Below are positions 1 to 64,000 of a stretch of 64,000 bases of DNA, in pieces; within the stretch, counting starts at the first letter, position 1, and every line of letters begins with the position of its first letter. The position numbers were made by a program, and so were the translations under genes. The notes beneath the pieces are model-generated. The model worked only from the letters and a program-made list of their open reading frames with translations. It had not been told where the DNA came from and searched no databases. Origin of the DNA: Lingula anatina (Eukaryota; Animalia; Brachiopoda); assembly GCA_051362555.1 (NCBI GenBank), contig CM120646.1, positions 8,618,001 through 8,682,000 on the forward strand, written 5' to 3'.

Positions 1-1169
1 CATCACAAATTCCGAAGAGAATAGACATCCTCTTTAAGGCTGCTTTAAATGCAAACCTAAGGTGGTTCTCTTCCATTCAGTGACTAAACTGATTCTGTTA
101 TAATCTGCATTCCATTAGAGTGTGTATGTTTTTTCACTTGAGTTGTCTGTGTCAATGGGGGACAATTGGCCCAGATTTAATGAATTCCCTGTCATTGACA
201 GTGATGGCGCCTGCTATCCAGCATGCATTCTAATGGGACTGGCTGGGGTATTCAGATTACTTACTTTTGATATGAGGCTGCCTAAGGGAACCACAGGATT
301 ATATGAAATGTGTATGCAGAGAATCACAGAGGACCGCCAAAAGTTGAACTTTACTATTTCATTGGAATACAGCATCTAATAGGGCTTCTATATTCTTTAC
401 ACTTTTCTTGTCATACAAATATGTTCCAAAAATTCATGAAATAATTTTCCTACTATAACCTGAATTAGGTGACAGATATTTTTACTCTGAACAAAATGCA
501 AGTTGGAAAAAAAAAAGAGACAAGTACTGTAACATAATACAGAATATTAAGATAGCATTTAGTTTCAACTGAAATGAAAATATCTAAATCTAAAGATATT
601 TACTAGTATTGATATTTAAGGGGAGAATCACCTTTACGTAGGTACAGTTCTGAACATTTCTTTGATACTGCTTATATTTAGAATTACTAAGAAATTGCTT
701 GTTTAAGAATTTGTTTAATAAATGGTTCCTTTGGGAAAAAGGGGTATGTGGGAAGTGATGTTGAAAAAAGACATGGGAATGTGTCACTGTCTTTTTATGC
801 TTTTAATTTTTTTCAATCCTCAGTCCTATCTGCCTAGATGCACCCTCTCAGGAACCCTTGATATCAGCTGTTTTTTTTATGGTATGTGTATTTGTCCCTG
901 TAGTGCCCACAGAGGCCCGGCCTTCTCTGTGCTGCCATTGTGGATGTCTGTTTCACTGCCACATTGTAATTTTCACTCCAGGGGTTGTCTATGAATAATA
1001 ACAATGGGTACTTTGCATGAGAAAATGATAGAAATGTGATCTGTTGGCTGGAGTATGAATGGGGAGATTTAGAAGTTGATTGGAAAGTTCAGCATGGCCG
1101 AGTGCTCTGTGGCAGTGTCCACTGGCTGATGGTGTGAAAATATGATTTGTGGCACTGGGCCATTTTAAG

Positions 1170-4100
1170 TTTTTATGTACAGACACAGATGTGTCTGTAC
1201 ATATTGCCATCACCTGCGTCTGTCGTCGCCGATCATGTCGCCGTCGCCGTCGCCGTCGCCGTGCACTTTCAGCGTTAACACCATAAGTGGAAGACGGTTT
1301 TACTTTTTGGCTTTATATTTACAGAGCTGACTAATATTCATAAAATGCAGGTCAAGTTCGAAAATCAGCATGATTGGGCCATTATTGTAGAATTTATGCT
1401 GTTTTTTCACTTTTTACCATATATGCAACACTGTTAACACATTTCAAGGAAATCCGATAGACCTGTTGTCATGAAACTCACAGGAGTAATCAATCGTACT
1501 AAAATGCAGATCAAGTTCAAAAATCGGCATGATCGGGCCACTATTTTAGTAGTTATGCTGTTTTTTCACTTTTTAGCATATATGCAACACTGTTAACACA
1601 TTTCAAGGAAAACCGATAGACCTGTTGTCATGAAACTCACAGGAGTGATCAATCTTACTAAAACGCAGGTCAAGTTCGAAAATCGGCATGATCGGGCCAC
1701 TATTTTACTAGTTATACTGTTTTTTACACTTTTCAGCATATATGCAACACTGTAAACACAATATAAGAAAAACAGAATGGCCAATTGTCATGAAACTCAC
1801 AGGAGTGGTCAATTTTACTAAAATGCAGGTTGAGTTCGTAAATCAGCATAATCGTGCCATTATTTTAGAAGGTATGCTGTTTTTTCACATTTCCTCAGAT
1901 TCAATTTTTAGGCATGTTAACAGTCTCATTATTAAACTAATAAGATACGTAAAAGTGTTTGGTTGACATTTCCTGCATCTTTACAACATTGTTAGTTGAT
2001 TTTGTAAAAATGATGGTAAACATGTTATCGTTTATTGTGTAATAAAGTTTCAAAAATGGAAATAAACTCATATCATTGCAGTTTGTCAGATTCAATCATT
2101 CACTATGTTCAGAATCTCAGAATGAAAGAAATTGGACATTTAACACTGCTCTATTGATATTTTTCTCATCTCATCAATTTTCTTAGTTGATCATATAAAA
2201 ATGGCAGTAAACTGTTAATTTTGTTTTATGTTAAAAATTGTTAAAAATGGGGAAAAAAACATTTCAGAACAGTGCTGTCTTGTTTACATTTTGCCATTTT
2301 CAAGTTGTGACTTTGAAGTTCCATGGGCCTGAAGACCTTTGCTAGTCACATTTTCTGAATATCCATGATACTAATATTTTATTATTAAAAATTGATGGTC
2401 ATTACGCTGTTAAACATTATGTAATATTGCATCAAAATTTGAAAAAAAACTATTTTGGGCACTGCTCCCATGATTACCTTTTAAGAAAAACCATGTCACT
2501 TACTGTTCTCAAACTTACAGGAAAGAAACATGGGACTAAAATACAGCTTCAGTAGGCAATGCAATCTGCCAGTTAAGGATGTAGATAACAGGGGTAGCTA
2601 TCTTCTAAACCGGCCAAGATATACCGACATGTTACATATCAATAGAAAGCTTATTTCAACAGCTCTTCATTTCATATCCTTATTTTATTATGTAATCGTT
2701 ACGTAATGAGATATAATGCTTAATAGGTGTGCTCAACATGATCTTTACACCTTTAAAACTAGAAGTCCACTACAAATGGACATGTGTAGACAGCTTGACT
2801 CGTGAGCCCTCATAGGGATCAACAAGAATGCGCCTCAAATTAGCGATATGTGTTAAATTAGCAGAGATATCAAAATAAACTTGGTTTCCAGTTCAACGAG
2901 ACCCCCTAGCCTAACTAAAGCATGCCTAAGTTGAAAACGGAGCTGATGTTATGAAATCCCAGACACATACTTTCAGACAAACCTTAGATCTAACGAATGA
3001 ATACCAGCTTTCATCGGTTGAAAGTTCTAATTAATTTTGACACTGGTCTATATCGTTCTCTTGAAGCCATAAACTGAAGCAGAGAAATCAGCCTTTTAGT
3101 GCTCCCCGGAGATTCCAACATTATATAATCAGTGAGCTGCATTGGCAAGCTGAGAAATTTAGTTATTTATACTGGTTCAGCCCTCTACTCACTGCCTATG
3201 TAACTGTCACTATGTCTTTCATCCATTTTCAACATTATTATTGAACATCTTCAACCGGAGGCCCCCTCCATGCATTGACAGCAGCCACCATGTTAGTCGT
3301 GACGTCAGCCTTCTTCACCACGTGACACCTAGGGGGAGTGCCTTTGCCCATATACGTCTCATCTATATGTCTGCTTTTAAAAGCTTTAATAGATCGTCAG
3401 AATTAAGTTCACTGATAAATTCAAAATGAAAAGTATTGTTTGGCAAGTGAAAGCGCGGCGTTACTCACAGAATGTGAAAGGCTTAGCAGCAATCTAGTAC
3501 GGGGAAATATACAGCTGCACAGTGGAGCTGCCAATCAAACACATATATGGACAAGTGTGACCTACTTTAAAACTCAGACACGCTACCACAGGGGTAAATC
3601 AGCAATTAGGCTAAAATTACGGGTTTATTTGTAAACTTTTATTATTTTAAGATAGGCTGATATGTAGTTGATATTTCATCTATCTAATACTGACAAATTC
3701 AGAAAAACACCCAAATTTTGACAATTTACTGTTAATTACTACCTTAAACAGTTTTTTTGTGAAAATTTAATTTTTCACATATTGGCATTTTCAAGGTGTG
3801 ACTTTGAAGTTCCACAGGCTTGAAGACCCAGGCTAGTCACATTTTCTGAAAATCCATGATACATATATTTTGTTATTAAAAATTGATTGTCATTATGCTG
3901 TTAACCATTATGTAATATTGCATCAGAATAGAAGAAAACACAATTTTGGGTGCTGCTGCCATGATGACCATTATGGGAAAACTTATGATTGCCAAACTTT
4001 CAAAAAAAAAAAAAAAATACAGGACTAAAATGTAACCTGAGTTGGAAAAGCAGTCTAATTGACTTCTTTTTCTGGAAGTTTTACATTTTCAAAGTGTGAA

Positions 4101-4294
4101 CTTGAACTCCCATGGGCCTGAAGCCTTATGCTTGTTTCACATTTTACTTACATTGGTATTACTTGTTGAGCATAATTAAAATTTGATGTTGAATTTGCAG
4201 TTAAACATAATGTACTTTTGCATCAGAATTGACAGTAGCCTATTTTGTAATTTCCTGCTTTTTGTCTGTACATTTGACAGCTTTGCTGCCTTGT
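1170..4294 (+). mobile_element. Non-autonomous Helentron/DINE-1(HINE)-like element with internal tandem arrays, interrupted by a Kolobok-like insertion
   Basis: Starts TTTTTATGTACAGAC with a nearby inverted GTCTGTACA. Then a (GTCGCC)n microsatellite, about 4 central ~159-bp repeats (1342, 1501, 1660, 1820), and a 3' end of subTIR GTCTGTACA + hairpin CAGC-TTT-GCTG + CTTGTT. The same layout recurs at 20523 and 37004. Confidence 0.75.
2577..3743. mobile_element. Kolobok-like non-autonomous DNA transposon
   Basis: TTAA on both sides (2573-2576, 3744-3747) and imperfect TIRs GGATGTAGATAACAG / rc GGTAGTAATTAACAG. It interrupts the HINE-like element, which resumes afterwards. Confidence 0.6.
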
Positions 4295-5941
4295 TTTCCT
4301 TTAGTTTTTTTTTTTTTTTAATTCTATGTTAAATTTCAATACTAGAAAAAAAATAGAAATGAAATTAATGAAACCTGGAAGTAGCAAGTATTTAAAAGAA
4401 AAATTTGGAAATAGTCCTTAAAAGAAAATTATATATATATTACTTGTTAGGTGGCTCTAATGCTTGTCATTCTGCATAAGGTGTTATGTCTTTTCTTGAA
4501 AAAGAAGAGAAAAGATGGCAAATTTGGGTAAAGATACCTATGCTTGACCTTCAGTTGCACAAGGTGTTGTCAGGTGACCAGAGAGGACAGACTAGTCATG
4601 GAATATACAGCTAGAGATGGATGCAGTGTGGAGACAACATGGCATTCTGATTGGGCTCACAACATACATATGATAGAAGGGGTTTTTGAATATTGAAATG
4701 CAACCCTTCAAAGGGTGTTGTGCATGAATGAAATGACAATAAATATCTTTGTGCTTGCACATTCTTTTGGTTTCAGTGAAATATGAACTTGGATGTTGAA
4801 GTGTAGAAAACTTTTAGGTCATATCTATGGTATAATTGATTGACAGAAAGAATTTATTATTTTTCTCCTGGCACTTTCTTGACAAAAGTCAGACATTGTG
4901 CTATCCTGTTTCTCCATCTGCCCATCAGTCAGTTTGTCTGTCTGTCAGTACAGTACGGAAAATTTGTAATTTTCCATTTTTCCTCATTAGGATGAGGAAC
5001 TTCAAAGTATGGGGTTGATAGACCTATCATTAGAGGTGTGAATGGATACTAGTACTTCAAATTTTTAAAGCAGTTAGGTTGGGTCTGTCCCCAGGGACAG
5101 GTAGAATTCTGGATGTAAAGATTTTTATTTATTGGTGCTCTTAAATAGTCATGCATGAAGGCAGATTTCTTTATTAAATTATCGGTAATCTAATATCCAG
5201 GCAATGGCATAGATATCCCAGGGGTAGAGGCCCTTAGGTGATTGATGCTATTATTTCTTCTCAGTATCAACTTTTTTCATACTTTTTTTTTATCTTACAT
5301 GTAACAATTATGTATTAATGAATAGGACCCTCAGATCACTGATAGTAGGGTTGTCCCTGGGGGGTGATGTGATTTTTTAAAATAATTTTTTCATTGATGC
5401 TTATAAATTAAATAGCCTAACATAAAGACAAATTTCTTTGTTTATAAGCTATATATTCAGAACCCAGGCTCTGGCATACATGTCTATTGGGGTGAGGTTC
5501 CTGGGGATGAGCTACTCCTGACAGTGTGGTCAAGTGTATGGATATATGTGCTATGGCTGCCTGTTTACAACATCTAGTTTGTTTGTTTTCTTTACAAGTT
5601 TTTTTTTCAATAATTCCTATACTGTTTTAAAATTCACAGTTTTGAAACAGCTGAAATGAAAAGTACAGATTATTTTAGGGACAACTTCTTGAAAAGAGTT
5701 AGTCTGTATTCAGAACAGTGAACTTACTAGTCTTTGGTTCAAATATGGCGATCCGCTTAAAAGCAATGGCGTCTAATCCGCTAATAGAGACTAAATAGAT
5801 TGCCCTCAGCGATTTTGCAACAAGCATTCAAGTGTGTCAGCCATATTTAATCTGTGGACTGGTTAGTACGCTGTTGTGAATGCGGCTTTAGAACATGTCA
5901 TACTTAGAAGTGGGCACATAGAGAGGATTCACTAACTAGTA

Positions 5942-6980
5942 AGCCCAGGGTATTGGGTGAGACACAGTAAGGTAGCTGTTATAGCCCAGGGTATTGGGTG
6001 AGACACAGTAAGGTAGCTGTTATAGCCCAGGGTATTGGGTGAGACACAGTAAAGTAGCTGTCACAGACCAGGGTATTGGGTGAGATACAGTAAGGTAGCT
6101 GCCACAGACCAGGGTATTGGGTGAGACACAGTAAGGTAGCTGTCACAGACCAGGGTATTGGGTGAGACACAGTAAGGTAGCTGTTATAGCCCAGGGTATT
6201 GGGTGAGACACAGTAAGGTAGCTGTCACAGACCAGGGTATTGGGTGAGACACAGTAAGGTAGCTGTTATAGCCCAGGGTATTGGGTGAGACACAGTAAGG
6301 TAGCTGTCACAGACCAGGTTATTGGGTGAGACACAGTAAGGTAGCTGTCACAGACCAGGGTATTGGGTGAGGCACAGTAAGGTAGCTGTTATAGCCCAGG
6401 GTATTGGGTGAGACACAGTAAGGTAGCTGTCACAGCCCAGGGTATTGGGTGAGACACAGTAAGGTAGCTGTCACAGACCAGGGTATTGGGTGAGACACAG
6501 TAAGGTAGCTGTTATAGCCCAGGGTATTGGGTGAGACACAGTAAGGTAGCTGTTATAGCCCAGGGTATTGGGTGAGACACAGTAAGGTAGCTGTCACAGA
6601 CCAGGGTATTGGGTGAGACACAGTAAGGTAGCTGTTATAGCCCAGGGTATTGGGTGAGACACAGTAAGGTAGCTGTTATAGCCCAGGGTATTGGGTGAGA
6701 CACAGTAAAGTAGCTGTCACAGACCAGGGTATTGGGTGAGATACAGTAAGGTAGCTGCCACAGACCAGGGTATTGGGTGAGACACAGTAAGGTAGCTGTC
6801 ACAGACCAGGGTATTGGGTTAGACACAGGAAGGTAGCTGTCACATAAAGTATTGGGTGAGGCACAGTAAGGTAGCTGTCATAGCCCAGGGTATTGGGTGA
6901 GACACAGTAAGGTAGCTGTCACATAACAAGGTATTGGGTGAGGCCCAGTAAGGTAGCTGTCACAGACCAGGGTATTGGAT
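5942..6980. repeat. 41-bp minisatellite, about 25 copies
   Basis: Unit AGCCCAGGGTATTGGGTGAGACACAGTAAGGTAGCTGTTAT, with a TCACAGACC variant. A block of variants recurs 656 bp (16 units) apart. Confidence 0.97.
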
Positions 6981-7500
6981 GAATACATTTTGTTCCAATT
7001 AACAGATCTATAAGTTTACCCCACAGCAGGACCCTGGTCTCAATCAGAGAATAAATTTGGACTCCCTGTTTTAATATTGGACAGCCATACTTTCACATTT
7101 TATGGCTCTTGTACACCCTGTCCCAGTAAAGTAAGAAAATGAATTTGGACTCCCTATTTCAAAATCCTGGGTAAATCCCTGCCTCACTGACTGCCATTTC
7201 ATTTTGAGTGTTTCATCCATGCACTTTCTTGACTTTTGTGGATTTTAAGCATTAGATCCAGTTAGTGTCATCTCTTTTTATAAATTTGTAATGACGTAAT
7301 GTAATGAGGTAATGATGTTTCTGGCATCATTTCCTCTGCAGGTATAACAGAAATCTTGAACTCTCATGTATTAAATTAACGTCTTAGTCTGCTACACAAA
7401 CAACATTTGTTGCATATATGAATATGACACAAAGGATGTATTTAAAGTGGTGAAAGTATGTGGCATTACCAAGTAGTGTTATGAATTTATTATATATTAA

Positions 7501-8202
7501 AGCAATAATAACTCTTCCTTTGAGATTCAAAATTCCGCAAGAAATACATTGTAAAAAACGCATGGAAATATATTCTATTGCATTTTACCACTTAAATGGC
7601 CGTTATTGTAGTAAAACTAAAATCTGTGCTTGTCAGTAGGGCTTTCGATGCCTTTCTTCCCGGTCGTTAAGGCATCCGTTGCCAATGATGTTAGGGTGTC
7701 ACGCGGATTCTCGTGTTCATACGAGACCAAAATAACTTCTGGCGCCACACGCCTGATGTAATACGCAGACGTAAGTTGCAAGTTTTTGTACAGTGCGTCG
7801 GATAACGAAACACCCAGAATAGCACACATTGTAGATATAAATGCATTTTGAGCAATAAGACGAATATATCTTATGAATCTTATATTATTGTTATATAATG
7901 TTGTTGTTGTCTGCTTTTCCCGGGGTTTTAAGTAGGTCACCAGAAACTATCGCTCGATATCGCGTGACTATGCAATGTCAGAGAGGGCTCCGTCAGTTAA
8001 AATCTCTCCGTCTCTTAAAATCTCTTAAGAGAATACTTAAAGTCTCTTAAGAGATTTTAACAAAAAACCGAACGTTTATCAAAAAACCCTGGACTAACTT
8101 TGAATGCATGAATGGGGTCGCTGACCATTGGTAAGTATGGGAAAATTTCCGTTTACTCCAGGAAAATCCAATTTTTGGCCAAAACGAAGAGTCATTATGA
8201 CT
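7501..8202 (+). mobile_element. Kolobok-like non-autonomous element (related copy at 39367-39781)
   Basis: TTAA TSDs at 7497-7500 and 8203-8206. TIR AGCAATAATAACTCTTC / rc AGTCATAATGACTCTTC. The interior matches 39367-39781 in reverse orientation. Confidence 0.7.
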
Positions 8203-8974
8203 TTAAGTATTTTTAATGTTCATTATTAGTTATCTCCTCTCTCTGTTATCCTGATAGCAGGAATGAAAATTTTCAAACTTTTGGCAAATTTTCGACTTAT
8301 TGGGATCCAGAAATATTGTCGAACACGGCCCCTTGGACCCCACACCATACTTACCATTTTTTTTGGTAAATAAAGTCTCATATCCCTATGATGGTCTTAG
8401 TACTTTCTTTAGTAGTAGTTGTAGGGAATGTATTCAACTTTTAAGCTTCAGTGTTGATATTGCACACACTGAATTAAGCAAGCAAGAACAGACAAAAACT
8501 CCAAAAATTATACACTCCACACATTTGACCCTCCTGGTCATGAAATGTGGACCAAAGGTGGTAACTGTTGTCTCTCAGTTGACTGAACTCAGATTTTACC
8601 CTTGTGATCCCTGAGGACTCCTGTATGAAGGTAGTCAAAGGGCAGTCAGGCAAACAATTATGCAGAAAAGATGAATAAAAGAAGATAAAAGAGCGATTGA
8701 ATGTCGATCTACAGACTGCATGATGCTCAGTCAGTGTTGGACCATGTAGTGCCCGCGGATTGTATGTACAAGACACAACCTGTCTGTCCATTCTGGAAAA
8801 AGGACTGCTTATTTGAATTTGAGATACCCTTTGACGTCTACATAATGTGGTCACTTTAGTCAGTCCATGTTGCCAGAGTCATGTACTTTTTTTGTAAATT
8901 TTATTTTGATTTAAACTCATAATAAATACTCATTGATTTCGAATGCAGGTCAGGATCGAAAAATGGGCTTTGAC

Positions 8975-9852
8975 CACGCTTGGCTGTCACCTTGATTGGA
9001 TAGTAAACGGTTGTCGTAAAATCGCTTAAAGATATTAAAACCCGGTGCATAAACTTGAAAACCACCTAGGACAACCTCAGACTGCCACATTAATCCAATA
9101 CAATGCAAAAATAAACTATAACAAGTGGTTAAAGCCTTCAAACCGAATGTCGTAAAGTCCCCATATACCTCCATAGAGACAATAAAATAGAAGAAGCTTG
9201 TGAAACAAGAAAAATCCAGTTCCAACATAATAATCGAAATAAAATACTGCCGGGCATCGGAGCGGCCTAAAAGTCCGTGCATGGCATACGCACAATCAAA
9301 CTGTATATCCAAATTCCACCTCTGATGTTTGAATTGGTCCTCTCTAACCTACCATTACGAAAAAGAAGCCATGCCATTGGACAATGCGACCTCTGCGGTT
9401 ACGTCATTTCCTGAATTGGATTGTAGAGAGGACCAATTCAAACATCAGAGGTGGAATTTGGATATACGGTTTGATTGTGCGTATGCCATGCACGGAATTT
9501 ACAAACGAGCGACGGGATGATGTAGCCTGCAGTATTAGCGGTAAGCGTGCCAAGTTTTAGGCCGCTCCGATGCCCGGCAGTATTTTATTTCGATTATTAT
9601 GTTGGAACTGGATTTTTCTTGTTTCACAAGCTTCTTCTATTTTATTGTCTCTATGGAGGTATATGGGGACTTTACGACATTCGGTTTGAAGGCTTTAACC
9701 ACTTGTTATAGTTTATTTTTGCATTGTATTGGATTAATGTGGCAGTCTGAGGTTGTCCTAGGTGGTTTTCAAGTTTATGCACCGGGTTTTAATATCTTTT
9801 AGCGATTTTATGACAACCGTTTACTATCCATTCAAGGTGACAGCCGAGCGTG
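8975..9852. mobile_element. Foldback / long-TIR non-autonomous DNA transposon
   Basis: Near-identical inverted arms 8975-9346 and 9424-9852; the right arm carries an extra segment of about 56 bp. Flanked by the direct repeat (G)GCTTTGAC(C), a TSD of 6-10 bp. Confidence 0.85.
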
Positions 9853-11854
9853 GCTTTGACCGACATTACCTAACATGTTTTTTTTTTTAGCTTTTGCTAT
9901 TTTTTGATAGATATGGCATAGTGGACCCCTTCCCAACCAAATGGTCATAGTCAGTTAATTTTAGTTGAAAGCTGGTGGCATCACTTTTGGGTCTAAAATG
10001 TAGTTCAAGTTCAAAACGGAGCATACATGCTTTGATTATTCTGTGTAATTTTTCAGTAATTTTTTTTTTTTGATAATTTCAGCCTTGTTTCCAAACAGAT
10101 CCCAAAGAGCCATTTGCATTCCTTGTTACTGCAACATCTACCTGTGACAAAATCATCATCATCATCATGACAGTTTCTGTTTTGTTTGCTTTTGTTGATT
10201 TAATACTGCCTTAGAATGCAGATTTATATCATTCTGATTATTTCCAGTATTTAATAGAAAAATGATAAATGGAGGTAAAAAGAAAAGTTTACTAATGAAA
10301 AATTTTGAGAAACCAGGTAGTTTATTTCAAAGTATGTTTTGATTCACCAGTTGAAGTTTTAACAAATAAGGAATAAACAATTAAACCCAGTACTGGATAC
10401 TAAATTAATGTATAGGTGATATACGTAGGAGCTCCAACCCCATAGACTTCTTGGTTGAAAGGATGGTTGAACACAAACTTTTGTTGAATACCCAAGAAAC
10501 TCCTCCCTCATTCCCTTGGCCTTGGCCTGTGAACCAAAAGTTCTCTCTTCACTGCTACAACTCTGTCACTTTGTCCTGATGACACATGGGATCCAAATGT
10601 AAGGACACTTAGCCAGGTGGGTGGTGAACTATAGCTGTGCTTAGAATAACTCTGCCAAGATAAATGTGGCATCAGTCCCATATCTGTCTCTGAAGAAAGT
10701 TCTGGAATTATGAAGGTTTGTTACGTGATTTTGAAAGTGCCATTCCAATATACAGTTTTGTTATACTCTTCTGCAGCAATTTTAACCATGAAAAAAGGAT
10801 TATTTCAATTTATTTAAAAAATGGTACCACAGTGAAAAATGGTGAAACAAGAGCATGAGATAAGGTAACTTTGTGATGTTATTGGTAACAAAGTTTGACT
10901 CTGGGTTTCATAGCCTGTGTATGTGCTGGTTCAAAACAAAAAATGGATATTACAGCTATAAAAGATTCAGTAGTCATTTGAACATTAAAACATTTGTTTA
11001 TTTGATACTTGAAAGATTGTTGTGTTAAAGATTAAGCTTAGATATATCAAGGCCTTTTAATTTGATATTTATTTAATTAATTTTCTAGTCTTTTTTTTAA
11101 ATTGACTGATTTTTAAATTGATAATTGTTAAGTAGAAATTCAAGTTTACTGTGATGCTCCCTTTGAAAGGAATAGAGGTTAACAAAGAATTCAGAAAATC
11201 TCTCTCTCCTTCTCTCTCTCTCTCTCTCCTTAAAACATTGATTCTGACAAACTGTCATTTTTCCTTTTTATATTCCCTCTTTGTCAAAAGAAGTACAACT
11301 GAAAAGACGGTGACCTTTTAAATGATTCTTTTGGTCAAAAAAAGTTCTGAGTAAATTCAGCAATGCATTTTATCAAGAATCCATTGATATTATCACTGGT
11401 CTGCATCTGTGTGTGCCTGATGTATTATGCATGAACCTAGGGCTTGTATGCATAGTCAATAAGTGGGGCTTGGGCAATTAGGAGGAGAGCAAATGGTTAC
11501 TTCACTCAAATAGGATTGAAGAATAAGATGTCTCTTACTATCATTTTAGTGATATTATACATATAGTGTGTGCATTTATCAGATACGTATCTTAGCAGTG
11601 TTTTTAATTGAAAGACATCATTTTCATTAGTGTCCATGCATTATTTTGTGAAGTAATTTTTGAAGGAAAATACTAGAGTTGACATGAGAAATCCCCACTT
11701 TTGATGCCCCTGATCTTTCCTTTCTCAAGGATCATACATATTCAATATGGGGCTCAATCTACATCTATAATGAAGCTACATGCTGTACTCCTTAAGTTGG
11801 ACATTCTCTTTTCCTTACTGTGGTTGTATGGCAACACTTGGCTGATATTCCCAG

Positions 11855-11903
11855 ATGTTTGTTCCAACTGGAGGAGCTATGATATTATTGCAGAGACCTG
11901 TGG
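11855..11903 (+). CDS. Candidate first coding exon of the POU2 gene (MFVPTGGAMILLQRPV)
   Basis: ATG-initiated 49 nt ending at a strong G|GTGAGT donor in phase 1, which matches the phase-1 exon at 13192. No homology support. Confidence 0.3.
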
Positions 11904-13191
11904 GTGAGTACTGGGTTCGGGGGAGGGGGGGGGGGGTATCTGGATTTTTTTGTATGCAGTGGAGGTTGAATGATGTTGCTAGTAACTACTAGTATGTAAG
12001 TGGTAGAACGTGTGTAGGGTGAGGGGTGTGTGGGAAGGGGTATCAGGGTTTTTAGTGACTCTGAGGAAACGAAATTAGTTGGACACACTTCTCTCCTGAT
12101 AATAGAGTGCTGTTTCTGCTGGTGATATTTATGAATAGCCAAAGGTAGTGGATTTTAGCTGTCCTCCAGGCACTTTGCTTGTGACAGTCCGAGAGATGGA
12201 CAGACAGACATAGCAGAGATTGCACGGGATTGAAATCAGTGTATCAGTGTTTTTAGAATATTACGAGAGAAAAGTGATCTTGATGTTACATGCAGACATT
12301 ATTGAATTTATTGCTCAGCTTTAGTTTGGGTATCTACTACCCAGCCAACACATTAGACTGTACTGTTTAGAGAAGACCTGTACACTCTGAACTTCGTCAT
12401 CTGAGACTCTTCATTTTCTTAGTGTTCACACTCCTGTAGAGGCTTATGTTACAACATGGTTTATATATATATATATATATATATATACACTGTCTGTACA
12501 AGTGGACATCACCTGCATATGTCAGTATTGTCAGGGCAGCACAAGAGCTTGAGCAGTGCACATTTCTTGGTAACGCAACAATAGGGAAGCAATTTTATCA
12601 TTTTGCTTCAGATCCATAATAATAACCTACTAGTGTGCTTAGGTGCAGATTTAGTTCAGAACTGGGCTTGTTCCAATTGTTCTACATATTTTTTTGAAAA
12701 AAAAAATGTTATTTAAATAAATTGGTTTCAGCAGAAATGTACTGGGGTGTATGTATAACAAATATTCTGATTAGATCTTGCAATATTTTCAGTGTATGTA
12801 TATACGTGTGTGTGGTCATATTGGATTGTGCAGAATATGTCTCTTGTTTAATGTCAAGAACATAGATGGCAGTCTAAATACTATGTTATAAGTAACAATT
12901 AGAACAAATTTATTTAATTAAAAAATGGTATAAAGCATAGAATCCAAGTGCTGGGACAGTGATTCATGAGTAGGAGAAAATTTGTTTTTTTTCTGGTGGA
13001 AAATTCAATTTTGCCTGTAAGTTCTGGATAAGATACTTTAAATGTACTTCAGTTCTGGGTTATATAAAATGATGATTTTATATATATTTGATTGACCTTT
13101 TTATAAATCTGAAATTAAATGAAAAGAGAGAGTTAGTAGGAAAAAGAAAGACAAAAGGTCTAACTGCAGCATTCTGTAATGTTTTTTCCAG

Positions 13192-16100
13192 CGCCTATAA
13201 AATCTGACCCAGAAAGCTCTGAGAGTCAAGATGGCGGGAAGGTCAAAGGTGAGACGACAGCATGGAATGGTTCAGTTGCATTTTGTGAAAGTGTATTGTT
13301 ATGAGTTGGGATTTTTCAAACTTAAAGCATGTTTTTTTTTTCAGCAACATTTGAAAACTTTCCGATACACCATTAGTTATCTTTACTGAATGAGAGATTA
13401 TTTAAAGGCATAGGGGTGATTTTTTTTCATCAAAAGAAATTTTGAAAGTGATGGCGAGTAGATGGGTTGTCTTTGTACAAAAATGACATTTAAGTAACAA
13501 TAATAACACTGTCATTATTTATGGTGATTATGCTGTTGATTATCAAGCAATTTTTCAAACTTTACGAAAGGCCATTAAATCTGTCAGTCATACGGTCTGA
13601 CAAGCTTGAAAATTCTGACTGACTGAAACAAAATTTGTCAGATGAAGCAAAATTATAGAAATACAAGGAATTATTTGTTTTCAGGTGTATATTTTGTCAT
13701 TTTCAATCATAGACAATAAAACTAAAAGTGTTTTCTATTTATTTCATAAGCTTTGTAATAATTTTAAGACAGAAATAAATTATTTCCATGATAAGTCTGT
13801 ACTTAATGAAAAAGGCATTGTAGAGTGACAGAAGGACCAATACAAGAATGAAAAACATGGAGCAAGTAATATTGTACATATGTCCATGAAAAGTGACTTA
13901 TTCAGAAAACTATTTCACCCTTTTTGGGACAATTTAGAATGAGTAGAGCCGAGTGCTAGCTAGGCCACTACCTAAATATGGTGGATCACATGAGAGGAAG
14001 ACTGCTTAATCCTGTAATGGTCTCTCCGCCTCTCACATGGCTCTCCACGTGTCGTCCCTGCAGGGGGACAATAATTAAATCTCGGCTCAATGCAACCAGT
14101 CAAGGAATGACGTGTGGGGAGCTGTTTGAGAGGCAAAGAGACCATTACAGTATTAAGCGGTCTTCCTTTCATGTAGGTCCTCCATATTTAGGTCGTGTCC
14201 TAGCTAGCACTTGGCTCTTCTCATTCTGAATGGCCTCTTTGTTTGGCCATAACATGTGTTATCAGGCCTACCCAACTATCAGACACGGCACTAAAGGATC
14301 CAGAATTCACCTGTAGATTGGATCATACTGTTGTTTTTCAAGGTGTGTATCAGTACACATTTCATAGTATCATACCCCAGGAAAAATTTTGAACTAAGAC
14401 TGCAAGCTCAACCTGTCATCCGGGTATTGTGCCTCATTTTCAACAAGTAGGAGTATTTCGAATTCAATGATGTCATTTTACTTAACAAAAGACTTAGCCA
14501 TGAGTACTGCACACAACTGACAATGAAGAAACATAGCTTCAAGTTAGTAAGTAGTTTTGTTGTGTAAAGACATCATGAGAACGTTAACGAGCCTGTAAGT
14601 TATGTCATTTAGGAATCCTTCATCCTCAGCCAGTCAATAAGTAGTATTTGTAGAGTGAATCTGAGGTCATACTATCAGTAAATTATGTATAATTAGCAGA
14701 GAGCTCGACAAGAAAAGATACAAAAATGTATGCTTTAGATTTACACATTCTAAGTCAGCTTGAAAACTTGCTGGACATAAGAACTGAGGATGCAGGATTT
14801 TTCATGAGACCAAGACGAAACTTGTTAGGCATGTCTGACAGTCTGACGCCTTTTGTAAAGTCTAATATTGCAACAAAATTGACAAAAACATTTTTGTGCA
14901 TTTTTATCATTAAATAAGTTATTTGTCATTTTTATACTCTTTTAATGTTACTTCTTTTATCAGTTTTCACATTTCATGATGACATTTTGTTATATGTCTT
15001 TTGACAGCTTTGTTACCTTAATTACAAATTGAATTTTCTAGTTGTGAGTTTGAAATTCCATGAATATTACCATAGTGAAATAGCCACTCAGTTTTAATGT
15101 TCTTATTGTTAATTTTGCAACAACAATTCGCCACCTATGCCTTTAACTTTTTTGTAGCAATGAACTGCATATTTGACCACTTACAGTTCATTGTTGTATA
15201 AGCATGAAGTCATGATAACTTTCTGCAGGGCTGCAAGTATTTAAGCATTTTCATATATGCATGAAGACTAATATATTGTGTTGTTCATGAAAGCCATTTT
15301 GCTTAATTAAGTTTGCTTCTGGCATGCATTTTTATGTAGCATTTATTTACATAATGTTTGCATAAAACGCCTCATGGATTTCAGCACTTGATTGTTTCTT
15401 GTTTACCATAAACCTTCATTAGCATTCAACACATCCTAACTTGACCTTTTATGGCACCACTTGAGTTTGTAAATAAAGCATTTCATCATCACTGGCAATA
15501 AAGCAGTGACAACTATGATTGTTTGCCACAATTTTGTGCACCATCCTGATGTCAAAGTCTTTTATAATGTGTTCCTATTGGCCACTTTGAAGGATTGTTG
15601 AATAGGTCTTTGATTTTTAATTGGAAGGGGCTGGAAAGGATCACACTACATGGAATTTTGCTCGTTTACTGCCTTTTCTTAAAAAAAGAATAAATGATAA
15701 AGTAGAAAAATGTTATTTTATCAAAATAACAATAAAAAGTATTTACAAATCAATAACAACAAAAATCACAATATAATTTTTTGATGAAATTTATATAGGC
15801 TAATTTAAAACACTAATATTTTTGAATTTCTTATGTCATCATCAAGATAAATTAAATATCTGTATTGAATTAAGCAATAGATGTGCACTTTGCAGTATTT
15901 GCAACATGTTTGGTATGGTATTTACAACCACATTTGACATTAAGAAGATGGAACAGGGTTTAAATCAATAGGTGATAGTTTTTCTTGGACACAGAGGTGT
16001 TTTTACCCTCTGCAATGGTTTTGTTATATTTTAAGGAAGGGGGTATTGTACAACTGTTTGCATAATTGGTAATTTAAAAGAAAGCTAATGCTCAATGTGC

Positions 16101-19100
16101 ACTAATATGCAGGAAGGAGTTCCATGTGCCCTGTTATACAGGTGCAGGAGAGGTATATGGCAGGGGTCATGTGCACGCACACGTGTAGATTTGTATTTAA
16201 GTTTAGAAGGCTTTCTAAAGTTGTGATTAAAATATTCCTATAGATGTACTTGCTCTTTATGCTGCAGTTTACTTGGAGACATGGCAACCTAGTGCCTTTT
16301 CATGAAGAATTGTGTTGTAGCCCTTTACTCTGAATACTCCACTGTAGAACCAGCACATCTTATGAATGATTTATGATCTGGGCCAGCCCACTTTCATCAT
16401 TTTCCATGTGATCTGCATGTTAAAGAATGGCAACAGTGTTAACTGTTTAATTCCTGAATGCTTATCTACTTCATTATCTCAGATTTCAGTTCCTTCAGCT
16501 AATGGCTATGTCTTTGTTCATTTCCGCAAGTTTTGTGGTTAAAGATGCAAAAAGAAACATGTTTTAGCAGTGATTTACAAATTCTGCTGATAACATTGAC
16601 ATCAGCATTATTTATTTTCAGTATTTTACTTCAACTAGGGTGTTATGTGGAAAAGAAAATTCTTAAGTAAGAATAACTTATTATTTCAATGTATTTAGAT
16701 TTAAATTATAAATTAAATAAAAGGGCTCTTGATTTTTTCGGTTTCACTCATGAATTTGGAACACAAGACTTTTGCTGGTTTGAAAGACTTTGGAGGAGAG
16801 ACTGAGAGACTAAATATTCCCTTATTCATATTATGTATTCTTATGAAGCTTAATTTTTTTCAGTGCTCTGCCCCAAAGCAGCTAACTAAGATGTTATTTA
16901 CTGATATTTTGCCAGTGTTTCTTAGTCTGCCATCACTTGAACATCCCTTGCTGTTTTGAGCTGCCAATCCTAAAAACACAATATAATGAGCTTTTTAATT
17001 TATTTATGACTTTCTCAAGGAAAGATGATGAGGATGATATTGTTCTCTGATTGTTTGGCACTGTGCCTGACTGTGCATATATTACCTTACATTATTGCTA
17101 CTTTTCCACGCCCTCTTTTCACGTGCTTGATACAATCCTGTTTTTTTAAGCGGTATATTATTCATGAATTGGTTAAAGTGCATGAAATATTCATGATGAA
17201 GGCTTTAGGAATAAGAAAGAATCCATAAGTTTCTGATTTGCATTAGTCAATTAGAGTCGAACTAAATTTGACCTGCTGCTAATTGATTTTATACCTATAT
17301 TTGTTAAATATAAAAACTAACCAATGTAAAGAAGCATATGTTAGTCACAGTATAGTATATTAAATTATAATTTGATTAATTAATACTACAATATAATTTT
17401 TACAGAGAATAGAGTCAGTATACACTCGTCCCAAAAGTTCAGAAAGATGATTATTTTGAATAATTAAAGAATAACCATATGAGCTAAAGTAAATATTTTA
17501 ATCAAATATTGATGGATAATGTACCTACCAATTCATTACTTCTTGAAATTTCTGTGGGATAACAGCAATATTTATGAATGTGGGTTCTTAATTTCATTTT
17601 CACAAATCCTGCAAATGAATGACAAAGTTTGAAGTTTGTACTTTTAGCAAGTCTTGATGATAAACAGTAAAAATCTTTATTTTAGGCATAATGTTTTAAA
17701 ATAAAGTCTTGAGGTTACTCACCATAAGTTTCGTGTGAAGCCTTCAGTGTTTTTTGTCAAGACTTGCTTACTAGTAAGCTTTGTCATCTTCATGACAGTA
17801 AAAACTTTTACTGACTTTTGTCATTTTGATGCCAAATGTAGCTTGGATGTTTGGAGAAACAATACAGATAAAACTCCTGTGTGTATAGAAGTTAATCAAA
17901 CAGTGCCACATCTTATATCCACAGAATTGTTTCTAGGAAAGGAAAAATAAGCTGGAAGAACATTGGCTTAGTCTCTTCTAGCATGTTGTATGGTGTCACA
18001 ACCAGCACAACATTGACAAGTTTGTCACAACTAATAGAATGTAGCAAACTCTTGCCACCACTAGTATTGTTAGAGCACTATAGTTTTCAGCTGATTACAA
18101 AGTAATTTAACACCATAGACTAAAAGTGTTCATTTTGTTTCAGAAGTAGGAATGAATGGAGACATGGGACACAGTGACTTACAGTCAAGATCTAATACAG
18201 GCAATGCCGTTTCAGATATACAGAACAAAGCCCTGAATCTGGTATGTTATAGATCACAAATATATAGCATAACATCTTACTGTGATAGGATTTCCAAGAC
18301 TTTTTGTATGTGTTGAATTATCTGAAACAGTGCATTATAATTTAGAACCTGGCTGACTGGAATCAGAAATAGCATGGTCCTGCTTAGGTGAATGGAAGGC
18401 TTAATGCAGAATTTAAAAAAATTGGTGCAGTAAGGGACCTTTTGTGACCAGTTCCTCTGGTGGCACTTAAAAACTTACTTTTTAAGGCACTGTTGTTCTT
18501 AAGGATATTGTTAGCCTTTGCCAAGAACTCCTTGTTTACTAGATTACATACATTCTTTTCAATAACAGATAAATCTTCAGTATTCAGTGACTAAATTAAG
18601 GATATTGTTATCTTTTATTATTGTCCAGGTACTAAAAATGAGTTTTTTTCTACGTCTAATTATTTAATAATTCATGTCTTTTTGCTGATTTAAAACAATG
18701 TTTTGCAATGAGAGATATAAATGCCAATATTTTATATTTTTGAAGGCATTTTCATTGCTTTAAACCATCACAAACATAGATGCATTTTTATTAGATGCAT
18801 GAAAAATCTCATTTTTGGTATCTGGATGATAATAAAGGCTTACAATATCTTTAACATGTATTTTCCTTGTGACAGAGGCACCCGAGTAGATTTTGGTTGT
18901 TACTTTGAGAGTATTCACATCGAGAAGAGCCATACCCATTATTGAGGTCTTGCTAGACCTCGGCTCTTCTCAATGTGAATGCTCTCTTAGAGTACAAAAC
19001 TTGAGACCCTAGTCGAGGCGACGCTTAATATTATTTTGACAATTTAAGTACTTTAGTTTGTTACTTATAATGGTTTCACATTTTTTCTAACAGACCACAC

Positions 19101-22100
19101 TTGTGAACCCTTCCCAGACTCAAACAAGCATGGCTCAGACACAGGCACTGTTTGTCCAGAACTTACAGCCACAGTTTGCTATAGCGCAGCCTGGGTTCAT
19201 CATCAGCAACCAGTTTGGTCAACAGGTAGTATGGTCACTGGGATATGTTAGAACAACTCTTGCAAGATAAGGTTTTATAAAGAAGAGATTTATGAAGAAA
19301 AACTTGTTTACTATGAAGCTGACCAATTGTTTGCAACTCATGTCTGGATAAATTTTACAGTGAAAAAATTAAAAAAATTCTTGTTTCACACCTCAGCTCT
19401 CCATGGGTGCTGCAGGAGCCTTTGCAGGTATCCAGATCACTCCTCAACAACTACAACAACTGCAAGAATTACAACAACAGCAGCAGCAACTTTTACAACA
19501 ACAGCAGCAAGGACAACAACAAGGACAACAACAGATAGTGCAACAACAACCTCACCAAAACCAGCCACAGGGTCAGCAACAGCAACAACAGCAGTCCCAG
19601 CAGCAACCAGCTGTATTATCCACAAGTCAACCTAATATACAGGTAATAGATCAGCAACCAGCTGTATTATCCACAAGTCAACCTAATATACAGGTAATAG
19701 ATCAGCAACCGGCTGTGTGGCGGCACAAATTGTCGCTGGCACAAATTGTCGTCCTTAGGTGGTGACAAATTGTGTAGTTATTGATGGCACAAATTGTCGC
19801 CGGCACTAATTGTCGACCTTTGGTGGCAACAAACTGTGTATGCATAGGCCGCACAATTTGTTGCCCTGCACAAATTGTCGCCAGTTACAATAATGTATAC
19901 AATAACTTCTGTGCGTACATACAAATGAAGGGTTCGCTAGCAAAAGTAAATAAATCCAGTCCGACAAGTGACCCATTTGAATGAATGCGCCACCCTGCTG
20001 CTTTAGCACTAGTTAATTAATAATAAATAAATTAATTTGTGCCGTCAATGCCTACACAATTTGTCTCCACCTAAGGACGACAATTTGTGGCGGAGACAAT
20101 TTGTGCTGTCACACGGCTGTATTATCCACAAGTCAACCTAATATACAAGTAATAGATCAGCCAGGAGGAGGGCAGTTATTACGTATGCCAGTATTGAGCA
20201 GGGGAGTAATAATGATTGAGCTTTTTTCCTGAAATTTAATTGTAGATTAAAGTTACTGTACTTCTGTAGATAGATACTGTAGATAAATTAGGGTGGTTTA
20301 GGCACAATTCAACAACTGAAATCAGCAACCAGTTGGATTGGGTTCTGTCAGGTAGATATTCATGGAAACTTATCAGACTAGTTTGCTGTTCTTCTCCATG
20401 TTGTAAAGGAAATAATCTCAGGAAGGAAATGCAACAAGTGGTTACCACTGCTGTTGATCGCAAAGGCCCAAAGGAATAAATTAAGGGGATTAAAAATTCC
20501 TAACAAACAGATCTTAATAGCATTTTTATGTACAGACACAGATGTGTCTGTACATATTGCCATCACCTGCGTCTGTCGTCGCCGTCGCCGTCGCCGTCGC
20601 CGATGCCGATGCCGGCGCCGTGCACTTTCCTTGTAAACACGATAAGTGGAGGGCAGTTTTACTTTTTGGCTTTATATTTACAGAGCTGATGAATATTCAT
20701 AAAACGCAGGTCAAGTTCGAAAATCAGCATGATCGGGCCATTATTGTAGAAGTTATGCTGTTTTTTCACTTTTCAGCATATATGCAACCCTGTAAACACA
20801 TTTTAAGGAAAACCGTTAGGCCTGTTGTCATGAAACTCACAGGAGTAATCAATCTTACTAAAACGCAGGTCAAGTTTGAAAATCGGCATGATCGGGCCAC
20901 TATTTTAGTAGTTATGCTTTTTTTTTCACTTTTCAGCATATATGCAACACTGTAAACACAATATAAGAAAAACAGATAGGCCAATTGTCATTAAACTCAC
21001 AGGAGTGGTCAATCTTACTAAAACGCAGGTCAAGTTCGAAAATCAGCATAATCGGGCCATTATTTTAGAAGTTATGCTGTTTTTTCAAAATTCCTCAGAT
21101 TCAACTCTTAGGCATGTTAACAGTCTCATTATTGAACTAATAAGATACGTAAAAGTGTTTTTTTGACATTTCCTGCATCTTTACAACATTGTTAGTTGAT
21201 TATGTAAAAATGATGGTAAACTTGTTATTGTGTATTGTGTAATAAAGTTTCAAAAATGGAAATAAACTCATATCATTGCAGTTTGTCAGATTCAATCATT
21301 CACTATGTTCAGAATCTCAGAATGGAGGAAATTGGACATTCAACACTGTTGTATTGATATTTTTCCAATCTCATCAATTTTCTTAGTTTATTGTATAAAA
21401 ATGGCAGTAACCTGTTAATTTTGTTTTATGTTAAAAAAAGTGTTAAAAATGGAAAAAAAAACATTTCAGAACAGTGCTGTCTTGTTTACATTCTGGCATT
21501 TTCAAGTTGTGACTTGGAAGTTCCATGTGCCTGAAGACCTTTGCTAGTCACATTTTCTGAATATCCATGATACTAATATTTTATTATTAAAAATTGATGA
21601 TCATTATGCTGTTAAACATTATGTAATATTGCATCAAAATTTGAAAAAAACCTATTTTGGGCACTGCTCCCATGATGACCATTTAAGAAAAACCATGTCA
21701 CTTACTGTTCTCAAACAGTACAGTAAATATGTACAGATGTGTCTGTACATATTGCCATCACCTGCGTCTGTCGTCGCCGTCGTCGCCGGTGCCGACACCG
21801 TGCACTTTCATTGTAAACATGATAAGTGGAAGGCAGTTTTACTTTTTGGCTGTATATTTACAGAGCTGATGAATATTCATAAAACGCAGGTCAAGTTAAA
21901 AAATCAGCATGATCGGGCCACTATTTTAGTAGTTATGCTTTTTTTTTCACTTTTCAGCATATATGCAACACTGTAAACACAATATAAGAAAAACAGATAG
22001 GCCAATTGTCATTAAACTCACAGGAGTGGTCAATCTTACTAAAACGCAGGTCAAGTTCGAAAATCAGCATAATCGGGCCATTATTTTAGAAGTTATGCTG

Positions 22101-25100
22101 TTTTTTCAAAATTCCTCAGATTCAACTCTTAGGCATGTTAACAGTCTCATTATTGAACTAATAAGATACGTAAAAGTGTTTTTTTGACATTTCCTGCATC
22201 TTTACAACATTGTTAGTTGATTATGTAAAAATGATGGTAAACTTGTTATTGTGTATTGTGTAATAAAGTTTCAAAAATGGAAATAAACTCATATCATTGC
22301 AGTTTGTCAGATTCAATCATTCACTATGTTCAGAATCTCAGAATGGAGGAAATTGGACATTCAACACTGTTGTATTGATATTTTTCCAATCTCATCAATT
22401 TTTTTAGTTTATTGTATAAAAATGGCAGTAACCTGTTAATTTTGTTTTATGTGTAAAAAAGTGTTAAAAATGGAAAAAAAAACATTTCAGAACAGTGCTG
22501 TCTTGTTTACATTCTGGCATTTTCAAGTTGTGACTTGGAAGTTCCATGTGCCTGAAGACCTTTGCTAGTCACATTTTCTGAATATCCATGATACTAATAT
22601 TTTATTATTAAAAATTGATGATCATTATGCTGTTAAACATTATGTAATATTGCATCAAAATTTGAAAAAAACCTATTTTGGGCACTGCTCCCATGATGAC
22701 CATTTAAGAAAAACCATGTCACTTACTGTTCTCAAACAGTACAGTAAATATGTACAGATGTGTCTGTACATATTGCCATCACCTGCGTCTGTCGTCGCCG
22801 TCGTCGCCGGTGCCGACACCGTGCACTTTCATTGTAAACATGATAAGTGGAAGGCAGTTTTACTTTTTGGCTGTATATTTACAGAGCTGATGAATATTCA
22901 TAAAACGCAGGTCAAGTTAAAAAAATCAGCATGATCGGGCCATTATTGTAGAAGTTATGCTGTTTTTTCACTTTTCAGCATATATGCAACACTGTAAACA
23001 CATTTTAAGGAAAACTGATAGGCCTGTTGTCATGAAAATCACAGGAGTAATCGATCTTACTATAATGCAGGTCAAGTTCAAAAATCAGCAAGATCGGGCC
23101 ACTATTTTAGTAGTTATGCTTTTTTTTTTCACTTTTCAGCATATATGCAACACTGTAAACACAATATAAGAAAAACAGATAGGCCAATTGTCATTAAACT
23201 CACAGGAGTGGTCATTCCTGCTAAATCGCAGGTTGAGTTCAAAAATCAGCATAATCGGGCCATTATTTTAAAGAAATGCCGTTTTTATGTACAGACACAG
23301 ATGTATTTTACCTGTTGAGCATAATTTAAATTTGATGTTGAATTTGCAGTTTAACATAATGTACTTTTGCATCAGAATTGACAGTAGCCTTTTTTGTTAT
23401 TTCCTGCTTTTTGTCTGTACATTTGACAGCTTTGCTGCCTTGTTGATTAATAAATATGTAGTCCATGGGACATTTTTAAATTAAGTTATTAGTGTGTTAT
23501 TCTGTGTTCAGGATGCTTTCCCCACTGTGTCAAAGTTATAGGCAGTGTATGAAATGGCCGCCTGCCCGCCAGCCCGAGGCTGGTAACTTTCAGGCCGGGC
23601 GGGTAAGATTTGCAAATTACCCGCCCGACGGGCTGGCTAATTTACAGCCTATTTTCACCTTTTATTTTGTCTATGTTCACAAGCGATTCAGCAAAATAAA
23701 CTCACTGTTTTCACACACTTTCATAGAAGCAAAGAACTAACCATAGCTTGCAATCGAACGCTCGTATCGAAATGTAACCAACAGTCTCCCTCTCAGTGGC
23801 CTCGTTTTCGAAGTTCCGTCTGTGTGATATGAAGTTGAAAGACAATTTGAAACGAGGCACATCTTTCTTAACCAGCTTCAGTGACACAGCAGATAACGTA
23901 ACGTCATTGTTTTCTGTAGAGGAGATACCGCGAGTACTAATTTGTAGGTTGAGAGTAATAAAAATGTGAAAGTATAAAAAGTTATGATATTGATTAAATA
24001 GACTTATAGGTACATGAAGTGCTTATAATCAACAGTAATAAAGGCAACGGAGGCAAATTAAAAGAGAATTTTACAAAAATTTGAATCCCAAAATTATGAG
24101 TGAACGTACGAGTTTACGCCGTGCATCAGATGTACATGTAGTTCTTTTCCCACGTGCTTTCATCTTGGGCTGTCAAAAACGAAAAAAATTCTATCAAGTC
24201 CGATAGAGAAGTTCACAAAAGAAAAACAATCGAGGAAAGAAATAAAAATAACAAAGATTACGACAGAACCAAACGAAAGAGAACAAATTGGGACCCATGG
24301 AAATTAAGGTGACTTCAATTTGCAATTAGTCGAACGGCAACATTTTTTGTAAAACCGTAACTCGAAAGTGTCACGCATTGCGACCGAGCGCAAGCATCTC
24401 GATCCAATAACTCTCCCATATTCGCCCCATATAATATATTGTAGCCTCTATGTGATATATATATATATATATCCAAGATGGCGCCGTCCTATGGCGACAT
24501 GATCTGTCGCGTTGTAGTATTACTTGTTATTTTACTTCCAATTTTTAACTTTACTATTGGATACATAACTTATTCAAGAGAGGAGCTGCTACGGGTCAGA
24601 AATACTCATATTGAGGGGAGCTATGACTTGTTGGGAGGACTAAATCAGGTTGACTTTATTACCAGTACCGACTATGAAGATTCAAATACGCGGCGGAAGG
24701 GGCGAAAGCGAGGTAAACGAGGTGGGGCTCTAGTCAGGCTGCGTAACCGCGGAAATCGATCCCCGCTGCCGAGCATATTTCTCATAAATGCCCGATCGTT
24801 ACGCCATAAGGTGGATGAGCTTCACGGTCTTATCAGTACCAATCGAGATTACAGAGATTGTTCAGCCTACTTTATCACAGAAACGTGGCTCAATAACCTT
24901 GTCCCGGATGCGGCCATTCAAAGTCAAATCCCGGGATTCACGTTATACAGATCTGACCGATTATTCGACACCGTGGACAAAGATCGTGGTGGTGGCGTGT
25001 GCCTCTTGATCAACGACTCCTGGTGCAATAACGCGAAGGTACTATCCAGATGCTGTACCAAGGAACTAGAGACTCTAGTCATCAAGTGCCGCCCGTTCTA

Positions 25101-26744
25101 CTTGCCACGAGAGTTCACATCAGTCATTCTTACAGTTGTATATATTCCACCCGATGCGGACGCCAAGTCGGCCATCAGTCAACTCACACAGATTATAACA
25201 GACTATGAAAATGCAAACCCAGGAATACTGTCTATCATAGCAGGAGATTTCAACCACACAAACCTGAAAAAGGGTTTACCTAAGTATTTTCAACATGTAT
25301 CGTGCCATACTAGGAAAGATAAAACACTAGACCACTGTTACACAACGATCAGGGGTGCTTATAAATCACTGAAATGACCACCATTGGATAAGTCAGACCA
25401 CAACATGATCCATCTCGTCCCAGCATACAAACAACAGCTGAAGCGTGAAAAACCGGTACGTAGAGTAATTCATCAGTTTAGTGAGGACGCAATAGAACGA
25501 CTTCGTGGCTGTTTTGCATGCACTGACTGGGACTTATTTCTCCGGGATGCAGCTGATCTTGATGAATGTGCTGAAGTGACAATGAGCTACATAAAATTCT
25601 GCGAGGAATTATGCATTCCGAGTAAAACTGTTACATCATATCCAAACAACAAACCTTGGTTTTGTTCCTCAGTACGTAAACAACTTGTGGCCAGACAGGA
25701 AGCATTCAGATTGGGCAATTTGGACGCTATCAAGCGGTCAAAATATGACCTGCGCCGGGCCATCAAGCGCGCTAAGTTGCGGTATAGAGATAAACTTGAG
25801 GCAGACATCTCCAGCTGTAATTCTAGCTCTGGCAGGGAGTGAACAAAATCACCGGCTACAAACCTAAAACCAAACTCTCACCCACGGATGACACCAGCCT
25901 ACCAGACAAGTTGAATGAATTCTACGCCCGCTTCGACAGACCAAATACTATATCTCCTATCATCTGTTCTCGAGATAAAGAAGCACCCTTCCAGCTGTCG
26001 GAAGAAGACACCCGGCTTGGTCTTATTAGATTGAAAGTTAAGAAAGCGGCAGGTCCGGATGGGATTACACCTAGGTTGCTGAAATTATGTGCCGAGCTTA
26101 ACGTTAAAAAGACAAAAGAAATTATTGTAGATTTTAGGAAAAACCCAACAGAAATTAGCCATCTTACGCTGAATGGTTCTGAGGTTGAAATAGTCAGACA
26201 TTTCAAATTTCTTGGCATACATATATCTGATGATCTTAAATGGCACATTAACATAGATGATATTGTCCGCAAAGCTCAGCAAAGACTCTACTTTCTACGA
26301 CGATTGAGGTCATTCTATGTCAACCAAGAACTGCTGGCAAAATTTTACCGGGCTGTGATTGAGAGTGTGCTAACACAATCTTTCACCGTCTGGTACAGTA
26401 GTGCTACAGTAGAGGACAAGAATCGCCTCAACCGCGTAGTAAAAACTGCCAGGCGCATTGTAGGTAGGGACCTGCCGTCTATTGAATGTTTGTATACGAG
26501 ACGAGTGCTCAAGAAAGTAAAGTCAATCACGAGTGACCCTGGTCACCCAGCGAATAGCCTACTTATGCATATGTCAACAAGCCGACTGCGGTCATTAAAA
26601 GCAACCTCCACGCGCACTAAGAATAGTTTTTATCCATCAGCAGTACGTATTTTTAATGAACAAAATGTATTTTAATAATTCCACTGTATCACATTTTATC
26701 GACAGATCATACCAACTTTCATTTTATATTTGTATAAATATGAC

Positions 26745-26808
<64 letters not shown>

Positions 26809-29800
26809 CTATTCTCAATAAGCAATGCTTTCGAGATACGGGGCCCTGCAGGACTGTCTACGGGCAATTAGCGTGCAGGACCGTTCCCGACCGCTTTTTA
26901 AAGCTTAAAAGCGATATTCAAAGGGGCCCTCATGCTGAATTTTTTCTTCTTTATTGTCAGCACAGAGATCGATTTATTTGACAACAATATATATATTTGG
27001 TCATACTTGTTGCTATACAGAAAAGCAAAAATTATGATCAAATGATACCACGAAATCAGAATAATAGTTATAAATAAATTATTGAAGAAGAAATGAGACT
27101 ACCCCCGCCCTCCCCCGCCCGCTAAAGGGCCCTGAAAATTTTTGGTATTTTAGATGGTGAATGGTGCCATTTGGTATGGTTTAGAACTATGATTCAACTA
27201 GTGAAAGTCTTATTTCAAGAGGTGAGTTTTTTTTTTTTTTTTTTTTGCAGAAATTAAAAGGGAGGCGTCAGGACCCCCCTGACCCCCCTCTAAATCCAAC
27301 ACTGACAAGGTACCATTCAGTAGAAATTCCAACCAATTTCTAAATTTCCATGCATAAGGCATGATATTGCCCTTTCATTTCCAAATTACTCTCCCAAGAA
27401 TGCATTCTAGACCCCCTCAGCATACCTCTCTTAACTGTAGGGGTTATCATAACTAGGGCAGGTAACTACATGGCCGGGCTGGTAACTTTTCAGAGTTACC
27501 TGCCCGGCGGTCTGGCTAGTAATTTCCTTGAATTTCATACACTGTTATAGGTATGTGTTATTGTGTTCAGGATGCTCTTCTTACTTTGTCAAAGTTATAG
27601 GTATGTAATATTGTGTTCAGGATGCTCTCCCTACTTTGTCAAAGTTATAGGCATGTAACATTGTGTTCATGATGCTCTTCCTACTTTTTCAAAGTTATAG
27701 GCATGTAATATTGTGTTCAGGATGCTCTCCCTACTTTGTCAAAGTTATAGGTATGTAATATTGTGTTCAGGATGCTCTCCCTACTTTGTCAAAGTTATAG
27801 GTATGTAATATTGTGTTCAGGATGCTCTCCCTACTTTGTCAAAGTTATAGGCATGTAATATTGTGTTCATGATGCTCTTCCTACTTTTTCAAAGTTATAG
27901 GCATGTAATATTGTGTTCAGGATGCTCTCCCTACTTTGTCAAAGTTATAGGTATGTAATATTGTGTTCAGGATGCTCTCCCTACTTTGTCAAAGTTATAG
28001 GTATGTATAGAACAGTTTCATTAGCTATGTTATTATAATAGACTTGTGAAGATTCTTTTGTCTATAGCTATTTATATTAGTTTGATCTTACCATCCAATA
28101 TTTCATCTGCTTGCAGTCAGATTTCATCAGGGAATGAGGTTGTGACAGGTATGACAACCTGTCACCCCCTCTGGTGTGCTATTTGGTCATCGGAGAGACA
28201 GGACGTTCCTTAACTGAAAGAATCGCTGAACATCAAAAATCGATCAAAAAACATGATAAAAAATCTGCCCTCAGCCAACACCAGGAACAGACAGGGCATT
28301 GTATAACATCAACAACCATAGAAGACATAATAATCTTGGAAAGAGAGCCACGAGATCTACACCGGAAAGTTCTTGAAGCAATTAACATCCGCTTACATGG
28401 GGCCAAGTTGAATCGGAATGATGGGACTGAGCTACCCAACCTCTACCTACCACTCCTAAGGGAGGGGCAGGCAAGGGGGGGGGATCTGACCAAATAGCAC
28501 ACCAGAGGGGGTGACAGGTTGTCATACCTGTCACAACCTCATTCCCTGATGAAATCTGACTGCAAGCAGATGAAATATTGGATGGTAAGATCAAACTAAT
28601 ATAAATAGCTATAGACAAAAGAATCTTCACAAGTCTATAGGTATGTAATATTGTGTTCAGGGTGCTCTCCCTACTTTGTCAAAGTTATAGATATGTAATA
28701 TTGTGTTCAGGGTGCTCTTCCTACTTTGTCAAAGTTATAGGTATGTAATATTGTGTTCAGGATGCTCTCCCTACTTTGTCAAAGTTATAGGTATGTAATA
28801 TTGTGTTCAGGGTGCTCTCCCTACTTTGTCAAAGTTATAGGTATGTAATATTGTGTTCAGGGTGCTCTTCCTACTTTGTCAAATTATAGGTATGTAATAT
28901 TGTGTTCAGGGTGCTCTTCCTACTTTGTCAAAGTTATAGGTATGTAATATTGTGTTCAGGGTGCTCTTCCTACTTTGTCAAAGTTATAGGTATGTGATAT
29001 TGTGTTCAGGATGCTCTCCCTACTTTGTCAAAGTTATAGGTATGTGATATTGTGTTCAGGATGCTCTCCCTACTTTGTCAAAGTTATAGGTATGTGATAT
29101 TGTGTTCAGGATGCTCTCCCTACTTTGTCAAAGTTATAAGTATGTGATATTGTGTTCAGGGTGCTCTTCCTACTGTGTCTGTCCAGCAGCCCTTACAGAC
29201 ACAGCCACAGGTGATGGCCGTGGCCCAGCCTGGACAAGGGGGCCAGCAGTTACAGCAGTTTGTTCTCCTCAACCCAGCCCAGCTACCTCCATCAGTCCAG
29301 CCACAGTTCCTGGTCCCTAACCAACAGGTGAGCACAACACTTGCCACAGAACACAGCTACTGCTGCTCATTACCATAGTCAATTCTTGGGAAGATTTCTT
29401 GGATTTTATTCTGACTCAGTTACATCTATAAGAAGCAATAACATAGGGAATTTTAGTATTTCAGGAGATTATTGAATTTCATGAGAAATTAATCCCTGTG
29501 TTTGCTTAGGTCATTATGTGCAATGTTTTGATTACTGAGATGTTGTCAGAAAAGTGATACTAAGTTTTTGTTCTTCACTCATATTGTTGAGTGCAAACAC
29601 AAGAAAAAGAGTTATAAAGGAAAGCTGAGAAAATTATATGAATAAATTTACCATCTCTTACTGTATGGAAAAAAATGTGCAATTTTTGTACCACGATTTT
29701 TCAGGGACTGTTACAAGGTGTTACCATGGCGACCAGTGTCCCCTCTGTGATGGTTCCCAGCAGCAGTCAGTCCGCAGTGAGGACCCAGTCTCCAGCCACC

Positions 29801-32800
29801 ACCAGTACCGTGGCTAATACTCAGGCTGGCCTCACATCACCATTAGCTCTTAACCAGGTACCATTTGATGCTGGTTGTAGTGGGAGTGCATAAATAGTTG
29901 ATGATCTTTTAAAGCATCTGCTTTGCTATAGTATACATAGAAATACAGAGAATAAAGTCTTTAGAGTTCAAATGTTATAGCTCTACTGTTTTAAAATGAG
30001 TGATAGTAAGTTCAATTTTATATGTATTTTATATAATTATACCTTTAAGTAACTTCTAAAATTAGATTAGTAAGGTTATGATAATAGATATGTTTTCTTT
30101 AAAATTAATCTATTTTTACTGTAATGAAGTGTTTCTGTATGTTTTTGCTGAGAATTAAGAATCTTGGACTAGCCATGATGCATGCACATATCTCACCGCT
30201 ACCTGTGAATGGTGTCATATTTGTGAAGTCACTGAGTACATACTGAGAACTGAGAAGCTACTGTGTTGGCAGATCCAGGGATGGAAAGGGGCAGTGGGAC
30301 ACAAACTAATGAATGACCTCTTTATTTGTATTTCAAAAAGAGAGAAAATATATGTGTATAATCTTGTGCGCGTGTGTGTGTATGTGCTTGTGTATCTGTG
30401 TGTGTGTGTGCGCATTGGCCTCCCCTCTGATATCTCTGGATCAGCCAATAGCACTCTAACCCAATGTTCTCGTAATACTAAATTTGCTCTAAATAACAGC
30501 AGGAGTACTAGTTGACATGAATTTTTTTTAATGAATTATCTAAGATATTAAAAATCAGGTTGTAACACATTGATGAAACTTATTCTTGCAAATATGAACC
30601 TGGTTTACAGAATTCAGAATATATATGCTACTTACAGGAGACCCTATTCTGGGGAAGACACTTAACCTTCATTAAAAGTATAGACTAACCCTACATTTTA
30701 AGCAGATTATTAATTCTGTAACATCAGTCTCATGGGCATTAATATCACTTAGTGTAGTAGAACAAGTATTTTCCCTAAAATAAAAATGCGATGTATGCAT
30801 TAATACTTGGATAGATTCCCTTTCATTTGCAGCAGCATATTGGCATGTATTATGTACATAAAAGAGGGATAACATAGCTGGGTACCTGTGAAAATAGACA
30901 ACGATTCAAATTTTCTCCTATAGATAAGCCCTCTCTGTTAGAAAATCTTTCTCATTTTCCACTTAAGCTTTCCCTTGTTCAGCATGTGAAACAGTTTTTA
31001 TAAGACATGTCAAAATTAAATTTCTAGACAGTTCTTACTTTCAGTTTTGATACTGCATAAGACACTCTAGCTGTAACCTCTTCCAAATTTTATCTTTTTG
31101 ATTCCAAAACTTAGCTATAAATATAATATTAACTAATCAGTCCAGATCTTAGAGCTCACAACCAGTGGTGCCATTTAGTGGTGAATCTTACCCTGCTTTG
31201 TATGGCTTTATTTATATCAGCCTGAAGAGAGCTGTGAACTTGACGACCTTGAGCGCTTTGCTAGGCTTTTTAAACAACAGCGGACAAGGCTAGGTAATGT
31301 ATTAGATAGATGTGATCAGCAGCAACCCTTTCTGGTATCTACAGAGCTTCTCACAAGTTACACACAAAGAAGGGAAGTAGATGGTCTATCAAAGCTAATC
31401 TTGATATAGGCTCACTGTGGCAGCTCCTCTCCCCCCTCCCCCTCCCCCTCCCCCTCCCCTCTTGAAGCTAGCCCTAGAATTTGAGGACCATGAATCTTGA
31501 GGTGTCCCTCACACTTTTGGACAAGGCTAGGTAATGTATTAGATAGATGTGATCAGCAGCAACCCTTTCTGGTATCTACAGAGCTTCTCACAAGTTACAC
31601 ACAAAGAAGGGAAGTAGATGGTCTATCAAAGCTAATCTTGATATAGGCTCACTGTGGCAGCTCCTCTCCCCCCTCCCCCTCCCCCTCCCCCTCCCCTCTT
31701 GAAGCTAGCCCTAGAATTTGAGGACCATGAATCTTGAGGTGTCCCTCACACTTTTGAGGGTGGACCTCCTGCCAGGTACAGGGATGATCAACAGTGTCTT
31801 CTCTCCTGCAAGCTATATATTCTGGAAAACGTGGTATGATATGATGTGGTGGGTTTTTGTTGTACTAGGTTATGTACTTAAATAAGGAAAACTTTGTCTT
31901 GTTCCTCTAACAGCAACAAGATGAAAATATTGACCTAGAAGAACTAGAACAATTTGCAAAGACATTCAAACGGCGGAGAATAGAATTGGGTAAGCAATGC
32001 TTGTGATGTTTAAATGGATGATGACAGGAGGTGTATTCAGTTTTATGTTTTTGTTTAAAAAAGGTACTACTGGAAAAAATATTTCTTACATATGTGCAGA
32101 GTGTCAAGTTCCTATTTTTTCCTATTTTTTGGTGATATTCCTTTTTTTATTTTCATCTTTTTCCTATTTTTTGGCCTGGAAATTGTGTTTAACTTATGTG
32201 TCAAGTCATGTAGGTTATCAGAAAATAAGATGTGAATACCTTGGTCAATATTGAACTGTTTGTGAAAGTTTTGAAAAATTTGGCAAAGGCATTGGCCAGC
32301 AGCACTTGGGTCTACATGCCCTGGTAAAGTACAGTGCAGGAAGGTGAGGAGATTACACAAAACTTCAGGTAACGTTGCATGTTTTGATGCCTATGTATGG
32401 AACATACTGAAGTCTTTTGGCTGGCATCTGACTAAACCTGCTACTTGTGACTCGTGGTATTCTTGACCAGTGGGATGCCATGTCTGAATTCATCAAAATG
32501 TTGCCAAAGGATGTGAAGAAAGCATCATAACCCATCAACTACACAAGAACAACTATGATAAAATTGTGTGATTGTTGAGATACTTGTTGCATTGAAAACT
32601 TGTCCCCTCACCTTCCTATTTGGCACGTTTCGCACCAGAGATTGTCCAACGGATATGCAATATGAACTGAGATTATACAAATACATTATTTTGATTAATT
32701 TTGAAGCTTTCTATCTATTTTTCTTTTGATTATGTTAATTCAATGAAAATATATGTGTATGTTGGTTTGAAATAGGATTAATACTTGTATCCTATTTGTT

Positions 32801-34445
32801 ATTTTTATTTAATATTTATTTATTTACTTTTTGGACTTAGAATCTCCGAAAGCTCCAATGAGCAGTTCCTCAAATCATCTGAAAAAAATAGTTCAGAGTC
32901 GAGAAAAAGAACCCAAATATAAATAATGAGAGAGCCAGTGAATGTTCACACAACGAAATTGTGGTTTAGATTGTGAATTTAACATTCACGATTACAAATC
33001 CACAGCTCATAAAACACAAATTGCATTTATTGTTCATGAGGCCTGAAAAATCGAAAGCAAAACAGTCAGTAGTAGGAACAAAAAAGTTGTCCATTAAAAA
33101 AAATTGATTATTCACTGGTTAAGAAAACTAAAAAATGTTAAAGCATGTTTTCGTCAGTTAACATGATTGTTTTTACTACGGAAGCACAATGTATGATATG
33201 TATGTCCCTTTCAAACAGATTTGTTACAGTTACAGGACTGAATATTGGTAACTTATTACTTTCTGTTGCTGTCTTAAAGTTTGTTAGACAAATGTTTGTT
33301 TTTACACTAAATAATGTTTATTACGGAGTGTTGGGAGGCCATCTTTCTTATAAAATAATACCTATTTTTCCTAATCTTTTGTAGTAAAATACCCATTTCC
33401 TTACCTATTTTATTGAATATTTTTTCCCATTTTGCTGAAAGGTATATTACAACTTGACACCCTGTACATGATATATCCACTAAAAGGTTTATGGCAATCT
33501 CGGTGCAAATTTTTCCTAATAATTTAAAACAAAGAAATTTAAAGATGGGAGAGAGAGCTCCTAATGTGAAAGTGTTGTTTCTTTGTGATCAGGTCATTGT
33601 GGTGTCATCAGCTTGTGTAACCTTGCAAGATATCATTCCACACATGTAACTTTATATTATTCTTTCCAGGGTTTACTCAGGGAGATGTGGGCCTGGCCAT
33701 GGGAAAATTATATGGCAACGATTTCAGCCAGACAACAATATCCAGGTTTGAGGCCCTAAACCTCAGTTTTAAAAACATGTGTAAGTTAAAACCTCTCCTA
33801 CAAAAATGGCTTGAGGATGCTGACCAGCTGACCAATAATCCATCTGCATTGACTGCCGGGTCGTCACCAGTTACACCAGAGTCCATTGGGCGACGGCGGA
33901 AGAAGCGCACAAGTATTGAGACCACTATTCGTGTCTCCCTTGAAAAGAGCTTCCTACAGAACCCAAAACCCACCTCGGAGGAGATCTCTATTCTGGCAGA
34001 CTCAATGAACATGGAGAAAGAGGTAGTCAGGGTATGGTTTTGCAACAGGAGACAGAAAGAGAAAAGGATCAATCCACCATCCAACACCTTGATGAACCAC
34101 ACATCACTGAGCATGCCCAGTCCACTTCCTCCCATCAGCCCCACATCCATCATGGCGCACACATGTCTACCTACAAGCATTGCTACGCCTTCATCACTGG
34201 GCCTCACAAATCATGGGTCCCATCCTGTCAACCTGATTAATACCTCCCAAGTGTCTAATAATAATAATAATATTAACTCACAAGTGACCAGTGCTTCCCC
34301 AATTATCACTACTGAACTAAACACTGCTGGCCTGAACACCACTGACTTGACCACAGCTGGTATGACCACAATGGCCAATGTTGGCCTGTCTGCTGGCAAT
34401 CAGCATATTAACTCTGTAGCTGAGGAGAGAGCGGAACCAACTTGA
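13192..34445 (+). CDS. POU2F1: Class II POU-domain transcription factor (Oct-1/POU2F1/nubbin-pdm family), multi-exon
   Basis: Phase-consistent GT-AG exons: 13192-13248, 18144-18241, 19094-19225, 19397-19642 (poly-Q), 29160 (or 29187)-29327, 29705-29857, [31221-31293 or 31914-31989], 33670-34445. They encode [64 protein letters not shown] and the homeodomain [10 protein letters not shown]...[15 protein letters not shown], diagnostic of POU class II. The N-terminal exons are less certain than the domain exons. Confidence 0.95.
13406..15142. mobile_element. Kolobok-like element carrying nested insertions
   Basis: TTAA|AGGCATAGGGGTGA ... TCGCCACCTATGCCT|TTAA, i.e. TIRs with a TTAA TSD. Confidence 0.55.
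13936..14227. mobile_element. Palindromic MITE (~290 bp)
   Basis: Inverted arms of about 125 bp, AGAATGAGTAGAGCCGAGTGCTAGCTAGG... / ...CCTAGCTAGCACTTGGCTCTTCTCATTCT, with a short spacer. Confidence 0.8.
19601..20160 (+). repeat. 51-bp tandem triplication spanning the poly-Q exon donor
   Basis: CAGCAACCAGCTGTATTATCCACAAGTCAACCTAATATACAG|GTAATAGAT at 19601 and 19652. The third copy at 19703 is split by a MITE and resumes at 20114. Confidence 0.95.
19716..20113. mobile_element. 398-bp MITE with TGT...ACA ends and a 6-bp TSD
   Basis: TIRs of about 60 bp, repeated internal (G)CACAAATTGTCG motifs, and TSD CGGCTG at 19710-19715 and 20114-20119. The empty site matches the sibling repeat units. Confidence 0.85.
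20523..23444 (+). mobile_element. Helentron/DINE-like element as a head-to-tail concatemer
   Basis: Same 5' and 3' hallmarks as 1170-4294. The body restarts at about 21731 and 22752 (1021-bp period, near identical), and a further 5' terminus appears at about 23283. Confidence 0.8.
23543..27544. mobile_element. hAT-like non-autonomous DNA transposon hosting a LINE
   Basis: Perfect 13-bp TIR CAGTGTATGAAAT/ATTTCATACACTG, GC-rich subterminal motifs, and TSD TTATAGG (23536-23542, 27545-27551) inside a minisatellite unit. Confidence 0.8.
24473..26752 (+). mobile_element. Rex1/Babar-like (CR1/L2 group) non-LTR retrotransposon, defective
   Basis: Single-ORF layout with APE motifs ([44 protein letters not shown]) and C-terminal RT thumb motifs ([31 protein letters not shown]). 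Lesions: TGA at 25375, a frameshift near 25825, and the RT core missing at about 26095. AATAAA precedes (TA)n; (TA)n also lies on the 5' side. Confidence 0.9.
28092..28136 (-). ncRNA. Second copy of the hammerhead motif (inverted pLTR)
   Basis: Reverse complement of 28540-28584. Confidence 0.65.
28540..28584 (+). ncRNA. Minimal type I hammerhead ribozyme motif
   Basis: CATTCC-CTGATGA-A-ATCTG-actgcaag-CAGAT-GAAA-TATT-GGATG: core boxes, a 5-bp stem II, a palindromic AATATT stem III and a short stem I. Located in a Penelope pLTR, where such motifs are known. Confidence 0.7.
31221..31293 (+). CDS. Alternative (divergent) POU-specific helix-1 exon A: [24 protein letters not shown](G)
   Basis: tttatatcag| acceptor and G|GTAATG donor; 73 nt, phase 0->1; open frame that aligns without gaps to POUs residues 1-24. 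Confidence 0.8.
31282..31755 (+). repeat. 237-bp tandem duplication starting in the last 12 nt of exon A
   Basis: 31282-31518 appears identical to 31519-31755. It copies the exon A donor and a (CTCCCC)n tract. Confidence 0.95.
31914..31989 (+). CDS. Canonical POU-specific helix-1 exon B: [25 protein letters not shown](G)
   Basis: ctctaacag| acceptor and G|GTAAG donor; 76 nt, phase 0->1; near-identical to Oct-1 POUs helix 1. Confidence 0.95.
32097..33464. mobile_element. Old hAT-like deletion derivative
   Basis: TIR CAGAGTGTCAAGTT / AACTTGACACCCTG, subterminal (TT)CCTATTT repeats, and a remnant [10 protein letters not shown] peptide near 32463. TSD not preserved. Confidence 0.5.
33670..34445 (+). 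CDS. POU2F1: Terminal POU2 exon: rest of the POU-specific domain, linker, homeodomain and S/T-rich tail
   Basis: tctttccag|GG TTT ACT CAG (phase 1), open to TGA at 34445. AATAAA at 34490. Confidence 0.98.
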
Positions 34446-35319
34446 CTTGCACTTTAAAAGTCATTACTGTAAAATATATCTGTGTTGTCAATAAAGCAGG
34501 CTGTGCTTTGCAAGGTAATCCTAGCTGATTAGTTTTGAAAGTTCCATTGCGGTCAGATAATATATTTGGCCAGCAGTAGCAACACTGCTAGAGAGTTCAC
34601 AAGTTACAAGACAATCTAGTGGGATTTCTTAATTTCTCATTGTAAGATTTCACAACTGCTTTCACTGAATGATTCTGGAGGCTTTGTGTATTCCTGTGGA
34701 AAAATTACCAAATATCAAAGACTGCACAGTGGCAGAATTTAGAAACTGTGACTCCATATGGTCACTTCACAGCCTGATTAGACCTACTAGAGATCACCAA
34801 ACAAAAGAGCACCTGGATGTCATGAATCACCTGTAAACTAGCTGTTACTGGACTGTTCCCATGTTGACCATGGACAGAGTGTGGCTAGTTGTGTATCACT
34901 GGTACACGTAGAACAGTGGAGTGTGATTTGTGATCAGTTTGTCCTATGATGGCAGGGGACTAAGGACAAACACTTGGACACTGTGTGTTGGAAGTATTGA
35001 CAGCAAGGAATGACACCAGTCAAAGCAGTTGACATCAATCAGGTTCAAGGTGCTGGTGGTCTTGTTATTACTGGGATATGTGGCCCCAAGGGATTTTTGT
35101 ATTAACTTTGATTTCTTCAAATGCTTTAAAGTATTTGATTTGATATTGCTTTAATTTAAAATAATTGCTCTGGATTTTTTTCCAATTGGGAAACACAGCC
35201 TAGAGAATGAACTTTGGAAAAATAATTCTGCAGATACTATAGTCTAGAAACACATTTCCCAGACAAATAGGTAAAGTTTTTGAGATGATAATCTGCAGAA
35301 CAGTGATGTCATTGTCTAA

Positions 35320-35534
35320 CACCCCATTTCCATAGATTAGATCGACCTACTTTAGATCGACCTAACTCCCTGGGGGTTCACGCTAAATAGCTGTCAGCCG
35401 GGCGGACACGAAAGTTGATTATCCCCTTACAGCTTGTAGTAGGCGGGACGGACATTTAAGTCGGATTATCTGAAAGTAATCTAGTGAGACTCCCCGCGGG
35501 GATAGATCGATCTAAAATCTATGGGAATAGAGCC
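35320..35534. mobile_element. PIF/Harbinger(Tourist)-like MITE, family 1
   Basis: TAA/TAA TSD and TIRs of about 30 bp containing TAGATCGA. Other copies at 46070-46294 and 61671-61871. Confidence 0.7.
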
Positions 35535-37003
35535 TAAAACTCATGATGCATGTACCTTGTTATATGGCCTGTTAATAGCATAGGAAAGCCAGATATTGTG
35601 TTATGGAAGGTATGGACTACGTAGGAGGCAATTGGACTATATAAACAGGTGCCCTGTGACCCTAGTCCCCTGACTGAATGATATTACCTGATATGATTAT
35701 ACATAGTGTAAAGCAAGTTTTCATATGGCTGAATTTTTCATATATCTCATTTTTTTCTCAGTATCACTTTTTGTTATTTATTTATTTTTTTCATGTAAAG
35801 TTTTTTTAATTAACTTTCTGCATTTGTTAAATCTTTTTCACTAATGATGGAAAGTATTAAAGTTAACTCTTAAATATGGTTCAGTATATATTGCAAATTA
35901 ACCTTATGCTGTGAATTGAACACATGCATATATGTAAAATGGATATTTTTAGTTGGAGAAATAGCAACATTTCTCATAACCACTTCTAAAATTAAGCATT
36001 TCAGCATTGAATTACATCTATAAGGATATCAGCAAACTAAATGTACAGTCATAAGAAACTATAAAAAAAGACTAAAAAAAAAAAGTACAAATCATATTTT
36101 GAATAAAATAGTACTAGCAGGCTCTAGGACATATTTCTATATTACAATCATTTATTTTAAAGGCACTTAATATGATATCAAGAAAGATGCATGTAGTATA
36201 GAGCTTTTTATGTGTACATGGGGATTTTGTAAATAGGTATGTTGGCTTCAGTGAGAAGCAAATTGTGCAAAATGTTTAGTATCATCCTTGTTATGTACTT
36301 CGTGTAATCCAAACTTTAGTTCTTAATCAGATGTCATGCCTTGTTGATTTGTGTGTTGTCCTATAGTGGACTAGCATACAAAGCATAATAATATAAATAT
36401 ATATTATGTTCCATTCCTTGGTTTATGATTGCTCATTACAACAACAGAAGTGACTTATCAGAACCCTAAAAGCTGTTGGTTACCCATAAAACCTAAATAG
36501 TTATATACCCGAAGAAAGTTTCAATTTCTATGGAGAATGGAAGTTGAGATCTCACGTTTGATAAAAGTCTACTTGCAATCTGTATCATTCAAAACATTTG
36601 CTTTGACAGAATCCTTTTATTTCATCAGTTTGGTGATGTATTACAGTGCAATTTGTACACACAAAGCAAACCTAGAGGAAGTCTTACTTGTATAATGAAA
36701 ATAGAAGTGCCTCTTCATTTTTTTTGGACAAATTTATCTGTAAAAAAAAAAAAGAAAGAAATAAAACCAAATATCTGAGGCAGTGGATAAAGGGCCCTTC
36801 ATCTACCTCCTGTTTCTTATGATGCAAATTTAATATCCAAGCAGGCTTTATATTTCTTTGGTGACATCATTCTGTATATGGATTACTATTATTGTTATTT
36901 CAATATTGTATCATATAAAATTATCATTTTTAATCTTGCTTTTTTAAATGCAATATTCTCATTTACTTTCACTGCCTCCTTGCAACTGCTTAAATGAGTG
37001 GAT

Positions 37004-37727
37004 TTTTATGTACAGACAGATGTGTCTGTTCATGTAGCAATCACCTGTGTCTGTTGCCGCTGTCATCACTGTGCACTTTCTGTGTAATTTCAAACTTACA
37101 GTACTGATGAATATTCATAAATCACAGGTTGAGTTTAAAAATCGGCTTGATTGGACCATTTTTAAAACAGTTATGCTATTTTTTCAAATTTTTATCCATC
37201 GTTATACAAATAAAATGAAAACTGATTTTCCTTTTGTCTCCAAACTTGCAGAACTGATCAATATTTATAAAATACGGGTCATGTTCGAAAATTGGTTTGA
37301 TTGGACCATTTTACTAAAAATTATGCTTTTTCTTAAGCAAATTGCATCTAAATGAAGAACACATACTGGCACTGCCACTTCATTTGTTCTAATAGGAAAA
37401 CTTAGTTTCTTTTTTTTTTTTTTTAAACTTTTAAGAACGAATCTTATGATTGATCTACAGCTCAAACTGGTAAAACCTGATTGGATTATTTTTCTTTCTT
37501 GAATTTATGCAATTTTTAGTGAAATTTTCATTTTTTTTCATATTCTGTTGTTTTTTTTTTTCTTCATTTTTCAATCACGCATTTTTAGGTGTGACTTTGT
37601 TAAAATGTGGTGGTGATAATGCTGTTAAAAATTATATAATATTGATTTTAAATTGACAAAATAACATTTTTGTGCATCATTTTTTTCTTGCTTTATGTCT
37701 GTACATTTCACAGCTTTGCTGCCTTGT
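37004..37727 (+). mobile_element. Diverged Helentron/DINE-like copy
   Basis: TTTTTATGTACAGACAGATGTGTCTGT start, degenerate central repeats, GTCTGTACATTTCACAGCTTTGCTGCCTTGTT end. Confidence 0.7.
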
Positions 37728-39366
37728 TTCCACCTTAAAGTTATTGTGCAGAGTAAGTTTGAGTATTTTATTTTGACTTACAAAGAGATATTTGTCTGAA
37801 TACAATTGTTGACTTTGGCAAAATTCACCTTTTGGCTAGGTCCAACCCTAAACTTGCCAAGAGGTGACCAAAACACAAAGTATACATATAGCTATATAGC
37901 TGCTTTATTACATGGTCATGATTTTGAAGGCACTTTGAGAACTTTAAAGAGTTAATTGTTGTACAAGTAAGAGGGAATGCATGGTAGTTTAGGGGAGGGG
38001 GGTCTCTACAGTGCAATATCTATAGTACCTTGGTTTGTCAATATGAGTGCATCTGTCCATTTCATCAGTCTGTCATGCAGTTCCAGCACAAGGAAGTGGT
38101 AATAAATTGAGCATTCTTCAGGAGCATCCTAAACACGGTGTGCAATTGTGGCACGTCAGTAGTCTCATAAAGTCTGCCTTACCAAATTAGTTTGTGTCTC
38201 AAAGCCTTCATTGAATTTTGAGATTAATAATTCATTAATTTTTATAGAAAATGTGAATGGGAGATACATGTTTATTTTGAAGCATTTGAAAATATTTTTT
38301 CACACGACTGCTCCAAATTGATTCATTTTCCAATTTCCAAGAAATGACGATGTATCTATAGCTTGTGTAGTGGCCATGGAGATCCAAGATGGCAGTGTGT
38401 GTTGAGAAGTAAGAAAGTCAACCCACTAAAAATATTTTCCCAAATGTGACTGCCTTTGGACTAATCGATAAGCGCCAAAAATCGTGATCATGTAACAAAG
38501 CAGTTTAAAGCTTGGCCAGAGAGTCTGCCAGGCTTTCAAAAGTAAGACATTTCAGTGGCAAAAAGACCACATGTACATTCATTGATAAAATAAATATAAC
38601 ATTCTTTATATTTTATACTATAAACCCATTTTTAATGCTTTATGAACTTAGAGTAAGATGTAATATTAATTTAACACAAATGGCTTCAGTATATTATATA
38701 TTGTGTAGTAAAGAGAAGTGTTTACTGGCCTAGAAAGGTTGAGATAAATTGATGCAATATGTTACTGTAGTTAAGCTAAGCTGAATAGAATTTGTATATT
38801 TACTATAATTTTTACTTTTGTAGAGGTAAGTGTACATAGATTAAATTTTCATTTTAATGCTATCTCTGTTGTGATGTTGCTACAAAACTGATATTTTCTC
38901 AGTTTTAATGAATTAAATAGACACTCAAACAAAGTGCAATTGTTTTAAAGATAATTTTAAAAGTGATATATAATAACATGTTTTTGAACCTCAAGCCCAA
39001 AACCTCTGCCCCACTAGTCCGTTGTTTTCAGTGAGCAGTTGCATTTTTATATGCTCTCGGAAGGAATGTATGTTTTGGAAAAGGTTTTATGGCAAATATT
39101 ATGATGGTCTCATTCATACCTAGATTTCATTTAAATTATATAACGTATAGTAAAACAAGGTTAACATTTAAAATTGAATCTGTTTACATATTTGTTTAAA
39201 AATATTGATTTAAACATAAAAAGTTAAAATACCAAAATTGGAGCAGTCAGTACTAACTTTAACGTTGTGGACAGCAATGTGTAACCGTCCTAGCAAACAA
39301 AAAGGAGCGTGAGCAATGATTTTCCCAGAATGATTAAAGCTTGGACCTATTTAGGTCCAAGATTAA

Positions 39367-39781
39367 AGGCATAATAACTTTATTTTGTCCAAAAATTGGA
39401 TTTTCGTGGAGTAAACGGCAATTTTCCCGTACTAACCAATGGTTAATGACTCCCTTCCTGTATTCAAAGTTAGTTCAGGGTTTTTCCTTAAAAGTTTGGT
39501 TTTTTGTTTGAGGACTGCATCACGCGTCTGCCTTCTTCTGCTGCCATTTGTTGTTTCTAATGAACGCGAGAATCCGCATGACACCCCGACATCATTGGCA
39601 ACGGATGACTTGACAGTCTGGAAGAAGGGCATCGAAAGCCCGATTGACAAGTACAGGTTTTAGTTTTACTACAATATAACAACGGTTTTAGTGGTAAAAT
39701 GTAATCAAATATATAACCATGCGTTGTTTACAATGAATTTCTTGCGGAATTTTGAATCTTAAACGAACAGTTATTATTGCT
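39367..39781 (-). mobile_element. Kolobok-like element, shorter relative of 7501-8202
   Basis: TTAA TSDs, AGGCATAATAAC / GTTATTATTGCT termini, shared interior sequence. Confidence 0.7.
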
Positions 39782-41121
39782 TTAACTACTGGTTTGGAAA
39801 AGAAGGGATTTTCACATTCCTTGGCTGTCATCTAGATAAGTTGATAAAATTCACATAAAACGACTTTATTATACCAAGCTAGCTTACCATGATGAAAAAA
39901 TGTGCAATCAAAATTGTTTGTGTATATAGTCAGATGTTAAACAACTTTGATAGCATTGTCATATTCATGCCATTTTACGTAATTTATTTTGCATTGCCGA
40001 TTAAGTTGATTTTGTTCAACCTTCCGCTATAATAATGTTGAACAAAGAAGCGAATGAGAAAGCTGTGTTAAAATTTCAATTTTGACCATATTGTTTGCAA
40101 TACTATACACTGATAATGGATTCAAATATCTAAGTGAAAATGCAAGCTGCTCTGATTTAATTCAATGAATTTGTCTTTTGAAAAACGTCATTTTCACATA
40201 CATATCATTTTACAACCGAAAGTATAAAGGTTACTTTACACCGAAAACATTCTGTGAAGCAAGTTATCAAGATATTTCATTAAGTTAAATAGCCACAAGT
40301 GGTCTTTTTCCCCTAAACCACTACTAATCCGAACAATTTTAGTGTGCATCGAAAGGCTCTCCAAATCGGGTCATACATAACCTCAGCACCCCCCCCCCCC
40401 CCCCCCCCCCAATTATACAGAAATTAATTTTTTAAGCTTATAGTTATAAACAGATAGATATATCCAAAATATATAATATAAACTAATACATATATTAGTT
40501 AATTATTATTATTATTTCTGGTTATAATTAAAATGATAAACCCTGAAATTAAATTGCTGCGGTTAAGCATCAGATGTTTGAAAGATGGAACCATAAGTAA
40601 ATTGTGTACACCAACCCTGTTTACAAAGAGTTGCCACTTTATCGAGATAGGTAGACTATATTCTACCTAGGAATTTTACATGAAAGAAAAAATATTTTCC
40701 TACTCACGAATCACTACTTAACCCTTGCCTGCAGTTGGATGCCATTTTTAAACCATTTTTTATAATCAATGACAATTAACATAGTTCTAATTGTTACATG
40801 TAGGCTACCCGTGACGTTTATACATCCTAAATTTCGTCTTCCTGTACATTTCAAAAATAAATATCGACATCGGATACTTTTACTTGAGGGGTTTTATTGT
40901 TTAAGGTTCCAAATTTGCACATGAAAAATGTGAATATGGACCATATTCAAACACAGATATTAAACCTCCAAATTGAAATTTTTCTCTGGTCTTGCCATGT
41001 TTCACTCTGCACACTAATGTCTCTTTTGTGCAATAGGGGACGCTTTATACTCAGTTAACCAGATTACCAATAAGTACCTCCACATACAGAAGAACCTTGG
41101 CTGTAAACAAAACATGTCAAA

Positions 41122-43817
41122 ATGCCACATATTCTACAATTACCGTCTGAAATACTGTCGAATTTTCTGATTTATTTATCTAGCCGTGATTTATGTAGTG
41201 TATCTTTGGTGTGTAGGCGGTTCAGAGCGGCAGTCCAAGTTGACGAGTTGTGGAGACAAAGGTGTTTAGAAGGTAATCAATTAGATTAAACAACAGCAAA
41301 TATTTACACGAGTTAGTTAAATTACTAAGTTACTTCTTTCGTATGGTGCACCATATTATTATTATGATTTTGATATAAAGCTATTAAAGGGCATTGACGT
41401 GTATTGTTCTAGTATTAGCACGTTAGCGGTACTATATTCGGTTTCTGATATATACTAGATGTGCTAACGCATGTTCAAAAGCAAAGGCCACTAGCCCTAA
41501 CGAAAAAGTCCTATATGATCCTATAGGACCCTATAGGAAATTGGGCCAATTTCCTATAGGATCGTATAGGATCCAATAGGATATTTTCTTAAGGGACAGA
41601 AAGTACCATGGATGAATTAAGATTTGCTTGCCTATCGGCCATGCAGTTAGGCCACTGTATACACTGTATCATTCTTTGGATCAATGAACCTTCGGACTAT
41701 CGAATCCTCAGGTCAATGAATAAGTTAAAATGTTTCGAACTATCGAACATTCTTACCACTGAACCTTCAGACTATTAAACCTTCAGACTATTTAAATGCA
41801 CCCAACACGAAGGACGAGTTGGTGGCTCGATCTAAGTGTTGTGTCTCTAGTACTGCATTGTACTGCTGCTCTAGAGTCAACAGACTGTGGCCGAGCTATA
41901 GTGTGATTTTGTATGTCATCTTACGGGTGATGTCATAATTGGGATTTGGGGGTAAAAACTGAAAAATCGGTTTCTCAAAGTTCTCTTTTACCCCCACCAC
42001 CCACAAACGCCGTTTCAGTGCCAATTTAATAACAGCATTTAGTACTGTACTTGAAACCCTGCAAGAGATTTTTTTTTAAAGTCTTAATTAGTTCAGATTT
42101 TATTTTTATCATTGATGAAGCAAAACAATGCCTTATTTTAATGAAAATCTGTAATTATGGGCTCATACTCCATAACAAAAACATTTTAAACAATAGGATA
42201 GCACAGGATTGTAGCTTATAGACTGATGATCAACTCTGCCAATTAACATGATAAAATCTTGTACAGGGATAAAGTTATGCCTCATACTGGTTGCTATCTC
42301 ACCTCAAAATAGAAAGGTGTGTAATTGACAATTAAGGCTTTGAGTTACCTGTTCTAACACATTGCAATGAGAAAGATAAACGCTGATATTTCATATTTTT
42401 GAGTTTTTTATTGTTTTAAATCAGGACAAAGATTCATTATTGAATTATTAGATAGGTTACAAAACCCTTAAGATACGTCTATCACATAAGAGGCTCAAGA
42501 TATGTCTGGTACTGTTGTCAAATGTGCATCGGGGTCAATTTGCTAATTCAAGCTGAAGACATAACAGCAGAATTTTTCTGTTGAAAACTGTGTTTTGGAA
42601 TTTGAGCAGATCTCCCTCACTGCTTTCAATACCATTTTAATTCTTTTTGCTATTAGTTCTATAACTTGTTGCGAGTGATTCTTTTTAAAGAGCTTTCTTC
42701 ATATTTATCATTTAAGAGGCAAAGTAATGCTTTTGTTTGATGGTACATCATAAGTAGGGGCTTATTTCTGATAAAAAAAATTCCATAGCAAAAACTGTAC
42801 TGTAGACCGTATCTTTGTCATCAACCATACCAATTTTCATGATGATATCTGAGTTAGTTATGAAGTTATACCTCTACCCGATTACTATCTTACATCAATT
42901 TACAGAGCAGTTAAATTGATGATAAATGGGGACAGAGCTTAAAATCAAAATTGCATGAGGTGGTGAATAATACAAAAAAAAAAAAAAAAAAAAAAAGGAA
43001 TTTTTGCTCTAAAGTATTTAATATCTAGATAAGTATTTTACTGTATATAAATGGGGAAATACTATTTTGGCTCATTTGGCCCATGCCAAGCCTGATTTGA
43101 TAGTTGTTAGGTTTGGTATAAAAATGTTTCCTCTTAAGGTTATACTATGTTTTACTTATTAATTATAATTTTTTCTCGTTCAGACTATGGTATTAATCTG
43201 CTCCCCAAGGAGAAATTGGCTAATTCTCTTCCACATCAAGTACTTTACACAAAATGTGAGTATCTGTTTACAGAAAAAAATTTGTTGTAATTTTTACTAA
43301 AAAATGGTAGTTTTGAAAAAAAAATGTCTTAAAGGGCAACTCCATAGAATTTACCAATCAAAATGGATTTCCTGGTGAAATAAGTAATTTCCTCATACTC
43401 ACAAATCATTTATCTATCCCTCTCTGCACTCTGCTCTTATTTGACCTTTAATGGAATTTATAAAGGTTGATTTAAATTAAAATGACTGGCCAGTCATCAT
43501 AACCAGTGACCATCTTCCTAAACTCTGATGGAAATATCAACATCAGGCATGCTCCAGAAAAAAATTATTTAAGGAGCTAAATCATTTTTAATGTATATGA
43601 AGACCATACATGGAAGTGTAGTACAGTTTTTAATAAATCAACATTATTATTATTTAATATTATGTAAGGTTGTGGGATTTTCACCTATGGGGTGTGCCTT
43701 TAATTATGTTATTTTGAAAAACCTTAATACCTAAAAAGAAAAAAGAAAATGAAAGTCCCCATATTACTTAGTTAATAATATTCACCAACCATCAGTCTTT
43801 TTCTGTCTGTGATTTTC

Positions 43818-43898
<81 letters not shown>

Positions 43899-46800
43899 GT
43901 TAAAGAGAATTTTTCTTTTTGTTAGTGCTCCATAGATATGGATACTTGATTGGACCATGGCAGACTCTGTGTGATGTATATGGTGGTTTATTGCAAGTTA
44001 AAGTAAGTTTTTGTGATCTGGATGCAACTTTTCATTAATTTTGTGCATGCACGTGTGTGTTTGTGCATGCATGTGTGTGTGTGTGCATAGGTATGCAATT
44101 GTACAGGACCATTACCTTAGTTTGGTGGAATTCACCTGTTTACAATATTCTAACTGCAAGTGTGGCCTGTGATACATGTGTTACCCTCTGGTTTGCATTC
44201 ACTTTGTTCTAGGTCTAAGTAACCTGTACTTTTCTAACTGAAATAATTGTAACAAGGAAGCCCAAATTATTGTCCTGGTGTGAAAGACACATGGCCTTCT
44301 TTAAGTAGACAATCTTATACAAACATAACTTTCTCTTTTTTTCTAGAAATTTTTCTGAAAATCCTTTTGCCTCTAAATGCTTTGCCCTTCTCGTCATTGT
44401 ACAATCATAGGCATACAGCTGAAATTCTAACTTGATGGTGGAACAACGCTACATACTGTCAAGGCACAGTGTGTTCTGGGATTGATTTGAGCTTAAAGCA
44501 GTGGCTCACTTGAAAGGAAGGGTCCTGGTTATTTTTTTTGCATCTATATTGTGATAAAAACAAAGTTTTACAACCCTATATTTATTTATTTATTTATTCA
44601 CAATTGTAGAAAATACAGGTAAGTGCAACAATTCATTTATACGCAAATATGTTAGAAAATTTTTTGTCAAGAATTGTTACTTTTATATGAAATATGGAAC
44701 CATGACACAAATTTACAAAGGTGTTTTAATATTATCATTTTAGTTTGACAGTAATAAGCTGATAGGACTACAGTATTATGAGGAGCCAGTGAAGCTGTTA
44801 CAACCATGGCATGTGCAGTCCGTGTTTGAAATCACACTAACAAATGACAACAAAACACAAATTTGATGTTTGCTGCCAACCTGCATGGAGGACTGCAGCA
44901 GTCATGATGGTGAAGTAGATAGGGTATGTAACAGCTGCAGTAAGTGTTTGCGTACAGAATGAGATTTCTTTGTAGCAAAATCAGTTGTATCATGTATCAG
45001 ATTTTTGTTGCAATATTTGGAGAATTTTTAAAAATATATTTATACATATCTTATTTTATCTAGTTTTTTAGGTAAAAAATTAAGCAAGATTCAAAAATTT
45101 AATGTTAACTTTGTTTTGACTTGCTTTGATCTCATTTTCATAGAAAATGGTGTAGTGGGAGAATTACATGTCAAGTAACATATCTTTGCAAAGTTTGTCA
45201 CAAAACCAGCTGTAGCATTCTTTCTTTATTTTCATATTTCATATACAGCAGGTTAGTCTAAGGGACCATTCCCAGGCCATATCATACTAACTGAGGATTG
45301 ATCTACCTCCAAGGGGATTCTTGCGAAATTCAAGTGGCTTAGATGTCTGTCATGCCTACTGAAGCTGCTAAACAACAATTAATTAACCCCTAGCAGCTTC
45401 AGTAGGCGTGACAGGGGTTAATTAATTGTCGTTTAGCAGCTTCAGTAGATGAACCAGACATCTATTCCGCTCAAGCTGAAAGCAGTTTAGTGAGAAACCC
45501 CTCGGAGATGAAGTAATCCTGTTAGATCGACCTAGTTATGCGAACCCAGTCTAAGGTTAAATAAAGATCTAACCACTTGATATGTTAATTGTTATCTGTA
45601 GCTGGGAGATGGGCAAGGGTTCTGTTACCGGTGCAGCAGTCCTGGTGATCACGGTACCACACAGAGCAGAATGGAGCAGTGGTTCTCTAAGTGGCTAGGC
45701 ACAGACCTGGGAGATGGTGACCAGATGGATGATTATTATGAACACCAGTTGTTAATACGAAGATTTAAATACACTCACATGTAAGATATGCTACATCCTG
45801 TATTATTATATCTTTAGGAATTTGCATATTACATACTTATGTATAGCATGCATGGAAATTGTTTGCATTTCAAGTTTATTTGAAAACGGAATCTTTATTC
45901 ATATGCATTTTTATTACACTCTGGGCTGAGGTATATGTAGGGAGTGGAAGGAGCAGATGTTGAAATACACCATTAGGTAACATCCTTTCATAAAAAAAAT
46001 TGTAGACAGGACGGTGAGATACTCGGTATACTTCTGTCAAACAGTCCCCAATATGATAATTAAGTCTTAGACCCCATTCCCATAGATTTTAGATCAATCT
46101 ATCCCTGTGGGGAGTCTCACTAAATTACTGCCAGCTTAGCCAGCTTAAGCGTCTGTCCCGCCTACTAAAAGCTGTAAGGGGGTAATTAACTATGGTGCGC
46201 GCTCGGCTGACTGCAATTAAGCGTGAACCCCCAGGGAGTTAGATCGATCAAAATCTCAATCCCTGGATCGACCTAAATCTCTGGAAATGCACCCTTAATT
46301 AAGTACAGTAGAAGCTGACTCATTCAGTGATTTCAACGTTGTAAAGGAAAGCATCCTATTGTTACGTCATTAATTAGAGCTTCCTACTAGTATTTATAAG
46401 CTTGGAGCTTACACGCGTTGACGGCCAGTGACACAAAGGCCTGTTTACTTATTAACTTGCGTCCACTGAAGTCAGAATCTAGTAGTTGATTGACCTTATA
46501 GCTTACCTAATTCTGAATCTAGTGCTATTGTCTCTTATCTAAGATCGTCCAAGCTGTGAATCTTGCCATTTCCCAGTTTACTCAGGTAACAGCAATAGAG
46601 TTAATTTGGATGTTTTATTGTCTAAAATCAGAGAAGCCAAGTGCATTTAGGGTGTTTGAAAATGTATTAAGCTGGGATTTTTACATGCTGTGCACTATGC
46701 TTTTCACATCAAGCTTACTGTTACACATAAAGAAGAAGCAATAAAGAGAACAGAAGTTAACAGATTTCCTTGCAAACGTTAGTTGCAAAAGGTAATTATT

Positions 46801-49800
46801 GAAGTCTTTCACACTTTTGTGTTTAAGTTCACCCCATTAAATTTCTGTTGAGTATCTTTGATTTTTGTACGTAAAAGCAAGCTGGATTTAAAAAGTTGGA
46901 GATTATCACTTTCTAATCTTCAAAAAAATAAACTAAATTATGTTATGTAGCAATTATATGTGCACTGCTTTAAAATGTTATTAATAAATTAAAATCAAGA
47001 ATGGATGTTTCCCAGTTAATAGCTTCAAATTCTTATGCATTTCAGTGCACATGTAGCTGAAGGAACAACATCTTTTACCTATCCCTGGCATTGACAGGTA
47101 TGTGTTACTTTTTTGTTATTTTATGTTTTGATGTTTAGCTTCAACTTTTAAGTTTAAAAAAGTGCTGTTGATTTGAATGTTACCTAAGAAGGATACAGCT
47201 TGTTGCCACATCACCAGGAGGCCTGGATACTTAGCTCACAAGCGCTACTGGATATTTAATTACTGAATGTTATTTACAGGTATATTTCAGGTAATTTTAT
47301 TTTGCATTTTGTAGTCGCGAGGCAAAGGACAGGTTGACAGACCCTGAGGTACCAAATGAGGGGGCAAGTCTTGCTAAATATTCTACAAAACCCAGCACAA
47401 TATGGTATGTAAACAAGCCTTTGGTTTTCATGGAAATTAAAGTACTTTTCTACTGAAAATAAAAGAAATTAGGCTAGTAAGCTGCCATTATGAAAAATAT
47501 GCTAAAAGTTGTCTAACTCTTTAATATTAAATAGCACATTATTATCAAATGTGTAGTAATTCAAAGAGAGAAAAAGAAACCACACTTTACAGACAAGAGA
47601 ACCCATTTGTCTCATTTAACAAATATTTTTATTAATTATTCTGCTTGTGTATGTTGTGTAAGTATGAGTCTATCCAGAAATTTAACATGAGCACATACCT
47701 TTTTTAGACTTGGAGACTGACAAATATAAAACAGACCAGCCTGCCTTGCCAAGTGAGGAAGCAAGTGGTACAGCAGTTAGTCCCATGAAAAAAGCTATGT
47801 AAACTTTGGGGAGAAGTAATAATGTAAACATAATAAAATTGTGTGGATTTTTCCCTCAGCATCTATATTTAAATGTTTTTGCCTAACATCTCATCGTTCT
47901 TTTTTTTCAAATAATTTATTATATGTTATAATATATATGATGCTTTGTAATTTTTAAAGCATTTTATGTTGTTGTTAAATCATAGAATTATAAAAATGTC
48001 ATACTTGCTGGATGTGTTACTTGTTACTTGTCTGAAGAGGTGCTAAGGAGTTGATACTGATCATTTACAACTCTGATTCAGTAATATGCTCTTGGACAAA
48101 TGCTATAAAATTGTTGCTAAACTTGAAATTATGTTTAAAATGTTCAAATCCATGACTTGCATTTATTCCCATGATCCAAATAAATTATTGATCCTTGTTT
48201 ACAAAGGGGCTTTGAGTTGAAGTGTAAACTTTTTCCTATCATTTCTTTATCTTTCTCTCCAGTGAACTGCCCTGTATTGACATTGGCAAAACCATATTAG
48301 AGGCAAAGATTCCAGATGTCTAAGCCAAACAGAGAAGTATCATTTTATGATGCAGCACTTTAAGCCAAACGACAAAACTGCACTCCTCAAGACGTATATA
48401 AAGGGCTGCCACAGGCAGATCAAGCCAAGCTGGATAAAACGGCACCCATGATTAGTGTACTCCAGAGAGATTGATGGTGGAATCTGCCTACTCTTATGTT
48501 TTAAGTGGAGTTAAGGGAAATTTGGAAATGTTGGTTGTGACTCCATTCAGGAAGTGGACCAAAGTTTCTTCAGTTCTCCATTCTCACGAGGAGAAGACAT
48601 ACCACAGTGATGCCACCATAGCCACAGACAACTTCAAACACAGTTTTGAAAACCCTACACAGGGGATTGATGCCAGTCTGGACAAGAGGTGGCAGGAACA
48701 AATTGAGCACATCTGTGTGGTCCTTGCAAAAGCAAAAGCAGTGCTTGTCTGTGGGAGACAGAACATTCCTCTCTGAGGCCATCGAGATTATTCAGCACCC
48801 TGCATAGAATTACATGCACTATACCTGGGACAACAGCAGAGGCAAAGTGGAATAACAGTGCCCTAAGAAGAGTAAAAACATTCCTGCATGCAAGAATGGG
48901 CTACGATGGACTGACAGGGCTTGCTATGATGCACATACATCACAGACATGCGATTGATATTCAAAGAGTGGTAACAAAGTTTGCTCAGAGCCAGCCTAGA
49001 AGAATGTGTTTAAACAGTCTGTTTGATAAATAAATTGTTTTGAATTTTGACCTATTGAAAGATTAATGACAATAAACTATGTGAAAATTGATATTAGTTG
49101 TTTTTTTTTAAATTTACATTTATTTCTCATGGAATACGTATTGCCTACAGTTACAGCAATGACGTTACGCACTACCTTGCAAAGCTACTTGCTTCCTGTG
49201 AATTTTCTCAGTGCCCCCACCCCCCCAAAAAAGGCATGGCCTATATGGACACATGACCACAGCCAAGGGGGCAGGCTGGTTCTCTGATGGTGAAAATATA
49301 GATTTATTAATCATAATTATTTCAATTTTAATTCATTACAAGATTTGAATGTGAATACTTAATGTTGAGCTTGATTTCACTCTGATTAAACAACAAAAAC
49401 TGAAACAACTATTTAATTCATTATACTTTGTGACATAATTAACTCTCATTACAGACCAGAACTAGAATGCAAATGTCTCAGCTGGCCCGCTGTGACTGCC
49501 CACCCAGTCCTGAGACCAGGCCTGTTTAAAGCATCCTATGGAGCACATGGCACAGAGCTGATCCTAGTCTCCTATAAAGGGTTAGAAATGCAGGGCTACA
49601 AAGTTTCAGTAAGTTACATATGTGTAGAGGTGATACAAAACATAGCATTATTTCTAATGCTTACTTTTATTTGAATTTTCAGTTAGAAAAAACAAAATGT
49701 GTAGGAGAGATATAAATTAAAGGGGGAGGGTCATCGCTTGTATATAACCATTTCAGCAAGGCGATCAAATGAAGAATTAGCATGTAAATTTAATATCTGC

Positions 49801-50903
49801 CTGCTCAAGCTCTGAATCACCATTTCAGGGTGACCCCAATGTGCCAGCAGGACAAATCAGTATCCGTGCTGACCTAACACAGTCACTAATTCTCAGTGAA
49901 GAACAACAGAGCAGTGTGCAGCTTCTCACAGACATTGACCTGCCTGATGCAGCACCAGCTGTGGCCACAGCATTGGAACAGTTGCCACCTCAGCCATTCT
50001 TTCTTCCATATGACTGTTCATATAGAGAGCCTAGGAACGATTGCCCAAAGAAATGCAAGGCAAGGTAATGTGACACCTATTTGATTTTAAGTTAACCATG
50101 CCTTTGTTTTTGGAGTCTAAGAAATGAATATAACAGTTAAGTGTTATGAAAGATTATTTAGGAATTTTGTCTCTTTACTTCATTTAAGTGAAGTAGGAAA
50201 GTCGTATTAATTTTTCATTTTAATGAAATAAGAAAAAAAAGTCGATAACCAGTTCTAAGTTTTGCCTCGAGTACCGTTTCTTGTTGTTGGGATGGCTAAA
50301 ACTGTACTTGACTGTGTAAATATCTAAAAGAAAAAAAATGAAAAAACAATGTTAAACTGGTTTAAACAAGGTCAGTACCTGAGGAAATGTTATATTGACA
50401 CTTTAAATTTAATTGTTTGTGTATATTCTGACTACTTATGTCAGTCCTTGTCATTGTGGTATATCTGACACATTGGATAATACCATAACTGCCAACCCAT
50501 ATTCTTATTTTTTACTTTGAATTTCTTAGTAAGAGCATTTTGATTTTGGGAAAAAGAGCAGGTGGAGTTTAAAAATCATGTTGATTTGTGCGAGTAATTT
50601 GAAATTTATCTATTTTGTCACATGTATTTTTGTGACTTTGAATACATAACTGCCAAACCATATTTTGTCTTTTAAGTGTCTCTGTATTTGCCAGCTTTGC
50701 TGTGTAGCTGGAATTATGTTACATCTGAATTTTTTTTTTTTCTGTCCAGATTCTTAGGAAAGCTTCAGATAGCTGGGCATGGTTTCCAGGATCCGAGGTT
50801 GACTCCCATGCATTGGATAGTATTCAATGAAGACTTGTTCGGAGTGCTCTGGCTTGATTTGAGAAATTTCTTCACTTTCCACAGAGTTGAGACAGACTTT
50901 TAG
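41122..50903 (+). CDS. FBXO31: F-box only protein 31 orthologue, 8 exons, with an in-frame TGA at 44864-44866
   Basis: Exons 41122-41272 (F-box LQLPSEIL...VSLVCRRF...LWRQRC), 43184-43255, 43926-44002 (LLHRYGYLIGPWQ...YGGLL), 44744-44923, 45602-45780, 49455-49608 (PGLFKASYGAHGTE), 49829-50064 (GDPNVPAGQ...QPFFLP), 50750-50903 (IAGHGF..P...FNEDLFGVLWLDL). Phases are consistent and total 1203 nt. Motifs match FBXO31 as I recall it. Confidence 0.9.
41495..41594. repeat. Short palindromic element with CCTATAGG subrepeats
   Basis: CCCT...AGGG ends and a central palindrome CCTATAGGAAATTGG-G-CCAATTTCCTATAGG. Confidence 0.55.
45262..45551. mobile_element. PIF/Harbinger-like MITE, family 2 (related copy about 62603-62846)
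   Basis: TAA/TAA flanks. The interior GGGGATTCTT...TAGATGTC...AATTAATT.TCGTTTAGCAGCTT...GAACCCAGTC is shared with 62.6-62.85 kb. Confidence 0.6.
46070..46294. mobile_element. PIF/Harbinger-like MITE, family 1
   Basis: TTA/TTA TSD; inverted relative to 35320-35534. Confidence 0.7.
48263..49030 (+). pseudogene. Decayed hAT transposase (PRKRIR/ZMYM1-like) remnant in FBXO31 intron 5
   Basis: Fragments LVVTPFRKWTK...H....YH..A...F, ...CGRQNIPL*GH and the dimerisation motif LRRVKTFL...GLTGLAMMHIH...IDIQRVVTKFA...RRM, with stops, frameshifts and a large internal deletion. Confidence 0.7.
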
Positions 50904-51908
50904 TGGAGGAGCCATAGTTAATAACCAAATAATTGGCATTTTTCAAAGTTACTTTAATTATTTTTTGCAAAGATTGATTTTGCCATTTCTCAGTAACATT
51001 GTACTTAAAGAAAAAGGTCATAATAGGCTGGTTCTATTCTGACTTGTCAAGCAATAATTATAATTAGAGCAGATGCATAATTTCATTATTTATGCCCTAT
51101 ATTAAATAATAACTTCTGGTTGAGAATTAAAACCTGGCTGATTAATTACGATTCTTTTGATACATAAATATCTCTGCAATCATGACTAGGTATTTTGTTG
51201 GTATGTTATGATTATTTATGTTCAAGATATTAAAAGATGTTTACTCTTATTCTGTTAACTGATGGCAGGGAAATGTGGAGCAACATTTGTCAACATGTAC
51301 AATTTACATCATGGTGCAGTTCACACTGTTTATTTCACACACTGCATACCTGGTTACCACATATACTATTACATAAACAGCTTATACAAAATCAAACCAT
51401 TCACGTATCCAGTACACTAAACCCTGTCATTTTTTACCTCACAAAAGGCAGTGTCTTTCTTCAGGTCTAGTTCTTTTAAAAAGCAGTCAGTTAATTTTCA
51501 GATACCTGCTACTCTATCATAGAAAACACGCCAAATGTACCATATGTACTGAGATGAGTGCATTTTTCCTTGTCAAGAATTCAATAACCATCATGAAACG
51601 ATAATTACCTAAACAGAAAACAGACGACCATCTTGACCCTGAAACACAAGGATCCATTTCTTCATGACATTATCATTTTTAAATCATTTCTTTTCCAAGA
51701 GCATGCCACTGATGCCCTGTAAGTGTAGACTTCATGACATTTTTTTTCAGTTAATGCCAGAACAAAGAACCAACTTGCTGCACTTTAGTAACTTCAACCA
51801 TTTCCAGCATTCTGACCACTGCTTATTCCTGGAACAGGCTATGAAAGGACAGGACGCTGTTCTCAAACCTTACTAGGAGGCATTGATGGTCTCTGATGTT
51901 AACATGCA

Positions 51909-54900
51909 CTAAGAATCTCCAGCCACTAAAACACCACTACTTTTTGCTTCAGTCTTTTCTGAAGGTTTCTGCTCATCTTCTCCTCGTACATGAAGATTAT
52001 ATTTACTGCGGTACTCGTTTATTTCTTTCCCCTTCACTTCTAACTGATGTGTTAAGGTTTCTATCAGTTTGGCAATCTGAAAAATGAAAAATAACAGCGA
52101 ACTATCTCAAACATTATAGTCATATTTTTCAGATGCTAGCCATTATAAAAATTTTCATTTAATACCACTTTACATGATTTATATATATATATTTGACAAA
52201 ATAGTATTTATGATAAACATATCACATTCAATACAAAAATGCATGTCCAAACACCGTGTCAGAATTGTCCTGAATGACAGCCTTCCAGACTGATGCAGAC
52301 ATGCCAAAAACCTCCCAGACTTGGGGGGCCTGTTGAAATTGACCCCAAATATTTTATGACACATAATTAGCTAATCAATATGGCACTGGAGCCACATAAA
52401 AGGCTTTCATTCACCCAAAACTTATTTGGTTAAATACTGTATCAAAACTTGTAAAAAGAAGTAAATTATAAATAAAAAACAAAAAATAAATAAGAAGCAA
52501 AATTGATAGCTGAAAAAATATGTGTGCATAAGAGGAGTGAGTTTGAAATAACTGCTGGTAAATTCCCTGTTGAGCTGGTAGCCATCTAAGTTCTGCCATG
52601 ACAGAGGCAATATCATTAAGCATTGAGAGAATTTTCAAACAGAAAGCCTTAAGTTAGTTGATTTTATTTTATAGTACGTAAATTTTTGAGGAAAAGGAGG
52701 AAATAGAACTAATAAAACTACTAGTAATAGTATCTGACAAAGATAATCACAGCCTTTGATCCTGCACTAAGTGTTTACCTGTTCTTTATTAGCTGTCAGT
52801 GCTGGAAGAACATCCTGGACAGTTCTCTCCACCAACACTCCCCCCACCATGCGAAAACACCTCCTCTCTGGGGCCACGTCCTTCAGAGCTTCAACCACAA
52901 GCCTGGAAAATACAGCATATAGTAATCAATATCAACTCCTATAAAGTACATATGAATGAATTTATAAATACATCAAAATATAGCAATCAATTCTTTGGTA
53001 TTTCTAAAATCTCCTTGTTCAGATTGATTTTTTTATCAGTTTTTGATGAACCAACAATTATAAGAAGTTTATTCAAGTCAGAGCAATGAAAAGGTTGAAG
53101 TAATATGAAAGCAGTTAGTGAGGATAAACACTGAAATACATAAAATAAGATTCATTTTTTAAGCAATAAATAAAAATTTTCTCAAATAAGAGGAAAACCA
53201 TGTTGTCAACAGACTTGTTTTTAAATTTGGCATTATGTAGTGTTTATTCTTTAAATTTTTTGGAATTTGGTGATTAAATGATAGTCGAGTGATAGTCGAG
53301 TTTATCTTTCTGAGACTCATTCTTTATTTTCTCAAAGAAAGATTATACACAAGGCATATGGTAAGCCTGGAAAGATAATCCATAAGGTACACTGTACACA
53401 TCTGAAAATTTTGTAATATATTCTATGTCAAAATATCCTGTAAAACTCTTAATCTTTCCCAATTTTGACTTCTCTGTGGTTAGTTCAGGGTGCTGAACTG
53501 GACAAACATACTCAACAACAGAACCAATTCATCTTGGGTACACCTGTACAAGATCTAATGAAGCCTGGACGCTTAAGCTGGTGCAACTTGTGTGCATTGC
53601 TTTCCAAATGTATTCAAAATATATGTCAATAATAATAAAGATACCCATTTTCAAACCTTTTTATTGTAAAATATTATTGTCCATATTGTTTTAAACGGTA
53701 TTTAAAACTGTTAAAAGTACATATGAACGGAGCATAGTTGGAGTGTGGATTCCCAGTAACACATATTCACCTCTACTAGTTTCTTATACAGCTCAAATAA
53801 ATTCAGCATGCCAAAAGATAAACTGAATAAATCACTCAATCAGCCATAAAAGAGCTCTAGACTGCTCCTTTCTTAAAATTTTTGGTCAGAAATTTAACCT
53901 GCTTTCGTGAACTACTTTTCTGTCCCACTAATATACAGCATAGAATGCTGGCAGAAAAATCCGTTCAAATATCATTTTTCGGGTAAAATTAAAAAGTGCC
54001 TTTTGGTAATTCTCTTAGTTATACTACTTGAAATTATATGCTGGCATTTGGTAGGCTTTTGTGACAAAAATTTACTTCATATGCATCTTTAAAAGAGAAA
54101 AGGCAACTTTACAGAATGCCCATTCAACATGGTGCCATGCACATGCTTCTAGCAACCACAAAATTATGACTTTCACATACAGTAGCTAATTATAAGGCTG
54201 GAGTTGGTTTGCTGTAAAGTAAACACTGTAATTATAAAAACAGCTAATATCAGACATGAGCCTAGATTAAAAAAAAAAAGGGGGGGGGGGGGGGGGGGGG
54301 ACTCAACACCTAACCTTGACGAATCTCAAGAACCATCAGAATTAAAATACACAGAATTCTGCTTTTCTGCAGAAAAAACTCATGTCTGTCATATTTTACT
54401 GCTGAGAATAATAATAATAATAATTTTTAAAAACCACACTATTAATTTAAAAATGATTAATGCTGGTTTTAAAATTAATAGTCTAAACAATAAAACTCTT
54501 TCTGATAAAATGAGAAAATATATAATTTCAAGTATTAAATTTAAATTGAAGTACCGTTCAAATAAGAATGCTTTCAAGTCTTTTTTAAAAACCTCAATAC
54601 TATCAATAGCCCGAATGTGTAAGGGTAGTTCATTCCATAAAATTGCTGCTGCAATTGAAGATGCCCTGTGGCCATAGGTTTTAGTTGTTTTTCTGTTGTC
54701 ATTTCTGGTAAAGCAAAGAGTGGAGGAGGATTTGGTGGACCTGGTGAGATTGGCTGAACTTGGATGTAGCACAGAGTTAAAAAATGAAGGGCATTTGCCT
54801 CTCGACTGGTGAATTTAAAAACAAACAGCTGCAGTAATTTAAAAACAATTCTCTGTCATATGGGAAGCCAATATAGTTCAAATATATTAGGTGAAATGTT

Positions 54901-57247
54901 TGATCTAATAATCAATACAAAATCCACAGAAAATAACTGTAGAATACTAGTTTACCAAAACCCAAAATCAGTTTTAAATTTAAACAAAATTCATTAAATA
55001 GACAAGTCCTATACCCCCAAAAAACAATGAAAGCCAAGTTTGATGTTGCTCAGAGTTGGTATGAAACTACCCTCTACCAGGGTCACAGACTTGATTTTTT
55101 TCTACATGCACACAGGCATGCCTCTGGCAAGCCAAACCATGACAATTTTTCTACAGTGCTATTTGGTACAGAATCAATGTCATCATCCAGTCAGTCTTCA
55201 GTACAGAAAATAAAATGGGCTTGAATAAAAAGGAGCCATGCTACTCCTGTTACCTCATTAAAACGGGCTCTGGCGTTTGTCTACACTTGTTATTGTTTCC
55301 AAGATTGTATTGATATATGTTGAGCTGATATATAACTGATTTTAGAGCAATGTATCAGCTGATTCATGTGTGGTGCCATTTTCCAACGAAAGCCGATATT
55401 GAGAGTAAAGAAATTATCAATTAACATCCCCAAATTCGAGCAGCCAATAGCTGGTTAAATGAACATATATTTACAGTTCATTTAAGTGTTGATGTCAACT
55501 TTGATAAAAGGATATTCAAAGCACCCTGGGTGCATTTTTGTGTGTCACAAATGTATGTGTTTTGCCATATTGCAACGAGAACCGATATGGAGGGTAAAAA
55601 AATATTAATTAGCATCCCTAAATTCGAGAAGACGTTAGCCGGTAAAATGAACATATATATAAATACAGTTCACAAAAGTGTTGATGTAAACTTTGATAAA
55701 GGAATATTAAAAGGCATTACAGGTGCGTTTTTGTGTGTCACAAATGCATGTGGTGCCATATTGCAACAAGAGCCAATATAGAGAGTAAAATAATTAAATT
55801 ATCATCCAAAAAATCGCGCATATTTTAGCAAGTAGCACGATATATACATTTATATATAAAGTATACAGCGGTGTTGATGTCATCTTTATTTAAAGGGTGC
55901 ATAAAAAATACCAGCCTAAAAGAAATGTCAGCGAGCCTAAGAAATCAGAGAGAAATTGCATCATTTTAATTCAAGACACAATTGAAGGTTTCATTATTGC
56001 TGCATCTCAGCCTAATTCCTCACATATAGAGAAAATTTTGACACTAGAAATATTTTCCAATCGGATCATAGCCAAAAACAAGTATACTACACTACAATTG
56101 TACAATTTTGAATGCTCATTTTATGGCAACAAACAAGATTGCCTTTACCACATAGGGCATTTTAAATTCCTCCATGAACAAACATATCAAATTCTCACAT
56201 AGCTTCCAAACTGATAGAACAAATTGTACTGATACTTAATCTCTATAAGTTTATTGTCTCATCCATCGAAGGATTGACTCACGTTATCGGGAACTACCTG
56301 CCCAAATGACACAAAAAGTCATCGACAACTGCCATATGCTCAGTACCTGTAAGGAAGGTCATGTGATCTGAACGCACATGGTTTCGCGAAGAGCTCGCGT
56401 TAAGCCGATTATCCGTTGATCTTTCCCCGCATTTTATGTCCTTCTCTTATTATGTCCAAGACTGTACCAAATGGGACCGTTCGCCTTCCAAAATACTAAA
56501 AGTTTTCAGGGCCCTTCACCAAGCCTGATCCCATGCAAAGGGGGAGGGAGGAGAGGTTGGCTACACATCCAGGGACCCCCCCCCCTTCAAATAATCATGG
56601 ATCCGCCTCTGGGGAGTCTTGACCCCCCTTTGATTTCTGAAATAAAATTACACCAATGGTCTCTTCTTGAAATTAGAATTTTGACTAGCTGGATCATGGT
56701 TTTAAACGGCACCAAATGGCATTGTTTGCCCTCTTAAATACCGAAATGAGGGGGGAGGGTCAGCTTTGCATCTATTGATCTCCCCCCTTCAAATAATTCT
56801 GGGTATGCCCCTGTATATGCTCCTGGCGATGCCACTATGTATATTATTTTATTCCAATGCATTATAAACACTATATGATTAAACTATACAGAAAGAAAAA
56901 ATATTTTCAAGATTAAGAAATTTTAAACCAGAATTCATACAAAGCTATGTCTATGGGATGATAGTGCTGGAGGATTCATGCATTTATGTTTTAATATTAG
57001 TATAGCCTAATATTAGTAATATTAGTGTAGCCTGCGTAGACGTAGTGGGAGAGAAGAGCCTCGTGTTGTTCGCTTTGTATCAAAAAGTTACTCACTCGTG
57101 TTCCTTCCGTTCCATGTCTAACTCCGACAACTTAGAAGCTACTGCTCTCTGTTGTTGCCGCAATTCATTGAAGCCGGCTATTATCTGTTCGTGTGAAAGT
57201 GCTTTTCCTTTAGGTGCCTGCTTCGTACTTGATTTCTCTGTCGCCAT
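51909..57247 (-). CDS. PFDN2: Prefoldin subunit 2, 3 exons, 147 aa
   Basis: Exons 57247-57096 (MATEK...EQIIAGFNELRQQQRAVASKLSELDMERKEH), 52902-52779 (LVVEALKDV...RCFRMVGGVLVERTVQDVLPAL..NKEQ), 52076-51909 (IAKLIETL...KGKEINEYR...SSGVLV). Canonical splice sites with matching phases. Confidence 0.96.
54545..54880 (-). mobile_element. L2/CR1-type LINE 3' fragment
   Basis: TKTYGHRASSIAAAILWNELPLHIRAIDSIEVFKKDLKAFLF matches the L2 C-terminal G.RAFS.AAP.LWN.LP...R....FK..LK..LF motif. Confidence 0.75.
55365..55908. repeat. About three degenerate ~190-bp tandem units, possibly a second HINE-like family
   Basis: TGCCAT.TT.CAAC...CCGATAT.GAG.GTAAA...GTGTTGATGT recurs near 55376, 55563 and 55754. Confidence 0.55.
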
Positions 57248-57393
57248 GATGCTGCCTCGTTTCAAAGTTAGTCTCGTTTCCGACTCAAGTAAATGGCGGA
57301 AGTTTCGATCCCTGAAGCTTACTCAGTAAAGCTAACTGAAGCAATGACTGCATACAGACTGGATTTGGAGATATTTTGAAAGAGTTATCTAAA
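57248..57393. promoter_or_regulatory. Compact bidirectional promoter / 5' UTR region shared by PFDN2 and the PROSER3-like gene
   Basis: Divergent ATGs are 146 bp apart. Contains AAATGGCGGAAGT, an overlapping YY1-like and ETS-like motif, at about 57291-57303. Confidence 0.6.
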
Positions 57394-60300
57394 ATGGATT
57401 CAGTATGGTTAACGGTAAAAGCTAAAAGGTGATAAGTGATTTTTCCATTTATATCTGTGAAATTATGAAAAATAGCAGCAGACTGGACTTCGTATCTGCG
57501 CTCTGCAATTCAAGACCAAGTAAAGTCAATCAGCAAGTCAGATGAAGAGTCAATCATAGGCTTCATTTTAAAATTCAAACTAAGGCATTTTATAATTAAA
57601 TGTTAATTTTCTTTGCAATTCCTATCGATGTTTGATAAACGTATATTTAGACAGCGGGTACTAGTTTTGCACTATCCCATTTACTAGTTTATCAAAAGAT
57701 ATTCATGTATCATTTTATGTGTTTGCAAATTGCACTAAAATAATTTTTTTTTAAAAAATGAACCAAACGATGTCTAAAATGATTTTCAACCATACCTGTA
57801 AGGAGCACAGACAATAATAGGTGGTGCTAGTTATTTGTTTAATGCCATAAAAAGAAAAAGAGCTCCCATAATTTTAGATTCTACCTGTTTTTATATTATG
57901 TGCTGCTTCACAACAACTGATTAAGGAACTGTACATGTGTTAAAACGTGACTAAGAACAACTTCTACTACCACATCGACACATTTACCTTACTCTTGACT
58001 CTGTGGGTTTTTTTAGGAGTGTGTGACTTGAGCAGATGAAAGTGAAGATAAATATTTGAGAGCCCTCGCGGTCATTTTACTATTATACTTTTTGAGGCCT
58101 TTGCTTTGATGCATAAGCTCAGTGCATGTATCAAATATAGTCAAAAGAAGTGCTAACACATGCCTTTCATGCTAGCATGGACTTTATCCTTTCTTACTTT
58201 TTGAAGAAACACTTGACTGCTTGGCTGGGTTTTCTAATGAATGCATCACATCTCCTGCACTTAGACATCTTGCACTGGTGCTATTACTCCACAGTGAACA
58301 CTGAGGTCAGCATTGGAACGCTAAAGCCTTACTGCTCCCTAGACTTTTGTACATTCTGGCCGATCCTAATAGAGAGAGAGAGAGCACATGCATGTGCAAA
58401 GAGATAGCTTAGTGAGATTGGTTAGATTAAGAGAGGATGACTTAATAAAGGGCACGGTTTGATCTCTTATTTCTGTTTTCAAATTTAATTACTGAAAGCA
58501 TGTATGTAGTAAAACATATCCTCATGGGAGTTGTTTCTTTACAGTGATGACTTGTTCTCAGATCCTCCATTACCCAGAGCTTATTATTACCCCACAAGAG
58601 ACAAACAGTTTAGCAAGGAAGAGAAACAGGTACTGGAGAGAATGAGGTAGAAAGAAATGGAACTACGAGTGTTTTTACTGATAAATGTATTTTCTCTGTA
58701 TATGATTGGGTTATATGTATAAACATGATCATTTGAATTTAATGATTTTATCTGTGTATTTATTTATTTAGTTATTTTGCATTTGTTGAACAGAGATCAA
58801 TCTTCATGTCATGGGCTTAGAGTAAGTGGTGAATGCACAGCAGAAATCTGGCACATCAAATGCACCATTTTTTAAAAATGAGAGTGACTCACTGCAGTCA
58901 AGTGATTATGTAGGAATTGCATTCAGACTTGAAATTCTTTAAACAAACATCCTGTGGGCTGGAAAGCTAAGCTAAACCCTTAGATTATGCCTGTGTCCTC
59001 TAATGTCAAAATATATATTTGAACTCTAAGTGTTAAAAAATTAAAATACTAATACTTGTGTGATATATTTCAGCAGTCGGTGTTAAGTCCCCAGAAGCAG
59101 CCAACAAGTGAGCACCCCATGAGCCCCTCTGGCTGGCAGTTCCTGGAGGATTGTGATAAGTTCTCTATGAACACCCCACCTACATGGGAGACATCTGGCA
59201 AACATGACAGTTCAGTTAAGTTTGATGAGAGCTGGCCCTCTAGTGAGAGACCATCTACTGTCAGGTAAGTAAGAGTGCGAGAGAAGATAGCAGATGATCA
59301 AAATAAGTGTAAGTCCAATAGAAGTGAAATGTTCACAGTATTAACTTGGAAAATAAGGCATTGATACATTAAATGGCTGTTGGTTATAATGAATTAGGGG
59401 TAATGTAATTTTGGCAGTGCATTTTAAAATTGCATGTAAAAACAAAATCTCAGCTGAGATTTAACTGTTGAAAAATATTTTAACATTTAACATGAAACTG
59501 AATGAAACATTTGATTGTTTTTCATTTTCTGGAAAAAAATTAACCTTGGGGTACATGTACCTGTGAGAGTTTAGTGTGAAAAAAGCACAAGTAGCTGTGT
59601 AGAGTTTGCTCTTAAGATATAACCTGTACAGCTCTGTGTTTTTAAAGACTATATTTTTCTGAATGTTGCTAAATCTGAGTATATCTTATTGTGAATTTCT
59701 TTTGTCTTTACATGGGATTATTTGAACAGCTTGCATTGGTTTCTTCACTTGAGTACATACAATAAGCAGTCTCTCAAGTTTTCTTGAACCCTTAAGTCCT
59801 ATTGTGCGTTCACTGAGATTTGTGATATTGTATTATATTATTAATTAATTATACCATTTCATTTCTAGTATTCCAGAGTACATCAGCCCAGTATCAGAAA
59901 CCTCAACTCCTTCATTAAGACCAACAGTACTAGTAGGTGGTAGGCAGTCAGCAGAACCCACACAGCCAAGAACAACCTTGCAGAGGTAACCTTTTATGAA
60001 CATTGGCAATGATTGATTGTAATTTGTGTTGCCATATATGATAATTAGAGATGTGTTTTATACTGATGTTTTTTAATGAATTTTTTTTTTGTTAATTTAT
60101 TTGTTATAACAGTGAGTAGATAAAATGATATCCAATTCAAATTTAAATATGTTAATACTTTTCAAAAACATCTTTGCCTAGCATGATTTTCAGTTCTCAT
60201 GATTAGAAAAATGTTTAAATTGCTATTTTCTATCTGTAATGTATTTGACCTTTTCCTGTCATAGATACATTGATCGTTTTCGTCATGGCAAACCTCTCAG

Positions 60301-62435
60301 CAAAGAGGAAAGAAAGAGTAAAAAACTAACAGACCCTAATGACTTCTGGTGGCTGTCTTCTTCTGCACTAACCCCAGACCCAAGCAGTAGCTCCACCCCC
60401 AGAGATTCTGGTGAACCCCTGGGAGGAAATAAAACAGTGAGGCAACGCCCGGTTTCACCAGTAAAAAGAGAAGGTTCAAGGCCATGGTCAGGCACTAGCA
60501 GACCATATGTAGCAGAAAAGTTGTCTTCATCTGTGGTATGTATGACAGTTGTTTTGGTGTTTGTGAGGAAAATTTAGAAACCTTACAATTATAGTGATAA
60601 ATTACAAGAAGGGAAAACAGGAAACAGAGGTTTATTTTTAAGATAATGAAAATATTTTAATTAGAATTTCAGGCGAAAAGTTTGATTGGTTTCCCTTTTC
60701 ACACACACAGCAAAGTGAATCCCAAGCTGAAAATTCAGCTGCCACTTCCTGTTTGAACAATCACACATGCCCTGTACAGAAAATTTGTGCGTACAAGAAA
60801 TGGTGCCACTTATTTGACTGTCCATACTGTTATTTTTTTGTCTGATTTTATTTGAAACATAATTTTCCTTTTGTGTAGCGTGAACAGGGAATTAGAAAAA
60901 AAAAGTTATGATCTTAATACAGTTTCATATACCAAAAGTTGTAGATGTCTCTCAAGGGTATTGTAAGCCTTTATTATCATTCAGATACAGAAAATGAGGT
61001 TTCTCCTGCGTCTAATTATTCAATAATGCATCTGTCTTTGTGTTGATTTTAAAAAACAATAAAAATATTCTCGAAAATATAAAATATCAACATTTATATT
61101 TCTTGTTGCAAAGTATAATCATAGGCAATTCAATGCTTTTTTATCGTCAATTTAACACCTTTCATATCTAAAGTGAGAGAGAAATTGATATGGGGCATAA
61201 CTTCATCCCTGAAAAAGATTTTATCACGGAAATTGGCAATGGACTACAATCTCGTGCTATCATTTTGGCTTTAATGCTTTTGTTATGGAGTTACGTGCTC
61301 CTGATTACAGATTTTCATTAAACAAAGGGATCATTTTGCTTTATCATTGATAAAATCTGAACTAACGCACTAGTAAGGCTTTTAAGAAAAATCGCTGGCA
61401 GGGTTCGACAGTACCAAATGTTGTCATTAAGCCGGCATGAAAATGTGTTTTTGGGTGCTAAGGTAAAGGAGAAATTATAGAAAGCATTTTTTAAAACTTT
61501 TATCTCAAAATTGCAAGAATGACATCACTCATAAGATGATGTGTGTCAATGTTAATTTTAATTAAAATTAAGTCACTGAACACTGAAGATTTATCTGTTA
61601 TCCAAAAGAATGAAAGGCAGTAAATAATCAGTTTCTGCCAAAGGCTGATAATATCCTTAAAGTTTACTTAGGGCGTATTCCCAGAGCTTTTAGATCGATC
61701 TATCCCCACAGGGAGTCTCACTAGATTACTGTCAGATAATCCAGCTTAAATGTCCATCCCGCCTACTACAAGCTGTAAGGGGGTAATTAACTTTCGTGCC
61801 AGCTTGGCTGACAGCTATTTAGGAGTTAGGTCGATCTAAAGTAGATCGATCTAATCTCTGGGAATGGGGTCTTAGTCCTTTTACTTGTTCTTGGCTAAAG
61901 CAAACAAAGAAATGTGCTTTGTTCTTAGTGCTGGTAGGTCAGTGGGTAAGCATGCAGATATCAATAGCTTGGCTCAGCATTAATAAATCATTTTTACTGT
62001 AGCTAGGTAGCCAAAACATTTCTGACGAAACATTATCTGTTATCCAAAAGAATGAAAGGCAGTAAATAATCAGTTTCTGGCAAAGGCTTGGTATAATGAA
62101 CATTTCTAGATGGTATAGTGAGCAGTGAAATATAACAGAGCTGTGGTGTTTTAGATACTATGAATTTCTACAAAATATCATTTAATTTAACTAATAGTCC
62201 TAGCAAAAGTTGCAGTGTTTTTTGTTTTTTTTTTTATGTCATACTCTGCAATTTATGTTCTGTCTGGATTGTTTTATGAATAATAAAATTATGGGACATA
62301 GTTTGCAACATAATTGTTGTGATGTAAGTACTGGTAAATGTGATTTCAGAACACATCGAGGCCACAGTGGTTCCAGGAAGAGGAAGAGTCCATTAAAATG
62401 CTGCAAGAAAAAACTGACCGGTTATTGGAAAGGAG
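57394..62435 (+). CDS. PROSER3: Proline- and serine-rich protein 3 (C19orf55)-like, 5' part; no stop found in the window
   Basis: Exons 57394-57428, 58545-58629 (LFSDPPLPRAYYYP), 59074-59264 (FDESWPSS), 59869-59985, 60265-60535 (YIDRFRHGKPLSKEER...DFWWL), 62350-62435 (LQEKTDRLLERS). Phases are consistent and the motifs follow the order I recall for PROSER3 (SPFGDAP/HYWP, FEESWPSS, YINRFR..PTSREER, DFWWL, LQSRAARLLKRS). Confidence 0.8.
61671..61871. mobile_element. PIF/Harbinger-like MITE, family 1
   Basis: TTA/TTA TSD; same interior as 46070-46294. Confidence 0.7.
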
Positions 62436-63626
62436 GTAAGAGGAAGCAAGTGGGTGTTGCCTGGAATAGGATAACAATAGTGGCAATGTTGATGTAGAGT
62501 GGGTGCTGCAGTACACTTTAGATAAACATTTTAGGGATGTTATTGTCTATAAGGTCTGAATTAGGAAATGTAAGAAGCTTTTCAGGTTAAAAATACAACT
62601 ATGGGGAATATTCAAAAGCGTGCAAAGTGCTTCCCAGACCCCAAGGGGATTCTTCCTTAATTGCAATCAACTTAAGGGGTATAGATGTCACTCCTGTTAA
62701 AGCTGCTAGGGGGTAATTAATTATCGTTTAGCAGCTTTAATAGGTGTGCCGGACATCTAAGCCGCTTAAGCTGAAAGCAATTTAGCAAGAAACCCCTCTG
62801 AAATAGATCGATCCTGTTAGAGCGATCTAGGTATGAGAACCCAGTCTTTGTCTTTAAGTGGCGATTCTTGACAAAAAGAAAAAGACTGTGATGTGAATCT
62901 GGATATGTTTCTTGTCTCTTTTTCTTGCCATTTTAGGGAGTGAGGAATACATGATCTAATGGCAGCTCACTTCAAAAACTAAAGACAAAAAGGCAGCCTC
63001 TCAGCACTGTTACCAATTTTTTTATGCAAGTGAATTACATCAGTTATCTCCATGTAGTACATGTAAATGAGCAGGGTTATAGCAGCATTTAATGCTATGT
63101 TTAACACTCACTGACTTCAACATTGACAGGCACACCTGTGTGTCAGGTTGTCAGATCTGTTTGGATGGGCCAAACCAAACCACACTTGAAGCTTGTAGAA
63201 ATTAGTTGTAATAGAAACATTACATCCTATGCACTGTTTAATTGTAATGAGGGTAGTGATAGCCCTTCCTAAACAGGGGCCTTTTGCACTTCTGTTAATA
63301 AAAAGCAGGTCTATATTTAGTGTTATCATATTTAGAGTGCAGACTTCACTTCACAGATTCTTTGAATTCATTGTCATCATTACTTTGACAACTTGACTTT
63401 TAAAGAAATATATACATTTGTTGTTTACTATTCAATGATAAAAATGAGTTCTAAAATATAACAAATAGTTTAAAAACTTGACATCACAGGTTCACAGAAT
63501 TCATGCATTTGCATAGACTTCTTATGAATCATGATTGACCCTGAAGTCTTGTGCTTTGGTTGCAACATGGCTGCATTGTGTTTCACTATAATAACTGATA
63601 CATAATTTTAGTAGACTTGCTTAAGT

Positions 63627-64000
63627 TCACAGATTAGATGTCACAGTTCCATCAAACTCCATATTAGCGTGGAATATTGGCTCGGAATCTTTGTGGACCT
63701 GAAAGTGCAGCACCCTGGGTTTTCCCTGCCACACATAACACTTGAGCTTGTCTCCAGTTGAAGTCTCTCTGGTATACAGGGTGTCAATGACCTTCACCTT
63801 GTGATCATTGTCAATATAGTTTGGTGGCAGAAGATTGGACGTGGCAGCCAAGTATTTAGTATTGCTGCAGTATTTGATATAAACAGCCTGATTTGTATGT
63901 CCATTTTCATCAGTATCACTAGGTCTTACAGTTAAATCATGACAAAATGCCTCAGCTGGAATACTTTTCAATGGCTTCAGGGTAGTTGGGTGGGGAACTT
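63627..64000 (-). CDS. Hot-dog-fold thioesterase-like protein (acyl-ACP thioesterase/4HBT type), C-terminal part
   Basis: VRPSDTDENGHTNQAVYIKYC matches the R.SD.D.N.H.N...Y motif, followed by Y..E...GD.L. The frame is open from the window edge to the stop at 63627. Confidence 0.75.
   Translation of the reverse strand, partial: VPHPTTLKPLKSIPAEAFCHDLTVRPSDTDENGHTNQAVYIKYCSNTKYLAATSNLLPPNYIDNDHKVKVIDTLYTRETSTGDKLKCYVWQGKPRVLHFQVHKDSEPIFHANMEFDGTVTSNL

What the first reader, a model, noticed from the sequence alone, without database searches (positions are those of the whole stretch)
31221..31989. Two tandem, frame-exclusive exons give the Oct-1/POU2 factor a switchable POU-specific helix 1
Seen: between the phase-0 exon ending at 29857 and the phase-1 exon starting at 33670 lie two exons with canonical AG/GT ends, both phase 0->1. 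Exon A (73 nt) reads [24 protein letters not shown] and exon B (76 nt) reads [24 protein letters not shown]. Including both or neither shifts the frame, so only one can be used. Their DNA is very diverged, yet A has no stop or indel and keeps L6, L9, E10, F12, A13, F16, K17, R20, L23 and G24 (Oct-1 POUs numbering), which suggests an old duplication under selection. Established: in Oct-1/Oct4, helix 1 carries partner surfaces (L6/E7 for OCA-B and SNAP190, I21 for the PORE dimer and Sox2 interface), while base recognition is by helix 3, which lies in the shared exon. Exon A changes E7->D, Q11->R, T15->L, R19->Q and I21->T. Inference: one gene makes two isoforms with the same octamer specificity but different cofactor or dimer choice. 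I do not know of this being described for class II POU genes, but I cannot search.
Basis: partly seen in the sequence, partly recalled or inferred. Interest (0 to 1): 0.85.

Follow-up and report, generated by a model that had tools for sequence, protein, structure and literature searches.

The report
Second helix-1 exon in brachiopod Oct-1
The Oct-1-type gene of a lamp shell carries an old second copy of one DNA-binding-domain exon that keeps the helix core but changes its outer surface; it likely serves as a rarely used alternative that would change the protein's partners, though no RNA read here proves it is spliced in.

Summary
Observation confirmed. The gene is POU2 (last exon identical to a protein named Lingula anatina POU2F1). 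Exon A (31221-31293) is a tandem duplicate of the helix-1 exon B (31914-31989), with the ancestral 73-nt length, P-E-E start and phase 0->1. It was kept by selection: synonymous sites saturated, flanks unalignable, fitted omega about 0.2 (neutrality rejected, p 0.004-0.008), changes confined to the exposed helix face. Scored with a published human POU2F3 mutational scan, none of its changes is null-like (about 2 in 10,000 neutral copies do as well); its two largest losses against B are E7D and I21T, known partner surfaces. Against: all 12 listed junction reads from the upstream exon go to B, none is listed for A (shallow test; one run has 66 bases compatible with one spliced A read); no exon-A protein or second exon in other animals was found; an exact 237-nt duplication copies A's donor. 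Recent death cannot be excluded. Verdict: likely a minor, lineage-restricted mutually exclusive exon, FoxP-like in origin, not found in print for POU genes; use and function unproven.

The parts
29705..29857 (+). Upstream constitutive exon of POU2, ends in phase 0
   Evidence: Matches P0002 residues 479-530; RNA depth and joint to exon B; splice sites
31221..31293 (+). Exon A: diverged tandem duplicate of the POU-specific helix-1 exon, 73 nt, phase 0->1, open, AG/GT intact; candidate minor alternative exon
   Evidence: inclusion in mRNA not shown
31282..31755 (+). Exact 237-nt tandem duplication; the second copy repeats the last 12 nt of exon A and its donor (second GT after 31530); very recent or an assembly error
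   Evidence: use of the second donor would read into a stop
31914..31989 (+). Exon B: canonical spiralian-type helix-1 exon, 76 nt, the major form
   Evidence: In P0002; 12 junction reads 29857->31914 in 4 of 4 runs
33670..34445 (+). Shared last coding exon: POU-specific helices 2-4, linker, homeodomain, C-terminus, stop
   Evidence: 100% to P0002 556-813; Pfam Pou and Homeodomain above cut-off

Best explanation
Exon A is an old tandem copy of the POU2 helix-1 exon whose protein sequence has been conserved by selection, and it is likely a minor alternative to exon B that would give a POU2 isoform predicted to fold and bind the octamer as usual but to pair differently with partner proteins. Shown: duplication, matching phase, intact sites, B as the default form, changes on the exposed face. 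Inferred: A is chosen in some stage or cell type not well sampled here; B wins by default through stronger sites (donor GTAAG against GTAAT, pyrimidine fraction 0.75 against 0.65); transcripts with both exons stop 65 nt before the last junction and would be removed by nonsense-mediated decay; I21T would weaken the Sox/PORE interface and D7 with a basic residue 22 gives helix 1 the Oct6-like state, so isoform A most likely cooperates less with SoxB and coactivators than isoform B.
For: A vs B: 40/73 nt, differences by codon position 5/10/18 of 24, pS about 1.0, pN 0.32, 8 of 10 identical residues use different codons, flanks no better than shuffles. Codon likelihood: omega_A 0.1-0.2, divergence 1.5-3 substitutions per site, omega=1 rejected at p 0.004-0.008 in 4 of 4 settings; a B-like omega of 0.02 is also rejected. 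With the helix axis set from B alone, changed positions face outward (p 0.0007-0.001; 0.00015-0.0003 among neutral simulations with as many changes). POU2F3 mutational scan (PMC12755459, supplement file 2, parts 1-3 of 13 read): A keeps 8 of 9 intolerant positions, the ninth (E7D) scores -0.02 against a median of -1.33, K14R is the only fully tolerated change there; summed loss A -3.1, B -2.5, neutral copies median -12, reached by 32 of 191,638. D7-D8 occur in class III, R14 in Oct-2, L15 in Oct4, Q18 in Oct-1. A keeps the 73-nt P-E-[E/D] start seen in most related loci. X1 has about 66 bases in the exon-A bin and none in either neighbouring bin, compatible with one spliced read.
Against: No joint into or out of A is listed; 12 of 12 listed junction reads from 29857 go to B; X4 and X7 have no depth on A; X3 depth there is continuous with intron, i.e. 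unspliced. The collection holds one protein for this gene, with B. No exon-A-like protein: 2 candidates, none E<=10; 0 hits; 0 of 359 helix-1 instances; only the best 120 of 5,602 and of 6,468 hits were seen. No second helix-1 exon in 32 of 32 related loci. Death within the last 0.1 substitutions per site costs only 0.8-1.4 log units. A first core test gave only 8 of 11 kept, P 0.05. T21 occurs in 0 of 359 instances and scores -0.62. No RNA docking structure above shuffles. The scan is of single changes in a human protein that depends on OCA-T1.
Confidence: 0.62

Rival explanations
1. Exon A was a functional alternative exon for a long time but has recently gone out of use and is now a silent relic.
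For: No listed junction; not in the annotated protein; an exact 237-nt duplication has hit its donor; death at d<=0.1 is not excluded.
Against: Frame and both sites intact; no null-like change; RNA test too shallow to list even the obligatory B->33670 joint; all 12 changes arising after death is about 4 log units worse than continued constraint.
Confidence: 0.22
2. Exon A is real and used, but the isoform is a near-equivalent, relaxed copy with no distinct partner choice.
For: 10 of the 12 differences from the POU2F3 residue score above 0 in the scan, most near wild type; omega about 0.2 fits relaxed constraint.
Against: The two largest losses against B sit at E7 and I21, both partner surfaces; a redundant copy is not expected to last to synonymous saturation (inference).
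Confidence: 0.08
3. Exon A works as a poison exon, or is included together with B, rather than replacing it.
For: A+B gives a stop 65 nt before the last junction; an AG 7 nt into B would give an in-frame double-helix protein.
Against: A poison role does not explain residue-level selection on a helix core; no A->B joint listed and B's acceptor is 31914 in all 12 reads.
Confidence: 0.05
4. Neutral junk from a local duplication, or an assembly artefact.
For: This gene has several tandem repeats that include splice sites.
Against: Neutrality rejected; A is too diverged from B to be a haplotype copy; sense-strand reads lie across the region in X3 and X1.
Confidence: 0.03

Closest known systems
FoxP/FOXP1 alternative forkhead exons (PMC3002244; abstract and section 15 read)
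   Same: Tandem duplication of an exon within the DNA-binding domain of a transcription factor, giving two alternative isoforms with an intact fold.
   Different: FoxP changes base-contacting residues, is bilaterian-wide and has both forms shown in RNA. Here the recognition helix is shared, the swapped part is the partner-binding helix, no other species is known to have it, and form A is not shown in RNA.
Class II POU genes (Oct-1/POU2F1, nubbin/pdm)
   Same: Same domain and the same helix-1 exon boundaries as related loci.
   Different: 0 of 359 helix-1 instances seen resemble A. Nubbin isoforms PB/PD (PMC5995344, PMC5851638; search listing only) are recalled to differ outside the POU domain.
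Paralog differences in POU helix 1: Oct4 versus Oct6 positions 7 and 22; LEELE motif of POU2F3 (PMC5286379 passages; PMC12755459 sections 9-10, passages and supplement)
   Same: The same positions (7, 21, 22) tune partner use without removing DNA binding.
   Different: There the variation lies between genes; here it would lie within one gene by exon choice.

Membership tests
Class II POU (POU2) gene | POU-specific domain, linker and homeodomain | tested here: met
   Pfam Pou and Homeodomain above cut-off
Class II POU (POU2) gene | Closest to Oct-1/Oct-2/POU2F3 among POU classes | tested here: met
   Best solved-structure hits Oct-1, E 2.5e-76, class III 6.6e-62; no tree built
Mutually exclusive exons from tandem duplication (FoxP type) | Two homologous exons in tandem between the same constitutive exons | tested here: met
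Mutually exclusive exons from tandem duplication (FoxP type) | Same phases; each alone keeps the frame, both or neither break it | tested here: met
   nearby alternative AGs would be exceptions
Mutually exclusive exons from tandem duplication (FoxP type) | Each exon is spliced into mRNA | tested here: inconclusive
   B: 12 junction reads. A: none listed, threshold 3 reads per run, 6-25% of each run read; 66 bases in X1
Mutually exclusive exons from tandem duplication (FoxP type) | The two exons are not found in the same mRNA | tested here: inconclusive
   No A->B joint listed, but too few reads
Mutually exclusive exons from tandem duplication (FoxP type) | Purifying selection on both copies | tested here: met
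   shows past selection, not present use
Mutually exclusive exons from tandem duplication (FoxP type) | Pair conserved in related species | tested here: inconclusive
   Absent from 32 of 32 loci (25 distinct exons, 19 with >=700 nt upstream; whole intron not shown to be covered; none shown to be a brachiopod or phoronid)
Mutually exclusive exons from tandem duplication (FoxP type) | A mechanism of exclusion (steric, RNA docking, decay) | tested here: inconclusive
   620-nt intron argues against steric block; duplex energies not beyond 12 shuffles in 5 tests (best: 1 of 12 reached it); frame allows decay of A+B
Mutually exclusive exons from tandem duplication (FoxP type) | Tissue- or stage-regulated choice | not testable with these tools
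   Runs are coded, tissues unknown
Dead duplicate (pseudo-exon) | Neutral divergence from the parent exon | tested here: not met
Dead duplicate (pseudo-exon) | Stop, indel or broken splice site | tested here: not met

The most novel reading that the evidence does not exclude
A brachiopod POU2 gene switches the partner-binding helix of its POU-specific domain by mutually exclusive splicing, so that one gene yields an Oct-1-like form that cooperates with SoxB and a form with an Oct6-like, Sox-weak surface: the within-gene equivalent of what vertebrates do with POU paralogs. Exon A's Q18 and basic residue 22 match non-spiralian POU2, so the pair may even predate the mollusc-annelid-brachiopod split.
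Probability: 0.4. Interest if true: 0.75.

Novelty: new variant of a known kind. Interest (0 to 1): 0.52.

Why it matters
Helix 1 of POU2 is nearly invariant (348 of 359 instances seen are one of two sequences), so a naturally selected variant with 12 changes is a ready-made separation-of-function allele: it tests which surface residues set Sox and coactivator choice. If used, it is a case of splicing that swaps a cofactor surface inside a DNA-binding domain while leaving the recognition helix alone. Its reach is limited so far: one lineage, minor or unproven expression.

Tried and rejected
No whole genome is held. No indexed RNA holder was listed; nine runs came by species label, four were laid on 29600-33990. 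Protein searches with the exon-A read-through found nothing; these need several shared words or E<=0.001 and are weak for 25 residues. Four alignments meant to favour exon A were misaligned and not used; A5 was used and returned canonical forms. Cluster members of mollusc, arachnid, insect and unnamed POU2 proteins (at most 15 listed per cluster) show no alternative helix 1. Upstream exons could not be located in the metagenome loci. One search used an identity threshold of 13 where 12 is observed; corrected. RNA docking sites: no signal; the inverted repeat over B's acceptor is not beyond shuffles (9 of 12). Origin of A from a class III gene rejected: its boundaries are those of the class II exon. 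Age from Q18/R22 left open: R->Q is one transition at a CpG codon. No fold or complex of isoform A was predicted, so its fold rests on the helix-face test and the mutational scan. Earlier scan findings: none.

Full report
1. Observation. The last coding exon is 100% identical over 258 residues to P0002, which its sources name POU2F1 of the brachiopod Lingula anatina and which uses exon B. Either exon alone gives an open frame; both give a stop 11 nt into B, 65 nt before the last junction; neither gives a stop in the last coding exon.

2. Origin. A scan of metagenome contigs for the spiralian-type helix-1 motif gave 32 loci, 25 distinct exons; most have a 73-nt exon starting ag|CCN GAR (P-E-D/E) and ending G|gt, a few are 3-9 nt longer or shorter. 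Exon A has exactly this length and start, so it is a tandem copy of the class II exon. A and B share 40 of 73 nt, differ at 5, 10 and 18 of 24 first, second and third codon positions, and have pS about 1.0 and pN 0.32; their flanks align no better than shuffles. The duplication is old.

3. Selection. Four tests. (a) A codon likelihood with the mollusc-type or arthropod-type peptide as ancestor fits omega_A 0.1-0.2 and rejects neutrality (p 0.004-0.008) and also B-like strictness. (b) With the helix axis defined from B alone, the 10 changed positions of 19 face outward; among neutral simulations with 9-11 changes the chance is 0.00015-0.0003. (c) A cruder core test was weak: 8 of 11 kept, P 0.05. 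(d) An independent experiment: the deep mutational scan of human POU2F3 (PMC12755459; sections 9 and 10, passages, and parts 1-3 of 13 of supplement file 2 read; its supplementary PDF could not be read). Exon A keeps 8 of 9 intolerant positions; E7D scores -0.02 (wild type 0.57, median of changes there -1.33); K14R is the only fully tolerated change at 14; the worst is I21T at -0.62. Summed loss is -3.1 for A and -2.5 for B; 32 of 191,638 neutral copies with 11-13 changes do as well. The scan measures single changes in an OCA-T1-dependent human cell line, so it is a proxy. D7-D8, R14, L15 and Q18 each occur in other POU proteins. These tests show past selection; death within the last 0.05-0.1 substitutions per site costs only 0.8-1.4 log units and is not excluded.

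4. Use. Four of nine listed RNA runs were laid on 29600-33990; 6% (25% for X7) of each was read and 118 reads lay there. The only listed joint is 29857->31914, with 2, 4, 1 and 5 reads. No joint touches A; the listing needs 3 reads from 2 starts, and the obligatory B->33670 joint is not listed either, so the test is shallow. X4 and X7 have no depth on A. X3 has sense-strand depth continuous with intron. X1 has about 66 bases in the exon-A bin and none in the bins beside it, which fits one spliced read but does not show it. Taking 0 of 12, A is below about 22% of junctions in these samples (one-sided 95% bound, my arithmetic); tissues are unknown. The collection holds a single protein for this gene.

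5. Spread. No exon-A-like protein was found (0 of 359 helix-1 instances among 391 proteins held; only the best 120 hits of each large search were seen). None of 32 related loci has a second helix-1 exon (best other score 16), but 26 of them carry one peptide type, only 19 of 25 distinct ones have 700 nt or more upstream, and none is shown to be a brachiopod or phoronid. So the pair looks lineage-restricted, on weak evidence.

6. Mechanism. B is the default (shown). A has a weaker donor +5 position and pyrimidine tract. The 620-nt intron argues against steric exclusion and no docking structure stands out, so exclusion most likely rests on regulated site choice plus decay of A+B transcripts by the 50-55-nt rule (recalled; inferred). 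Base recognition lies in helix 3 of both subdomains (PMC4245813 passage), which is in the shared exon, and A keeps R20, so octamer binding is predicted to be unchanged. Helix 1 carries the LEELE coactivator motif (L6, E7, L9, E10); Oct4 21Y,29R abolishes Sox2 cooperation and positions 7 and 22 separate Oct4 from Oct6 (PMC5286379 passages). A has T21, D7 and R22. Oyster Sox2 and POU2-3 bind a Sox-Oct motif synergistically and conserve I21 (bioRxiv 10.1101/2023.09.13.557528, passages), so a SoxB partner is the most plausible one to be affected. That OCA-family coactivators are vertebrate-restricted and that E7 contacts SNAP190 are recalled, not checked.

7. Known systems and novelty. It works like the FoxP alternative forkhead exons (PMC3002244); membership among mutually exclusive exons is met on anatomy and selection and open on expression. 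Searches of the open literature (listings only, except the papers named) gave no report of such exons in a POU domain; one search returned 0 papers; most subscription papers are not searched. Rating: new variant of a known kind.

8. Verdict. Observation confirmed; interpretation partly supported. Functional minor alternative exon with altered partner surface 0.62, recently dead 0.22, others 0.16. Interest 0.52; 0.75 if the splicing and the partner switch are shown.

Noticed in passing
window 31282-31755: Exact 237-nt tandem duplication that repeats the end of exon A and its donor; very recent or an assembly error.
   Followed up: partly
window 19601-19716, 27544-28007, 28631-29179: Further tandem repeats that include splice sites of this gene: a 51-nt unit with an exon end and GT, and 50-nt arrays whose unit holds the acceptor and first bases of the exon at about 29160. 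A ready route to exon duplication.
   Followed up: partly
window 18137-19759 against P0002: The database protein repeats about 170 N-terminal residues that map to one set of exons in the window; the public model probably rests on an assembly with a duplicated segment.
   Followed up: partly
window 24445-26675 and 28138-28497: ORFs in an intron of POU2 that look like a LINE endonuclease/reverse transcriptase and a GIY-YIG endonuclease remnant (labels by eye, recalled, not tested).
   Followed up: no
window 31909-31929 and 32148-32168: 21-nt inverted repeat (86%) whose first arm covers exon B's acceptor; not beyond shuffles in a duplex test.
   Followed up: yes
L019 (as oriented) 3391 and 3735: The start of the shared POU exon occurs twice, the first copy breaking off after about 24 codons.
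   Followed up: no
P0122, P0041: Proteins with two POU-specific domains in tandem, the first diverged; real or gene-model artefacts.
   Followed up: no
L001-L032: 26 of 32 loci carry a helix 1 with G8, K11 and E15, a variant not seen among the 359 database instances.
   Followed up: no
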